Positions 1 through 64,000 of a stretch of 64,000 nt of DNA are shown here, in pieces (the stretch's first letter is position 1; the number at the start of each line of letters is the position of its first letter). The position numbers were made by a program, and so were the translations under genes. Source of the stretch: an uncultured Acidimicrobiaceae bacterium (GTDB lineage: Bacteria; Actinomycetota; Acidimicrobiia; Acidimicrobiales; Ilumatobacteraceae); NCBI GenBank assembly GCA_963792905.1, contig CAWBYE010000025.1, positions 8,637 through 72,636 on the forward strand. Reading direction: 5' to 3'. Under the pieces are notes generated by a model. It was not told where the DNA came from. It worked only from the letters and a program-made list of their open reading frames with translations, and ran no database searches.

Positions 1-88
1 AGTACGGCTCCTCGGTCTTGCCGAGGTCGAGTGCGACGCCGATCGCCGGCACGTGCGACGTGTAGACCGATGCCGAGATGTGCGCCAT
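1..88 (-). CDS. ligB: Protocatechuate 4,5-dioxygenase beta subunit, N-terminus (runs off the window edge)
   Basis: Manual translation from ATG at 88 gives MAHISASVYTSHVPAIGVALDLGKTEEPY, the LigB/PmdB N-terminus (SHVPAIG). The start overlaps the ligA stop (TGATG). Confidence 0.9.
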   Translation of the reverse strand, partial: MAHISASVYTSHVPAIGVALDLGKTEEPY

Positions 89-480
89 CACGGCACCTGC
101 TCGTTCGTGTACCGGTTGCCCTCGATCGAGCGACCGCCGGCGACCATCATCGCCCGGTAGTCGTCCTCGCTCATCCCGGTCATCGAACCGGCCATCTGCT
201 GGAAGCTCTTGCCGTCGGTCGCGCCGATCTTCGCGAGGAAGTAGATGTTGCCGCCCAAGGCGATCATCCGGTTCATGTCGCGGTCGAGCACCGACTGCTT
301 CTGTTCCTCGGTCATCTGCCACTCGTCGAGGTACGCCCGCTCGTCACGCTGGAACCGCTCACGATTCTCGGCCCGCATGAGTGACATGCAGAACTGGTTC
401 AGCCAATACCCCTTGCGTGACTGCGCCGCGTCGAACACCGTCGTGCCCGGGATGTCCTCGTACGGCTTCTCGATCGCCAT
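88..480 (-). CDS. ligA: Protocatechuate 4,5-dioxygenase alpha subunit
   Basis: 130 aa; DIPGTTVF...SRKGYWLNQFCMSLM..ENRERF...GGNIYFLAKIGATDG is typical of LigA/PmdA. Confidence 0.93.
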   Translation of the reverse strand: MAIEKPYEDIPGTTVFDAAQSRKGYWLNQFCMSLMRAENRERFQRDERAYLDEWQMTEEQKQSVLDRDMNRMIALGGNIYFLAKIGATDGKSFQQMAGSMTGMSEDDYRAMMVAGGRSIEGNRYTNEQVP

Positions 481-503
481 CTACACCTCCGGAGGACTCG
501 TGC

Positions 504-567
504 GATTGTGGACAATCCTGGTCGTTGCGACACCAGATTGTCAACAATCCGGGAATTGTCTACGATC
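504..567. promoter_or_regulatory. Three operator-like palindromes in the ligA/metE-like divergent promoter
   Basis: GATTGTGGACAATC (504-517), GATTGTCAACAATC (536-549) and degenerate AATTGTCTACGATC (554-567). The TTGT-N2-ACAA core resembles GntR/FadR-type operators. Confidence 0.75.
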
Positions 568-579
568 GCCCCGCTCACC

Positions 580-611
580 ACAACCCGCATCACAACCCGA
601 ACGACAACCCG
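580..611 (+). repeat. Three ACAACCCG copies at 12-bp period in the metE-like leader
   Basis: ACAACCCG at 580, 592 and 604. Confidence 0.6.
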
Positions 612-640
612 CAAACCGCAACCCCGAGCCGAGGACGACG

Positions 641-1747
641 ATGTCACACATCAACCCACCATTCCGCGCCGACCACGTCGGCAGTCTGCTCCGGCCGGCC
701 GGTGTGCTCGAGGCCCGACGGCGGCGCGCGACCGGCGAGATCGACGACGCCGAACTGCGCGGTATCGAGGACGCCGCGATCGCCGACATGATCCCGAAGC
801 TCGAAGCGACCGGCATCCAGAGCATCACCGACGGTGAGTTCCGGCGCGAGTGGTTCCACCTCGACTTCCTCAAGCAGCTCGACGGGGTCACCGTCACCGG
901 CATGATCGATGCGAGCTCGGACTCGCAGGAGACCGTGCACCAAGCGCCCCCGAAGATCACCGTCACCGGCGAACTCCGCCACCAGCATCCGATCCAGGTG
1001 GACGACTACCGCTTCGTCGCCCAGCACACGTCGATGACCCCGAAGGTCGCGATCCCGTCACCGACGATGGTGCACTTCCGTGGCGGCCGCGGCGGGATCG
1101 ACATCGAGTCCTACCCCGATCTCGACGTGTTCTTCGACGATCTCGCCCAGTGCTATCGCGACGAGATCCAGGCGCTCTACGACGCCGGGTGCCGGTACCT
1201 CCAACTCGACGACACCAACCTCGCCTACCTGTGTGACCCGATCATGCGCCAGGGGGCGGTCGACCGCGGTGACGACCCCGATGATCTCCCTCGCACGTAC
1301 GCAGCGCTGATCAACCACGCGCTCGAGGGCCGGCCCGACGACCTGACGGTCGGCATCCACCTCTGCCGTGGCAACTTCCGGAGCAAGCACTTCGCGAGTG
1401 GCGGGTACGAGGCGGTCGCCGAGGTGCTGTTCAACGAGATCGACGTCGATGCGTACTTCCTCGAATACGACGATGAGCGCTCCGGCGACTTCGCCCCGCT
1501 GCGGTTCTTCCCGAAGGACAAGACGCTCGTGCTCGGGTTGGTGACATCCAAGTTCGCGGAACTGGAAGACCCGGATGAACTCAAGGCACGTGTCCATGAG
1601 GCCGCCGCATACGTCGACCTCGACCAGATGTGCCTCAGCCCGCAGTGCGGGTTCTCGAGCACCGTCCACGGCAACGACGTCACCGAGGCCGACCAGTGGG
1701 CCAAGCTGCGCCACGTGGTCGACGTCGCCGCCGACGTCTGGGCGTGA
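641..1747 (+). CDS. Cobalamin-independent methionine synthase-like protein (catalytic domain only, Zn-thiol alkyltransferase fold)
   Basis: Begins MSHINPPFRADHVGSLLRP; Zn-ligand motifs IHLCRGN, LEYD, SPQCGF; about 368 aa with no N-terminal folate-binding barrel. The ORF-track start at 245 overlaps ligA and was rejected. Confidence 0.85.
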   Translation: MSHINPPFRADHVGSLLRPAGVLEARRRRATGEIDDAELRGIEDAAIADMIPKLEATGIQSITDGEFRREWFHLDFLKQLDGVTVTGMIDASSDSQETVHQAPPKITVTGELRHQHPIQVDDYRFVAQHTSMTPKVAIPSPTMVHFRGGRGGIDIESYPDLDVFFDDLAQCYRDEIQALYDAGCRYLQLDDTNLAYLCDPIMRQGAVDRGDDPDDLPRTYAALINHALEGRPDDLTVGIHLCRGNFRSKHFASGGYEAVAEVLFNEIDVDAYFLEYDDERSGDFAPLRFFPKDKTLVLGLVTSKFAELEDPDELKARVHEAAAYVDLDQMCLSPQCGFSSTVHGNDVTEADQWAKLRHVVDVAADVWA

Positions 1748-2451
1748 CGCGGGCCGGCATCCTCGCGATCCCCGGGCTCCTCTGCGACGCATTCGTCTGG
1801 GAGTCGCAGTCCGAGGCGTTGCGTGACGTCGCCGACACCGTCATCGCCGACGTCTCCGAGCACGACGATCTGACCGAGATGGCGCGGGCCGCGTTGACGA
1901 CCGTCGACGGGCCCGTCGACGTCGTCGGCCACTCGATGGGTGGCCGCGTGGCCTTCGAGGTGTGTCGGTTGGCGCCAGAGCGGGTGCGATCGCTCGTCGT
2001 CCTCGACACCGGCGCCCACCCGGCGGGTCCGGACGAACCGGCGAGCCGCGGGCGGCTGACCGAACTGTCGGCAACGGAGGGCATGGACGCGCTCGCTGAC
2101 GCCTGGCTCCCTCCCATGGTTCACTCCGATCGGCACACCGATGAGACGATCATGGGGCCGTTGCGGGCGATGGTCGGGCGCGCCACCCCGTCGCAGCACG
2201 CCCGGCAGACCCACGCGCTGTTGACGCGTCCGGACGCTCGACCGCTCCTCGGCACGATCACCGTGCCCACCCTCGTCGTGGTCGGCCGCGAGGACGCCTG
2301 GAGCCCGGTGGAGCAGCACGAGGAGCTCGCGGCGGCGATCCCCGGCGCCCGGCTCGAGATCGTCGAACACTCGGGCCACATGGTGACGGTCGAGCAACCC
2401 GACGCGGTCACGGCGCTCCTGCGCGAGTGGTTGACCCACCTCCCGGGCTGA
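1744..2451 (+). CDS. Alpha/beta hydrolase (putative esterase)
   Basis: GTG start overlaps the upstream stop (GTGA); nucleophile motif GHSMGG, acid in GRED, His in SGHMVTVE. Confidence 0.85.
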   Translation: MTRAGILAIPGLLCDAFVWESQSEALRDVADTVIADVSEHDDLTEMARAALTTVDGPVDVVGHSMGGRVAFEVCRLAPERVRSLVVLDTGAHPAGPDEPASRGRLTELSATEGMDALADAWLPPMVHSDRHTDETIMGPLRAMVGRATPSQHARQTHALLTRPDARPLLGTITVPTLVVVGREDAWSPVEQHEELAAAIPGARLEIVEHSGHMVTVEQPDAVTALLREWLTHLPG

Positions 2452-2488
2452 CGAACACCACCATCGGTGCGACACAGAGGGTTCGCAG

Positions 2489-2502
2489 AATTGTCGACAA
2501 TC
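2489..2502. promoter_or_regulatory. Operator palindrome upstream of the ligU-ligI-gntR unit
   Basis: AATTGTCGACAATC matches the 504/536 sites. Confidence 0.75.
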
Positions 2503-2527
2503 CTGACCGGAGCGCCACAATGAATCC

Positions 2528-3622
2528 GTGACGGGAGTTCGGTGCATGGTGATGCGGGGTGGGACGTCGAAGGGCGTCTTCTTCGTCGTCGACGACCTGC
2601 CGATCGACCCCGCCGATCGCGACGCGTTGCTGTTGGGTGTCATGGGTTCGCCGGACATCCGTCAGATCGACGGCATCGGTGGTGCCACGCCCCTCACGAG
2701 CAAGGTCGCCGTCATCGCGCCGAGTGCACGCGAGGACGCCGACATCGACTACCTCTTCCTGCAGGTCGGCGTCGATCGTGCCGAGGTCAGCGATCGACAG
2801 AACTGCGGCAACCTGCTGGCTGCGACCGGGCAGTTCGCGATCGAACGCTGCCTCATCCCCGCGCCGTCGGGCGACACGGCGACCGTCCGGGTCTACATGC
2901 TCAACACCAGTTCCCTCGCCGCCGAGACGTTCCCGATGGCCGACGGGCTACCGACGTACACGGGCGACACCACGATCGACGGCGTTCCCGGCACCGCAGC
3001 AGCGGTGCGGATCGACTTCGAGGACATCGCCGGTGGGTCGTGCGGCGCACTGCTCCCGACCGGGAACACGGTGGACGTCATCGACGGCGTCGAGGTGACG
3101 TTGGTCGACAACGGCATGCCGGTCGTCGTGATGCGCGCCTCCGACCTCGGCATCACCGGCACCGAGTCGCCGACCGAACTCGAGGCCGACGAGGGGCTAC
3201 GAGCCCGACTCGAGTCGATCCGATTGCAGGCGGGGCCGCTGATGCAGCTCGGCGACGTCGCCGACACGACCGTGCCGAAACTCACGATGGTGTCGGCACC
3301 GTCGGCGGGCGGCGACATCTCCACCCGCACGTTCATCCCCCATCGGTGCCACGAGGCGATCGGTGTGTTCGGTGCCGTGTCGGTGGCGACCGCGGCGTTG
3401 CTGTCGGGCACGCCGGCGGCGGACGTGACGCGAGTCGGCGCCGGCAGCGACGGGACGGTGACGTGCGAACACCCGAGCGGGTCGTTCACGGCCGCGATCG
3501 AGATCGACACGTCCGGCGGGACGCCGAGGGTGCATCGTGCCGGGATCGTCCGCACCGCTCGGAAGATCATGGACGGCACCGTCTTCCCTGTCGACCACCC
3601 GACGTCTGGAGCATCAGCGTGA
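2528..3622 (+). CDS. ligU: 4-oxalomesaconate tautomerase (PrpF/FldA/LigU family)
   Basis: MRGGTSKG, DIRQIDGIGGATPLTSKVA, NCGN motifs; pathway context. Confidence 0.85.
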   Translation: MTGVRCMVMRGGTSKGVFFVVDDLPIDPADRDALLLGVMGSPDIRQIDGIGGATPLTSKVAVIAPSAREDADIDYLFLQVGVDRAEVSDRQNCGNLLAATGQFAIERCLIPAPSGDTATVRVYMLNTSSLAAETFPMADGLPTYTGDTTIDGVPGTAAAVRIDFEDIAGGSCGALLPTGNTVDVIDGVEVTLVDNGMPVVVMRASDLGITGTESPTELEADEGLRARLESIRLQAGPLMQLGDVADTTVPKLTMVSAPSAGGDISTRTFIPHRCHEAIGVFGAVSVATAALLSGTPAADVTRVGAGSDGTVTCEHPSGSFTAAIEIDTSGGTPRVHRAGIVRTARKIMDGTVFPVDHPTSGASA

Positions 3623-4503
3623 GCACGTCCGAGCCGAAGTCGATCCCCGGACCGCACCCCGACCCGCACGGGCCGAAACGCTGGATGCCCCCTCCCGGAG
3701 CGACCGATGCGCACTGCCACGTGTTCGGGCCGGCCCACCTGTTCCCGTTCTCGCCGGACCGGTCGTACACGCCACCGGATTCCGGCATCGACGACTTCGA
3801 GCGGCTGCAGCACCGTCTCGGCCTGTCGCGCGCCGTGTTCGTCCAGGCCTCGTGTCACGGCACCGACAACGCGGCGATGGTCGACGCCCTGCAACGTGGC
3901 CGAGGTCGGTACGCGGGCGTCGCGATGATCGACGAGTCGTTCTCGGACTCGGAGATCGCAGCGCTGCACGGCGCCGGCGTCCGGGGTACGCGGTTCAACT
4001 TCGTCGAGCATCTCGGCGGGGCGCCCGAACTCGATGTGTTCTGGCGACTGGTCGACCGGGTGCAACCGTTCGGGTGGCACATCGTGCTGCACTTCGACGC
4101 CAAGGACCTCCCCGACTACGCGTCACTGCTCGACCGGATGCCGTGCCCCTACGTGATCGACCACATGGCCCGCGTGCCGACCGCCGACGGCATCGACCAG
4201 GAGCCGTTCCGGGCACTGCTCGAACTCATGCGGGACGAGCGGGCGTGGGTGAAGATCTCGGGGGCCGAGCGACTCACGGCCGACGGGCCACCTCCGTACG
4301 ACGACGTGGTGCCGTACGCACGGGCACTCGTCGACGCGGCCCCGGATCGCGTGCTGTGGGGTACCGACTGGCCACACCCGAACGTGCGGCACATGCCCGA
4401 CGACGGCGACCTCGTCGACCTCGTCGTCGACCTGGTCCCCGACGAGGCGACCCGACACCAGGTGCTCGTGGCCAACCCGGAACGGCTCTACGATTTCGCC
4501 TGA
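3619..4503 (+). CDS. ligI: 2-pyrone-4,6-dicarboxylate hydrolase (amidohydrolase)
   Basis: DAHCHVFGP, VQASCHGTDN, VIDHMAR, WGTDWPHPN; GTG start overlaps the ligU stop. Confidence 0.85.
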   Translation: MSTSEPKSIPGPHPDPHGPKRWMPPPGATDAHCHVFGPAHLFPFSPDRSYTPPDSGIDDFERLQHRLGLSRAVFVQASCHGTDNAAMVDALQRGRGRYAGVAMIDESFSDSEIAALHGAGVRGTRFNFVEHLGGAPELDVFWRLVDRVQPFGWHIVLHFDAKDLPDYASLLDRMPCPYVIDHMARVPTADGIDQEPFRALLELMRDERAWVKISGAERLTADGPPPYDDVVPYARALVDAAPDRVLWGTDWPHPNVRHMPDDGDLVDLVVDLVPDEATRHQVLVANPERLYDFA

Positions 4504-4536
4504 GCGCGACGGCACCGTTTGTAGGATCTCGACCAC

Positions 4537-5169
4537 ATGTCCGACGTCAGCGATCTGCTCCGCAACGACATCCTCACCGGCGACTTCCCGCCCGGTGAAC
4601 GCTTGATCGAGCTGCAACTCACCGAGCGCTACGGCGTCGGCCGAGCCGCGATCCGGTCGGCGATCGTCGAACTGAGCGCGGAGGGCCTGGTCGTCCACGA
4701 GACGAACCGCGGCGCCGCAGTGCGTCGCGTGTCGATCGAGGAGGCGATCGAGATCGCCGAGGCCCGGAGCGCACTCGAGAGCCTGCTCGCGCGCCGCGCC
4801 GCCGAGCGCGCCACCGACGCCGAGCGGCGGGAGCTCGACAGCATCGTCGACGACATGCGCGCGGCGGTCGGTGCCAACCGGCAGGCCGCCTACTCCGAGT
4901 TGAATCGTGTGCTCCACCGTCGGGTGCGGGAGATCAGTGGGCACTCCACCGCATCGGAGCTCGTGGCGAACCTCCGCAACCGCGGCGCCCACCACCAGTT
5001 CCGGCTGGCGACGATGCCGGGTCGATCGAACGACTCGTTGCCCCAGCACGCCGCGATCGTCGACGCGATCGTCGACGGGGACGGGGATGCCGCGGCCGAG
5101 GCGATGCGTGTCCACCTGATGTCGGTGCAGGACGTCCTCGCCAGCTGGGTCGATCAACCCGGCCACTGA
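4537..5169 (+). CDS. GntR/FCD family transcriptional regulator
   Basis: GERLIELQLTERYGVGRAAIRSA winged HTH; FCD C-domain (N..LHR, QHAAIVDAI). Confidence 0.9.
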   Translation: MSDVSDLLRNDILTGDFPPGERLIELQLTERYGVGRAAIRSAIVELSAEGLVVHETNRGAAVRRVSIEEAIEIAEARSALESLLARRAAERATDAERRELDSIVDDMRAAVGANRQAAYSELNRVLHRRVREISGHSTASELVANLRNRGAHHQFRLATMPGRSNDSLPQHAAIVDAIVDGDGDAAAEAMRVHLMSVQDVLASWVDQPGH

Positions 5170-5203
5170 TGCCGGTGTCGGGCACCGAAGGCATCAGTCG
5201 ACG

Positions 5204-5884
5204 TCAGTCGGCGTACTCGACCCCGAGCTCGAGGAGCTTGGCCCGGAGCCCGTAGATGTCGACGCCGAGTTCGCCCGACTCGAGACGCGTCCGCATCGTG
5301 GCTTCCTTGTCGAGCCGCTCCCGCGACTTGTCGAGCGCCCATGCAGCGTCAGCGCGTTCGACGATCACGACGCCGTCGTCGTCGGCGCAGATCACGTCAC
5401 CGGGATGGATGGCGACCCCGCCCAGGACAACGGGCACGTTCACCGAACCGGGCGTGTTCTTCACCGTGCCCTGGCAGGACACGTGCTGCGTCCATACCGG
5501 GAACCCCATCGAACGGAGGTCGGCGGTGTCGCGCACGCCCGCATCGATCACGAGACCGCGGACGCCGCGCGCCATCAGCGAGGTCGCCAGGAGGTCGCCG
5601 AACATGCCGTGGGTCGACGGCGCGGTGTTGACGACGACGAGCACGTCGCCCGCCTGACACATCTCCACCGCGGCGTGGATCATGATGTTGTCGCCCGGAT
5701 GGCTCAGCACGGTCACCGCCGACCCGGCGATCTTCGTGTCCTGCTGGATCGCCCGGATGTGCGGCCCGACGTAGCCGACACGACCGATCGCCTCGTGCAC
5801 CGTCGCAGTGCCGGCGTCGGCGAGTTCGTCGATGATCGACGGCTCCGCGCGCTCGATGGTGCGGACGATGACGTGACGTTGCAT
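5204..5884 (-). CDS. ligK: 4-carboxy-4-hydroxy-2-oxoadipate / HMG aldolase (RraA-like)
   Basis: GTATVHEA, GDNIMIH, GDLLATS, DAGVRD, PGDVICADDDGVV; GGAGGAG RBS upstream. Confidence 0.88.
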   Translation of the reverse strand: MQRHVIVRTIERAEPSIIDELADAGTATVHEAIGRVGYVGPHIRAIQQDTKIAGSAVTVLSHPGDNIMIHAAVEMCQAGDVLVVVNTAPSTHGMFGDLLATSLMARGVRGLVIDAGVRDTADLRSMGFPVWTQHVSCQGTVKNTPGSVNVPVVLGGVAIHPGDVICADDDGVVIVERADAAWALDKSRERLDKEATMRTRLESGELGVDIYGLRAKLLELGVEYAD

Positions 5885-5944
5885 GGCGTGACTCCTCCGG
5901 TTCGACGAACCCTGATGACGATCTCGGTTGGCGTGGTCGGTTGG

Positions 5945-6009
5945 CGTGATCGGATGACGTGATCAGATGACGTGATCAGATGACGTGATCAGATGACGTG
6001 ATCAGATGA
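5945..6009. repeat. 13-bp tandem repeat CGTGATCAGATGA x5 (one substitution in copy 1)
   Basis: Units start at 5945, 5958, 5971, 5984 and 5997; the array spans the ligJ stop codon. Confidence 0.95.
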
Positions 6010-7028
6010 CGGGGGGACCTGCAGGCGGGGGTAGACCCGCTGCACGTTGTGCTCGAAGATCTTGCTGCGCTGCTCGTCGGTGAGGTCGGCCCGCTCCACG
6101 TACAACTTGGTGTCGTCGTAGTACTCCCCCGTGTCGGGGTTCTTGCCCTTCACGGCACCGACCATCTCGGACGCGAACAGGATGTTGTCGGTCGGCACGA
6201 CGTCGACCAGGAGGTCGATGCCCGGCTGGTGGTACACGCAGGTGTCGAAGAAGACGTTCGCCATCAACTCGTCGAGCAGCGGCCATCCCGCGGCGGCGTT
6301 CTCCTCGGCCATTCCCTTGAACCGACCCCAGTGGTACGGCACCGCGCCGCCGCCGTGGGGGATCACCCACCGCATCGTCGGGAAGTCACGGAACAGACCC
6401 GACGTGAGTGCCTGCATGAATGCCGTGGTATCGGCACCGAGATAGTGGGAGCCGGTGGAGTGGAAATGAGGGTTGCAGGTCGCGCTGACGTGGATCATCG
6501 CCGGCACGTCGAGTTCGCACATCGCCGCGTACAGCGGGTGCCAGGACGGATCGAACAGCGGCGGACCGTCCCAGTTGCCGCCGGACGGGTCCGGGTTGAG
6601 GTTGCAGCCGACGAAGCCCATCTCCTCGACACATCGCCGCAGTTCCCGGACCGATGACTCGACGCTCACGCCCGGCGACTGCGGCAGCTGGCAGACGGGC
6701 GCGAAGTTGTCGGGGTAGAGGTCACAGATCCGGCGGATGATGTCGTTGCAGTGCTCGCTCCAGAACCGGCTCGTGTGTTCGTTCCCGATGTGGTGACCCA
6801 TCCACGACGCACGCGGCGAGAAGACCGTGAAATCGATCCCCCGCTCGCGCTGCAGCCGGAGTTGGTTGTGCTCGAGACTCTCGATCAGTTCGTCGTCGGA
6901 GATCGAGATCGATCCCTTCTCGCCGACGTGATCCGGGTCGTCCGCCAAGCGCCGCGTGCTGGCGCATCCCGGTACTCACCGAGCTGCGCCGGGGCGGTGG
7001 TGTAGTGGCCGTGGCAGTCGATGATCAT
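5989..7028 (-). CDS. ligJ: 4-oxalomesaconate hydratase (amidohydrolase), apparent frameshift near 6950-6970
   Basis: N-terminus MIIDCHGHYTTAP in one frame (start 7028) continues in another frame with SPRASWMGHH, HGGGAVPYHWGR, FDTCVYH, FASEMVGAV. Confidence 0.85.
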
Positions 7029-7056
7029 GGTGGCAGCATCTTGGTGCTCGCCTTGC

Positions 7057-7074
7057 CGGATTGTCAACAATCCG
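7057..7074. promoter_or_regulatory. Operator palindrome between divergent ligJ and pobA
   Basis: CGGATTGTCAACAATCCG, an 8-2-8 inverted repeat whose core is identical to 536-549. Confidence 0.8.
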
Positions 7075-7087
7075 CTAGACCGACACC

Positions 7088-8269
7088 GTGACGATCATCA
7101 CGCAGGTCGCGATCATCGGTGCCGGCCCCGCCGGTGCACTGCTGTCCCACATCCTCGATCGGGCCGGCGTCGACTCCGTCGTCGTCGAACGTTCCAGTCG
7201 GGAGCACGTCCTCGGGCGGATCCGGGCCGGCGTCCTCGAGTGGGGAACGGTCGAACTGCTGCGTGAGCACGGCCTCGGCGATCGCATGGACGCCGAGGGC
7301 CACGTCCACGCCGGCACCAGCATCGTGTGGAGCGGCCGTGACGTCCTGACGATCGACATCGAGAAGTACGCGAACTCCCGCTTCATGTCGTACGGGCAGA
7401 CGAACCTGCAAGAAGACCTGTACGCGGCTGCGGATCTGCGTGGCGCCCAGATCCACTTCGAGGCGGCCGACGTCGAGTTGCACGACGTCACCGGCGACCG
7501 CCCCTGGCTGACGTTCGACTCCGACGGCGACCAGGTGCGCGTCGAGGCCGACTACATCGTCGGGTGCGACGGGTTCCACGGCGCCGCGCGCCAGGCGATC
7601 CCCGACAGCATCCTGCGGACCTACGAGAAGGAGTACCCGTTCGGCTGGCTCGGGATCCTCAGTGAGACGCCCCCACTCGACGACCTGGTCTACGCCCACC
7701 ACGAGCATGGGTTCGCGCTGGCCTCGCAACGCAACCCGATGCTCAGCCGGTACTACGTGCAGTGTCCGCTGACCGACACGATCGACGACTGGTCGGACGA
7801 CCGCTTCTGGAGTGAGCTCGCCATCCGCCTCGGCCCGACCGTCGGCCCCACCGTGGTCACCGGTCCGTCGATCGAGAAGTCGATCGCCCCGCTGCGCAGC
7901 TTCGTCGCCGAACCTATGCGCCACGGCAACCTGTTCCTCGCCGGCGACGCCGCCCACATCGTGCCGCCGACGGGCGCCAAGGGGCTCAACCTGGCCGTGT
8001 CCGACGTGTTCTACCTGTCGCGGGCGCTGACGGCCCATTACGGGCAGGGCGACGACGCGTATCTCGACGGCTACTCGGACATGGCACTGCGACGGGTGTG
8101 GGGCTCGGTCCGCTTCTCGTGGTGGTTGACCACGCTGCTCCACCGCTTCCCCGATCAGACCGACTTCGATCTACGAGCGCAGGAGGCCGAGCTCGACTAC
8201 CTCGCCTCGTCGACCCACGCTCAGGCCGCCATGGCCGAGCAGTACGCGGGCCTTCCCTTCGAGACCTGA
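7088..8269 (+). CDS. pobA: 4-hydroxybenzoate 3-monooxygenase
   Basis: IIGAGPAG, RIRAGVLE, GCDGFHG, YPFGWLG, LAGDAAHIVPPTGAKGLNLA, AEQYAGLP. Confidence 0.95.
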   Translation: MTIITQVAIIGAGPAGALLSHILDRAGVDSVVVERSSREHVLGRIRAGVLEWGTVELLREHGLGDRMDAEGHVHAGTSIVWSGRDVLTIDIEKYANSRFMSYGQTNLQEDLYAAADLRGAQIHFEAADVELHDVTGDRPWLTFDSDGDQVRVEADYIVGCDGFHGAARQAIPDSILRTYEKEYPFGWLGILSETPPLDDLVYAHHEHGFALASQRNPMLSRYYVQCPLTDTIDDWSDDRFWSELAIRLGPTVGPTVVTGPSIEKSIAPLRSFVAEPMRHGNLFLAGDAAHIVPPTGAKGLNLAVSDVFYLSRALTAHYGQGDDAYLDGYSDMALRRVWGSVRFSWWLTTLLHRFPDQTDFDLRAQEAELDYLASSTHAQAAMAEQYAGLPFET

Positions 8270-8708
8270 CATTGCGGGCGCCGAGGCCGCCCAGTCCTGG
8301 TGGTTGCGGACGTACTGGTTGGCGACGTCGTTCGCCGGTCGGTGGTCCCATGACACCAGCGGGCCCGCCGACACCTGGTGCGCCGACGCTTCTCTCACAC
8401 GCCGTCGTACCCCCAGATTCCGAATCGGTGCTCGTCGGCGGATCAATCCTGTCGACGCTGCGACTCCGCTGACGGTTCTGCAATCCAACACCGCCGGTCG
8501 ATTTCTGCAGAGTTACTCCTGCGTCGCCCTCCGCGAGCCAGCAACTTGGACACGCGACATCGGCACATTCCCGAGCCCCCGACAACGACGCCCGCTGATC
8601 ACCGCGTGTGTCAACTGTCAGCCGGGTAGAAGACGCGACTACCGGGTGCGCTGCTTGGGCCGCGATGCGGCGCGCCCCCACGGGCGTCAACCGGATTACG
8701 GAGCGGAG

Positions 8709-9128
8709 TTATGTAGTGCTGCCACGCCTCTCGAAGTCGGCGGGCGTCATGACTGGGCGACGCTGCTCGTTCCATTCCAGGAGGTCTTTGTCGCCTGAGA
8801 CGACGACATCGACATCGTGAGTTCTTGCGAGTGCGATGAGGTAGTCGTCGTTCGGGTCGCGTGTCTCGGTCTTGACCTCGCCGGGGTCCTCGACGAGATC
8901 GACGACCGCCTCGATCGTTTCAACGAACAACGTCGCGTTCTGCAGACTGATCCACTTGCGGACACGAGGCCGAGTCGTGAGGACCTCGCGAACCTCTCCG
9001 AGGAGTTCCGGGCACATCACCACGTCGAAGTCGGCGGTCCCGGCCAACCACGCCGCGACGATTCGATGCGACGCACCACGCTGGATGGCAGCGGACACGA
9101 ACACGTTCGCATCGATGATGACCCGCAC
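8709..9128 (-). CDS. PIN-domain toxin (putative TA toxin)
   Basis: VIIDANVFVSA...LLGEV...RDPNDDYLIALA...VVSGDKDLL acidic PIN tetrad. Confidence 0.9.
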   Translation of the reverse strand: MRVIIDANVFVSAAIQRGASHRIVAAWLAGTADFDVVMCPELLGEVREVLTTRPRVRKWISLQNATLFVETIEAVVDLVEDPGEVKTETRDPNDDYLIALARTHDVDVVVSGDKDLLEWNEQRRPVMTPADFERRGSTT

Positions 9129-9143
9129 GCCTGAGGTGACCGA

Positions 9144-9461
9144 TCAACTCGTCGCGCGGCGACGACGTACTGCTCGTACCTCTTCGACCGCGAGTTCGAG
9201 TGCGTCGTCTTCGTCGAGCGTGCTGTTGGCATCCACGTTGGCGGCCATTGCTTCTCGTGTGGTGGCGGTGAAGCTCTCCCAGGCCGATTGCCGTGTGACG
9301 CCGAGGGCGTCGCCGATCTGTTGCCACGATGCGCCGGCGGATCGTGCGGCGATGACTTGCTCGCGACGAATCCGCTCAAGTTCGTGCTCGCTGTCGGTCA
9401 GGACGCGCAGCGCCGCCAACGGCTCTTGCGGCAGGGCATCCGGTACCACGATCACGCTCAT
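9144..9461 (-). CDS. HTH protein, putative antitoxin
   Basis: ARSAGASWQQIGDALGVTRQSAW HTH; directly upstream of the PIN gene on the same strand. Confidence 0.75.
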   Translation of the reverse strand: MSVIVVPDALPQEPLAALRVLTDSEHELERIRREQVIAARSAGASWQQIGDALGVTRQSAWESFTATTREAMAANVDANSTLDEDDALELAVEEVRAVRRRRATS

Positions 9462-9465
9462 GACT

Positions 9466-9481
9466 GTCAGGATACCCTGAC
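9466..9481. promoter_or_regulatory. Palindromic operator directly upstream of the antitoxin start
   Basis: GTCAGG-ATAC-CCTGAC, 4 bp from the ATG at 9461. Confidence 0.6.
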
Positions 9482-9578
9482 GGCGAGGGAGCGTCCACAC
9501 CGTCATTTCGTGACGCCGCAGTGGGGCCGAACTCGGTCACCGTCGACGAAACTGCAACCGTCATCATGAGTGCAGATA

Positions 9579-10421
9579 TCACTCCCACTCGTTGCCGGCG
9601 GCCAACCGTTCTGCCGCCTGCTCGGCCCGGCGCTTGCCGAACACCCGCATCGTGTCGTCGTCGATCGGGATCGTTCGTCTCGAGCGTTCGTTCTTCGCGT
9701 CGCTCCATCGTGGTCCCGCCTTGGTGGCGACCAGACTCTCGTCGATCCGCAGCGTGTTCGCCTTCACGTCGAGGTCATCCCAACGCAACGCGAGCACCTC
9801 GCTCCAACGCAAGCCATAGAGCACGCCAAGCCGAAACGCGATCGCCCAACGATGGTCGGCGGTAGCGGCGAGGAAGCGGTCGACCTGTTCCGCCGTCCAC
9901 GCGACCGTCTCCTTCTCCTTGACCGGCTTCGCCACCGCCCGAGGCAAGCCAACACGGGCCGCTGGGGAACGAGAGATCAGACCTTCGTCGACAGCCTCCG
10001 TCAACGCCGCCCGCAACACCGTCCGACAGATCTGCACGCTGCGCTTCGACAGCCGCCCGCCGGCGGCCAGCGCTTCGATCCATTGCGCCACATCGCCACG
10101 ATCCAACGTCGCCAAGGGAATCGCACCGAGACCGTCCTCGATGTGCGGGATCGCCCAGGCGTACTGCTCCTGCGCCTTCTCGGTGATGTCGGTTCGGCCG
10201 GCGACGTAGCGACGCACCAACCAGCTCACCGTCCCACGTTCCGTCGACCGATCTTCGGCGTTCATCGACCGAGCCGCGGCCAGCGCAGAACGCTGCGACA
10301 CGTACGTCCCGATCTGTCGCGGACGGAGTTTGCCGGTCGCGGTGTCGATCCCGTCGACGCGCACGACCCACGTGTCACGCTGTTTGCGGACTGTCGGCTG
10401 ACCGGTTGGCTTCCACGCCAT
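9579..10421 (-). pseudogene. Truncated tyrosine recombinase (phage/ICE integrase)
   Basis: Arm and SAM-like N-terminus plus the first catalytic box YGLRWSE; stops at ...GNEWE with no HxxR or catalytic Tyr region visible downstream in any frame. Confidence 0.85.
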
Positions 10422-10456
10422 GTCGCCACCCCCGAGGCTGATCGGCGCCCGGTGTT

Positions 10457-10477
10457 TGATACATCGCTGATACTTCG
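10457..10477. mobile_element. Direct repeats resembling integrase arm-type sites
   Basis: TGATACATCG (10457) and TGATACTTCG (10468), 11-bp period, between the tRNA 3' end and the integrase start. Confidence 0.5.
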
Positions 10478-10510
10478 ACGATTCGCCGGACTGCCGCCAA
10501 GCGGATCATG

Positions 10511-10536
10511 CCTGGTCAGACCTGGTCAGACCTGGT
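10511..10536. repeat. 10-bp tandem repeat CCTGGTCAGA x2.6 overlapping the tRNA CCA end
   Basis: cctggtcaga cctggtcaga cctggt. Confidence 0.85.
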
Positions 10537-10608
10537 GGAGACGATGGGAATCGAACCCACGACCCCCTGCTTGCAAAGCAGGTGCTCTGCCAACTGAGCT
10601 ACGTCCCC
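10533..10608 (-). tRNA. tRNA-Ala(TGC)
   Basis: 76 nt GGGGACGTAGCTCAG...CCTGC TT TGC AA GCAGG...GGTTCGATTCC...CTCCACCA. Confidence 0.97.
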
Positions 10609-10681
10609 TCGATCGGCGACAACACGCTAGCGGCGAATTTCCGGCCGGAGCGCGGAGGTTGACGGCCTCTACAGTCACGAC

Positions 10682-11944
10682 ATGCCCGCCAACCTCCAGT
10701 TCGGCTGCTTTCTCGCGCCCCACCACCCGGTCGGAGAGAACCCGGTGCTGCAGTTCCAGAGCGACCTCGCCCTCGTCGCCCACCTCGACCGACTCGGCTT
10801 CGACGAGTTCTGGTGCGGCGAACACCACTCCTCCGGCTGGGAGACGATTGCGTCACCCGAGATGTTCCTGGCCGCGGCCGCACAGCACAGCCACCGCATC
10901 CGACTCGGCACCGGCGTGACCAGCCTCCCGTACCACCACCCGTTCAACGTCGCCCAGCGGATCGTGCAGCTCGACCACATGACGAACGGTCGCGCCATGT
11001 TCGGCTCGGGACCCGGCGCCCTCCCCTCCGACGCCTACACCCACGGCATCGACCCGACGCTGCTGCGTGACCGGCAGGACGAGGCGCTCGGCGTGATCAT
11101 CCGGCTGCTCCGAGGCGGCGAGCGCTTCAGCCACGAGTGCGACTGGTTCCGACTCAACGAGGCCAAGTTGCAGCTCCTCCCGATCCAGGCCGACATGCCG
11201 ATGGTCACGGCCTCGTCGATTTCACCGTCTGGGATGACACTGGCCGGCAAGTACGGCATGGGTGCGCTCTCGATCGCGTCCGCGTCGACCGACGGCATCG
11301 ACGCATTGCCGACGCAATGGTCGTTCGCCGAAGAGGCGGCCGCGACGAACGGCCAGACCGTCGACCGGGCGAACTGGCGAGTGATGATGGCGTTCCACCT
11401 CGCCGAGACCGAGGAGGAGGCCCACCGCCAGGCCGTCGACGGGCTCCACCGCTGGCACAACGAGTACAACGTCTGGACGCTCGGCCGGCCGGGCGCGACC
11501 CACGTCGACGACAAATGGGAACTGCTCGAGCAGACCACGACCGGCGGGGCCACCGGCACCGGCACGTCGGTGATCGGCACCCCCGATCAGATGGTCGCTG
11601 CGATCCGCCGGCTCCAGGAGATCACCGGCGGCTTCGGTGTGGTGATGGGATTCGCCCACGACTGGGCGAATCGCGAGAACACGTTGCGGTCGTGGGATCT
11701 CTTCGCCCGCTACGTCATCCCGGAACTGCGCGGCATGACCGTGGGGTTGCGGGAGTCCCAAGAGTTCCTGCACGAACATCAGGCCGAGCTGATGGGTGGC
11801 GCCGGACGGGCGATCATGGCCAAGGTGATGGAGAACGCTCGGGCGGCCGACGCGATGAAGATCACCACCGAACGCAACCAGCGGCGAGCGGCAGCGAACG
11901 AACAAACCGAATTCCGTCCCGGCGCAGGCGTCCCCAAGGCGTAG
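10682..11944 (+). CDS. LLM-class flavin-dependent monooxygenase (limonene monooxygenase-like)
   Basis: LDRLGFDEFWCGEHHS, RIRLGTGV.SLPYHHP, GRAMFG.GPGAL.SD. Confidence 0.88.
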   Translation: MPANLQFGCFLAPHHPVGENPVLQFQSDLALVAHLDRLGFDEFWCGEHHSSGWETIASPEMFLAAAAQHSHRIRLGTGVTSLPYHHPFNVAQRIVQLDHMTNGRAMFGSGPGALPSDAYTHGIDPTLLRDRQDEALGVIIRLLRGGERFSHECDWFRLNEAKLQLLPIQADMPMVTASSISPSGMTLAGKYGMGALSIASASTDGIDALPTQWSFAEEAAATNGQTVDRANWRVMMAFHLAETEEEAHRQAVDGLHRWHNEYNVWTLGRPGATHVDDKWELLEQTTTGGATGTGTSVIGTPDQMVAAIRRLQEITGGFGVVMGFAHDWANRENTLRSWDLFARYVIPELRGMTVGLRESQEFLHEHQAELMGGAGRAIMAKVMENARAADAMKITTERNQRRAAANEQTEFRPGAGVPKA

Positions 11945-12077
11945 CGATCCGGGTCAGACCCGAACCGTCACGCTTGGGACCGGTTCGTGCGAGCACACGG
12001 CGCGACGAACCGGGACCGCGTCCAGGTTGTGAGCGGGGAGACCGAACCCGGCGATCCCACGAACTGGCCGACTCGGG

Positions 12078-12278
12078 TCAGTCCTTGAGTGCGACGGCGT
12101 TCGGGGTCACGTTCATCTTCGGTTCGTACTCTGCGAGATCGACGACGCGGCCCTCGCTGCGGAACATCTCGCGCAGCTGAGATCGGCACGACTCGCACGG
12201 TCCGTAAAACCGAGCTTCGGTCGTCGACTGGCATCGCGGGCACGTGATCTCCACGTCGGCGATGGTACCGGGCGACAA
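12078..12278 (-). CDS. Small zinc-ribbon-like hypothetical protein
   Basis: 66 aa with CPRC...CESC; fills the gap between flanking genes; start uncertain. Confidence 0.6.
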   Translation of the reverse strand: MSPGTIADVEITCPRCQSTTEARFYGPCESCRSQLREMFRSEGRVVDLAEYEPKMNVTPNAVALKD

Positions 12279-12329
12279 TCTCGTGACAAGTGACGCATCA
12301 TCCGGCCGCGTTGCCTACAGTCCACCACG

Positions 12330-13739
12330 ATGTCCGACGACGCAACGGCCGCCCCACCAGCGGCGACCACACCCAGCGGTGGCCACCCGCGTCTGAAACC
12401 TCCCCCCAACTATGCGGCCCGCCGGATGCTCGTGACCACGGTCGGGATCATGGCCGTCGTGGCGTTCGCCGTGGTGGGCTGGACGGTAATCCGGAACGAC
12501 GACGACCTGGCAGGTGGCCCGGCGGGCAGTTGGAACGAGATCGCCCTGATCAACCCGGCGACGGGGGCGATCACGGTCGTCGACGACTCCGGTGAAACGG
12601 CTCGCACCGTGGTCGGTCGCGGACGGGTCTCCGAGGTCTACACGATCGACGATCACATGGCGTTGATCGGCACGAGCCAGATCGTGCTCGAGGGTGGCGA
12701 CGAAACGGTCGCCGTTCCGATCGAACGGTCGAACACCGTCGCCCCGGTCCACACCGTCGACCAACTGCACCTCGTGATCGGCACGAGTTCCGGGGGCGAC
12801 GTGGACATCATCGACGTCGGCACCGGTGACATGCTCGACATCGCGGCCGTCGCCGACCTGACCAGTCCGCGGCTGTTCGCCGAAACGATCCGCTGGTCAG
12901 CCGACGGTACCCGCTTCGCCGTGGCGGACGCCGCCTTCTTCCGGACGATCGTGGTCGAATACGGCCTCGAAGAGGCAAGCTTCTTCGCCTCGCAGCCGGT
13001 GGCATTGAACGACGACCTCCTGGCGACCAGCCAGGTGATCAACCGTCAGGCCGACATCGAGCTGTTCGATCGCGAGCGCGAGAGCCAGGTTCGGGTCGCC
13101 ACCGAGATCCCGGCCGGCGGCGTGATGGTCGATGACGACCTGCTCATGGTCGCGGTGAACGGCGGCGTGTACCGGGTCTCGGGCGGCGAGAGCGAAGCCG
13201 AGCGGATCGGTGCCGTCGCCGTGCCGTCCGGTGCGACGGTGACGAGCGTGCACCCGACCGCCGACGGAACGCGACTCGTCGTCGCTGGTGCCGTGTTCCA
13301 GACCGTGATCGATTTGGACGGACGAACACTGTTCACGACCACCTTCACGTCACCCGTCGAGACTCCTGCGCCGCACCCGGTGTGGACCTGCCTGCCGGTC
13401 GGCGGTGACGAGACGTACCACTCGATCGTGGCGCTGGAGACCGGCGAGCAACTCGCCGACCTGTCGGGCTTGGAGGTGACCGGAACATCGAGCGACGGGT
13501 GCACCGTGCTCGGTCAGCGTGGCGATCTCAGCGAGGTCGTCACCGTCGACGGCACCGTGTCACTCGGCCGGGTCCGCTCAGCTGCGCTCGGCCCCGACGG
13601 TCGGACCGTCGTGCGCACGACCCTCAGCGGTACCACCGAGATGCTCCGGATCGACGACGATCTCGTCGTCGGTGAGCCGGTCGACCTCAGCGCCGTGGCC
13701 CCGTCGAACCCCATCGTCGCCTTCCTCGACGAGGTCTGA
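12330..13739 (+). CDS. Membrane-anchored hypothetical protein, beta-rich (possible propeller)
   Basis: 469 aa; one hydrophobic segment near residues 33-53, then short beta-strand-like repeats (WSADG, ALGPDGR). Confidence 0.7.
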   Translation: MSDDATAAPPAATTPSGGHPRLKPPPNYAARRMLVTTVGIMAVVAFAVVGWTVIRNDDDLAGGPAGSWNEIALINPATGAITVVDDSGETARTVVGRGRVSEVYTIDDHMALIGTSQIVLEGGDETVAVPIERSNTVAPVHTVDQLHLVIGTSSGGDVDIIDVGTGDMLDIAAVADLTSPRLFAETIRWSADGTRFAVADAAFFRTIVVEYGLEEASFFASQPVALNDDLLATSQVINRQADIELFDRERESQVRVATEIPAGGVMVDDDLLMVAVNGGVYRVSGGESEAERIGAVAVPSGATVTSVHPTADGTRLVVAGAVFQTVIDLDGRTLFTTTFTSPVETPAPHPVWTCLPVGGDETYHSIVALETGEQLADLSGLEVTGTSSDGCTVLGQRGDLSEVVTVDGTVSLGRVRSAALGPDGRTVVRTTLSGTTEMLRIDDDLVVGEPVDLSAVAPSNPIVAFLDEV

Positions 13740-13876
13740 CGCGCGGTGTCTCCGTGGCGCCCGATGCGCCGTCCACCGGAGACCATGCGAGCTGCTCGAC
13801 AGTGGCCGAGGTCGGGTGACCGGCCCGACCGGTGGCCGGGATCGAGGGGCCGACTCCACTCCACCGGCCGTTCCGG

Positions 13877-14539
13877 TCAGGATCCGCCGGAGGCGATCGG
13901 CTCGGCGCCCGACTCGAACAGGATCTCACTGCCGACCGGACGGAAACCGCACGCCAGGAATGCACGCACCGACGCCGCATTCCCCGGAGCGATCTGTGCG
14001 AACACCCAGGTGTCGATCGGGACGTCCGCGAGCGCACCGAGGATCAGCGTCCGTCCCACACCGATGCCGTGATCGCCCGAGACGACTTCGACCGACAACT
14101 CGCGGCGACCGGCCAGCCCCGTGCCGATCGTCACCAGGCCGCGCTCGTCGCCGAACACCTCGACATCGCGGCGGTGGTGTCGGGCGCGGCTGACACGCTG
14201 ATGGCCGTCGTGATCCGCCGTCACCGGCAGCGGCATCGACCCCGACCCGCCGCGCCGGGCCATCACCAGGTCGTGCGACCCGATCACCGCGTGCTCGCCA
14301 GCGACGTCGAGAACGAACCGGGGCTGAGACACCCCACCGAAGGCATCGAGACCGCAGAAGACCGGGTCGCCCTCCGGACGTTCGCTGAGCACGAAGGCGT
14401 GCCCGGTGAACTCGATGATGGCCCCGGTCCCCGCCCGGTCGGACGGCAGCACCTCGACGCGGCCGTCGACATCGGGGAACACGCCGTTCCCCGCAGCGTG
14501 CAGCACGGCGAGCAGCGGGTGGGGGGATGACGCTGACAC
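13877..14539 (-). CDS. GNAT family N-acetyltransferase
   Basis: C-terminal HGIGVGR...AQIAPGNAASVRAFLACGF acetyl-CoA motif; start estimated. Confidence 0.7.
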   Translation of the reverse strand: MSASSPHPLLAVLHAAGNGVFPDVDGRVEVLPSDRAGTGAIIEFTGHAFVLSERPEGDPVFCGLDAFGGVSQPRFVLDVAGEHAVIGSHDLVMARRGGSGSMPLPVTADHDGHQRVSRARHHRRDVEVFGDERGLVTIGTGLAGRRELSVEVVSGDHGIGVGRTLILGALADVPIDTWVFAQIAPGNAASVRAFLACGFRPVGSEILFESGAEPIASGGS

Positions 14540-14564
14540 GGCACTCGACACTAGGTTCTCCCCG

Positions 14565-14771
14565 ATGAGGGTCGAGGTTCGGCGCGCGACACGGGACGAC
14601 CTCGACGTCGTGCTGGAGCTCCGCGAGTGCGTGGAGCACGACTGCCGGCTGCGCTGCGCCGAGCGCAGCTTCCTCGAGACCGAACTCCCCAACGAGATCG
14701 CCCGTCGGCTCTACGAGCGTCATGGCTACATCGAGGACAGCTCGATCTGGATGTCGAAGGAACTGTCCTGA
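14565..14771 (+). pseudogene. Internally deleted GNAT (68 aa)
   Basis: N-terminal VRRATRDDL joined directly to C-terminal FLETELPNEIARRLYERHGY; central motif A missing. Confidence 0.55.
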
Positions 14772-15427
14772 GACCCGCCCTCGCCATCACACTCGCCACA
14801 TTGACGTTCGCGTCGACCGGTTGTGCTCCCGATCCGCCGAGAGCCGTGGTCGGCCTGGTCGTCGACTCCTGCGACCCCGGCCAGGATTTGGGCAGCGGGA
14901 TGGTCGTCGCTCCCGGCCTCGCGTTGACCTCCGCCCACGTCGTCGCCGGGGCGAACGAGATCACGGTCGAGCAGCGCGGTCGGTCGAGCCTCGGCACCGT
15001 CGTGGGGTTCGACCCGGAGATGGACCTCGCCTACGTGGCCTTCGACGCGTTGTCGACGTGGATCCCCGAGGTGGGCAGCGACCACATCGAACCCGATGAC
15101 ACCGGCGTCGCGTATGTCGTCCGCGACCACGTGGTCACCGAGGTCCCGGTCCGCGTCCGGCGACGGGTGCAGATCCGCACCGAAGACATCTACATCGATG
15201 CCGACACGTTGCGCCCCGGCATCGAACTCGACGCCGAGATCACCCGCGGCGATTCGGGTGGCGCCGTGATGATCGACGGCAAGGTGGTCGGTGTGATCTG
15301 GGCACGGAGCAACCGATTCGACGAACGCGCCTACGCAATCGATGCCGTGCGGGCCGCAGATCTCATCGCACAGCAGCTGGCCACCGGCCGCCTCGGACCC
15401 GACGTCGACATCACGCGCTGCCACTGA
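14768..15427 (+). CDS. Trypsin-like (S1) serine protease, probable lipoprotein
   Basis: LTSAHVV, DLAYV, GDSGG triad; lipobox-like ASTGC; start uncertain (CTG overlapping the upstream stop). Confidence 0.8.
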   Translation: MRPALAITLATLTFASTGCAPDPPRAVVGLVVDSCDPGQDLGSGMVVAPGLALTSAHVVAGANEITVEQRGRSSLGTVVGFDPEMDLAYVAFDALSTWIPEVGSDHIEPDDTGVAYVVRDHVVTEVPVRVRRRVQIRTEDIYIDADTLRPGIELDAEITRGDSGGAVMIDGKVVGVIWARSNRFDERAYAIDAVRAADLIAQQLATGRLGPDVDITRCH

Positions 15428-15519
15428 GCGGGCGCGTCACGGCGGAGTGATCGCATCCGACTCGTCCCACAGGTCGTGCCCTGACCGATCGGGCTTCCAG
15501 CAGAACCACCTGCCCGTGA

Positions 15520-15790
15520 TCAGCCGGCAGTTGCGGGTCGACGAGTGTCTGCCGGCACGACCGGGCCCACGTCGCCGGGGCCGGGCAGGTCGTTCCAGAG
15601 CCTGCTCGTGATCCACAGCCCGTCGCGAGTGACCTTCCCCCCGGCGAGCGGGTCGGTGAGCCGCCGTCCGGTGGCTGCCTCGTTGCCGTTCACCGACGCG
15701 CAGTCGAGGTGTCGACAGCCGAGCGAGATCGCATCGGTGACCGCACGCACCACAGTGTCGTGGCCGTCGTGGTCGGAGCCGAATGTCCGA
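15520..15790 (-). pseudogene. Aldo/keto reductase N-terminal fragment
   Basis: AVTDAISLGCRHLDCASVNGNE...TRDGLWITSRLWND aligns by eye to AKR GYRHxDxAxxYxNE...RxxLFITSKLWN; no C-terminal two-thirds. Confidence 0.65.
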
Positions 15791-15883
15791 GCCCGATCGC
15801 CGGAATCGGATCGCTGTTCCGACGTCGATGCGTCGGGACGCTCGCCGGATCTGCTGCGTCGTGGTGGACGGCGCCGGCCACCG

Positions 15884-17281
15884 TCAGTCGGCCAGGTCTT
15901 CGGGGTACCAGAAGCCCGGGAGCTGATTCGTGGTGCCCTCGGCGTAGGCGGCCAAGCGCGCCAGCGCTTCGGAGTCGAACACGTCGATGATGTCGAACAC
16001 TGCGCGGGGACCGGCCGAACGCAACGCCAGATCGAACTCCGAGCGGTGCTTCGGAAGCGCCGACGTGAGCACGAGCACCCGCTCGCCGAGCCCGCGCAAC
16101 ACGTGGGCTCGGCCGAGCGTCCGCCAGACGGCGTCGGCCGACGTGAGCCCGCCGCGATACCGCACGAACGCACCCCCGAGCTCGATCACCCATCGGCCGC
16201 CATCGACGTCCGCGACCACGTCGTGCACGACGAGCCCGCTGCCCTTCACCCGCACACCCGGGCCCTCGCCGTCGGGGAACCCGGCGACGGCGAGGACCTC
16301 GGCGACCCGATCCTTCGAACCGGATTGACGATCCGGATCGGGTTCGTACGGGTCACCCTCTTCGGTCACCCGCATCTCGGCGAGCTCGACGTAGCCAGCG
16401 TCGAGGTCGTACCCCACGTAGCGCCGCCCCAACCGGGACGCGGCGACCAGCGTCGAGCCGCTTCCCATGAACGGGTCGAGGACGAGATCGTCGGTGTAGG
16501 TGTACAGCTCGATCAGCTTCTCGGGCAGCTCGATCGGGAACGGTGCCGGATGACCGACACGCCGAGCGCTCTCCGACGGCGTGTGCCACACGTCGAGCGT
16601 GAGCGCCATGAAGTCCTCGGTGCTGATCGTCGATTCGTGTGGCAACCCGTCGCGGCGCCGTTGCTCCTGGGTCAGCGCCCGCTGGAACCGCCCCTTGCTG
16701 GCCACGATCACCCGCTCGGTCACATCGCGGAGCACTGGGTTCGACGGGCTGCGGAACGATCCCCAAGCACACGATCCGCTCGCGCCGGCCCCCTTCTGCC
16801 AGATGATCTCACCACGCAGCAGCAACCCGAGCCGATCCTGGAGCACGTGGATCACGTCGGAGGCGAGGCTCCGGTACGGCTTGCGACCCAGATTGGCGAT
16901 GTTGACGCAGATCCGACCACCCGGCTCGAGCACCCGAACGCAATCGGCGAACACGTCGTGCAGGAGCTCCAGGTATTCGAGGTAGGAGCTCGGCACTCCA
17001 TCGCGTTCGAGCTCTTCTTCGTATTGCTTGCCCGCGAAATAGGGGGGCGAGGTGACGATCAGCGCCACCGTCCCGTCGCGAACGGTTCGCATGTGGCGGG
17101 AATCGCCGACCACGAACGGTTCGGCGACCGGTTCGGCCGCGAACACGGTGGTGTCGTCGTCGAGCTGCGGTGGTTCGAAACGGCCGTAGAAGCCCGACGC
17201 GTCGTGCGATTCGCGTCGGCTCACCCCGAAGTTGGACGTGGTGGTACCACGAGCGCGCGCGGTCGTCGCCTCATCCGACAT
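15884..17281 (-). CDS. Beta-class N4-C/N6-A DNA methyltransferase with an extra C-terminal domain
   Basis: Motif IV TSPPY precedes motif I DPFMGSGST; about 150 extra aa at the C-terminus. Confidence 0.88.
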   Translation of the reverse strand: MSDEATTARARGTTTSNFGVSRRESHDASGFYGRFEPPQLDDDTTVFAAEPVAEPFVVGDSRHMRTVRDGTVALIVTSPPYFAGKQYEEELERDGVPSSYLEYLELLHDVFADCVRVLEPGGRICVNIANLGRKPYRSLASDVIHVLQDRLGLLLRGEIIWQKGAGASGSCAWGSFRSPSNPVLRDVTERVIVASKGRFQRALTQEQRRRDGLPHESTISTEDFMALTLDVWHTPSESARRVGHPAPFPIELPEKLIELYTYTDDLVLDPFMGSGSTLVAASRLGRRYVGYDLDAGYVELAEMRVTEEGDPYEPDPDRQSGSKDRVAEVLAVAGFPDGEGPGVRVKGSGLVVHDVVADVDGGRWVIELGGAFVRYRGGLTSADAVWRTLGRAHVLRGLGERVLVLTSALPKHRSEFDLALRSAGPRAVFDIIDVFDSEALARLAAYAEGTTNQLPGFWYPEDLAD

Positions 17282-17516
17282 CGTGGGTCAGGCTACGCGA
17301 CCGCTCGCACGCAGCGGGCGACCCTCCGCGTCGACGGACACCGATCGAGACAGCACCAGCAGGAAGAGCAGGTGATCGGGGCGCCGAGACCGGATTCGAC
17401 GTCGCGGGAGTGCTGCAGCGGTTCGAACCCGATCTCACCTGCGCCGGCCATCATCCATCCATCGCCCAGATCCGTGACCGACCCCTTCGTGAACCAGCAT
17501 CTGCCCGGGGCGATCC

Positions 17517-18746
17517 TCAGTCGCTGCGGCCGGAGCGGGCCGCCCACTTCGACGCTCCTCGCGCAGCGACCACGCCCGTGCTGAACGACGCCTGCAACAG
17601 GTAGCCGCCCGTCGGCGCCTCCCAGTCGATCATCTCGCCCGCGACGAAGGTGCCGGGCCGACGGCGCAGCATCAGATCGGCGTCCAGCTCGTCGAGTGCG
17701 ATGCCACCAGCGGTCGAGATCGCCCGGTCGATCGGCATCGAGCCCGTCATCGGCACGGGCACCCGCTTGACGAGCTCGGCCATCGCGGACGGGTCACTCG
17801 GCAGGGGGCCGGCCGCCGTCTCGCGCATCAGGTTGACGGCCACGAGGTGCAGCCCGAGCGAGCGGCGCAACCACGTGGTGACCGAGTCCTTGGGGCGACG
17901 CTTGGCGAGACGGTCCATGAGTTGGGCCACCGACTGATCAGGGTGCAGGTCGATCGTCAGCGTGCACCCGCCGGTCCTGTCCAGCTCGGCGCGAGCCTCG
18001 CGTCCGACTCCGTAGACCGGTCCGCCTTCGAGCCCCGAGGCCGTCACCATCGCGTCGCCGCGCACCGTCGTCGAGCCGACCGAGACAGCGACGTTCTTGA
18101 GCGGCTGGCCCGCGAACCGGTCGACGAACTCGGGACTCCACCCGACGGTGACACCGGCGTTGGCCGGCCGCAGCGATGTCACCGCGATCCCGGCTGCCTC
18201 GAAGACCGACACCCATCCCCCGTCGGACCCGACCCGCGGCCAGCTCGCCCCACCGAGCGCCATCACGGTGACGTCGGCGGCAACGTCGAACACGTGGCCG
18301 TCGGGCCCGGCGTACCGATGGGTACCGTCATCGGACCACCCGCGCCAGCGATGCCGGGTCGCGAACACGACCCCGAGTCGGTCGAGTCGCCGCAACCAGG
18401 CCCGGAGCAGGGGCGTGGCCCGGAACGAGGCGGGGAACACCCGCCCGCTCGAGCCCACGAACGTCTCCTCGCCGAGCGACGCACACCAGGCCCGCAGGTC
18501 GTCGGGGCCGAACGCGGCCAGCAGTGGCGCCACCCAGCCGGTCGCGTCGTAGTGGTCGACGAACTCGTCGAACGGTTCGCTGTGCGTGAGGTTCAGGCCG
18601 CCGCGACCGGCCAGTAGGAACTTCCTACCCACCGACGGTTTGTGCTCGAACACCGTGACGTGGAATCCGTCGACCGCGAGCAGCTCGGCGGCGATCAGAC
18701 CGGCGGGGCCTCCCCCGACGACCGAGGCGGTCGGACGATCAGCCAT
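17517..18746 (-). CDS. HI0933/YhiN/BaiN-family flavoprotein
   Basis: VVGGGPAG, GRKFLLAGRGGLNLTH, GSSGRVFP, EGGPVY, STAGG, GEMIDWEAPTGGYLLQ. Confidence 0.9.
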   Translation of the reverse strand: MADRPTASVVGGGPAGLIAAELLAVDGFHVTVFEHKPSVGRKFLLAGRGGLNLTHSEPFDEFVDHYDATGWVAPLLAAFGPDDLRAWCASLGEETFVGSSGRVFPASFRATPLLRAWLRRLDRLGVVFATRHRWRGWSDDGTHRYAGPDGHVFDVAADVTVMALGGASWPRVGSDGGWVSVFEAAGIAVTSLRPANAGVTVGWSPEFVDRFAGQPLKNVAVSVGSTTVRGDAMVTASGLEGGPVYGVGREARAELDRTGGCTLTIDLHPDQSVAQLMDRLAKRRPKDSVTTWLRRSLGLHLVAVNLMRETAAGPLPSDPSAMAELVKRVPVPMTGSMPIDRAISTAGGIALDELDADLMLRRRPGTFVAGEMIDWEAPTGGYLLQASFSTGVVAARGASKWAARSGRSD

Positions 18747-20012
18747 CGACCACCACCGCGTCGCGTACCGACGCACGCCCGCGTGCGAACGGGTCACGAG
18801 CAGGCCGGCGCAGCCGACGAGCGCGCAGGAGAACGTGAGCGCCACGGTGATCGACGTGGATTCCGCGAGCACACCGAGTGCCAGCCCGCCACCGATCTCC
18901 CCCATCGACTCGACTTGGCCGAGGAACGACTGCACGGTGGCGCGCACGTCGCTGGTGGCTCGACGGTTGACCCAGATCACACTGACCGATCGGATCACCG
19001 TCCAGGCGATTCCTCCCACCAGGAGGACCCCCATCATGCCCGTGATGTCGTCAGGGGCGTGGGCCAGAACGAGCAGACCGAGTGCACCGATGAAGCAGGC
19101 TGCCGCGTAGACGCGACGGGCGACGCCGGCACCGTCGATGCGAGCTTCGACGACCTTGAGGGCGATCGCGCCCACTGCCAGCGTCACCAGGCCGAGCGCC
19201 GTGAACCACACGATCGGATCGGGTTCCTCGGGAAACCCGAGATCCACGAGGCGCTTCGGGTAGAGCCGGTCGAAGGCTTCGGCGCCGCTGTTGACGAGGA
19301 TCGTCGCACCGAACACCAGCATGATCTCGCGGTCGTTCCGCGCCAGCTTCACACCGCGCCGGAAGATCGTCTTCGACTCCTGCCACCGGTGCTCGCGGGT
19401 CGGCGTGAACTCGTGTTCGGTGAAGCGCACCACCACGTAGACACCGAGCATGATCATCGCCGAGCCGGCCACGACGATCGCCGTCCCCAGCGACGTGTAC
19501 CAGCTCAGTGCACCGAAGCCGAGCATGCCCCCGGCTGCGCCGTACTGCTGCCATCGTGCCCGCGCCGTGAGCACTCGACCGATCCGTTCCGGGTCGTCGA
19601 GTTCGTCGGTGACCCATGCGACGTCGGCCCCGCTCGAGAACGTCCACCCGAAGCCCCAGAGCATCTGGGCGGCAACCAGGGCGGGAAAGGCGGTCACGAG
19701 ACCGGTCGTGAGCATGCCGATGCCCATCACGCCGTGCGAGACGACGATCGACCACTTGCGGCTGATCGTGTCGGCCATGACGCCGGTCGGGATCTCCGAG
19801 ACCAGCACGGTGAGTTCCATCGCCGTTCCGAGGAACACCAGTTGGAACGCCGACAGATCCGCGACCACGACGAGGTACAGGCTCGTGACGAGCCAGTACC
19901 CGCGGAAACACAGCGAACGCCCCAGCGCCCAGCGCAGGAAGATGCCGGCGACGTCGTCGCGTCGGATGTCAGTTGGGGCCACGACGTCGCATCCAGGTTC
20001 GTGACTCGGCAC
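18747..20012 (-). CDS. MFS transporter (TetA(P)-like subfamily), in frame with the downstream flavoprotein
   Basis: QLVFLGTAMELTVLVSEIPTGVMADTISRKWS and AQMLWGFGWTFSSGADVAW recall the TetA(P)-type MFS; about 12 hydrophobic segments; no stop before MADRPT. Confidence 0.8.
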
Positions 20013-20402
20013 GCGTGGGGTCTCCGAAGCCGCCGTACCGGTCGTGGGCGCCGCGCGTGGCGAGGAACTGCCACGTCAGGACGACATCGTCGGGGCGATC
20101 CTCGAGCCTCTCGACGAGCCCTTCGACGGGCCTCTCGACGAGGTCGGAGCCGAGCCCGACATCTCGTACCGTGTCGAGTACGGCGACGTCGGCCAGCCGG
20201 CGGACGTGGCGGACGTGGCGGAATCGGTGACCATCGGACCGAAGCCGACCTGGCAACCGGACGTGTCGGATGTCCCTGCCACGAGATGGCTGTGCCCGAT
20301 CGCACCTCTCTGCGTGTCGAGCGATCGGCCGGCCGGCCGGTACGACAGAACCGCGAGCATCTGCTGCACGACATCGACGCGGTCCGGATCGGTGCTGATC
20401 AC
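19969..20402 (-). pseudogene. Degenerate GNAT acetyltransferase split across two frames
   Basis: ISTDPDR...QVGFGPMVTD, then LADVAVL...VGLGSDLVE...LATRGAHDRYGGFG, matching the ISTD...QVGFARVVTD...LADVFVL...GLG...LATxDAHxLY.xFGF GNAT type; 9-bp duplication at the junction. Confidence 0.55.
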
Positions 20403-20510
20403 GTGGGCACCGTGATGGCGTTCTGTCGCACGCGCCGGCATGGGAACATCATGGCCGCGCCGGCGTCGAACGTCAGCACGAGAACCGTGCCCGACACAGC
20501 CGGGCGTTCC

Positions 20511-21809
20511 TCAGGCGCTGCCGAGCACCCGGTCGACGTAGTCGTTGGCGAACGTGCCGTCGGGATCGAGGCGCTTTCGAGCTGCCTGGAACGTGTCCCA
20601 TCGCGGATACCGGCCCTGCAGCGTGGCAGCGGATTGGTAGTGCAGCTTGCCCCAGTGCGGGCGGCCGTCGTGGTCGTTCATGATCGACTCGACACCCTGG
20701 AAATACGATTCGTACGGCGCACCGCGATACTGATGGACGGCGATCCACCCGTTGGTGCGACCGAACCCGGTCGACAGCGGGATGTCGTCGGCCGCCGACA
20801 CGCGAACCTCCACCGGGAACAGCGACGGGAAGCTCAGTGTCGCGGTCAGGTCGCGGACGCGGCGCAGCGCCTCGGGGACCGCTTCGATCGGCAACCCGTA
20901 CTCCATCTCGACGAACTTCACATGACGCGGGCTGGCGAACACCTTGTCACTGCGATCGATCAGATCACGTTCTCCCGCGGCCCCCGTCACCAGCTTGGCG
21001 ATCTTCGGAGCCAACGCCGGGAACCTGCGCCCGGTTCGACACACGAGATCGAACGCCAGGTTCTCGGCGATGTACTTGTCGCGGGCATAAGCGAGCTTCG
21101 ACGGTGGCCGCACGGGCTCGTCGGTTCGCCGATTGCGCTTCACCTGGCACCGCCGCGCGCCGGGCATCCAGAAGAACTCGGCGTGCTCGGCGCTGCGGGC
21201 GAACTCGTCGAAACCGTCGAGCAGATCGTCGAACGGCTCGACCGTCTCGTGGGCATGCAGGTTGAACGCTGGAACACACTGGACGGTGACCTCGGTGATG
21301 ATCCCGAGCGCTCCCACGCCGACTCGGGAGGCGCCGAGCAGATCGGGATCGTGGTCGGCATCGCAGCGCACGACATCGCCGGCGCCGTCCACGAGTTCGA
21401 TCGCGACGATCGTGGTCGCGATGTTCCCCAGCTCGAGGCCCGTCCCGTGCGTGGCCGTGTTGATCGCTCCCGCGATCGACTGCACATTGATGTCGCCCAG
21501 GTTCGGCATGGCCAGACCGACGGACGCCAACTCGTTGCCGAGCGCACCGAGCGTCATCCCGGCCTCCACGGTCACTCGCGCCGTGTCGCGGTCGACACCG
21601 ACGACCTGATTCATCTGCTCGAGCGAAATCAGCACGCCGTTCGTCATCGCTGCTGCGGTGAAGGAGTGCCCCGCTCCGATCGCCCTGACCCGCTGACCAT
21701 TCGCACGGGCTCGCCGGACGGCAGCCGCGACCTCGTCGGTCGAGCGCGGTCGTTCGACCGACGTCGGGACGCATGCCTGATTCTTCGCCCAGTTGCGAAC
21801 GGTCGTCAT
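20511..21809 (-). CDS. FAD-linked oxidase, D-arabinono-1,4-lactone oxidase family
   Basis: NWAKNQ, IGAGHSF, NLGDINVQSIAGAINTATHGTG, EMEY, GRPHWGK. Confidence 0.9.
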   Translation of the reverse strand: MTTVRNWAKNQACVPTSVERPRSTDEVAAAVRRARANGQRVRAIGAGHSFTAAAMTNGVLISLEQMNQVVGVDRDTARVTVEAGMTLGALGNELASVGLAMPNLGDINVQSIAGAINTATHGTGLELGNIATTIVAIELVDGAGDVVRCDADHDPDLLGASRVGVGALGIITEVTVQCVPAFNLHAHETVEPFDDLLDGFDEFARSAEHAEFFWMPGARRCQVKRNRRTDEPVRPPSKLAYARDKYIAENLAFDLVCRTGRRFPALAPKIAKLVTGAAGERDLIDRSDKVFASPRHVKFVEMEYGLPIEAVPEALRRVRDLTATLSFPSLFPVEVRVSAADDIPLSTGFGRTNGWIAVHQYRGAPYESYFQGVESIMNDHDGRPHWGKLHYQSAATLQGRYPRWDTFQAARKRLDPDGTFANDYVDRVLGSA

Positions 21810-21923
21810 GCGACGATGATAGGACCGCACGTGCCAACCGCCCGAGGGGATCGATGCACCCACGTGTGGCGCGGGCACCGACGTCGTCCCAGCGGATGCG
21901 CCGGCCCGCCGGTCAGGTGTCGG

Positions 21924-22316
21924 TCAGATCGTCAAGCTGGCCGTGATGACCAGCCGACCGGGCGATCGGGTGACCGCCACCTCGTCAGCGAGGGCGCGCA
22001 CGATGCCGAGGCCTCGACCGCTGATCTCCTCGGCGTCGGCCACCCGCCAGTCGTCGACGGCGCCGACGTCGGGAGCAGGCCCGACGCTCTCGATCGCGAC
22101 AGCCACAGCGTCGACGCCGCGTTGCACGACGACGGTCACCGGCCCGCCCACGCCGTGCTCGATCGCATTGGTGACCAACTCGCTGGCGATCAATTGTGCG
22201 TCGACGACGACGTCCTCCGGCATCCCCACCAAATTGGTGCGCACGAAGCACCGAGCGGTCGAGACCTCTGCGAGAACCGGGTCCAATTCGACACTCATGA
22301 CGTCAGCCCCCGCCAT
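21924..22316 (-). CDS. Anti-sigma-like ATP-binding protein (HATPase_c_2)
   Basis: LIASELVTNAIEHG, SGRGLGIV. Confidence 0.85.
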   Translation of the reverse strand: MAGADVMSVELDPVLAEVSTARCFVRTNLVGMPEDVVVDAQLIASELVTNAIEHGVGGPVTVVVQRGVDAVAVAIESVGPAPDVGAVDDWRVADAEEISGRGLGIVRALADEVAVTRSPGRLVITASLTI

Positions 22317-22327
22317 CGTCGATCAGC

Positions 22328-23011
22328 CTAGACCTGAGGCTCCAACCGGCTGCGCCGGGCGAGGCGTTCGGGTGGCGGTGCGAGGTCGTAGTCGGCCGCG
22401 AGCAACGCTGCGCTCGTCCGGTTGTTGACGCTGAGCTTCGAGAACACTCGCCGAACGTAGGTCTTGACCGTGTCGACCGACAGGAACAGTTCCTCGGCTA
22501 TCTCCGGATTGGAGAGGCCGAGCGCCAGCAGCGCCAGCACCTCCTGTTCCCGAAGTGACAGGGATTCGCCCGGCCCACGCTGATTCATCCGTGAGCTCTC
22601 CTCGAGACCGATGTGCTCACCGCGGACGGCCGTCTCGAGTTGCTCGACAAGCAATTCGCCCGTCACGCTCTTGAGGATCACGGCGGACACCCCGGTCTCA
22701 CGAGCAACTTCGATGAAGCTCGCAACGGCATCCCACGTGTACATCACGACGTGATCGACGAGGCCTTCGTCGACCATCTGTGCGGCCCGTCGGAGGGCAT
22801 CGCGACGGCCGGCGAACGTGTCGAACAGCGCGACGTCGGCCCGTGCGTCGGGCGTACCGCCGACCTCGTGCTCGATCACGACGATCCGATCGCGGTATGG
22901 AGCGAGCATGGCGTGCAGGCCCCGCAGGATGATCTCGTAGTCGTTCACCAGCGACACTCGGATCGGGCGGTCGATCACATCGTGCTCGATCGGTTCCGAT
23001 TCCGACGGCAT
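22328..23011 (-). CDS. NarL/LuxR response regulator
   Basis: Receiver VNDYEII...LFD...LKS; HTH LSLREQEVL..LALGLSNPEIAEELFLSVDTVKTY. Confidence 0.88.
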   Translation of the reverse strand: MPSESEPIEHDVIDRPIRVSLVNDYEIILRGLHAMLAPYRDRIVVIEHEVGGTPDARADVALFDTFAGRRDALRRAAQMVDEGLVDHVVMYTWDAVASFIEVARETGVSAVILKSVTGELLVEQLETAVRGEHIGLEESSRMNQRGPGESLSLREQEVLALLALGLSNPEIAEELFLSVDTVKTYVRRVFSKLSVNNRTSAALLAADYDLAPPPERLARRSRLEPQV

Positions 23012-23235
23012 CACGCGGTCCTCGTCGCAACCGGTCTGTCCGCTCGGCGCCACTCCGCTCTCGTCCGAGCACCGGCGGGGTACGACCGACGCCATCGGAA
23101 CGCTTCCGAATGCTGCGGCCATCTTCCCACTCCTCCAGGTGCTGTCTGGCGAGGTCATCGACCCCGACCGAGTCGGGAACGGTCGTACCCCGGCCGGACC
23201 TCGGTCAAACCTGCACACCGAGACGCCGTCGGCAC

Positions 23236-24075
23236 CTACATCCACGGGCGAAACAGGTGCATCGTCCGTTCCATGAGCCGTTGCGGAAGACATCGGTCGG
23301 TCCACCGCTCGAGGTCGATCTGTTCGCTGCGGGTCAGATCGTCCTCGAAGTCACGATCCAGCTCCGAAGCGAACGTCGGGTCGAACACGACCAGGTTCAC
23401 TTCGTCGTCGAGCGACGTCGACCGATGGTTGCAGTTCGCAGAACCGATGACGCCGACGGCGGCGTCGACCGTCATGGTCTTCGCGTGAAGCATGGACGGC
23501 TGATAGAGCCAGATCTCGACGCCGGCGTCGATCAGCTGTCGATATCGGACCTCACCCGCGACTTGAACGAATCGCTTGTCGGCCTCGGGCCCCGGCAACA
23601 GCAGCTGCACCCGGACGCCCCGCTCCACCGCCGAGACGATCCGGTCGCTGAGATCGTCGTCCGGCACGAAGTATGCGGTCGTCGTGCTGATCCGCACCCT
23701 GGCCAGGTCGACGAGAGCACGGATCGTCATCGAGACGGAGTTCCAACCGGGTTCGGAGGTGCCGGCGATGACCTGGACGTCGGCGTCGCCAGGTGTCCCG
23801 GGGTCAGCATCAGACCGACCGCCACGACCCAGACGAGCGCGGTGTCGGTCGAGGTCGTCGCAACCTGCCGGAGGGCCCCGTCGAAACCTTGGGCGTCGTC
23901 GGGATCGAATTCGACGGCTGCCCGGGTGACGAGCCAGCCCGGCGTTGACCACTTGAAGTGGTGGACTGACCACCTCATGCCACAGTGTTGCGGCTGATGC
24001 GAGGCCGAACTCAGCGAAGTCCTGATACGCGACGCGCAGGGGCAACGTCGCCGATCCACATCGGGCGGCGTCCAT
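23236..24075 (-). pseudogene. Cardiolipin synthase/PLD C-terminal half
   Basis: TAYFVP, RGVRVQLLLP, MLHAKTMTVD (HKD), GSANCNHRS; first HKD domain not recognisable upstream. Confidence 0.7.
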
Positions 24076-24294
24076 GAAACCAATCGAACCGGGGTGCTCG
24101 CATCGCTTGGGTTCACAGGTCTCACCCCGGGGATCGTTCGCGCCAACCGCCGGAACACCCAGGCGTCGGGCCCATCCGGCCGTCCTGAGCAGATTCTCGA
24201 CAACGTCAAGAATTCATTGCGTCTGTGTGTCGCCTGGGTATTGAGGCCCGGGCGTACGGTACGGTTTCTTGACTGACCACAGGAAGGCAACACC

Positions 24295-25218
24295 ATGAAA
24301 CGCGTACTGATGGGCTTGGCGGCGCTCTCGGCAGCCGTTCTCGTTCCAACCAATGCCTCGGCACAGGCGTCCGTAGATCTGACGCTCGTGCACGGACTTC
24401 CTGGCGTGACCGCCGACGTCGCTGTCGACGGCACCGTCGTGATCGACAACTTCGTGCCCGGCTCGTTGGCGAACATCACCTCGTTCGCCGGCCAGACGTT
24501 GACGAACCTGACCGTCACCGACGACGCGACCGGCGACGTGGTGGTCGGACCGATCGCCTCGGTCGACGTTCCGGCCTCGGGCAGCCACAGCCTCGTCGTG
24601 TACCTCGACGACGCCGGCACCGCAGTGCTCAACACGTTCGCCAACAACACCGACCAGGTGACCACCGGTGAAGCCCGGCTCACGCTCCGCCACACGGCAG
24701 ACGCACCCGCCATCGACCTCATCATCGGCGACGAACGACCGATCGTCGCACTGGTCAACGGCCAGAGCGGCGAAGTCGAGCTTCCGGCCGGTCAGCTCAC
24801 CGACGCCCAGATCGCGCCGACCGGCGATGTCCCCATCGCATCATTGCCCACGCTCGATCTGGCCGCCAACACCAACACCATCGTGCACGTCATCGGTTCG
24901 GTCGACGACGACACCGTCGACTTCGTGGTCCAGATCGTCGAGATCGCTGCGGCCGACGCGACGACCACGACGACCGATCCGAACGCGACGACCACGACGA
25001 CCGATCCGAACGCGACGACCACGACCACGACGACCGATCCGAACGCGACGACCACGACATCCACCACGTCCACCACGTCGACGTCGGTGGCCGCCGCCCC
25101 GACCGCCGTCAACACCGGCTCGCCGCTGGAGGACAGCTCGAGCTTCCTGCTCGTCGCGGTTGCGCTCGGTGGCCTCGCGCTCGCCGGCGGCGCCATGTAC
25201 GCACGACGCCGCGTCTGA
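24295..25218 (+). CDS. Secreted DUF4397-like protein with a sortase sorting signal
   Basis: Signal peptide (ASA-QA), LVHGLPG and LRHTADAPAIDL repeats, Thr-rich linker, PTAVNTG + TM + RRRV. Confidence 0.85.
   Translation: MKRVLMGLAALSAAVLVPTNASAQASVDLTLVHGLPGVTADVAVDGTVVIDNFVPGSLANITSFAGQTLTNLTVTDDATGDVVVGPIASVDVPASGSHSLVVYLDDAGTAVLNTFANNTDQVTTGEARLTLRHTADAPAIDLIIGDERPIVALVNGQSGEVELPAGQLTDAQIAPTGDVPIASLPTLDLAANTNTIVHVIGSVDDDTVDFVVQIVEIAAADATTTTTDPNATTTTTDPNATTTTTTTDPNATTTTSTTSTTSTSVAAAPTAVNTGSPLEDSSSFLLVAVALGGLALAGGAMYARRRV
24961..25058 (+). repeat. 27-bp coding tandem repeat (TTTTTDPNA) x3
   Basis: ACGACCACGACGACCGATCCGAACGCG at 24961, 24988 and 25021. Confidence 0.9.
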
Positions 25219-25221
25219 CAC

Positions 25222-25896
25222 ATGCCTCGACACCGGCGGACATCCTGGGCCCGAAGATTCTTCGGGCTCCTGGTGTTCGCCGGTTTCGGCGTTTTCGTGG
25301 TCGCGGGCGTGATGGTGACCCGCAACTACATCAACGGTGACGGCGTCGTGTTGATCGTCGATTCGGCGACCGGTGCGGTCCCCACGACGATCCCGGCCGA
25401 CGCCGCTGCGATCGAACGGGACTCCCCGCGTTCGATCCGGATCGGCGATCTCGAACTCGACAACGAGGTCCGAGCGGTCGGAATCGACGAGGACGGCGAA
25501 CTGGAGGTCCCCGACGAATCCGAGGTCGGTTGGTATCAGTACGGCTCCGCCCCTGGATTGCCTGGATCGACCGTGCTCGCCGCGCACGTCTCCTGGAACC
25601 GAACGATCGGTCCCTTCCATCAGCTCGGCAACCTCGAGCCCGGCGCCCGCGTCGACGTGGTCGCCGACGACGGCACGACCCGCGTGTACGAGGTGATCGA
25701 GCGGGCGATCTACGACAAGGACTCACTCCCCAGGGAACGCATCTGGCGGACCACCGGCGATGAGACCCTCGTGCTCATCACCTGCGGCGGCAGCTACAAC
25801 CCGAATATCCGTCGCTACCGCCAGAACATCGTGATCTACGCCGTACCCGTCGCTGAAGTGCCCGGAGACGGCGAGGGTCCGCCCGAACGGGTCTGA
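25222..25896 (+). CDS. Class F sortase
   Basis: N-terminal TM, VGWY, VLAAHV, LVLITCGG. Confidence 0.9.
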   Translation: MPRHRRTSWARRFFGLLVFAGFGVFVVAGVMVTRNYINGDGVVLIVDSATGAVPTTIPADAAAIERDSPRSIRIGDLELDNEVRAVGIDEDGELEVPDESEVGWYQYGSAPGLPGSTVLAAHVSWNRTIGPFHQLGNLEPGARVDVVADDGTTRVYEVIERAIYDKDSLPRERIWRTTGDETLVLITCGGSYNPNIRRYRQNIVIYAVPVAEVPGDGEGPPERV

Positions 25897-25909
25897 CCGG
25901 CCGCTGGAC

Positions 25910-26686
25910 TCAGGTCGCCGAGCCGTCCACGCCGTCCGACTCCGCGGCGTCCCGGTCGCCGTAGGCCTCGCGAAGCTGCTCGAACGCTCGCCGCAGAAGG
26001 CGCGACACGTGCATCTGCGACACGCCGACCACGGCGGCGATGTCGACCTGGGACATCTCCTCGTAGAAGCGGAGCCGAACGATCTCACGCTCTCGCTCGG
26101 GCAGGGCTGCGAGTAACTGGTCGACGACGGCTCGGTTCTCGACGTCGACGAAGCGACCGTCGGTACTGGAGGTGGCGCGTTGCCGTTCCGACGACGTGCC
26201 ATCGTCTCCGGCGGGCGGATCGATCGATGCCACCTGCCGAACCTCGCTGACGGACAAGCCGGTGATCACGTCGTCCTCCGACAGTTGGAGATGAGCCGCC
26301 ACCTCGGCAACCGTCGGCGACCGGCCGAACTTCGTCGACAGTTCGTCGGAACCGCGGCGCACCGCCAGATGCAGCTCCTTGGCTCCACGGGGCACCTTGA
26401 CCGACCACGTCGCATCTCGGAAATGGCGTTTGATCTCACCTTCGATCGTGCGCCCGGCGAACGACGCGAACGGTACGCCGATCGACGGATCGAAACGATC
26501 GACGGCCTTGACGAGCGCCACCATCGCCACCTGCTCGATGTCGTCGTCGCGCCCCGCGCGAGCGTTGTACCGCTTGGCGATGTGGATCGCGAGGCCCATG
26601 TGTTCCTCGACGATCCGGTTCCGGGTCCGCCGCTTCCCGGTTCGTACGAACTCCTCGAAGAGCCCCGTCGTATCAGGAGTCGACAT
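25910..26686 (-). CDS. SigB/SigF/SigG family sigma factor
   Basis: DDIEQVAMVALVKAVDRFDP, TIEGEIKRHFRD, SQVDIAAVVGVSQMHVSRL. Confidence 0.92.
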   Translation of the reverse strand: MSTPDTTGLFEEFVRTGKRRTRNRIVEEHMGLAIHIAKRYNARAGRDDDIEQVAMVALVKAVDRFDPSIGVPFASFAGRTIEGEIKRHFRDATWSVKVPRGAKELHLAVRRGSDELSTKFGRSPTVAEVAAHLQLSEDDVITGLSVSEVRQVASIDPPAGDDGTSSERQRATSSTDGRFVDVENRAVVDQLLAALPEREREIVRLRFYEEMSQVDIAAVVGVSQMHVSRLLRRAFEQLREAYGDRDAAESDGVDGSAT

Positions 26687-27062
26687 CGGTCGGAACGCGC
26701 TTGACCAGGAGAAACAGCCCATCGTCGCTGAGGGAGAAATCGTCGACCACCGCGCCCAGGATCCGACCGGCGAGGACATCGACCTCGGGAACCGGCGCCG
26801 ACTCGGCAACTCCGGTGCGACGCGCCGAGACCGAGATCCGTCCGGGTTCGGTCTCGAATCGGACGTGCAGCCGCGCCTCGTTGCCGAGGTCGGCTTCGTC
26901 GACGTCCGTGAGGAGCGAGATCGCCTCGTTGACCCCCAGCCGCAGGTCGTCGATGTCGTCGATCGACATGCCGAGCGCCGACGCCAGCGATGCCACGACG
27001 CTGCGGACGGTGATGGCGTACCTGGCCGTCAGCGGCACCTCGAGTTGCACGTGATCACCCAT
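26673..27062 (-). CDS. RsbW-like anti-sigma factor
   Basis: DIDDLRLGVNEA; overlaps the sigma gene start. Confidence 0.8.
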   Translation of the reverse strand: MGDHVQLEVPLTARYAITVRSVVASLASALGMSIDDIDDLRLGVNEAISLLTDVDEADLGNEARLHVRFETEPGRISVSARRTGVAESAPVPEVDVLAGRILGAVVDDFSLSDDGLFLLVKRVPTDVDS

Positions 27063-27251
27063 CGCGGCCGTCAAGCTACCCGGTCGAGGTCCGCTCCTGC
27101 ATGCGCACGGCCGGCGACCACCCCCGAACCAGCCGCCGGAACCAGCCGCCGGTCGCACGGCCTGCCGAGGGCGGCCTCACCTTCGACCGAGCGGTCTCGA
27201 ACGAGCACTGGCCATCACGAAGTCGTCGCGACCGCGGGTTACGATTTCGAC

Positions 27252-27554
27252 ATGAACGCGGCTGCCCCGCTCGACATCATCGTCACCGATGCAGGACTCA
27301 CGCTGGTCGGCGAGATCGACGCGCACACCGCGCCAGCGCTCGCCGACGCGATCGGAGCATCCGATCGGGTCCATCTCGTCCTCGACATGGGCGGGGTCGA
27401 GTTTCTCGACTCGAGCGGCCTCCGGGTGCTGATCGAGGCGCATCAGAGCGCCGGTGCCGCCGACCGGACGCTCCAGCTCGCGAACCCCTCGACCGCGGTG
27501 AGCCGGCTGATCGAGATCAGCGGGATCGACGACTATCTCGACGTCGTCGATTGA
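27252..27554 (+). CDS. STAS anti-anti-sigma factor (RsbV-like)
   Basis: GEIDAHTAP, VEFLDSSGLRVL with the phosphorylatable Ser. Confidence 0.9.
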   Translation: MNAAAPLDIIVTDAGLTLVGEIDAHTAPALADAIGASDRVHLVLDMGGVEFLDSSGLRVLIEAHQSAGAADRTLQLANPSTAVSRLIEISGIDDYLDVVD

Positions 27555-27675
27555 CCCTCTGTCCGTCCCTCGGTTCGCGTGCGCCCGGCTCGGCCGTCGA
27601 CGCCTCCGTCGAGGCGACCTGACCAACAGCGCGGTTCTCGCCGGCGCGATGACCTGACACGCGTACGATGACGCG

Positions 27676-29747
27676 ATGAACATCACGGTGAACGGCACCT
27701 GCCATCACGACTGTCCGGACTCCTGCGGCTGGACCGTCACGGTCGACGATCACCACGATGATGATCACGAGGATGACCACGACCGGCGCGTCGCAGTCAA
27801 ACTCCGCGGGAACCCCGAGCATCCGTACAGCCACGGCGAGCTGTGCCCCAAGGTCAACCGGTTCCTCGATCGTGTGTACTCACCCGATCGTGTCCTCCAC
27901 CCGCTCCGGCGGGTGGGGCCGAAAGGCAGTGGACGTTTCGAGCAGATCTCCTGGGACGACGCGATGGACGAGATCGGCACACGACTGAACACGATCATCG
28001 ACGAGTTCGGCGGCGAGGCGATCATGCCGTTCAGCGACGCCGGCAACCAGAGCATCCTCGCCACGCAGGGCATCTCCTCTCGTCTGTTCCACCACATCGG
28101 TGCCACGCGGCTACTCCGGAACATCTGCGGACCGACCGTCGGCGCTGGCACCGAGATGACCAACGGGTCGTCGCTCGGCGCCGACGCGATGGACCTCGAG
28201 TTCTCGAAGCTGATCCTGCTCTGGGGCACCAACACCAAGCTCACCAACCGACATCTCTGGCCAGTCGTCGAGAAGGCCCCGCGAACGGTGCCAAGGTCAT
28301 CGTGATCGACCCGATCCGAACGCTCACGGCGGACGACTGCGACCAGTTCATCCAGCCGCTCCCGGGCACCGACATCGCCCTGATGCTCGCGATGATGCAC
28401 GTGATCATCCGCGACGATCTGCTCGACCGGGAGTGGGTCGATGCGCACACGCTCGGGTTCGGCGAGCTGGCCGCCTCTGTCGCCGACAGCACGCCGGCGT
28501 GGGCGGCGCAGCAGTGCGGCGTCGAAGCAAGTGTGATCGCAGCCCTCGCCCACGACTACGCGACCATGGCTCCGGCCGGGATCCGAACGCTGATCGGAGC
28601 GGAGCACCATGAAAACGGGGCGATGTTCTTCCGCACGCTCGCCTGTCTGCCGGCGCTGACCGGCGCATGGCGGCATCGGGGCGGAGGCGTGTTCAAGAGC
28701 GTCGGCTCGTGGCAGGACGCTCTCGTCGACGACGACGCGCTCGGTCGCCCCGACCTTCTCGCGGGTCGTGAGGTCCGCACCCTCAACATGAGCCGGCTCG
28801 GCGAGATCCTGCGCGACGAACAACCACCGGTCCGAGGCTTGATCATCTGGAACTCGAATCCACTCGTGATCGTTCCGAACGCGGAGACGGCACGCATCGG
28901 GATGGCCCGCGACGACCTGTTCACGGTCGTGCACGAGCAGTTCCTCACCGACACGGCGCAATACGCCGACATCGTGCTCCCGGCGACGACCCAGATCGAG
29001 TCGAACGACGTGACACCGGCCTGGGGTCACCTGTGGATGGGGTGGAACGAGGCGGCGATCGAACCACTCGGCGAGGCCGTCAGCAACACCGAGTGCTTCC
29101 GTCGAATCGCCGCTGCGATGGGCCTGACCGAACCGTCGCTGTTCCACGACGACCTGACGATCCTGCGCGAGTGCCTGCCAACGGTCGACATCGACGCGCT
29201 CCGCCGTGACGGATGGATGAAGGTACCGTTCCCCGACGACGGCACACCGTGGGCGGACGGCGGTTTCCCCTCGGAGTCCGGCAGGGTCGAGTTCGCCTCG
29301 ACCACGCTCGAAGCGATGGGGCAACCACGCTTGCCGACGTTCGTGCCGCCGACCGAAGGACCGCAGGGTCCGAACGCCGATCGTTTCCCGCTCCAGCTCC
29401 TCACACCCAAGCACCACACCCGATTCCTCAACTCGGGGTACTCCGACCTCCCGAAGCACGGCCCGGCCGAGGGTGGTCCGTTCGTCGAGCTCGCCGCCGA
29501 CGATGCGGCGGCGCGAGGTCTGACCGACGGCGGCACGGCGCGCGTCTTCAACGATCGTGCGAGTCTCGAACTCCCGGTCAAGGTCAGCGAGCGGGTGCGG
29601 CCCGGCCTCGTGGCGATTCCGTGGGGATGGTGGAGGAACCACCATTCCGACGGCCGCGTCGCCAACGATCTGACCAACGACACCCTGACCGAGTGGGGTG
29701 GCGGTGTCGCCTACAGCGACACGTTGGTCGAGGTCGAGGCCCGATGA
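27676..29747 (+). CDS. Molybdopterin oxidoreductase (YoaE-like), frameshift near 28280
   Basis: CHHDCPDSC...LCPKV Fe-S motif, WGTN, then VIDP..., PGTDIAL, DIVLPA, FLNS, RPG in a second frame. Confidence 0.85.
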
Positions 29748-29822
29748 GCCCAGGCCGGTACCGCTGCCGGCCGTCGTCGAGTCTCCGGTCCTGGTTCGGG
29801 GTCAACGGGTAGCCTGCGCTGC

Positions 29823-31079
29823 ATGGGTGGCGAGCTGATCTACGCATTTCGGGTGATGCGTCTCCCACTGCTCGACGCCGGTGGCGCCGAGATCGGCAAG
29901 ATCGAAGACATCGTCGTGGTTCCCGGTCGCGCCGGTCAGCCGCCGCGGGTGACGGGCTTCGTCGCCTCCAGCCAGCGCAGGCGCATCTTCGTGAACGCCG
30001 CCCGGATCGCCGAACTCGACGCCGACGGGGTGCGTCTCCGGAGCTGGGACGTCGATCTCAACCCCTTCAAACCGCGCCCTGGCGAGACGTTGATCGGTAC
30101 GCAAGTCATCGACCAGCAGCTCGGCGGTGGCGAACGCGTCAGCGACGTCGGGCTCGTCGAGAAGACCGACGGCCGGACGGCGCGGTGGGAGGTCGCCAAG
30201 GTCCGCCTCGCCAGTCGAAACACCCTGCGCCGCCGACCGAGCTACCGGCTCGTGGAATGGAGGGAGGTCGCCCGCCTCTTCGCTGCCAATACGGCGATGG
30301 AGGCCGAGGCGGCGCGGCTGCGCGACATGCATCCGAGCGACGTGGCGCACATCGTGCGCACCATGCCGGTGGCACAGCGACGCCAACTCGCCGAATCGAT
30401 GGACGACGAGCGACTCGCCGACGTGCTCGAGGAGCTCCCCGAGACCGAGCAACTCCGGCTGATCGAGGGTCTCGACCTCGACCGGCTGATCGGGGTGCTC
30501 GAGGAGATGGAATACGACGACCTCGCCGACCTCCTCGGTGAGATGCCCCGGCAGCAACGTACGGCAATCCTCGAAGCGATGGACGACGACGACGCCGAGG
30601 TCGTCACCCGCCTCCTCTCCTACGAGGAGTCGACGGCGGGGGGCATGATGACACCCGAGATCGTGATCCTCGGGCCAGGTGCGACGGTCGCCGAGGCACT
30701 TGCGGAGATCCGCGATCCTGACTGGACCCCGAGCATCGCCAGCCAGATCTTCGTCACCCAGGCTCCGTTCAAACCTCCGACCGGCAAGCAACTCGGCGTC
30801 GTCTTCATGCAACGGCTGTTGCGCGAGCCCCCGAGCATGGAGTTGCGGCACTGCATCGAGGCCGACGTGCCCACTGTGGCGCCCGACACCGACGATCGGG
30901 CTGTGTTCGAGGAGTTCGCTTCCTACGACATGCTCGCGATCGCGGTCGTCGACGAGGCCGGTCGTCTGCTCGGCGCCGTGAGCGTCGACGACGTGGTCGA
31001 CCGCATGCTCGGCGCCGGTTGGCGGCTCCGGCACCGCCGACAGGATCGGGCCGTCGAAGAAGCGGTCGGCTCGACGTGA
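29823..31079 (+). CDS. MgtE N-terminal/CBS domain protein
   Basis: MHPSDVA, DERLADVLEEL, TAGGMMTPE, VVDEAGRLLGAVSVDD. Confidence 0.88.
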   Translation: MGGELIYAFRVMRLPLLDAGGAEIGKIEDIVVVPGRAGQPPRVTGFVASSQRRRIFVNAARIAELDADGVRLRSWDVDLNPFKPRPGETLIGTQVIDQQLGGGERVSDVGLVEKTDGRTARWEVAKVRLASRNTLRRRPSYRLVEWREVARLFAANTAMEAEAARLRDMHPSDVAHIVRTMPVAQRRQLAESMDDERLADVLEELPETEQLRLIEGLDLDRLIGVLEEMEYDDLADLLGEMPRQQRTAILEAMDDDDAEVVTRLLSYEESTAGGMMTPEIVILGPGATVAEALAEIRDPDWTPSIASQIFVTQAPFKPPTGKQLGVVFMQRLLREPPSMELRHCIEADVPTVAPDTDDRAVFEEFASYDMLAIAVVDEAGRLLGAVSVDDVVDRMLGAGWRLRHRRQDRAVEEAVGST

Positions 31080-31591
31080 AGCGCCGCCGCAACGAGCTGA
31101 GTCAGCCGCGGCGCGGCGGTCGGTTCGACCTGTCGTACGACTCCGAGGCGTTCGGGGTGTTCAGCGAGTCGATCGCCCGCTACCTCGGCACCGCTCGATT
31201 CCTGGTCTTCCAGACGATCGTCATCGTCGTCTGGCTGGCGCTCAACATCCTGCCCCCCGAGCCGTACCAGTTCGACCCGTGGGATCGCGGCCTCGTGCTC
31301 CTCACTCTCGTGCTGTCACTGCAGGCGTCGTACGCTGCGCCGCTGATCCTGCTCGCACAGAACCGGCAGGAGCGACGTGACCGGGTGGCCGCCGATCACG
31401 ACCGTGAGGTCGCCGAGCGCACACAGGCCGACACCGAGTTCCTCGCTCGCGAGATCGCCGGCGTGCGGCTCGTCCTGGCCGACGTCGTGACCGGTGAGGA
31501 GCTCCGTGATCAACTCGATGCGCTCACGAAGTCGATCGAACGGCTCGGTGAGCGGCTCGATGAACTCACACCCAAGACGGCCGGCGCCTGA
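31076..31591 (+). CDS. DUF1003 membrane protein
   Basis: QFDP....LLTLVLSLQASYAAPLILLAQNRQ; coupled to the MgtE-like gene. Confidence 0.88.
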   Translation: MKRRRNELSQPRRGGRFDLSYDSEAFGVFSESIARYLGTARFLVFQTIVIVVWLALNILPPEPYQFDPWDRGLVLLTLVLSLQASYAAPLILLAQNRQERRDRVAADHDREVAERTQADTEFLAREIAGVRLVLADVVTGEELRDQLDALTKSIERLGERLDELTPKTAGA

Positions 31592-31602
31592 CCGCCCGGA
31601 GT

Positions 31603-32532
31603 TCAGAACGACTGCGGCACGCCGGTGAACTCCTGGAGGCGAACTCCGGCGGCCTCCACCCGTCGCAGCAGTCCCAGAGTGTCCAGGTCGGCGTCGCTCG
31701 TGACCACGGCCCCGGTGGGCAACTCGCCGGCCGAAGCCGAGGCCGCGAACACCGCAGCGATCGTCGCCGACGCCGTCCCGACCAGTTCCGCCGCGCCGAG
31801 GATGCGCGTCTCGCGTGCGCCACCGGCGGCACTGCCGCGCACCTCGACCCTGAGCGCGCCGACCCTCCCCTCCCGGTGCGGTGGCCGCAGCATCGGCAGT
31901 CGCGCCGTGAGCCGGTCACGCCGGCGAGCCGACCGGCGGGCGTCGATCCGTTGGACCTCCGGGAACGAGTGGTGCAGGAGCACGGGGCTGGCGATCTCGG
32001 CGTGATAGCAGTCACGGGCACCGACCGGCTCCGGAAACCAGCACAACTCTCGTCCGCCACCGCCGAGTGAGTAGCGCCAACCGTCTTCACGCCAACTCAC
32101 ACCACGCCCGCTGAGCGATCGGTGGTGTTCTCGTGCGCAGCTCGGTCCGGCCGTGCCGTGCACGGCGATGTGGATCTCGTCGACCGTGACCATGTCGAAC
32201 GCGAGATACCGAGCGAGCAGTCCGGAGAGACCTGGCGTGAGCGCAGCACCGATGACGAGCGTCGATGCCGTGGACAGGAAGTCGTGATCGAGTGACATCA
32301 GCTCGCGCGTGTCGTCGAGCCCGTCCCCGACGGTCACCACCGAAGCCCCGCGCCGCCCGAACGCACGGGCGAGCGGTGCGTGTTCGACCGGGTGCGCCAG
32401 GACGGCGACGTCGCCGTGGTCGACCAGCGGGGTCGGCTCGAGTCGCGGGTCGTGGATGCGGACGTCGAACTCCGCGAGCATGCGCTCGATCCGCCGGCCG
32501 ACGATGCCGCGACCGACAATCCAGATCGCCAT
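31603..32532 (-). CDS. Rossmann-fold oxidoreductase-like hypothetical protein
   Basis: IVGRGIVG N-terminal dinucleotide motif; LTPGLSGLLA resembles saccharopine dehydrogenase-like proteins. Confidence 0.65.
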   Translation of the reverse strand: MAIWIVGRGIVGRRIERMLAEFDVRIHDPRLEPTPLVDHGDVAVLAHPVEHAPLARAFGRRGASVVTVGDGLDDTRELMSLDHDFLSTASTLVIGAALTPGLSGLLARYLAFDMVTVDEIHIAVHGTAGPSCAREHHRSLSGRGVSWREDGWRYSLGGGGRELCWFPEPVGARDCYHAEIASPVLLHHSFPEVQRIDARRSARRRDRLTARLPMLRPPHREGRVGALRVEVRGSAAGGARETRILGAAELVGTASATIAAVFAASASAGELPTGAVVTSDADLDTLGLLRRVEAAGVRLQEFTGVPQSF

Positions 32533-32676
32533 CAGCGTTCCCGCGTCAGGTGGCAGCTCGAGCGGTCGCCAGCCCCCGTGCTGTGGCGGGGTGCCGCCGC
32601 GCCCGCGCACGCGGAGACCTGCGGCGGCGATGCCCGCCATCGTCAACGCCCCCAGGATGCGCCGCAGCAACTTCAT
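32530..32676 (-). CDS. Small membrane/basic peptide (MKLLRRILGALTMAGIAAAGLRVRG...)
   Basis: Hydrophobic helix then GRGGTPPQHGGWR; reads in frame into the next gene, but a TGATG overlap suggests a separate gene with an indel. Confidence 0.5.
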
Positions 32677-32767
32677 GGCTCGACCGTATCCGGTCGTCGG
32701 CGACGTTACCCACGGGCACGAGGTACAGCAGTGCCGAGCGCCACACCCAGTCGGTACGGTCCGACGC

Positions 32768-34896
32768 ATGACCAGCGCTGTCGTCGAACCGCCGCGGCCC
32801 ACGCCCGAGGACGTCGAACGTGAGCTGGCCGGGCACGTGCGGGCGTTGGCCGGGCCCGATGCCGTACCGCGTGCCGAGCAGATCGACGCCGTGACGGCTG
32901 TGGTCGCCGGACGCCGCCGCACCCTGCTGGTTGCCCGCACCGGGTTCGGCAAGTCGGCGGTCTACTTCTCGGCGACGCGAATGCTGCGGGACCGGGGGTG
33001 GGGGCCGACCGTCGTCGTGTCACCGCTGCTCGCACTGATGCGCGACCAGGTCGCGGCCGCCGAACGACTCGGCCTGGTCGCGGTCACCATCAACTCGTCC
33101 AACATCGATCGCTGGGCCGAGACCGAGGAACAGATCCGATGCGATGAGATCGACCTGCTGCTCATTGCGCCCGAGCGGCTCGCCAACGCCGGGTTCCGCC
33201 GCCGCGTCTTCGACACGATGCAGACGCAAGCGTTCGCGCTGGTCTGCGACGAGGCCCACTGCATCTCCGACTGGGGCCACGACTTCCGGCCCGACTACCG
33301 GCGGCTCCGGCGGCTCCTCGAGGAGCTGCCGCACCTGGACTCCTGTGCTGGCGACGACCGCAACGGCGAACCAACGAGTGACCGACGACGTCGCCGCCCA
33401 ACTCGGCGCCGACACGCTCGTGCTCAGAACCTCGCTCGACCGCGACGTCGCTCCACCTGTCGGTCGTCGACCTCCCCGACGACGCCCATCGACTCGCCTG
33501 GCTGGCCGAGTCACCCTCGACGAGCTCGCCGGGTCGGGCATCGTGTACTGCCTCACGGTCGAGCAGGCCGACACGACGGCGGCCTGGCTGCGCAGCCGCG
33601 GCCATCGGGCCGAGGCGTACACCGGGTCGGTCGAGCCCGAACAGCGACTCGGGTTGGAGTCGGCACTGCGTGCCAACGAACTGAAGGCCCTGGTGGCGAC
33701 CTCGGCGCTGGGGATGGGTTTCGACAAGGGCGACTTGGCGTTCTGTGTCCATCTCGGCCTGCCGCCGACACCCGTCGCGTACTATCAGCAGGTCGGACGC
33801 GCCGGGCGCGCGCTCGACCGAGCCGAGGTGATCGCCCTGCCCCGGCCGATCGAGGACGCCGCAGTGTGGCGGTGGTTCGAGGCCGTGTCGCTCCCCAGCG
33901 AAGAGATCTGCCGATCGGTCATCGACCTCCTCGACCGCGTGAGCCGACATCGCTGGTCGCCCTCGAACCGAACGTCAACCTCGGTCGAAGCCGACTGGGC
34001 ATCCTGCTCAGCATCCTCGAGGTCGACGGCGCGATCGACCGAGCGGGAACCGGGTTCGTCCGCACCGACGAGCACTGGACCTACGACCACGAGCTCGTCG
34101 ACGACGCTCCGCGAGCTCCGTCGCCGGGAGGCCGACGAGATGCTCACATGGGCGACCCGTTCGTCGTGTCGGCTCCGTTTCCTGCGGGAGGCGCTCGACG
34201 ACACCTCCGCCGACGACTGCGGTCGATGCGATCGCTGCACCGATCGGACTTGGCAGCCGCGAGCCCGATCCACTGCTCGTGGCCGCCGCTCACGACGTGC
34301 TCCGCGGCGGCGATCTCGTCGTCGAGCCCCGGCGTCAGTGGCCCGCGGGTCTGGCCGAACCCAAGGGTCGAATCCCGGCGGAGCTGCAGGCTCGTCCGGG
34401 TCGCGCACTCGCGCGACTCGGTGATGGTGGTTGGAACCCGGTCGTCGAGCAGCTGATTGCGGCGGTGACGCGGGCGACCCATCGAGGTGACCGGACGAAC
34501 TGGTCGAGGCGATCGCAGCGATGCTCAAGCGGTGGGACTGGCAGGCCCGGCCGACCTGGATCTGCCCGGTGCCGTCGCGTCGCCGATCGGCATTGATCGA
34601 CGGCATCGTCGATCGAGCTCGGCTCGCTGGGCAAGCTGCCGGTGTACCGAGCACTCCTCGGCACCGACGAAGCCGGCTTCCAGGCCGAGCAGGCCAACTC
34701 GGCCCACCAGGTCGGCAACGTTTGGACGCGATACCGAGTCGACGTGGCTGCCGTCCCCGACGGTCGGATCCCACCGGGCCCGGTCCTCCTGGTCGACGAC
34801 GAGGTCGACAGCCGATGGACGACCACCGTGGCGGCGTGGCAGCTCGGTACGGCCGGGTCGGGCGCCGTGCTGCCGTTCGCGCTGAGGGCCCGCTGA
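32768..34896 (+). CDS. recQ: RecQ-family ATP-dependent DNA helicase (multiple frameshifts)
   Basis: RTGFGKS, SPLLALMRDQ, DEAHCISDWGHDFRPDY, SGIVYC, ATSALGMGFDK, YYQQVGRAGR and a C-terminal LLVDD segment are distributed over all three frames. Confidence 0.85.
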
Positions 34897-35072
34897 TCAG
34901 CATCGTTGCTGATCAGCGGGCCCCTTCGCGCTGTGTTGGTTACGACCAGCTGGAGCCGCGTCGTACGTTTCTGTTGGTGCTCATCCGAGAATCCCCGTTC
35001 GTTGTCGTCGTCGTCGTGAAGTCGATGGTCATGACCAGCTCGAGCCGCGTCGTGCGTGGTGTGTCGTGATGC

Positions 35073-36863
35073 TCATGACGTCACCTCGCTCGTGACCTCG
35101 TCGATGATTTCTTCGACGAGTGCGACGTCTTCCTCCGTCGTCGAATCGGCGACCGTCGATGTCTCTTCGAGCAACGTGTCGACAATTGTGTCGTTGTCTT
35201 CGAGCAATGACTCGTACAGGTCGTCCTCGTTGACGAGCAGTTCGTCGACGAGCGAGTCGTCCTGCTGGACGAGTTCTTCGTAGATCTCGTCCTCCTGCTC
35301 GAGCACGGCGTCGACCGCGAGGTCCTCGGCCGACTCCACCGGGGCGCCGGCGTCGTTGACGCTCTCCCAGGCGGCACTGGACCAGCTCGCACCGGACCAC
35401 GAAGCACCGGACCACGAAGCACCGGACCACGAAGCACCGGACCACGAAGCACCGGACCACGAAGCACCGGACCAGCTCGCACCGGACCACGAAGCACTGG
35501 ACCAGCTCGCACCGGACCACGAAGCGCCGGACCACGAAGCGCCGGACCACGAAGCGCCGGACCAGCTCGCACCGGACCACGTACCGCCGGACCAGCTCGC
35601 ACCGTTCCAGCCGCCACCCGACCAGGTGGCACCGTTCGGTGAACCCTGACCGGGAGGAATGGCGAGTGGATGGTTCTGAACCGGAGCCCTCGAGGCCTTG
35701 TGGTTTCGGCGTGCCGAAGCCTTCGGGTTGATCTTGCCGTCACCGTCGACGAGGTCGCCGGGTGTGACATCCTTGGCGTACTTGGTGAACAGGTACTTCA
35801 CCTGATCGGGCGTCAGGGACGGGTTCTTCGACAGGAGACCAGCGACGTAGCCGGTCTGGACGGCTGCCGCCTGCGAACTGCCGGAGCCGACGAAGTACTT
35901 CTCGTCGACGACGGCCTGCGGGTGCTGCTGATCGAGGAACGATCCCGGAACCCGGAAGCTCATGACCGACTTGCCCGGTGCCAGGACATCAGGGGTTCGG
36001 TAGGTGTTGCCGCCGGAGGTCCATGTCGGTGCCGTGTCGCCACGTCCCCACGAGTTGTAGGTCTCGGTGGCGCCGACTGCGAGGACGTACGGCGACAGCG
36101 CAGGGCTGTCGATTCCGCCGACCATGTTGCCGCGGTTGCCCGCGGCGGCCACGACGACGATGCCGGCGTTCCAGGCCCGCTCCACGGCTGCCGAGAACGG
36201 ATCGCCGGCGGTCGTCGGAATGCCGCCGGTCCCGAGCGACAAGTTGACGACACGGATGTTCAATCCGTTGTCGTTCTTGTGCTCCACGACCCAGTCGATC
36301 GCAGCGATCACCTGAGCGATGTGTGTCTCGCCGGTCGCACCTGCCACCTTGAGACTCACGAGCCGGCTCTGCGGTGCGATACCGAGGACCCGATCGCCGT
36401 CGTCACCGGCGATGATGCCAGCGAGATGCGTACCGTGTCCGAAGGTGTCGAGGTTCGCCAGATTCGGGATTGCGCCCTCGTTCGAGAGGTCGGGACCGTA
36501 GATCAGTTTGCCCGCCTGATCGAGGCCGTGCACCGGCGTGACACCCGAGTCGATCAGCGCGACGTCGATGCCCTGACCGAGCGCACCCTGCTGGTCGAAC
36601 TGCCTCTCTGCCTTCTTGCGGATCAGCGACAACGGAACCGGCTGCCCCGGCTCGACCGACATCGAGAGCGTGATTTCCGCCTCGCCGGTCACCGTCGGCA
36701 GCAGCGACGCTGCCGATTCCGCATCGGGTGTCACCGCAGAGGTGATCGCCATGCCGAGCGCGGCAACTGCCGCCACTCCGCCCAGGAGCGCGCCGCGAGC
36801 TCTTCGAGCCCGCTCCCGCCCCTGTGTCGTGGGTGGCTTCCGCCACCCGGTTCGTACCGCCAT
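35073..36863 (-). CDS. S8 (subtilisin-like) serine peptidase with Trp-rich repeats and an acidic tail
   Basis: ALIDSG, FGHGTHLAG, AAGN, GSGSSQAAA; N-terminal hydrophobic signal/anchor. Confidence 0.9.
   Translation of the reverse strand: MAVRTGWRKPPTTQGRERARRARGALLGGVAAVAALGMAITSAVTPDAESAASLLPTVTGEAEITLSMSVEPGQPVPLSLIRKKAERQFDQQGALGQGIDVALIDSGVTPVHGLDQAGKLIYGPDLSNEGAIPNLANLDTFGHGTHLAGIIAGDDGDRVLGIAPQSRLVSLKVAGATGETHIAQVIAAIDWVVEHKNDNGLNIRVVNLSLGTGGIPTTAGDPFSAAVERAWNAGIVVVAAAGNRGNMVGGIDSPALSPYVLAVGATETYNSWGRGDTAPTWTSGGNTYRTPDVLAPGKSVMSFRVPGSFLDQQHPQAVVDEKYFVGSGSSQAAAVQTGYVAGLLSKNPSLTPDQVKYLFTKYAKDVTPGDLVDGDGKINPKASARRNHKASRAPVQNHPLAIPPGQGSPNGATWSGGGWNGASWSGGTWSGASWSGASWSGASWSGASWSGASWSSASWSGASWSGASWSGASWSGASWSGASWSGASWSGASWSSAAWESVNDAGAPVESAEDLAVDAVLEQEDEIYEELVQQDDSLVDELLVNEDDLYESLLEDNDTIVDTLLEETSTVADSTTEEDVALVEEIIDEVTSEVTS
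35367..35624 (-). repeat. 15-bp coding repeat encoding 17 x WSGAS
   Basis: Units such as GGACCACGAAGCACC; 255 bp between first and last Trp codons. Confidence 0.95.
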
Positions 36864-37206
36864 GTTGTGGTCTCCTCTTCGTTGAAAACACTGTTCTTTC
36901 GAACCCCACCCATTGTGGTGGATTTGACACTTTGTGTGGATCAAGACACATTCAAGGCTGAATCAAGCCGTCCCCTTGGGCCACGGAACCCCGTAATAAC
37001 GGGCGTTCGTCGGCCTGGACGGGGCTCCGGCCACCGATCAACTGAATACCGGCCCACACGCCGCGGGACCGATCCAGCGCCGATGTCACCGATCGTGAGA
37101 CCGCGAACTTCACATGGACCTGCACCTTGATTGACACAAACCGCACACGGTCGGCCTGCTGTGCCGGAGGCGGACGCGTTCGCCGTGCTTCGGCAGCGCT
37201 CCAACG

Positions 37207-37324
37207 GTCGGGTCAACGCTGAGGTCGGCGCAGCATCGCGTGCAACCGGGATCGAGTCGACGTCGGGTCAACGCTGGGGTCGGCGCAGCATCGCGTGCGA
37301 CCGGGATCGAGTCGACGTCGGGTC
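37207..37324. repeat. 55-bp intergenic direct repeat x2.1
   Basis: GTCGGGTCAACGCTGRGGTCGGCGCAGCATCGCGTGCRACCGGGATCGAGTCGAC at 37207 and 37262; partial third copy at 37317. Confidence 0.9.
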
Positions 37325-37358
37325 GCCGGAATCGCGGTGACGGACGCCGATATCCAGA

Positions 37359-40010
37359 TCAGCGCAGCGCAGCGTGGACGACCCAGGGCCGCAGCGGTGG
37401 AATCTCGTCGTCCACCGGCGCCACCACTGCCTCACGGCTCACGGCCGTCCACTGTTCGTGGTCCCAGGCGAGTGCCCAGCGGAGGAAGGCCGTCGCATCC
37501 AGCGGCCGCTGGATGAGGAACCCCTGAACCTCGTCACAGCCGAGATCACTCACCAGGCGCAGCGTCGCGGGGTCGTCGATTCCCTCGGACACAGTCGCCA
37601 GTCCGAGGTCGCCGGCCAGGTTGATCGACGCACGCACGATGGCCGCCGCTCGATCGTCGGAAACCATTCGGCTGACGAAGCTCCGATCGATCTTGAGCTG
37701 ATCAACCGGGAGCCGGTGCAGATGTTGCAGTGACGAGTACCCGGTTCCGAAGTCGTCGATCGCCACCCGAACACCGAGACTCCGCAGCCGGGACAACACC
37801 GACACGCTCGTGTCGAAGTCGACCACCATCGCATCCTCGGTGATCTCGACATGGAGCGCACCGGGGGCGACCCCGCTCGTCTCCAACATCTTGGCGATGT
37901 CCTCGGGCAACTCGGGGTCGAGGAGGTCGCGCGGGGTCAGGTTGACAGCGATCGGGATGTCGATCCCGGCCCGACTGAACGTCGCCGAGGTCGAGATCGC
38001 ATGTTCGATCACGAACCGGGTCAGGTGGCCGATCAGGCCTGCCTGCGCGAGCAGCGGGACGAACTCGCTCGGCGGGACGGCACCGTGGACGTCGTGCGTC
38101 CACCGCGCCAGCGCCTCGGCACCCGTGATCGCTCCGGTGACGGTCGAGATCTTCGGCTGATAGTGCACGAACAGGTCATCGCTCTCGAGCGCCGCCCGCG
38201 CCGAGAGATACAGGTCGAGTCGGCGCGGCGCATCCGCGTCGAGCGCCGGCTCGTACCAGACCACGCCGGCTTGTTGACGCTTCGCCTCGTACATCGCCGT
38301 GTCGGCATGTCGGAGGATGGTGGCGCTGTCGTGACCGAGCTCGGGCCACTTGACCACGCCGAGGCTGGCACCGATCTCGAAGGTGATGCCTTCGAGGTTG
38401 AACTTCGCGCAGATGCTCTCGTGAAGTACCCGCAGCCGATGGTCGATGTCGGCGTCAGTGTCGCTGTCGCGCAGCGAGAGCAACATGGCGAACTCGTCGC
38501 CACCGAATCGTGCGACCAGGTCGGTCGAGCGACCGGCGGCGCGCAGCCGGTTGGCGACCTCGACGAGCAACCGGTCTCCCATGTCGTGACCGAGCGAGTC
38601 ATTGATCTCTTTGAAGCGGTCGAGGTCGATCATCAACACGACGCCCCGGTGGTCGGCGTTGGAGAGACTCGCGGTCAGCGCGACTTCGAACGTCAACCGG
38701 TTCGACAAACCCGTGAGCGCATCATGTTGGGCCTGGGTCTCGAGTTCGGCGACCAGGTGATCGTTCGAGAGACGAGCGCTCAAGGTGTTCGCCAGCGAAC
38801 CGAACAGCCGGAACTCCTCGCTCGCGAATTCACTGCGCATGCCGAGGCGATCTGCCACGAACAGCACGCCGACACGATCGACCTCGGTCAGCACCTTGAT
38901 CGTGAGCAACTTGGACGCGTTCAAGCTCTGCAAGACGTGGCGACCCATCCGGCCGGCCTCTTCGACGTTCACCTCGCTGACCGACCGATCGTTGGAGATC
39001 GCGATCAGTCCGGCGGAGAATGCTTCGGGATCGAGATCGTGGAACGTGTCGTCGACGAGTACCCGGAGAGCTGATGGCGTGCCGGGATCGTTGGACATGA
39101 TGAGCAGGCCGGCCGAACGGGACCGCATGATCTGGACCAGTTCGGCAAGGCCGGTGTCGACGGTTCTCGGACCACGCTCGTTCGTCAAGGCACGTGTGAA
39201 TCCATGCAGCTGCTGGAGGTCCTTGTGGCGCTGTGACAGCTGACCACTGCTCTGCATCAGCGCGCCGACGCCGATCACGGGCACGATCGCGAACAGGATC
39301 ATCGCGGGGTTGCCCGACGACGCCGACAGTGCGGTCACGGTGAACGTACCGGCCAGGGCCGCCAGGATCTGCGACTGGCCGACGTCCGCGAACAGGCTCG
39401 GCCGGAATCGAACATCGACGACCATGATGACCAGAGACACCGACACCAGGCTGAGCAACTCGGCAGCGAGCACCGCAGTCAGCGGAACCATCCACTCGAG
39501 CAACGATGACGGCATCGCCATTCCCAGGATGTGACGCAGGATGAATGCGGCGAGGGCCGCCTCGGCGAAGAACAGGCACAAGTTCCAGGTCGTCTTCACG
39601 AGGTCGGACTTGCGCACCCACAAGATCGCGGGAGCTGCACCGCAGAGGTAGGCCAGTGAGAGCGCCAACGGGCTGACGAAGAGCAGCCCGAACATCATCG
39701 GGATCCCGCTGAGTGAGAGTGAGTGCGACTCCTTGCGGATCTCCACGTGGAGTGCGGTCGCTTCGGCGATACCGAAGGTGATGACCAGCGCGAACCACGG
39801 CAGTGTCCACGCCCGATCCGGCTCGGCGGTTGGCAGCGGCGTCCATGACAGCAGGACACCGCCGATCAACGCAAGAACACACGCGAAGGCCAGGACTCGT
39901 GTCCGCGGAGACGACCACCGGACCAGCGCACCGAGACGACCTTCGACGGTCGTCTCCAGCGGGTCGCCGGGGCGCTGTGCGCCTGGTCGAGGGATGGTGG
40001 TGTCGGTCAT
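37359..40010 (-). CDS. Membrane-bound diguanylate cyclase/phosphodiesterase (GGDEF-EAL)
   Basis: About 7 TM N-terminus; RSTD I-site + GGDEF; EALARW, DDFGTGYSSL, LKIDRSF. Confidence 0.93.
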   Translation of the reverse strand: MTDTTIPRPGAQRPGDPLETTVEGRLGALVRWSSPRTRVLAFACVLALIGGVLLSWTPLPTAEPDRAWTLPWFALVITFGIAEATALHVEIRKESHSLSLSGIPMMFGLLFVSPLALSLAYLCGAAPAILWVRKSDLVKTTWNLCLFFAEAALAAFILRHILGMAMPSSLLEWMVPLTAVLAAELLSLVSVSLVIMVVDVRFRPSLFADVGQSQILAALAGTFTVTALSASSGNPAMILFAIVPVIGVGALMQSSGQLSQRHKDLQQLHGFTRALTNERGPRTVDTGLAELVQIMRSRSAGLLIMSNDPGTPSALRVLVDDTFHDLDPEAFSAGLIAISNDRSVSEVNVEEAGRMGRHVLQSLNASKLLTIKVLTEVDRVGVLFVADRLGMRSEFASEEFRLFGSLANTLSARLSNDHLVAELETQAQHDALTGLSNRLTFEVALTASLSNADHRGVVLMIDLDRFKEINDSLGHDMGDRLLVEVANRLRAAGRSTDLVARFGGDEFAMLLSLRDSDTDADIDHRLRVLHESICAKFNLEGITFEIGASLGVVKWPELGHDSATILRHADTAMYEAKRQQAGVVWYEPALDADAPRRLDLYLSARAALESDDLFVHYQPKISTVTGAITGAEALARWTHDVHGAVPPSEFVPLLAQAGLIGHLTRFVIEHAISTSATFSRAGIDIPIAVNLTPRDLLDPELPEDIAKMLETSGVAPGALHVEITEDAMVVDFDTSVSVLSRLRSLGVRVAIDDFGTGYSSLQHLHRLPVDQLKIDRSFVSRMVSDDRAAAIVRASINLAGDLGLATVSEGIDDPATLRLVSDLGCDEVQGFLIQRPLDATAFLRWALAWDHEQWTAVSREAVVAPVDDEIPPLRPWVVHAALR

Positions 40011-40318
40011 CGGTGCTCCGCGCCGGACCTCGGCAACGTCGTGTCGAGCCTCAGCTCGGTTGCTTCGTACCCGGCCACGTTGGTGTTGTCGGCACGGATA
40101 ACGACCGTCTTGAGGGTCACCTGCATGCCTCCGCCGTGCGACCAGACAGCAGAATGCGACCGTTCATGATGGAGCACGCTCACCGGCCGGACCTCTGAGG
40201 AGCGCCAGATCGATCCAGATCACGCAACCGTCAGCGGCCTTCGGTGCCGGGCTGCGCGGCATCGATCTCGACGACGCGACCCCCGACGCATCGCCGGGCG
40301 TCGGCTGACGCGGCCGAG

Positions 40319-41539
40319 TCAGTCGGCGGCGTAGCGCCGCAGGATTCGTCGACCCAGGCTCGTCTTGTGCACCTCGTCGGCACCGTCGTAGATGCGAGCC
40401 GCCCGTTCGTGGCGGTACCAGTAGGACAGGACCGTATCGTCGGTGACGCCGAGCGCGCCATGCGCCTGCAGAGCGGTGTCGACCGCCTTGAGCATGGTGT
40501 TCGCGACCACGAACTTGATCGCCGAGATCTCATCTCGTGCCGCCTTCGCCCCCTGCTGGTCGATCATCCAGGCGGCGTGCAACGTCTGCAGTCTGGCGCC
40601 GCGGATCTCGGCGTCGAGCTCGGCCACCCAGTGTTGCACGACCTGCCGGTCGGCGAGCGTGCTGCCGTCAGGGGCGATCACTCGCCGATTGACACGGTCG
40701 CACATCATGTCGAAAGCACGGCCCGCGATGCCGAGCCAGCGCATGCAATGGTGGATCCGCCCCGGTCCCAATCGGTCTTGTGCGATCACGAAGCCGCCGC
40801 CCTCCGTTCCGAGCAGGTTCGACTTCGGGACCCGGCAGGACTGGTAGGAGACCTCACCGTGGCTGGCGTGTCCCGAGCCGGCGTGCCCCATCACGCTGAC
40901 GTTGCGGATCAGGTGAAACCCCGGAGCGTCCGTCGGCACGATGATCATGCTCGACCGGCGATACGGCGGCGCGTCTGGATCGGTCACCGCCATCACGATC
41001 GCGAACGCGGCGCCGTCAGCCGACGACGTGAACCACTTTTGCCCGTTGATCACGTAGTCATCGCCGTCGCTCACCGCGGTCGTCTCCAGAAGGAGCGGAT
41101 TCGACCCCGCCGTCTCCGGTTCGGTCATCGAGAAACAACTGCGGATCTCACCAGCGACGAGCGGACGGAGCCACCGATCCTGCTGCTCGGGGGTTCCGTG
41201 CTGATGGAGGATCTCGATATTGCCGGCATCGGGGGCCTGGGTGCCGAACACGGTCATACCGAGCGGGCTCCGTCCGACCGCCTCGGCGAACAGACCGTGA
41301 TCGACCATCGACAGGCCGAGGCCGCCGAACTCGACCGGGTGGTTCGGCGCCCACAACCCCATCTGCCTGACCTTGGCCTGGGCGGCCACCACGGCTGCGT
41401 CGAGGCCGGGCGCATCACCGTGCAGCATCTCGCCCTCGAGCGGGATGACCTCACGGTCCATGAACTCGCGAATCATCGCCAGCCGAACCGTCATCTCCTC
41501 CGACACATGAAAATCCACCACATACCTCCCGTCGGGCAC
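40319..41539 (-). CDS. Acyl-CoA dehydrogenase
   Basis: SCFSMTEP, INGQKWFTSSA, AQDRLGPGRIHHCMR, ARIYDGADEVH. Confidence 0.92.
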   Translation of the reverse strand: MPDGRYVVDFHVSEEMTVRLAMIREFMDREVIPLEGEMLHGDAPGLDAAVVAAQAKVRQMGLWAPNHPVEFGGLGLSMVDHGLFAEAVGRSPLGMTVFGTQAPDAGNIEILHQHGTPEQQDRWLRPLVAGEIRSCFSMTEPETAGSNPLLLETTAVSDGDDYVINGQKWFTSSADGAAFAIVMAVTDPDAPPYRRSSMIIVPTDAPGFHLIRNVSVMGHAGSGHASHGEVSYQSCRVPKSNLLGTEGGGFVIAQDRLGPGRIHHCMRWLGIAGRAFDMMCDRVNRRVIAPDGSTLADRQVVQHWVAELDAEIRGARLQTLHAAWMIDQQGAKAARDEISAIKFVVANTMLKAVDTALQAHGALGVTDDTVLSYWYRHERAARIYDGADEVHKTSLGRRILRRYAAD

Positions 41540-41779
41540 GGTACGTGGGGCGCCGAGGCGTGACCAGAGGCCTTCGTCCTCCGACAGACACCGAATCGGA
41601 CAAGGGCGGGTGAACCTTCCTCGGCGACGCCGGCCATCGCTCGGTGCTTCCGTCCTGTCGCTCCTTGCTTCCGTCGGGTAGGTTGACCCGTCGTTCCCTC
41701 ACCCGTGTTGGGCTGCATACAGCTCCGACGACGATGTCGCACCAGCGTTGCCGTGCACCCTCCGAACCTGCCACCACCG

Positions 41780-44012
41780 ATGACTGACCAGGCGCCCACC
41801 ATCAGCGTTATCGTGCCGACGTACGACCGTCGCGAGCGGCTCCATCGCACGCTCGAGCGGGCTCGCCCAGCAGCAACTCGACGGTGTGACCTTCGAGACG
41901 ATCGTCGTATCCGACGGGTCGACCGACGATACCGACGAGTATCTCGAGAGCTCATCGGTCCCGATCGATGTCGTCGCGCAGCGACAGGAGAATTCGGGTC
42001 CTGCAGCGGCGCGAAACCGCGGGATCCGGGCGGCGCGTGGTGAACTGTGCGTGTGTTCATCGACGACGACATTGTGCCCGACCCTCGTCTCCTGGTATCC
42101 CACTACGAGGCCCATCAGGAATCCAGCGGATCGCTGGTCACCATCGGGCCGATGCTCACCCCGACCGACGCCAAGCTGAACCCGTGGGTCGACTGGGAGC
42201 AGCGAATGCTCTACAAGCAGTACGACGCGCTACGCGACAAGTCGATGCAGACGACCTCTCGGCAGTTCTATACCGGGAACACTGCGATTCGACGTGAGCA
42301 CCTCGTGGCGGCCGGCGGATTCGACGAATCGTTCCGTCGAGCCGAGGACGTCGAGCTCGCGTACCGCCTCGCCGAGGCAGGCGTCGAGTTCACGTTCATC
42401 GACACTGCCGTCGGTTTCCACTATGCCGAGCGTTCGTTCGACTCATGGCGGGGGAACGCGTTCGAATATGGCCGCAACGATGTCGCCTTCGCTCTGCGTG
42501 GCGGGCAACCGTGGATGCTGCCGCTCATCGCGCGGCAGTTCGATGCTCGACACCTCTTGGTTCGCAGGCTGACCCGCACCATGGTTCGTCATCGAAGGCT
42601 GCACCGAGCGAGCGAGGTGGTGCTCCGCAAGATGGCGGCAACCGCCGACGCAGTCGGAGCCCACCGAATCCGGGTTGCGGCATTGAGCGGGATCTACAAC
42701 TTCGCCTACTACCAGGGTGTCGACGAAGCGGCCGAGTCCATCGGCGGTCTGGATGCGATCCTCAAGCCGGACGCGACGGGCAAACGCACCTCCCGATCTG
42801 CGCCGGATGACGGCGCACCGCCGGATCGGTTCAACGTCCGGGTGCTCTTCATACATTCGGCGACACACGATCGGCTCGGTGCCGACGAATGGGTTCATGC
42901 TCAGATCATTCAGGGTCTCGACACAGCGACACACGACATTCATGTCGCATGCGTGACCGGTCCGGGCGAGTTGCCGACACTCGTACGCGACGTCGTGGAA
43001 CCGCTCGACGGCGTGACCGTGGTCCCCATGGACCCAGGACCGAACAGCGGGTTCGAACGCTCGCTCGCCGGCCTGTGGTCGCTCGCGACCGGCACCGTAC
43101 GAGGACTCGCCAGCATGACCCGCTTGACGTGGTACGTCCACCGTCATCGCATCGACGTGATCCACACCAACGACCGGCCACGCGATGCACTGGCGGCTGT
43201 GTGCATCGGCAAGATCACGGGGACGACGTCGGTCCTTCACGCCCACGTGCTCTACGGCGACTGGATGAGCCCCACCCTCACGTGGGCGTATCGCCACGCC
43301 GATCATGTGATCGCAGTCTCCGATTTCGTCCGCGAAGGCTTGATCTCGGCGGGCCTCGATCCGGATCGCCTGTTCACCGCGCACAATGCGATCGAGCTGC
43401 ATCGATGGGAGCCTGAGACCGAGCCGGCGGACGTGCGTTCCGAGTTCGGGATCCCCGACGAGGCCCCGCTCGTCATCACCGTCTGTCGACTGTTCGAGGA
43501 GAAGGGCGTCGCGCCGCTGATCGCGGCGATCGGCGAGGTTCGCCGTCGCCACCCCGACATCCGGCTCCTCGTCATCGGCGACGAACCCGATCCGCGGGTC
43601 GGGTTCCTGTCCGAACTGCACGACGTCGTCAGCGCCCTCGGTCTCGACGACGCGGTCTCGTTCCTCGGGTATCGAAACGACATCGTCGCGATCATGGCTG
43701 CAGCCGATGTGTTCGCGATGCCATCGTTCGAGGAGCCGTTCGGCCTCGTGTTCGCCGAGGCGATGGCGATGCGGCTTCCCATCATCGGGCTCGACAACGG
43801 CGGCACCCACGAAGTCGTCCGACACGGCGTCGACGGGTTGTTGTCCGCGCCGGGCGATCACGCCGCGTTGGTGCAACATCTCACCGTGCTCGTCGACGAT
43901 CCGGATCTGCGGCGTCAGATGGGCGCAGCCGGACGAGCGCGCAGTCGAGGAGACGTTCACGGTCGAGCGCATGATCTCCGATGTCGCACGGATCTACCGG
44001 GTGGTAGTTTGA
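41780..44012 (+). CDS. Glycosyltransferase GT2 followed in frame by a GT4 domain (frameshifts near 41865, 42045, 43940)
   Basis: SVIVPTY, VVSDGSTD, GPAAARN, FIDDD, GGFDESF..AED (GT2); then VIAVS, EKG, PSFEEPFGLVFAEAMA (GT4). Confidence 0.8.
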
Positions 44013-44036
44013 TGGGACGGGTACGACGGATGGAGG

Positions 44037-44849
44037 ATGGTGAGCGTGGCGGTGTTGTCCGACGCTGAGGTCGAGCAATCGTTGGATCAGATCCGTCAGG
44101 ACGGGTACACCGTGCTGCGGTCAGTGGTACCGGAGGAACCGCTACGCGAACTGGAACGCACCATCAACGAGTCGTTCGAGCTCTCCGAGTCCGACGGATC
44201 GCTGTTCAAGGGGGGCGGAACCCTGAGCGGCCACTTGAACTGCTTCCCGGGTGCCGGATCCCGTGCGGTCTACGACGAACTCGATCAGCGAGGCGCACTC
44301 CGCATCGCCGCTGCGATCGACTCGGAGGCCGCCGGTCGAATTCGCATCACGACGAACTACAACCTTCCGGGAAGTGTCGATCAGCACTATCACACCGATG
44401 GCCTCTACGTCGAAGAGTTCCTGATCTGCAATATCGCCGTGGTCGACACAGACACGACGAACGGTGCGATCGATCTCCTCCCGGGCACGCACCAGCGGTT
44501 CTACAAGTTCTGGCAGTACGCCTTGGAGCGCAAGTACCGCGAGAGCACACGGATCTCCATGAAGCGCGGCGACGTCCTGTTCCGTCTCTCGACGGTGTGG
44601 CATCGAGGCATGCCGAACCACTCATCGGTCGCTCGACCGATGATGTCGATCACGTTCGGCGAGACGTCGGCGCCGGAGAGCAACCCGTTCGGAGTCGACG
44701 GCGAGGGACCACGGTTCTTCCCGAACTGGTACGGCACGAGTCGCGCCGGCGAGATCCGCGAGCGAGTCTTCGTGTCGGCGCCCTGGACGTACTCGACGTA
44801 TCGGTTCGGCCGCTCGCTCGTCGGGAACAAGGGCTACTCGTCGTGGTGA
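44037..44849 (+). CDS. Phytanoyl-CoA dioxygenase-like Fe(II)/2OG enzyme (PhyH)
   Basis: DGYTVL, HYHTD (HxD), NGAIDLLPGTH, GDVLF...WHRG. Confidence 0.85.
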   Translation: MVSVAVLSDAEVEQSLDQIRQDGYTVLRSVVPEEPLRELERTINESFELSESDGSLFKGGGTLSGHLNCFPGAGSRAVYDELDQRGALRIAAAIDSEAAGRIRITTNYNLPGSVDQHYHTDGLYVEEFLICNIAVVDTDTTNGAIDLLPGTHQRFYKFWQYALERKYRESTRISMKRGDVLFRLSTVWHRGMPNHSSVARPMMSITFGETSAPESNPFGVDGEGPRFFPNWYGTSRAGEIRERVFVSAPWTYSTYRFGRSLVGNKGYSSW

Positions 44850-44888
44850 ACCCGTGATCCTCGTGCGTCCTGGTGCCACCGGTTCGCT

Positions 44889-46372
44889 TCAGGGCAACTG
44901 ATCGGCCAAACGGTCGGCAGCGCGGAATCGCGAGCGCCATCGCAGTGAGCGTGGGGTTCTTCTCGGGTCCGGTCGGGAAGGCACTCATGTCGCACACCAC
45001 CACGTTGGACACGTCGTGCATGCGGTTCCAGCCGTCGAGCACGCCGAACTGCGGATCCCGGTGCATACGCACCGTGCCCGAGTAGTGGACCGACGAGCCC
45101 GGTTGGGGATCGTGGAACGGTCCGGGCACATCAATCCCGAGTCCCGCCTCGCCGAGGACGTCGCTCAGACGTTGGCGCGACGAGTGCAGGTTGGCCACAG
45201 CCGTTTCGTCGTAGGCGATCGAAACCTTGGGTCGCTGGCCGACAGCATCACCGTCGCGAGTGATGCTGACACCGACCTCGGGCTGCGGCACCATGGTCCC
45301 GAACACCTGCACCCCGATCGCCGTGGTACCCCGAAAGGAGTTTCGGAGACCGTCGATGACCGATGCCCTGCCAAAGGTGTGGGAGGTCGCCATCAACGGT
45401 GCACTGTCCTCCACGGCGCGCCGCGCCAGATACACGGGGTGGGAGAGCGTTGACATCCGACGGTCGCTCCGAGCGACCCACCACTTCCCGCGGATGGTCA
45501 TGGAGATATCGACCGACCAAACCGGCCGCGTTCCCGAGACCATCGGGGAAGTCAGCCGAAATCGACCTCAGGAGGATCATCGTGGTGTCGATCGTGCCCG
45601 CAGCCACGACGACGGCGCGCGCCCGGAACCACGTGGGTCTCACCGGTCACTCGGTCGACGTATTCGACCTCGTCGACACGATGTTTCGCCGACGACCAGT
45701 GCAGACGTGTGACGTGGGCACCCTGCCTGAGTTCGAAGCCTCGTTCCTGCTCCAGTGGGCGAATGACACACTGATAACTCGAGAACTCGGCGCATCGCCT
45801 CGCCACCATCCACGGAGCGCCCTTGGCGAGGGGAATCACGCCGAGACCCGAGCCGTTGGAGGTCCCTCGCTCGACCACCGCTTGCCAGTACGCGGGAGGT
45901 CGTGCCGATGACGGATCGAGTTCGAGGGCACACCAGGAATCGGATCGCCCGCAGTCACGCGGAGATGATGTTCGGCCTCGACATAGAACGGCTCGAGATC
46001 GTCGTAGGTGACCGGCCAGACATAACGTTCGTCGAGGCGGCCGCCCTCTGAGAAGTCGTCGGGTGCGAACCGGGGCACCGCCGCGGTCCAGTAGTTGGAG
46101 AGACCGCCGTGGGAGAGGCTCGAGTACCACTCGACATCGGCCGGGCTGTCGGGATCGAGTCGATCGCCGTCGATCTCGGACCACTGCCGATAGCGGATAA
46201 CGGTGTGCCCGGCTGCCTTGACCACGAGGCCACGGGGCGCCCGGGTTCCCGCGTCGAGCATGAGGACGTTCACGCCGCGCCGGACGAGTCGGTCGGCGGC
46301 GACCGCCCCACAGGGACCGCTTCCGATGACGATGACCGGCGCGTCGTCGCCGGAGAGTTCGGAGGAGTTCAT
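44889..46372 (-). CDS. GMC-family oxidoreductase (several frameshifts)
   Basis: IGSGPCG, GGLSNYW, AAGTIDT..ILLRS, GRYLHDH, VHYSGTVRM, NVVVCD.S.FP...KNPTLTAMALA. Confidence 0.8.
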
Positions 46373-47346
46373 GACTCAGGCCCGTCGTTGCTCACACGAC
46401 CGACCGCAGCGTCGACGGCCCGATGGACGTCGTCGGGGAGCGGGCCCGTTCCCACGAGCCCGATGTTGCGCCGCAGGTGTTGTTCGCTGCTCATCCCGAG
46501 CAAGATCACCGAGAGTGCCGAATTGGCAACCGCCCACCGGATCGCCAGTTCGTCGAGCGCCAGGCCCGATGCCGACGACACCTCCCGGAGGGCTGCCAGC
46601 GTGGGTTGCTGGTGGTGTCCGGCGAGTTCGTCGGAGTCGGCCACCGCCAATGCGATCACACCGCCGCCGAGCACGCCGCGCGCCCAGATCGCACACGCAT
46701 CGTCACGTTGACCGATCTCGTCGAGCGTGCCAGGGTCGAGGACCCCGAACGGCACCTGGAGAACATCGAGGGCGACCCCTGACTCGGCCCACTGTCGAGC
46801 CGAATCGACCGATTGTGCCCCCACTCCGAACCGGCGGACCTTTCCGGCCGAACGCAGGTCCTCGAGTTCGCCGATGAGTTCGGGGAGGACGCTCGGCGGG
46901 CCGTGGAGTTGGTACACGTCGACGTGGTCGGTACGCAAGCGCCTCAGACTCTGGTCGAGCGCACGCCGGAGATGGCTCGGCGAGAAGTCCTGCTCGGCAT
47001 ACCCACCAGGCACCGGCACGCCCGCGGCGCCCTCTCCTCCTCGTGACCGGACCTTCTTGACCGCCGGAGCCAGAAGACGACGTCCGTGGCGCTCCACCGC
47101 CGACCGATGTCGGAACAGAAACCCACCCTTGGTGGCGAGCACCACCTCCGAGCGTCGACCCTGCAGCGCTCGGCCGAGGACGTCCTCGCTCGCACCGGCA
47201 CCGTATGCGTCGGCGGTGTCGAACACCGTCACGCCCGCATCGAGTGCCGCATGTACGAGCTGCGTCTGCCGGGCCACCGAACCACCCTGTGACGAACTGC
47301 CCAGATTCACACAGCCGCACCCGATTTGCACCCGCCCACCCTTCAT
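46369..47346 (-). CDS. Aldo/keto reductase
   Basis: FDTADAYG.G.SE, VLATKG, SLRRLRTDHVDVYQLH, GKVRRFGV. Confidence 0.88.
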   Translation of the reverse strand: MKGGRVQIGCGCVNLGSSSQGGSVARQTQLVHAALDAGVTVFDTADAYGAGASEDVLGRALQGRRSEVVLATKGGFLFRHRSAVERHGRRLLAPAVKKVRSRGGEGAAGVPVPGGYAEQDFSPSHLRRALDQSLRRLRTDHVDVYQLHGPPSVLPELIGELEDLRSAGKVRRFGVGAQSVDSARQWAESGVALDVLQVPFGVLDPGTLDEIGQRDDACAIWARGVLGGGVIALAVADSDELAGHHQQPTLAALREVSSASGLALDELAIRWAVANSALSVILLGMSSEQHLRRNIGLVGTGPLPDDVHRAVDAAVGRVSNDGPES

Positions 47347-47554
47347 CGACACACCTCGGCTGGCGTGGACGGTACCAGAGACGTGCCGCTGCGAGGGCCT
47401 GCGGAAGCGGCGATCGCGGCGATCGATCGCCGGCCGCACTATTCCGGCGACGAGGTCTGCTGCGCCGGCCGTGGCGACCGATAGCCTGGATCCGCGGGGC
47501 CGACCACACGACGTTCCCGGTGACAACACGATTTCCAACGACCCGAGGAGCGCG

Positions 47555-48524
47555 ATGCTTCCCAATTTCTTCGTGATCGGCGCACCGAGGTCTGGAACGA
47601 CCTCGCTCTACGAGTACTTGAACTCGCACCCGGATGTCTACATGAGTCCGAAGAAGGAACCAGACTTCTTCAGCTATTCAGCACTCGGCAAAGCGCACCC
47701 GCTCGACAGCGAACCAGGCGAGCGCTCGCTCGCCGACGACGCTGCCACCGATGCCGGCCTGGCCGACGACTTCGCCAAGTACGAGTCGTTGTTCGCCAAA
47801 GCGGCCGATCAACGTCGCGTCGGAGAGGCCTCGGCGATCTACCTGGGTGACCCGCTGGCGGCCTGGCACCTGAAGAGCTACCGGCCGGATGCGAAGTTCA
47901 TCATCGTGCTCCGCGACCCGGCCGAACGGGCGTTCTCGCACTTCGTGCACGCCAAGCGGATCTACGCAGAGCACAGCCCCCAGAGCGCGGCCGACGACCG
48001 GACGGTCGACGACGAGTTCGAGCGTGTCATCGAGGTCGCACTCACCGACGGGATGCCGCACGAGCTCGTCACGGAGCAGGAGATCTGGATCCGTGCCGGC
48101 TACTACCACGCCCACCTCACCCGCTGGTACGAGTTGTTCGACCGCGACCGCTTCAAGCTCTTCCTCTTCGAGGATCTGGCTGCGGACCCACACCTCCTCA
48201 TGAAGGAGGTCTTCGGCCATCTCGACATCGACGACTCGTTCGAACTTCCGACGACCGAGGCCTTCAACGCGAGTGTGGTCCCCCGGAACCAACGCGTCTT
48301 CCGGATGTTCACGACAGTGAACCCCGTGATGCGCAAGGCGCGTGCGATCGCACCCACGAGCGTCCGGGCACTCGCGCTCGCGAACCCGCAACCGGTTCCT
48401 CGGTGACTCCAAACCGGGGATCGATGTCGACCTGCATGCGCAGTTGCGATCGATCTATCGGGACGACACCATCGCCCTGCAGGAGCTCATCGGTCGAGAT
48501 CTGACCGCCTGGCTCGACGGCTAG
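47555..48524 (+). CDS. PAPS-dependent sulfotransferase (frameshift near 48390)
   Basis: 5'-PSB IGAPRSGTT, KEPDFF, EAS..Y, 3'-PB LRDPAERAFS; C-terminal DLTAW in another frame. Confidence 0.88.
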
Positions 48525-48706
48525 CTCCGGACCGGTCCGGCAGCACGCCGGACCGAGACATGGGCCCACACGTCTCGGCTCGAACGACGGCTACGGTGCG
48601 GCGACGACCGATCGCACCGATTCGATCACGACGAAGACGAACACGATCACCTCACCAGAGATCCTGGAACGCTGCTGACGCGCTCCCGTTCACGTCGGAT
48701 ATCGGG

Positions 48707-49330
48707 TCAGGCCTCTGCGATCGAATCGTCGAGGTGTGGTTCGCTCAACTCGCCGGCCAGATATCGGTCGATGGCGGGCGAGACGGCAACGACCAACTCG
48801 TCGATCGGAGCGTTCGCAATCGGTGGGAACGGAATCACGTGTCTGAGCAGCGCCAGTCCGGCGAGTTGCGCGCCGATGAGTCCAGCTCGCAGCTCGGCGT
48901 CGTCACCACCCACGCCCTCGATGAGTGGCTCGAGAACGGACGTCCGAAGCAGGGAGCTGACCCCGAGGGCTGCGCCCGGATCGGTGGCGGCCACCCGAAC
49001 GAGGGCGGTCAGCCGCTCCCGGATCTCCGGCTGCTCCCAGAGGTCGAGGACTCCTGCGAGGAGGGTGGTTCCTGAAATGCTGCCGTCTGTCGGGATCAGG
49101 TTGCGGACGGTGTCGTCGCTCACCGGGAACTCCAGCGCAGCGGTGAGCAGCTCCTGCTTGCTGGCGAAGAAGTGGTAGATCGTTGCTGGGTCGACGTCGG
49201 CGTTGTCGGCGATCGACCGGATCGTCGCCCCCTCGTATCCCTGCTCGGCGAACTCGCGACGTGCCGCCAGGACGATGGCGCTACGGCTCGAGTCGGGTCC
49301 CGGTCGGCGGCCGAGCGGCTTGGTCGTCAT
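48707..49330 (-). CDS. TetR/AcrR regulator
   Basis: FAEQGYEGATIRSIADNADVDPATIYHFFASK. Confidence 0.9.
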   Translation of the reverse strand: MTTKPLGRRPGPDSSRSAIVLAARREFAEQGYEGATIRSIADNADVDPATIYHFFASKQELLTAALEFPVSDDTVRNLIPTDGSISGTTLLAGVLDLWEQPEIRERLTALVRVAATDPGAALGVSSLLRTSVLEPLIEGVGGDDAELRAGLIGAQLAGLALLRHVIPFPPIANAPIDELVVAVSPAIDRYLAGELSEPHLDDSIAEA

Positions 49331-50208
49331 CGATTCGAGCTGACTGCGACCATCGCCTCGTCGAGGATCGCCGGAACCACGGTCAGTTCGGCATCGATGT
49401 CGGCCTGGCGGAGCGTGCGATCGACGTCCGAGACGTCGGCCGATGCGACCCGAATCCGACGACCGGCCAGCATCACATCGTGGCCGGCATCGCTGAGCGC
49501 TGCGAACGCTTCGGACCACGATGCCGCCGTGACTCGAACCACCGTCCGGTCGGCCACGATGTCGGCAACCGTGCCCTCGGCGGCGACCCGTCCGCCGGCC
49601 ATCAGGACGAGGCGGTCACACTGCTGCGCCTCCTCCATGTAGTGGGTGGTGACGAGAACGCCCACACCGCGCTGTGCTTCGGATCGGATCAGGTCCCACA
49701 ATCGCGCTCGGGCCAACGGGTCGACGCCGGATGTCGGCTCGTCCAACACGACGAGATCCGGACGGTGGCCGAGTGCGCAGGCAAACGCCAGTTGCCGTTG
49801 CCGTCCGAGCCCGATCGATCCGACGAGCCGATTGGTCATCGCCTCCAACTCCGCGTTGAGGACGATCCGATCGGAGGAGATTCCGAAAGCAGCGGCGTTG
49901 AACGACACATTTTCCGCGACGGTCAAGTCGAGGTACAGCCCCAGTCCCTGAGGGACGTAGCCCAGGCGGCGTCTCGACTCGCGCGACGGGGTGGCGGCGA
50001 ACATCGCCACCCGCCCCTCCGAGCAAGCGAGGAGGCCGAGCATCATGCGGATCAGCGTGGTCTTGCCCGCGCCGTTCGCGCCCAGCAGCCCGACGATCTC
50101 ACCTGGGCCCACGCTCAACGAGACCCGGTCGACGGCGGTGACGTCACCGAACCGACGTGAGACCCGGTCGGCGGCGAGCAGCGGGGCCGCTGGTGCGTCC
50201 GGTGTCAT
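49327..50208 (-). CDS. ABC transporter ATP-binding protein
   Basis: GANGAGKT, VVLDEPTSGVDP, TTHYMEEA; signature degenerate (IGLGRQRQ). Confidence 0.9.
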   Translation of the reverse strand: MTPDAPAAPLLAADRVSRRFGDVTAVDRVSLSVGPGEIVGLLGANGAGKTTLIRMMLGLLACSEGRVAMFAATPSRESRRRLGYVPQGLGLYLDLTVAENVSFNAAAFGISSDRIVLNAELEAMTNRLVGSIGLGRQRQLAFACALGHRPDLVVLDEPTSGVDPLARARLWDLIRSEAQRGVGVLVTTHYMEEAQQCDRLVLMAGGRVAAEGTVADIVADRTVVRVTAASWSEAFAALSDAGHDVMLAGRRIRVASADVSDVDRTLRQADIDAELTVVPAILDEAMVAVSSNR

Positions 50209-51059
50209 GCCGTCGTGACCCGATCGTCGGTGCTGCGTACGTCGAGGAGTCGGGCGATGACAGCATCCTCGAAGTCGAGATCCGGCGGCGAGAAGCGCGC
50301 ACTGTCGCTCGTCGACGGAGCGAATCGGTCGGGCGTTGGGTGCCACTGGCGAACCGAACGGCCTCGGCGCCACGAACGGGTCGGGTCCGACGGCCGGTCG
50401 GGCGCCGAGATGAAGCCAGGGGTCGAACTCATGACCTCGTCGCTGGTACCGGCCGCGATGACCCGGCCCCTGTCGAGCACGGTCACCGACGATGCTCGCT
50501 CCGCCTCGTCGAGGTACGTGGTTGCCATCGCGACGGCGGTCCCGTGCATCGCCGCCTCGGCGATCAGCCGCCACAGATCGACACGGCTCACCGGGTCGAC
50601 CCCCGTCGACGGCTCGTCGAGCACGAGCAGTTCGGGTTCGTGCAAGATCGCCAAGACGAACCCGAGCTTCTGGCGCATACCGCCCGAGAGATTGGCGGCC
50701 AAACGGTCGGACGCTTCGGTCAGGCCCGCCCGCTCGACCAGCTCGGCGCTCCGACGGTCCCGATCGGGCCGCGACATCCCGAACGCCTTCGCCACGAACG
50801 CCAAGTTCTCCTCGACCGTCAACTCTCGCCACGTCCCGGACGTCGACGGCATGTAGCCGATCTTGTGGCTGGGAGGCCGTCGTACCTCGCCCGCCGTCGG
50901 CCGGTACCGACCGACCAGGCATCTCAGCAGTGTCGTCTTGCCGGCGCCGTCGCCACCGACGACGGCGACCACCGAGCCCGAGGGAACGTCCAGATCGACG
51001 CCACGAAGGGCTTCGATGCGGCCGAACCGCTGATGGAGAGCACCGACACCGAAGGTCAC
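50205..51059 (-). CDS. ABC transporter ATP-binding protein
   Basis: GGDGAGKT, LSGGMRQK, LDEPSTGVDP. Confidence 0.9.
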   Translation of the reverse strand: MTFGVGALHQRFGRIEALRGVDLDVPSGSVVAVVGGDGAGKTTLLRCLVGRYRPTAGEVRRPPSHKIGYMPSTSGTWRELTVEENLAFVAKAFGMSRPDRDRRSAELVERAGLTEASDRLAANLSGGMRQKLGFVLAILHEPELLVLDEPSTGVDPVSRVDLWRLIAEAAMHGTAVAMATTYLDEAERASSVTVLDRGRVIAAGTSDEVMSSTPGFISAPDRPSDPTRSWRRGRSVRQWHPTPDRFAPSTSDSARFSPPDLDFEDAVIARLLDVRSTDDRVTTA

Positions 51060-52106
51060 CGACTCGCCTCCAACCCATCGGCGGCGTGAGACGGCAGCTT
51101 GGGCGCCAGATCGCGACGGAACCTGAGCACCGCGCCGCCGAGCACGACCACCGCCATCACGACGAGCACGACGTACGAGGGCCAGAGCGAGCTCAGGCCC
51201 GCGCCGCGCAGCATGATCCCCGACGAGATGTTGATGAAGTAGGTCAGCGGGAGCAGATAGCCGATCCAGCGCACCCCCCACGGCATGGCCTCCAGAGGGA
51301 AGATCATGCCCGACAGCAGGATCTGGGGCATCACGAAGAACATCGCGGTCTGAATCGCCTGGCCCTGCGTTTGCGAGACCGTCGAGATCATCACCCCGAG
51401 CCCGAGCACGACGAGCAAGAAGACAGCGGCGCCGAGGCCGAAGAGCGCCACCGAACCCTGGAACGGCACCCCGAACAGCAGCGCGCCCAGAGCGGTCACC
51501 GCGACCATGTCGAGATACGCCAGCGCGAAGTAGGGCGCGATCTTGCCGACGATCACGTCACTCGGACGAAACGGCATCACCGCGAGTTGCTCGAGCGTGC
51601 CGTCTTGGCGTTCGCGGACGAGACCGAGACTGGTCACGATCGTGCCGATGAATGCCAGGATCAGTCCGATCAATCCCGGCACCATCACCCACGACGTCTT
51701 CAGGTCCGGGTTGAACAACACCTCGGTCTGCAGCGCATCGCCGGCACGGTTCGCCGCCGCGACCGTCGCCTGAGCGGTGAACAACGACGATCCGTCGACG
51801 AGGAGGAGCGGACCGTCGGCCTCGCCGGTGACCACCGCCGCGTCCGCTCTGCTGTCGCGGCAGTTCGGCGGTCGCGGACTCTCGGTCGCCGCCCGGATCG
51901 AGCTCGGTGACATCGAACAGCTCGGGGAGTTGCGCTGCTGCGGGGTCGGCAGCAGGGCCGACGACCACGGTCGAGACGGTGTCGACACCGAAGTTCGCGG
52001 CGTAGCCGAAGATCACCAACAAGACCAACGGCAGTGCGATCAGCATCCCCATCGTTCGTCGATCCCGGCGCAACTCGCGGAACTCCTTGACGATCATCGC
52101 GAGCAC
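51056..52106 (-). CDS. ABC-2 type permease (frameshift near 51860)
   Basis: KEFRELRRD..., FNPDL.T...MVPG, RERQDGTLEQL, LLSGMIFP, PLTYF. Confidence 0.85.
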
Positions 52107-52137
52107 GGTGAGGCACGGTACCGCACACCTCGGGCAG

Positions 52138-52157
52138 AATCCAACGCACGTTGGTTT
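52138..52157. promoter_or_regulatory. Putative TetR operator upstream of the ABC operon
   Basis: AAT-CCAACG-CA-CGTTGG-TTT inverted repeat about 30 bp upstream of the permease. Confidence 0.5.
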
Positions 52158-52591
52158 CAAGCTCGACACATGCCGGCCGACCCTCGGTTCGCCTCGATGA
52201 CGCCGTTGGCCGTGGCGGTGTGCGCCGGTCAGCGGCCTTCGCGATGGTGGAACGTCGCGATCGGCGGTCGGCCGTGCGGGTCGTCGCACGTGTTCGACGC
52301 GCCCGTGCCGGCCAGGCCGGCGCACGCGAGTCGTCGGTGCATCGAGCGTGTTCAGGACGGCCCGCCGGTCGCTTGGGTATACCGCAGACATCCATGCCTC
52401 CGCTCGCGATCCACCTGGCGATTGCAGCGTCCTCGGACAGCGCGGGAACCCGTCCCGTCGGGCAGCCCACGGTTCGTTCTCTCGCCGGCAAGCGTCAGCA
52501 GCATCACCAGTGGTTCGGAGGATCCGGCAGCGTTCGGGGATGGCGTACCGGGCGAATCACCGCACACGCTGACAGCGAGCAGACTGGCCTG

Positions 52592-53794
52592 GTGACCATC
52601 TCACGACGACCGACCACCAGGGCCGCTGTGGCAGTTCTCGCAATCGCGCTCGTGGCGGCATCCTGCTCGGGTGATGACGACGATGCCGTCGTCGACGATC
52701 CGACGCCGCCACCAACCGCCACGGCCGAGGTCGCGGGACAGGGGCCGGCGGCTACCGGCGGGGCCGAGGTCGCGGGGCAGGGGCCGGCGGCGGCCGCCAC
52801 GCCGGTTTCCTCGACACCGACCCCAGCGCCTGAGGCGACGGTCGGCCGGGATCCCACGCAGAGCCCCAGCCCCGAGCTGCAGCCGATCCCCGCCGAACGA
52901 CTGGAGATCGTGTCGTTCCCGGTGCCGGCCGGGTCGCGGCCGCACGATGTCGCCCCGGCCCTCGACGGCGGCGTCTGGTACACCGCCCAGCGCGCCGAGG
53001 CCTTGGGCTACCTCGACCCGGAGACCGGCGACACCCGCCACATCCCCCTGGGCGCCGGCAGCGCACCCCACGGTGTGATCGTCGACGCCGACGGCGTGGC
53101 CTGGGTCACCGACGGCGGCTTGAACGCGATCGTCAGCGTCGACCCTGCCGACGACGAGGTCACCGTCTACCCGCTGCCCGCGGGATCGCCGAACGCCAAC
53201 CTGAACACCGCCGCCTTCGATGACACTGGCATCCTCTGGTTCACCGGCCAGAACGGCATCTACGGCCGCCTCGACCCCCCAGTCGGTGAGGTCGAGGTCT
53301 TCGATGCCCCACGTGGCCGTGGCCCCTACGGGATCGCGGCCACCCCCGACGGTGACGTCTACTTCGCCTCGCTCGCCGGCAGCTACGTCGGGGCCGTCTC
53401 ACCCGACGGTGGCGTCGTCGAGCTCGACCCACCGACCGCCGGCCAAGGTGCCCGCCGCGTCTGGTCGGACTCCGCCGGCGCCATCTGGGTCAGCGAGTGG
53501 AACAGCGGTCAGCTCAGCCGCTACATCCCCGAGACCGGCGAGTGGACCGAGTGGCCGCTTCCGGGTCCCGACCCCTCCACCTACGCGGTCTACGTCGACG
53601 AACTCGACCAGGTCTGGGTGAGCGACTTCGACGGCAACGCCCTCCATCGCTTCGACCCCACCACCGAGACCTTCGACACGTTCCCCCTCCCCGCCCAACC
53701 CAGCGACGTCCGCCAGATCCTGGGCCGTCCCGGCGAGATCTGGGGCGCCGAGTCCGCCAACGACTCCCTGGTCGTGATCCGCGCGACGCGGTGA
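52592..53794 (+). CDS. Virginiamycin B lyase (Vgb)-like beta-propeller lipoprotein
   Basis: Lipobox LVAASC, Pro/Ala linker, repeats PHDVA.A.DG.VWYT, PHGVI, PYGIA, ARRVWSD, GEIWGAES. Confidence 0.85.
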   Translation: MTISRRPTTRAAVAVLAIALVAASCSGDDDDAVVDDPTPPPTATAEVAGQGPAATGGAEVAGQGPAAAATPVSSTPTPAPEATVGRDPTQSPSPELQPIPAERLEIVSFPVPAGSRPHDVAPALDGGVWYTAQRAEALGYLDPETGDTRHIPLGAGSAPHGVIVDADGVAWVTDGGLNAIVSVDPADDEVTVYPLPAGSPNANLNTAAFDDTGILWFTGQNGIYGRLDPPVGEVEVFDAPRGRGPYGIAATPDGDVYFASLAGSYVGAVSPDGGVVELDPPTAGQGARRVWSDSAGAIWVSEWNSGQLSRYIPETGEWTEWPLPGPDPSTYAVYVDELDQVWVSDFDGNALHRFDPTTETFDTFPLPAQPSDVRQILGRPGEIWGAESANDSLVVIRATR

Positions 53795-53930
53795 GCACAC
53801 GACTGCCCGGTGTGCGGTGCGAGCGCCGGCGGGCCTGCGTGTCGTGCAGCACGAGGGTGCCCACGGGGTCGTCGACGGACATCGTCAGGTCGACGCCTCG
53901 CGCTTCGGTGGCCGGGGGCGAACCGTGTAC

Positions 53931-54536
53931 TCAGCTGCGGCCGAAGATCGCGACGAGGAATTCGGACTGGTCCGTGAGCGGGCGCAGATCCCACGTTCCG
54001 AAGCGCTGTTCCACGGCCAGGCCCGCAGCGTGCGCGTCGGTGAAGAACTCGTCGAACTCGTACCCACGCCCTGCACCGAAGCCGGTGACGACGCGGCCGC
54101 CTTCACGAAGATGGGCTCGTAGTCGCGCCAGGACCTGGCGACGTGTACCCGGCGCGAGAAACGTCATCACGTTGCCGGCGCAGACGATGAGGTCGAATCC
54201 CTCGGCAATACCGTGTGATGCGAGATCCAGTTCGGCCAGGTCGCCGACGAGCCACGTCGGCCCGGGGTGGTCGTCGAGCGCTGCGGCGATCAGCACCGGG
54301 TCGGCATCGACTCCGACGATCTCATGGCCGAGCCCGGCGAGGATTGCGCCAACACGGCCGGGGCCACATCCCGCGTCGAGAATCCGGCCGGCGCGAGGAG
54401 CCATCGCATCGATCAACCGTGCCTCGCCGGCCAGATCGTCGCCCGCAGCCGCCATCTTCCGAAATCGCTCGACGTACCACGCCGAGTGATCCGGATTCGC
54501 CTTGGTCAGTTCGACCCACCCGCTCGTTTCGACCAT
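53931..54536 (-). CDS. Class I SAM-dependent methyltransferase
   Basis: ILDAGCGPGR, VGVDAD, FDLIVCAGN. Confidence 0.88.
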   Translation of the reverse strand: MVETSGWVELTKANPDHSAWYVERFRKMAAAGDDLAGEARLIDAMAPRAGRILDAGCGPGRVGAILAGLGHEIVGVDADPVLIAAALDDHPGPTWLVGDLAELDLASHGIAEGFDLIVCAGNVMTFLAPGTRRQVLARLRAHLREGGRVVTGFGAGRGYEFDEFFTDAHAAGLAVEQRFGTWDLRPLTDQSEFLVAIFGRS

Positions 54537-54732
54537 CAGTCCTCCCCCGTCAGCATAGAGATCACCAGCGCGGAGGAACGCTTCGCTCGCTGTGCCGATT
54601 TGCGGGCCCGAGCAGCGAACACGGCATTCACGTGCGTCGGTGAGCGCTGCGCCGATCCTGTGGCGACTCAGTTGCGTTGCGACGGACGCACGGAGGTCGC
54701 CGACGGCAAGGAACTCGAAGCCGGGCCATCTC

Positions 54733-55620
54733 TCAGCCGGGACCGGTTGCCCAACCCCACACCCGCCCGGTCCAGGCCGGGTCGTTGGCCAGTTGCACCC
54801 GGTCGAGTTCCAAGATCGGGGCGACCAGCCTGCCCGACGACAGCAACCACGCGCCGTCGGAACGGACCAGATCATCGACGGTGATCAACTCATACGACAC
54901 CGACACACCCTCAGCGGCGGCACGTTCGAACACGACCGCCTGGGTGATCGAGGCAAGGATGCCCGTGCCGTCGATCGGCGTCGTCGCGAAACGATCACCG
55001 GTCCGCCACAACAACGACGCCCGGGGCCCCTCGAGAGCGAACCCGTCGGACGAGACGAACAAGGCATCGTCGGCGCCTCGACGCTTCGCCTCGCGCCCGG
55101 CTGCGACGTTGATCGCATACGACAGCGTCTTGATGCCTCCGAGCAGCCACGAGACCTCGGTGAACATGTCGGCGGCGTGACCGCGATCGAGTGTTGTCAC
55201 CGAGATGCCGGCGCGCCCCGCCAGCGCCGCCTCGTGGATCGGAGCGATCGTGAGCAGACCGGTCACAGGGTCGCCCGGCGCCTGCTCGCGGCCCCGAGTC
55301 AGCATGACCCGCAGCACAGCCTCGCCCGGCTGCGTCCAGGCCAGCGCCGCGTCGACCACCAGAGATCGCCATGCCTCGCCGTCGAAGGGGATGTCGAGCC
55401 CCGCTGCCGACCGAGCGAACCGAGCGAGGTGGGTCTCGAGGTGATCGATGAGCGAGATCCCGTCGGCGCCGGTGACGATCCGCGTTGCGTCGAAACAGCC
55501 ATCACCTCGCGTCAGCCCCAAGTCGTCGGCACACAACACCGGTCGATCGGGATCGTCGACGACTCCGACACCGAGCACCGCAACAAGCTGATGAACCTCT
55601 GATTCGGCTGTTTCCACCAC
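54733..55620 (-). CDS. Aminotransferase class IV (aminodeoxychorismate lyase-like)
   Basis: TRGDGCFDA, HLARF, IKTLSYA, EGPRASL, GILASIT; start approximate. Confidence 0.82.
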   Translation of the reverse strand: MVETAESEVHQLVAVLGVGVVDDPDRPVLCADDLGLTRGDGCFDATRIVTGADGISLIDHLETHLARFARSAAGLDIPFDGEAWRSLVVDAALAWTQPGEAVLRVMLTRGREQAPGDPVTGLLTIAPIHEAALAGRAGISVTTLDRGHAADMFTEVSWLLGGIKTLSYAINVAAGREAKRRGADDALFVSSDGFALEGPRASLLWRTGDRFATTPIDGTGILASITQAVVFERAAAEGVSVSYELITVDDLVRSDGAWLLSSGRLVAPILELDRVQLANDPAWTGRVWGWATGPG

Positions 55621-55789
55621 CCGGCGAATCGTACGTCTCAACGGCGACACCGCGCCCATCAACGGGCACGGCACCGAGCCGGGATCGTCGGAACACGATC
55701 GTGTCCCACCGGTGCCGGTGAGGCAGGCTCAGCACCGCCGCGCTACCACCAACGTGTCACGCAGGTACCGGAGTCAGTCCCCGGGTGAA

Positions 55790-55990
55790 GCATGGCGACC
55801 GGCAGGCCGGCCTGTCCGATTTCGGACACCCGATGGCAGAGAACGGTCGAAGCAATTCGACCCGTCGTCGCGACGCAGAGCACGTCGCGGACGTGATCGA
55901 GATCGATCGCCAACAGGGCACGTTCGTCGATCCGCGGCTCGGCAGGCTCACCGTCGAGGAGTGGTACTCGCAGTGGTGGTCACACCAGCG
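55790..55990 (+). pseudogene. Tyrosine integrase N-terminal (arm-binding) fragment
   Basis: RFRTPDGRERSKQF, then (frameshift) RRDAE...RQQGTFVDPRLGRLTVEEW..QW. Confidence 0.7.
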
Positions 55991-56247
55991 TCGCTGTCGT
56001 TCTCGATCGCTACGGACACCCGCTCCCGAACCACGACGACGAGTTGATGCAGGCACTCGAGATCCTTGGCAACACGCGCGACTGACCGCTCCACCCCGTG
56101 AGCGTGACTAGTGCGAGTGCTCCAACCGTGGAGCGTCGATCCAGCGATCAGCGACCTGTTGCACGTTGACCCGAGTCGCGTCCGGATCGTCGGCTTCACA
56201 CTGTGCATATCGTCTGGTTCGTGGCGTCCATTCGGTGGGTTCCGTTG

Positions 56248-56782
56248 ATGGACGTGTATCGCCGACGCGTCGTCGACGACGAACTCGACGAACTGCTCGC
56301 CGGCCTGTCCGCGGTATCGATCGAGGGTCCGAAGGCGGTCGGGAAGACCGAAACGGCGATGCAGCGGGCCCAGTCCGTGTTCCGCCTGGACGACGAGCCG
56401 ACGCTCCAGATCGCGAGTGCTGCGCCGCAGCGGCTCATCGAGGGCCCGACACCGATACTGATCGACGAGTGGCAACGCTTCCCCGCGTCGTGGGACATCA
56501 TCCGACGCGTGGTCGACGAGGCACCGAGCGTCTCACACCTGCGAACTCGAGCCGGCGAACAAGAGATCGACCTCATCGTCGAACGATGCGACGGCCGCGT
56601 GGTCGCTCTCGAAGTGAAGCTCTCGGCGACCGTGAGCGACCACGACACCCGACATCTTCACTGGCTCAAGGATCGGATCGGCGACGATCTGCTCGACGCG
56701 GCCGTGGTCACGACCGGCAGCGAGGCGTACCGGCGACCGGACGGCATCGGCGTGATCCCCCGCTGCGCTCCTTGCGGCCTGA
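56248..56782 (+). pseudogene. AAA-ATPase/DUF4143-type protein with a large in-frame internal deletion
   Basis: Walker A GPKAVGKT and Walker B LIDEWQ are joined directly to C-terminal EIDLIVE...ALEVK...GSEAYRRPDG; likely real end PAALLAA* one frame over. Confidence 0.75.
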
Positions 56783-56924
56783 TCAGCCTCGTCGGCCGGA
56801 GATCGTCGTCGATCTCTGGCCAGTCCGTTCCGCCTGCGCCAGCGTCTCAAACCCTCGAGGCACCGGTGCCGCCACGCCAGGTGTCGATCAACGCTTCGAC
56901 TTCTTCAGGAAGTTGCGGTAGCGG

Positions 56925-57182
56925 TCAGCTCACCCAGACTTGCGGTGGCCCGAGAACTCCGGCAGCCTGCATCTGTGCTCCTCGATCGGGGTCGCTCATC
57001 ATCGGCTCCACGATCGAAGGGTCTCCTTCGAAGACCATCCAGACGGAGTTTGGTTTGTCAGCGTCGCGGAGTACGGCGACATCCGCGGCGCCTGCTGCTT
57101 CGCGTCCGGGTTTGTCGGCGTCGAAGACCGGACGCCACGCGTCGTAATCGGCAACTTCGTGTTGGATGAATATGTGAGCCAT
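56925..57182 (-). CDS. Small dimeric alpha/beta-barrel (ABM/cyclase-like) protein
   Basis: 85 aa: HEVADYDAWRPVFD....REAAG....VLRD.DKPN.V. Confidence 0.75.
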   Translation of the reverse strand: MAHIFIQHEVADYDAWRPVFDADKPGREAAGAADVAVLRDADKPNSVWMVFEGDPSIVEPMMSDPDRGAQMQAAGVLGPPQVWVS

Positions 57183-57325
57183 CGAGACCTCCTGAAGCGC
57201 GGCGTCGTGAGCTACGGCGCCGACGGGATGCTAGACGACTCGCGTCCATGTCCGGTTTCGATCATGGGAGACGCCGGGGCAGGCGATCGGGTGACGGTTC
57301 GTTCACAGCGAAGAACTCTGCTCGA

Positions 57326-57424
57326 CGCGGCGTCTACCGCATCATCTACGAGATCGACAACGGCGAGCGGCTGGTGATCCTCTACCGCATCGAGCATCAC
57401 GCCACGGCCGACCGGCCCCGCTGA
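57326..57424 (+). pseudogene. RelE/ParE toxin C-terminal fragment
   Basis: RGVYRIIYEIDNGERLVILYRIEH...RPR*, matching the RelE GDYRIIYEID...V.V..IGHR pattern. Confidence 0.65.
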
Positions 57425-57626
57425 TCGCCATCCCCCACGCTCATCGCCAGCCGGAACGCACCAAGCCGATATCCGCGCTCGCTGGCCATGGCAGCCTGAC
57501 TCGGCATCCCGACGACGGGCGGTGAAGGCCAACCTGAGCGACACGGCAGCGTGGCCGGTTGCCTCGTCTCCAGGAAGAGGTCGACCGAGCGATCTCACCG
57601 TGTTCGGGCGAAGACGTGAAGCCGCT

Positions 57627-57746
57627 GTCCACGAGCCGTCCACGAACGGACATGCCCGTAGGGGACCGTGACGGACGCACCGACACGGGTAGGGCTCTGA
57701 GCAGGGACGATGTGGATTGGCGTGGACTGAGTCGGACGCCGTGGAC
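57627..57746. mobile_element. Arm-type-like repeats beside the att-like site
   Basis: GTCCACGA at 57627 and 57638 (11-bp period); inverted GTGGAC at 57722 and 57741. Confidence 0.5.
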
Positions 57747-57762
57747 TGTCAGAGGGAGTCCG

Positions 57763-57804
57763 GTAATCATGTGGTCGCGGGTTCGATTCCCGCACCCGGC
57801 TCCA
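57763..57804 (+). mobile_element. att-like duplication: 3' half of a tRNA (Thr-like)
   Basis: GTAA TCATG TGGTC GCGGG TTCGATT CCCGC ACCCGGC T CCA gives the anticodon-loop end, T-arm, acceptor 3' strand and CCA; no 5' half upstream. Confidence 0.8.
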
Positions 57805-58028
57805 ATGGAACCCCAGCGTAGGTTCAGATCCGCTCAGCCCGACGGAGTCTCGATCCGTGCAGCAATCACTTCGGAGCGCTTCCGCTCAAGGGGTTCGCGG
57901 TGTTCGTCGCTGGTCTCGTCGGGACAGTCGGCCCAGACCGGGGACCGACAGGTCCCCGGTCACTGAGCGGGCCTCAGAGGAGATTGCGCCCTGAAGCCCG
58001 TTTGCGACGACCAGAGCAACGGGATGGC

Positions 58029-58982
58029 TCAGGGGCAGGAAACGATGAGACCAAAGGGTGCGGCGGTTGTGGCAGTGGTTGCGTCGTAGGTGACTACTCC
58101 GATCTCGTCGGGTCCGAACGCGGGCAGGCTGCTTGGATCGGTCAGCGCGATCCGGTATCCGTCCCGAGCGTAGTCCTGGTCGTTGAGTCCTACGCCGCCG
58201 AGACTCGCGACCCAACCGCACGAGCTGACGTCGGTGGGGAAGACAACGTTCCACACCCCATCCCCAGGGCGGTCGTCGACAGTCACGCCGGCTGATGCGC
58301 GGTCGATGGTGCCGAACTGGGTGACCTGGGCGAAGTAGATGACCGGTATGGCAGCATCTGTCTCCGTCTTGGTGTAGACGTCGGCGCTGTTGGCCTTCAC
58401 GCCGACAGCGGCGTCGACCTCCGCTTCGGTGTAGTAGCGGTCGTCGTGCGTGTGGCCGATGGTGTAGCCGACCACGTCGATCAAGACGTCGGCGGTGCCC
58501 GTGTCAGCGGATGTCTCGACCCAGATCTGGATCTGGCCGTTGTTCAAGTCGACGGTTGCCCCGTTGGGTTCGATCGCGCCGGGGAAGAAGTTCACGGTGC
58601 TGGTGGTGGGTTCGCCAGTCGCGCCTTGCGGTCGCAGCGACAGGAACCCCTCGTGCGTCGGAGCGACGACGGTGACGTTCACCAGGACGCCGACCGCCTC
58701 GGCCGGGACGACGTTCTTGCTACCGCCGGACGCGGTCGGCACCGAGCCGGTGACTTGGAGATCTCGCGAGGCGCCATCGACGAACCGGCCCGAGAGCCCG
58801 AGGTCGGTGCGGGTGTCGAGGATGCGTTCGGCAGCGATCGTGACGGTGACCGGTCGGTCGCCGGTATCGATGGCAGCTTGGGCCATGCTGAGGCCACCGG
58901 CCCCGAGCGTGACGGCGACAGCGGCGCCGGCGGCGCTCCATCGCGTTCGCAGGAGCCCGAGGCGGGTGCGGTGCTCTCTCAT
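58029..58982 (-). CDS. Secreted hypothetical protein with an RILDTR domain and a phage-tail-like repeat
   Basis: Signal peptide (AQA-A), ERILDTR, VLVNVTVV, HTHDDRYYTEAEVD / DVYTKTETD. Confidence 0.75.
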   Translation of the reverse strand: MREHRTRLGLLRTRWSAAGAAVAVTLGAGGLSMAQAAIDTGDRPVTVTIAAERILDTRTDLGLSGRFVDGASRDLQVTGSVPTASGGSKNVVPAEAVGVLVNVTVVAPTHEGFLSLRPQGATGEPTTSTVNFFPGAIEPNGATVDLNNGQIQIWVETSADTGTADVLIDVVGYTIGHTHDDRYYTEAEVDAAVGVKANSADVYTKTETDAAIPVIYFAQVTQFGTIDRASAGVTVDDRPGDGVWNVVFPTDVSSCGWVASLGGVGLNDQDYARDGYRIALTDPSSLPAFGPDEIGVVTYDATTATTAAPFGLIVSCP

Positions 58983-59617
58983 GATGTTCCTCAATTCCGG
59001 TTTCGCCGAGCGGGATGCCCGGTCCGTCTCGACTGTATGAACGGCGCTCACAGGCACCAAGATCCGTTCGACACATTCGCTCGGGCCGGAACGCTCGACC
59101 CGCGCCGTACCGCCGGCGAAGTCGCACACCTGTTGCTGGGCGCCGTGCTCACGATTTCACTCCTTGGCGCCGTCTTCGGACTGCCACTGCTCCTTGTGAC
59201 GGTCCCACCAGGGCTTACTGCCTGGCGGGTACGAACTGCCCCCCAGACCGCGTGCAACTCGGAAGACTCGCCCTCGCCAGCGCTCTCACAGTCGCGATCG
59301 TCGCGGCAGCGGCAGTTGGACTCGACGATCTCGATCTACCGCTGGAGTGAGGAGCGCTCGCGGTGGCAGTCGCATGGATTGCAGCAGCCTGGCGGATCGC
59401 GCTACGAGCTGGAACAACCGGTAACACGCCATAGACAGGTCAGGTTCTCGACGAGTCAGGAGCGCGGTCATCGGTTGCCGGACGTGCGCCGTTCCTCCAC
59501 TCCATGACGGACGAGCGGGTGTCGATCATCGATCTAGAAGGTCCCGCTGTCCTGACCAACTCCTCTTCCGCCGCCTGTGGTCGCGACGGATGCTGGGGGC
59601 AGAGGAAGGAGGTCGGG

Positions 59618-60136
59618 ATGTCTACGACATCTGGTGTGCAATCCGGGCTCGAGCAGCCCGCAACGGCGCGGCGACGGTTCGGCGCGCTGTTCCTCACGGT
59701 TGCTGCGCTCGTTGTCGGTCTGGGGGTCGGCATGCTCATCGGTACGTCACTGGACGGTGGGAGCGATTCGAACTATGTCGTGGCCGGAGCAGGGCAACTG
59801 ACGGATCGACAGGCTCTGATGGTCGAGGTCGTCGAACAGTACGTAGACGCTTGGCGTGCCACCGACGGGGAACGGGTTGCGTCGTTCATGACCGAGGATG
59901 CCTACGTGGAGTACCCAGAAGAAGGATGGCGATTCGAGGTGGCTGATGGTTCCTTGCAGGATCGAGTGACGAACGGGCCGTACGCGTCGCTCGAAGAATT
60001 CTCACCGATGATGGTCTTTGACGACCGCATCGTGCTCACCGGACGAGTCGGTTCAGTCAGCGTCCGGTGGCTCTCGGTCCTGCACTTCACCAGCACCGGC
60101 GAAGTGAAGATCATCAGCGAGACGCTCTACCTGTAG
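59618..60136 (+). CDS. Membrane-anchored NTF2/SnoaL-like protein
   Basis: AGGAAGGAGG RBS, one TM, VEQYVDAWRATDGERVASFMTEDA. Confidence 0.7.
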   Translation: MSTTSGVQSGLEQPATARRRFGALFLTVAALVVGLGVGMLIGTSLDGGSDSNYVVAGAGQLTDRQALMVEVVEQYVDAWRATDGERVASFMTEDAYVEYPEEGWRFEVADGSLQDRVTNGPYASLEEFSPMMVFDDRIVLTGRVGSVSVRWLSVLHFTSTGEVKIISETLYL

Positions 60137-60634
60137 CGATTCCGGCGAGCGACGGTGCGCAGGAACGAGGCGCTCGACAGCTGGCCGACTGCATCCAGCG
60201 AAGCCCTTGTTGAACCTGGGCCTCCGAGCCGCGGCCACGGCGTGGTAGCGGCGTTCCTTGCCTCGACTCGGCTGCCGTGGGACAGGGTCGCCGTTGCTCG
60301 TCCCAGGGCACCCATATCGCCAGCTGAAGCCGCGCGGTCGACCCGCTCAGGTACGGCGCTCTCTGCTGCCGGTTGTGCTCGGCCAGTGCTCCTTCCTGCG
60401 GTGTCGGCGGTACGGGCCCCAACGACACCCGCATCGCCTGCGAACTGTTGGAGGTCCGCCCGAGGGACGGGAAGCGCATAGTCACGCTTCGGAGTAGCGC
60501 CTGCGCCATCCGCTCGAGTCGTCCGGCACCGTCGGCGATCTGCTCGACGCCGTCAATCGCTGAGGAGACGCAAGAGAAGGTCGTCTCGGCAGTACTCGCC
60601 ATCGCGTGGACCTGACGCGGACCTGGCAACGAGA

Positions 60635-60658
60635 ACGGGAGGCCGATCGGCCTCCCGT
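60635..60658 (-). terminator. Hairpin downstream of tRNA-Ile
   Basis: Perfect palindrome ACGGGAGGCCGA/TCGGCCTCCCGT followed by TCTCGTT on the minus strand. Confidence 0.7.
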
Positions 60659-60682
60659 GTCATCATCTACCTGGGGTGTTAT

Positions 60683-60759
60683 TGGTGGGGCTAACAAGAA
60701 TCGAACTTGTGACCTCTGCCTTATCAGGGCAGCGCTCTAACCGACTGAGCTATAGCCCC
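60683..60759 (-). tRNA. tRNA-Ile(GAT)
   Basis: 77 nt GGGGCTATAGCTCAG...CTGCC CT GAT AA GGCAG...GTTCGATT...TAGCCCCACCA. Confidence 0.97.
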
Positions 60760-60796
60760 AGCAAGGATGCGACACTACCGGCGAGGACCCGAATCC

Positions 60797-61774
60797 TCAA
60801 CCAGCCGATTGTGGGTCCTGGTCGTCGTCTTCGTCGTCGACCGACCAGGCGTCGGCGGCGGGCACGGCAGGGTTCGAGGTCGTCTCGGGATCACCGGGCG
60901 GGTCCGACGACTCGGGCGCCGTGTCGTCATCGATGTCCCAATCGGTGGAGTCCGCGCTTCCGGTCGGGGGACGTCGCACCACGTACCGCCGCGTGGAGGT
61001 GACCGTTCGCTCGACGACCTCCTCTTCGAGGACCGTCATTCGCACGCCTCCGACGATGTCGCTCACGAGGTTGAACAGTGTCGCCAGGAGGACGAGACCG
61101 CCAGTCAGTGCCACGGCCCCGAACAGACCGATGATCCAGGCATTGCGAAAGATCTCGCCGCCCTTCAACTCGAACGTCTCCCATCCGAACTGCGTGAACC
61201 ACCGCTCGACGTTGTCGAGGGTCCCGGTGCTGTCGGCGACCCGCCACAACAGCACCCCGGCCGTCAGCGTCACGAGATACGCCACGCCACTGAACAGCAA
61301 CGCCACCTTGAACGTGCTCCACGGATCGATGTGACGCAGCACGCGGGTGACCCGACGGACGCGCGGCCGACGCCCCGGTGCTCGCAGCGTCGAACCCGAC
61401 GCGGGCACGCTGGTCATGTGGTCCGACCACGCGGTCGCCGCTGGACGAGCCGGCGGCGCAGGAGCGGGCGCGACCTTCGGTGCGGCCGCCGGCGCGGTCG
61501 GGACCGTTGCGGGAGCGGGAGTGTGCGACACCGGCGCGGTCGGGGCCGGGACTGCTGCGAGACCCGGGTCTGGTGACGCCGGAGGCACCGGCGCCTGCAC
61601 GGTCGCCGGCACGATCTCCGGCAGGAAGTACTGATCGTCGTCGGGGCCGTCGACCGACCAGTCGTCGGCGGGGGGCACCGCCGAGGTGTCGCCGGGCAGT
61701 CGAGGAGTTCCTGACAACACCCCGGCGATCACATCGTCGAGCCGCGAAGAGGCGTCGCCGTCGGTCGTGCTCAC
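60797..61774 (-). CDS. DUF3566 membrane protein with a long Pro/Ala N-terminus
   Basis: RRVTRVLRHIDPWSTFKVAL...LATLFNLVSDIVGGV; canonical position between gyrA and tRNA-Ile. Confidence 0.85.
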   Translation of the reverse strand: MSTTDGDASSRLDDVIAGVLSGTPRLPGDTSAVPPADDWSVDGPDDDQYFLPEIVPATVQAPVPPASPDPGLAAVPAPTAPVSHTPAPATVPTAPAAAPKVAPAPAPPARPAATAWSDHMTSVPASGSTLRAPGRRPRVRRVTRVLRHIDPWSTFKVALLFSGVAYLVTLTAGVLLWRVADSTGTLDNVERWFTQFGWETFELKGGEIFRNAWIIGLFGAVALTGGLVLLATLFNLVSDIVGGVRMTVLEEEVVERTVTSTRRYVVRRPPTGSADSTDWDIDDDTAPESSDPPGDPETTSNPAVPAADAWSVDDEDDDQDPQSAG

Positions 61775-61795
61775 CGAAGCGAGTGTAGGCAGTCC

Positions 61796-62092
61796 TCAGG
61801 GTCCGTCGGTGGCGCGGGCGGTGGCCACGTGGTCGCCGACCCGCACGCTGACGACCACCTCGTCGCCCATTTCTCTCCAGCTGACCAGGACGGCGTCGTT
61901 CCGACCGGCGACATCGTTCGCCGCGGATTGGCCACCGAGCACGCCTGCGAGCGCCGCGGCATCGGCCGCGGAACGCGCCTCTTGTCGAACGGTCAGGTCC
62001 TGCAGTACCGGCATCAATGCCATGGTCAGGGCCGACGTCAAGGCGAGCCCGACGAACATCACCAGCAACAGCATCGAACCGCGATCGCGCAC
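61796..62092 (-). CDS. TadE/TadG-like pseudopilin (Rv3654c-like)
   Basis: DRGS + hydrophobic helix + ARSAADAAALAG. Confidence 0.75.
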   Translation of the reverse strand: MRDRGSMLLLVMFVGLALTSALTMALMPVLQDLTVRQEARSAADAAALAGVLGGQSAANDVAGRNDAVLVSWREMGDEVVVSVRVGDHVATARATDGP

Positions 62093-62157
62093 GGGCCACC
62101 TCCTCGTCGTACCGGAAGGGCAGCCAGGCTGCGATCGGCGGCGTCAACCGCGGTGCG

Positions 62158-64000
62158 TCACTCGTCGTCGTCGTGTTCGGCGATGATCGGAGCGACCGAT
62201 GCGACGGTCTGGCCGTCGTCGAGATTCATGATACGGACGCCGGTGGCGTCGCGGCCCTGCGAACTGATCTCGCGGACATCGAGTCGGATCGTGACACCAC
62301 CTGACGACACGGCGACGATCTCGTCGTCGATCCCGACCATGAAGGCCGCTGTGACGAACCCCTTCTTGCCCGTGAGCTTGATACCTCGGACACCCTGGCC
62401 GCCGCGGCCCTGGCGATTGAACTTGTCGAGCTGGGTCCGTTTGCCGTAGCCACCGTCGGTCATGACCAGGATCGCGGCGTCGTCGCGAGCGAGGTCGCAG
62501 GACACGACGGCGTCCTCGGCGCCGGCCTTGAGCTTCATGCCACGAACACCGGCGGCCGTGCGACCCATCGAACGGACGTCTTCCTCGTTGAAGCGAATCG
62601 TCATGCCGCCCTTGCTGACCATGAAGATGTCGTCGCCGCCCGTGGTCTCGATGACCTTGACGAGTTCGTCGTCGTCTTTCAGGTTGATGGCGATGATGCC
62701 GTCACGACGGCTCGAGTCGTAGGCGTCGAACGTCGTCTTCTTGACAGTGCCCTGCTTGGTGGCGAAGAACAGGTAACGGTCACCGGCGAACTCGCGCGTG
62801 TCGATGATCGCCTGAATGTTCTCACCGGCCTGGAGCGGCAGCAGGTTGACGATCGGCATGCCCTTGGCGGTACGTTCACGCTCGGGGATCTCGAGCGCTC
62901 GCAGTCGGTACACCTTGCCGCGGTTCGAGAAGAACAGCAGGTGAGCGTGCGCGGTGGTGAAGATCACGTGGCGCACGATGTCGTCGGCCTTGAGCTTGCC
63001 GCCGCTGACACCACGGCCGCCGCGGCCCTGCGACTTGAACGACCCGGCCGGCACCGACTTCACGTACTGCGCCTCGGTCATGACGATCACGAGTTCCTTG
63101 TCGTCGACGAGGTCTTCGATCGACATCTCGCCGTCGTCGTAGGTGATCTCGCACACCCGCGGGGTGGCGAACTCTTCTCTGATGGCGAGCATCTCGTCCT
63201 TGATCACCGTGCGCAGGAGGACGTCGTCGGCGAGGATCGCCTCGAGCTCCTGGATGGTGCCTCGCACGTCATCGAGCTCGGTCTCGAGGTCGATCCGGCT
63301 CAGACGGGTCAGTTGGCGCAGCTGCATGTCGAGGATGTCGACCGCCTGCACCTCGCTGAACTCGAACGGGTCGGCCATCAGGGCTTGCTTGGCCGACGCG
63401 GCGTCGTCGCTTGCACGGATCAGCGCAATGATCTCGTCGATGACGTTGAGGGCCTTGATGCGGCCCTCGAGGATGTGGGCGCGTCGTTCGGCCTTCGCCA
63501 ATCGGAACTCGGTTCGGCGCGTCACGACCTCGATCTGGTGGCGGACGTATCCCTCCAGCGCAGAGAGGAGGTTGACGGTTCGGGGAACCTTGTCGACGAG
63601 CGCCACCATGTTGATGGAGAAGCTGCTCTGCAGCTGCGTCATCTTGTAGAGGTTGTTGAGCACGACGTTGGCGTTGGCATCGCGCTTGAGCGTGATGATG
63701 AGGCTCGTCTTGCCCCCAGCCGAGCCGTCGTTGACATCGGCGATGCCATCGAGATCGCCGTTCGTGACGAGTTCCTCGATGCGTCCGGCGATCGACGAGA
63801 CGCTGGTCTGGTAGGGCAACTCGGTGACGACGATCTCGTAGCGACCGGTCTTGCCCTCCTCGATCGTGGCCTTGGCCCGGGTCTTCACGGAGCCGCGACC
63901 GGTGCGATAGGCCTCGATGATGCCGGAGCGTCCGAGAATCTGTGCGCCCGTCGGGAAGTCGGGACCCTTCACGAAGTCCATCAGGTCGTCGACCGTCGTG
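62158..64000 (-). CDS. gyrA: DNA gyrase subunit A (N-terminus outside the window)
   Basis: KGPDFPTGA, VTELPYQ, GyrA-box QGRGGRG, C-terminal pinwheel repeats (GRTAAGVRGM, GRDATGVRIM). Confidence 0.97.
   Translation of the reverse strand, partial: TTVDDLMDFVKGPDFPTGAQILGRSGIIEAYRTGRGSVKTRAKATIEEGKTGRYEIVVTELPYQTSVSSIAGRIEELVTNGDLDGIADVNDGSAGGKTSLIITLKRDANANVVLNNLYKMTQLQSSFSINMVALVDKVPRTVNLLSALEGYVRHQIEVVTRRTEFRLAKAERRAHILEGRIKALNVIDEIIALIRASDDAASAKQALMADPFEFSEVQAVDILDMQLRQLTRLSRIDLETELDDVRGTIQELEAILADDVLLRTVIKDEMLAIREEFATPRVCEITYDDGEMSIEDLVDDKELVIVMTEAQYVKSVPAGSFKSQGRGGRGVSGGKLKADDIVRHVIFTTAHAHLLFFSNRGKVYRLRALEIPERERTAKGMPIVNLLPLQAGENIQAIIDTREFAGDRYLFFATKQGTVKKTTFDAYDSSRRDGIIAINLKDDDELVKVIETTGGDDIFMVSKGGMTIRFNEEDVRSMGRTAAGVRGMKLKAGAEDAVVSCDLARDDAAILVMTDGGYGKRTQLDKFNRQGRGGQGVRGIKLTGKKGFVTAAFMVGIDDEIVAVSSGGVTIRLDVREISSQGRDATGVRIMNLDDGQTVASVAPIIAEHDDDE

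Follow-up and report, generated by a model that had tools for sequence, protein, structure and literature searches.

The question raised by this locus is why a gene resembling methionine synthase, joined to a small alpha/beta hydrolase, should lie among the genes for protocatechuate 4,5-cleavage, and what the two products would contribute there. In this study, the pair was investigated within its window, by which we mean the whole stretch of 64 kb of DNA that was analysed, and was compared with homologous loci, with other genomes and with known systems.

The pair in its cluster and the predicted operator

The MetE-like gene occupies positions 641-1747 of the forward strand (ATG at 641, TGA at 1745-1747; 368 aa) and belongs to the PRK06520 or 'methionine synthase II' family (YxjG/YxjH-like). 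It is followed on the same strand by the gene of the alpha/beta hydrolase (P0002; 1744-2451, GTG start, 235 aa), a DesY-like candidate for the hydrolysis of the methyl ester CHMOD, whose start overlaps the stop of the MetE-like gene by four nucleotides in the GTGA at 1744-1747. The longest mechanical open frames, 245-1747 and 1630-2451, overshoot the two real genes, and the short N-terminus of the hydrolase is considered real because its orthologues start at the same point. Divergent from the pair, on the minus strand, are ligA, for the alpha subunit of protocatechuate 4,5-dioxygenase (88-480; Pfam LigA, 132 bits; TIGR02792, 220.7 bits, above the cut-off), and the 5' end of ligB, for the beta subunit (1-91). 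Upstream of the window, the same contig carries the rest of ligB, ligC, an ABC importer, a VanA-like Rieske oxygenase and an amidohydrolase. On the other side of the pair, the forward strand holds ligU, encoding 4-oxalomesaconate tautomerase (2528-3622; NF033377, 491.8 bits, above the cut-off), a ligI-like gene for 2-pyrone-4,6-dicarboxylate hydrolase (3619-4503), recognised from its position and from conserved homologues in related lig clusters, and the gene of a GntR-family regulator (4537-5169), identified by its sequence and by comparison with the regulators at the corresponding place in related clusters. These are followed on the minus strand by ligK, for the CHA aldolase / oxaloacetate decarboxylase (5204-5884; NF006731, 321 bits), and by a ligJ-like amidohydrolase gene (OMA/KCH hydratase; 5989-7031), and on the forward strand by pobA, for 4-hydroxybenzoate 3-monooxygenase (7088-8269; TIGR02360, 579 bits, above the cut-off). 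An earlier note on this DNA had described the pair as translationally coupled through GTGA and as divergent from ligAB, and both descriptions are borne out by these coordinates.

The same note had pointed to three operator copies before the pair, and to the same operator before ligU-ligI and ligJ/pobA, which was also recovered. With at most one mismatch, the palindrome ATTGTnnACAAT has five sites in the 64 kb, all inside three lig intergenic regions, against a chance expectation of about 0.3, and none of 100 shuffles reached five. Copies 1-3 lie between ligA and the MetE-like gene at 505-516, 537-548 and 555-566 (the copy at 555 has one mismatch); copy 4, at 2490-2501 on the forward strand (feature 2490-2521), overlaps the -35 of a promoter-like site before ligU; and copy 5, at 7060-7071, lies between the ligJ-like gene and pobA. 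Before the MetE-like gene there is a single promoter-like site, at 538-566 on the forward strand, and its -35 and -10 are covered by copies 2 and 3. As in a GntR-type repressor regulon, the predicted operator is a repeated palindrome that overlaps the promoters under its presumed control and is limited to them, and judging from the sequence, the GntR-family regulator of the cluster (4537-5169) is its likely binder. That the pair would be regulated with aromatic catabolism, and not with methionine synthesis, is upheld by the operator that it has in common with lig and pobA and by an Rfam scan of 20 homologous loci, which contained no cobalamin, SAM or T-box riboswitch element and led us to reject methionine-type control of the MetE-like gene.

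The MetE-like protein and the DesY-like hydrolase

In the Pfam search, Meth_synt_2 (PF01717) was the sole domain of the MetE-like protein (P0001) and no N-terminal Meth_synt_1 barrel was detected, in agreement with the earlier description of a single-domain protein without the folate half. With its 368 aa and a score of 27 bits to TIGR01371 (cut-off 930), it is far from the canonical two-barrel MetE of about 750 aa, and among the NCBIfam models PRK06520 (NF005085) is matched with 481.7 bits (cut-off 313) over profile positions 1-368. Of the solved structures, that from Listeria (1YPX) matches over the whole length (E 2e-105) and that of MesD (3RPD) distantly (E 3e-6). The predicted zinc ligands, H240, C242, E275 and C336, are invariant among 101 homologues, as are E66 and D190 of the predicted homocysteine residues, and the third of these, S15, is kept in 99 of the 101, the remaining two being gaps at truncated ends. 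Residues S15, E66, D190, H240, C242 and C336 align with S433, E484, D599, H641, C643 and C726 of E. coli MetE, whose functional residues were taken from a published list (PMC7857596); E275 corresponds to E665 by motif order only, because its stretch falls outside the two aligned blocks. From this family and these residues, we infer that the protein would be a methionine-forming enzyme.

The family is very large, with more than 8,000 sequences scored in one search, and its members are annotated everywhere as plain MetE. Proteins of the YxjG/YxjH type (PRK06233/PRK06520; 1YPX) have the same single barrel and identical zinc and homocysteine residues, but differ in their context. In Firmicutes, the genes are controlled by an S-box or a Met T-box and are linked to luxS, as for a yxjH relative in lactobacilli that is under Met T-box control and co-transcribed with luxS (PMC6004538), whereas the present gene has a catabolic operator and an aromatic cluster around it. 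No methyl donor is established for this type in the literature searched. The 'core' methionine synthases MesA-MesD, which have been shown not to use methyl-THF, are similarly MetE catalytic barrels without the N-terminal domain, with the functional residues kept and MetH co-existing as here (PMC7857596); their context is the Wood-Ljungdahl pathway, in contrast to the aromatic catabolism of the present gene, whose neighbours are ligA and the hydrolase; among the genes next to it, no corrinoid-protein or DUF1852 (MesX) partner was noticed.

The hydrolase carries GHSMGG, and its triad of Ser64, Asp184 and His212 is invariant among 11 orthologues. It matches Abhydrolase_6 and Abhydrolase_1, and scores 47 bits to TIGR03695 (menH), under the cut-off of 208.55. 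Like DesY, it is a small Ser-Asp-His alpha/beta hydrolase (COG0596 / MenH type) in a protocatechuate 4,5-cleavage context. DesY (SLG_25010) is the CHMOD hydrolase of Sphingobium lignivorans SYK-6, reported in 2026, and its role in CHMOD hydrolysis is so far supported by genetics only (PMC13047686); desY is co-transcribed with desA in that strain (PMC13047686; bioRxiv 10.1101/2020.07.27.224295). P0002 is the reciprocal best hit of sphingomonad hydrolases in the DesY position (41-45% identity, one at 43% with E 3e-47), which lie directly upstream of a DesA-like gene and have TTCGTATAnnCGAA, resembling the DesX operator IR-DA, just upstream in six of six loci. The putative orthology of P0002 to DesY rests on gene position, operator and reciprocal best hits to these stand-ins for SLG_25010, themselves recognised by their place between the DesX operator and desA. 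The two systems differ in that DesY has desA as its partner and an IclR-type regulator, while P0002 has the MetE-like gene as its upstream partner, no desA in the window and a GntR-type regulator. The co-transcription with desA finds no counterpart in this genome but is matched in a relative among the Acidimicrobiia (locus L024), where the order is MetE-like gene, DesY-like hydrolase, DesA-like gene, ligU and ligI. The layout of the present locus recurs in Desertimonas flava (locus L002), a carrier that can be cultured.

Close orthologues of the hydrolase were found only beside the MetE-like gene, at eight loci, six of them in lig clusters and none in a pca cluster. In other Acidimicrobiia, the MetE-like gene is paired with a SABP2-like hydrolase instead of a DesY-like one; the SABP2-like family, probably of the DesC type, also adjoins ligM in sphingomonads. 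The earlier note had likened the esterase to DesC of Novosphingobium aromaticivorans, an alpha/beta-fold methylesterase whose gene and that of DesD (Saro_2864 / Saro_2865) make up an accessory step for CHMOD in an organism with LigAB. Given the DesY-position reciprocal best hits, P0002 plausibly acts on CHMOD, a methyl-ester ring-fission product, as suggested there, but the family link found is to DesY, which shares 22% identity with DesC (PMC13047686). The statement that desD encodes a MetE-annotated protein was mistaken, as DesD is a glutathione S-transferase (bioRxiv 10.1101/160747), a fold that P0001, having only PF01717, does not share.

Linkage to aromatic catabolism in other genomes

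In Actinomycetota, Chloroflexota and Pseudomonadota, relatives of the MetE-like gene adjoin pobA or clusters for 4,5- or 3,4-cleavage, and on the well-supported branches of the MetE-like tree the aromatic context must have been gained or lost at least 12 times. At 36 of the 101 homologous loci, at least two lig or pca genes lie within 10 kb, and some loci scored as having none do have an intradiol dioxygenase, flavin monooxygenase or P450 beside the gene; but linkage to pcaHGBDC (3,4-cleavage) and pobA is just as frequent, and quinate/shikimate clusters are found as well, in which CHMOD is not made. On a Pantoea plasmid, the row consists of galB, CHA aldolase, OMA tautomerase, an oxidoreductase and the MetE-like gene. 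Liv-type or TRAP importers often adjoin the gene. On Klebsiella plasmids, it lies beside a Urt/Liv-type ABC importer between IS elements, and its contexts in plasmid records of Priestia, Roseinatronobacter, Nonomuraea and Hyphomicrobiales were uninformative. The literature searched holds no mention of a link between this enzyme and genes for protocatechuate, 4-hydroxybenzoate or gallate.

Among 301 Actinomycetota genomes, 29 were positive for PRK06520, 46 for PobA, 9 for LigM and 22 for VanA_C; four unpublished genomes are included in these totals (G001, G048, G088 and G120), with no positives for PRK06520, PobA or LigM and with G001 positive for VanA_C, and no individual claim depends on them. 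PobA was present in 23 of the 29 PRK06520 carriers against 23 of the 272 non-carriers, and within one family (f16) PobA and the MetE-like gene occurred in the same four of 12 genomes. In the genome under study, the MetE-like gene would be accessory: it is the single PF01717 gene, beside a full MetH and with no canonical MetE, and a complete genome of the same genus (G091) lacks it together with pobA and a LigK orthologue.

With reference to O-demethylation, genes of the LigM family (LigM/DesA-type O-demethylases) were found in nine of the 301 genomes, all nine of which carry a member of the PRK06520 family, and in four of five further Acidimicrobiia carriers. The MetE-like gene lies 5-12 kb from a LigM-family gene in several genomes, and at one locus (L113) metF, purU and ligM are about 4-6 kb downstream of it. 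In sphingomonads, a second and distant 'methionine synthase II' gene stands two to three genes from desY-desA. A LigM-family gene is absent from 21 of the 29 carrier genomes, and in at least 17 of the 29, which have neither VanA_C nor LigM, the MetE-like gene is linked to pobA, pca or lig clusters. The present genome contains no LigM/DesA homologue, the best match being a GcvT-family gene of 24% identity. A VanA-type oxygenase is present, and enzymes of this type release formaldehyde, not methyl-THF.

Candidate roles of the pair

The explanation that we put first, though tentatively, is that the pair forms a methoxy-aromatic accessory module, in which CHMOD hydrolysis is combined with a homocysteine methyltransferase capturing methoxy-derived methyl groups. 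Such a module for methoxylated (guaiacyl/syringyl) aromatics would have joined a cluster complete for protocatechuate 4,5-cleavage, whose GntR-type regulator would repress the pair together with the lig genes. LigAB would cleave 3-O-methylgallate to a ring-fission product that keeps a methyl ester, CHMOD, and the DesY-type serine esterase would remove this ester to give an oxalomesaconate-type acid for LigU, LigJ and LigK. The MetE-like protein would be a zinc-dependent homocysteine S-methyltransferase making methionine, capturing the methyl groups freed as methoxy-aromatics are channelled into protocatechuate or gallate, with 5-methyl-tetrahydrofolate from LigM/DesA-type O-demethylases as the most likely donor. 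Both CHMOD as the substrate of the esterase and the identity of this donor are what we infer, and the step that stands least firmly is the donor, given that LigM/DesA genes are missing from this genome. The missing N-terminal barrel, which in canonical MetE binds the folate polyglutamate tail, also speaks against a folate donor. Homocysteine is no stoichiometric acceptor at catabolic flux, and therefore the enzyme could only skim methyl groups. A parallel is the LigM/DesA-MetF-FolD/PurU module of lignin-degrading sphingomonads, where genes handling methoxy methyl groups are clustered with lig genes, as here; that module oxidises methyl-THF, whereas this genome is without LigM/DesA, and no methionine-synthase-like member of it is described in the literature searched.

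The best placed of the alternatives, still an unlikely one, would make the MetE-like gene a cobalamin-independent back-up methionine synthase on ordinary methyl-THF, found in aromatic islands through shared horizontal transfer or because MetH comes under stress during aromatic growth, with the hydrolase as an unrelated esterase or lactonase. This would suit a genome that depends on MetH without a canonical MetE, as well as the methionine control of the Firmicute relatives and the two complete carrier genomes (G011 and G056) that lack MetH and full-length MetE, yet have further core-type paralogues. High identities across phyla, of 56-58% for the MetE-like protein when this genome is compared with sphingomonads and of 60-64% for a neighbouring amidohydrolase, suggest, in its favour, that the genes have travelled together. 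However, a back-up role does not explain why the linkage was regained or kept in many gene orders, two cleavage pathways and three phyla, nor why the presence of the gene co-varies with PobA within families; it also sits poorly with catabolic operator control, with the riboswitch-free loci and with translational coupling to an esterase whose orthologues lie in the desY-desA operon.

Next, and improbable in our judgement, the MetE-like enzyme may itself be a demethylase with new chemistry, in which homocysteine, as a thiolate activated by zinc, is methylated directly by a methoxy-aromatic acid (vanillate, syringate, 3-O-methylgallate or 4-methoxybenzoate) or by the CHMOD ester, without folate or cobalamin; the product, protocatechuate or oxalomesaconate, would enter the neighbouring pathway, and the esterase would carry the bulk flux on the same ester. 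About as improbable is the wider proposal that PRK06520-type proteins of aromatic clusters are cofactor-free O-demethylases or ester demethylases. A single step, in need of no folate, cobalamin or oxygen, would then yield methionine together with protocatechuate or oxalomesaconate. That thiolates can cleave methyl esters and aryl methyl ethers is well established in organic chemistry, but we know of no enzyme of this family that uses methoxy-aromatic or methyl-ester donors. A direct demethylase would account for the aromatic linkage that persists in at least 17 of 29 carriers with neither VanA_C nor LigM, for the pairing of the gene with two esterase families (DesY-like, and SABP2-like, probably DesC-like), for the adjacent Liv-type or TRAP importers and for the lack of a folate-tail domain; against it, methyl-THF as donor is the simpler fit to the family member in nine of nine LigM-family genomes, the flux would be limited by homocysteine regeneration, and the sequence identifies no aromatic-substrate binding site.

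A pair of the DesC/DesD kind, whose MetE-like member would isomerise or otherwise handle CHMOD stereoisomers by a zinc-thiol mechanism as the earlier note had proposed, is very improbable: its esterase half fits CHMOD hydrolysis, and sphingomonad clusters have NTF2-family and MetE-like proteins near desY-desA, the NTF2-family MgaD being the proposed isomerase in Pseudomonas NGC7 (PMC12314914), but DesD is a glutathione S-transferase, the MetE-like gene also occurs in clusters of pcaHG (3,4-cleavage) and of quinate/shikimate genes, which never produce CHMOD, and the protein is probably no isomerase because all seven residues that bind zinc and homocysteine in methionine synthases are fully or almost fully conserved across the 101 homologues.

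Returning to the methoxy-aromatic accessory module, if P0002 is truly of the DesY type, a recently recognised step of syringate catabolism would extend to the Actinomycetota (Acidimicrobiia), and would offer a target for engineering PDC-producing strains. A link between lignin methoxy groups and methionine supply is known physiologically for SYK-6, and to our knowledge no dedicated enzyme has been connected with it. The methyl donor, once found, would give the large MetE-like family a function, and would also test whether lignin methoxy groups are directly coupled to methionine supply in bacteria.

Gene order and probable shared control of the pair

The window genome belongs to the Acidimicrobiia, its nearest named relative being Desertimonas flava, whose MetE-like homologue is 88% identical. 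We observed a complete protocatechuate (PCA) 4,5-cleavage cluster in window bases 1-8300 and in the 8.6 kb that precede the window on its contig. Upstream of the window it begins with an amidohydrolase, a VanA-like Rieske oxygenase and an NMT1-type ABC importer, followed by ligC, ligB and ligA on the minus strand, the MetE-like gene (641-1747, protein P0001), the alpha/beta hydrolase gene (1744-2451, protein P0002), ligU, ligI, a GntR regulator gene, ligK and ligJ on the minus strand, and lastly pobA. The earlier note had described a coupled gene pair sharing an operator with the lig genes, and this was borne out: the two genes overlap in a shared GTGA (1744-1747), and the 64 kb contain five copies of the palindrome ATTGTnnACAAT (about 0.3 expected by chance), three of them preceding the MetE-like gene, one preceding ligU and one in the ligJ-pobA interval. 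Two of the copies cover the -35 and -10 of the sole promoter-like site ahead of the MetE-like gene and another covers the -35 of a promoter-like site ahead of ligU. Taken together, these results confirm the observation. On the natural reading, the pair would be co-repressed with the lig genes, the GntR protein being the most likely repressor. No riboswitch was found beside MetE-like homologues in the 20 loci scanned. Two other Actinomycetota genomes (L094:8033-10113 and L096:8995-11035) show an overlap between the MetE-like gene and the stop codon of the gene for the pathway regulator (LysR- or GntR-type), so that the regulator gene, and not the catabolic operon, would be its transcriptional partner.

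The amidohydrolase (289 aa, Amidohydro_2) and the VanA-like oxygenase adjoin the lig cluster at G000:C25:1182-3164, on the window's contig. Homologues of the Amidohydro_2 protein (60-64% identical) occur in lignin islands of sphingomonads, together with LigV-like, LigM and MetE-like genes, and its gene recurs close to the MetE-like gene in four fetched loci (L002, L022, L073 and L102); the high cross-phylum identity suggests horizontal transfer.

The hydrolase and the DesY family

The earlier note had likened the pair to DesC and DesD of Novosphingobium aromaticivorans, giving DesD as MetE-annotated. That description of DesD is wrong: the source papers give DesC as a methylesterase-type alpha/beta hydrolase and DesD as a glutathione S-transferase. 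The family link found for the hydrolase is to DesY, which is only 22% identical to DesC (PMC13047686). A search of LigM-carrying Pseudomonadota genomes yielded three sphingomonad genomes. The best P0002 match in each (44-47% identity, E 1e-50 to 1e-55) is followed after about 40-65 nt by a DesA-like GcvT-family gene and is divergent from metF-folD. The match is reciprocal (43%, E 3e-47; runner-up in the window genome 30%). The same arrangement is annotated in GCA_044506885, in Novosphingobium pentaromativorans pLA3 with ligAB, purU and metF alongside, and in Sphingobium sp. RAC03 with ferA, ferB and ferC-like genes and an IclR regulator nearby. The hydrolase gene that immediately precedes desA in Sphingobium lignivorans SYK-6 is SLG_25010. 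It shares a transcript with desA; syringate induces it, and DesX represses it at the inverted repeat TCTTCGTATATACGAAGA (bioRxiv 10.1101/2020.07.27.224295). In March 2026 it received the name desY and was shown by genetics to encode the hydrolase of CHMOD, the methyl-ester ring-fission product of 3-O-methylgallate (PMC13047686).

The half-palindrome TTCGTATAnnCGAA stands just upstream of the hydrolase start in all six sphingomonad loci (9-60 nt before the start codon in L133, L135, L137, L140, L141 and L142), which identifies them as the desY-desA operon and places P0002 in the same family. The half-palindrome agrees with the core of the published DesX operator, which suggests that desY-desA has kept DesX-type control throughout Sphingomonadales. 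P0002 is therefore best filed as a putative new DesY-family member, an assignment made indirectly through gene position, operator and reciprocal match. Ser64, Asp184 and His212 are invariant in 11 orthologues, as are several arginines, which might bind substrate carboxylates. Close orthologues are rare (1/201 genomes sampled from the class) and in the fetched loci were seen only beside the MetE-like gene; of these eight loci, six are lig clusters and no pca cluster is among them, consistent with a substrate that arises from 4,5-cleavage alone. In the window genome, the VanA-type oxygenase could convert syringate to 3-O-methylgallate, by analogy with VanA1B1 of Pseudomonas NGC7 (PMC12314914); LigAB would cleave this to CHMOD, on which the hydrolase would act, feeding LigU, LigJ and LigK.

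Probable chemistry and possible methyl donor of the MetE-like protein

P0001 consists of the catalytic barrel PF01717 only, belongs to NCBIfam PRK06520 (481.7 bits against a cut-off of 313) and matches the solved Listeria 'methionine synthase family' protein 1YPX (E 2e-105). Seven residues define methionine synthases, in E. coli MetE H641, C643, E665 and C726 for zinc and S433, E484 and D599 for homocysteine (PMC7857596); their counterparts in P0001 are H240, C242, E275 and C336, and S15, E66 and D190. These positions are invariant in 101 homologues, absent only where ends are truncated. In lactobacilli, a methionine T-box precedes the related yxjH, which shares a transcript with the homocysteine-making luxS (PMC6004538). 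Together, the residues and the yxjH-luxS context argue that the family chemistry is homocysteine methylation, not isomerisation. The earlier interpretation is thus partly supported: its esterase half is plausible, now in the DesY family and by indirect evidence, and its proposal of a Zn-thiol isomerase for the MetE-like half is unlikely, as the zinc and homocysteine residues are invariant and 3,4-cleavage (pca) contexts are common.

The window genome holds a full MetH and no canonical MetE was found in it, the MetE-like gene being its one PF01717 gene. Two complete Actinomycetota genomes (G011 and G056) each carry three different single-barrel MetE-like genes, with neither MetH nor full-length MetE found, so that their methionine synthesis must, judging from gene content, rest on core-type enzymes. 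On one Acidimicrobiia contig (L010:453-2680), the PRK06520-type gene is immediately preceded by a homologue (50% identity) of the second sphingomonad-type 'methionine synthase II' protein, placing two distant MetE-like genes in tandem.

LigM and DesA produce 5-methyl-THF, which catabolic MetF re-oxidises, and on the simplest reading this methoxy-derived methyl pool would supply the MetE-like enzyme for forming methionine. One Acidimicrobiia locus (L024) runs MetE-like gene, DesY-like hydrolase, DesA-like gene (58% identical to the sphingomonad one), ligU and ligI. In other Acidimicrobiia, a different, SABP2-like hydrolase gene lies directly downstream of the MetE-like gene; its sphingomonad relatives directly follow ligM, the position reported for the DesC-like SLG_12720 (PMC13047686), and it may be DesC-like. 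Sphingomonad desY-desA loci hold a second, distant gene of the 'methionine synthase II family', accompanied by an NTF2-family gene and the IclR regulator. The distance from ligM to a PRK06520-type copy (56-58% identical to P0001) is about 11-12 kb in two of the three sphingomonad genomes and about 33 kb in the other. LigM-family genes occur in nine of 301 Actinomycetota genomes, all nine with a MetE-like family member (eight above the PRK06520 cut-off), and in 4/5 further Acidimicrobiia carriers. Four points count against the methyl-THF pool: no LigM or DesA was found in the window genome, 21/29 carriers are without either, P0001 has no folate-tail barrel, and methyl-THF is not the donor for other core enzymes (PMC7857596). 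Because of these, direct methyl transfer from a methoxy-aromatic or the CHMOD ester is kept as a reading, an improbable one. The MetE-like gene, by its residues, is taken to encode a homocysteine methyltransferase.

Genomic contexts of the MetE-like gene

Among 80 loci from species genomes (67-88% identity to P0001), the MetE-like gene adjoins lig genes in many and in many others ends a pobA-pcaC-pcaHG-pcaB-pcaD row for 3,4-cleavage, Chloroflexota and Gammaproteobacteria included. It again adjoins pca or lig genes in about 10 of 35 fetched loci from the Actinomycetota sample (in all fetched loci, genes were called with a simple GC3-based caller); in L094, the order is LysR, MetE-like, aroQ, dehydrogenase and dehydroshikimate-dehydratase-like genes, with pcaIJFHGBDC alongside. 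At least two lig or pca genes lie within 10 kb in 36/101 loci, several of those scored 'none' hold an adjacent intradiol dioxygenase, flavin monooxygenase or P450, and well-supported branches of the tree force at least 12 context changes. A Pantoea plasmid row comprises galB, CHA aldolase, OMA tautomerase, oxidoreductase and MetE-like genes. About 28 other Klebsiella plasmids resemble NZ_CP084844.1 (L126, 37725-44484), where a 53%-identical MetE-like gene adjoins a urtABCDE-annotated (Liv/Urt-type) ABC importer flanked by IS5/IS110; no aromatic genes were found near this unit, which looks like a mobile 'importer plus methyltransferase'.

The 301 Actinomycetota genomes, four of them unpublished and counted in denominators only, include 29 carriers above the PRK06520 cut-off; PobA occurs in 23 of these and in 23/272 non-carriers, co-occurrence and locus counts alike being drawn from related, non-independent genomes. 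Both the MetE-like gene and PobA are found in the same 4/12 genomes of one family (f16), and within the window's own family either occurs only in the window genome; a complete same-genus genome is without the MetE-like gene, pobA and a LigK orthologue.

Confidence in the whole model of the pair is at most moderate, because the methyltransferase mechanism is inferred. The contexts and the co-occurrence with PobA show that the MetE-like gene is an accessory of PCA/4-hydroxybenzoate catabolism in general, not of 4,5-cleavage intermediates, which argues against a CHMOD isomerase. Its tie to PCA-funnelling clusters, not described in the literature searched, is robust across phyla.
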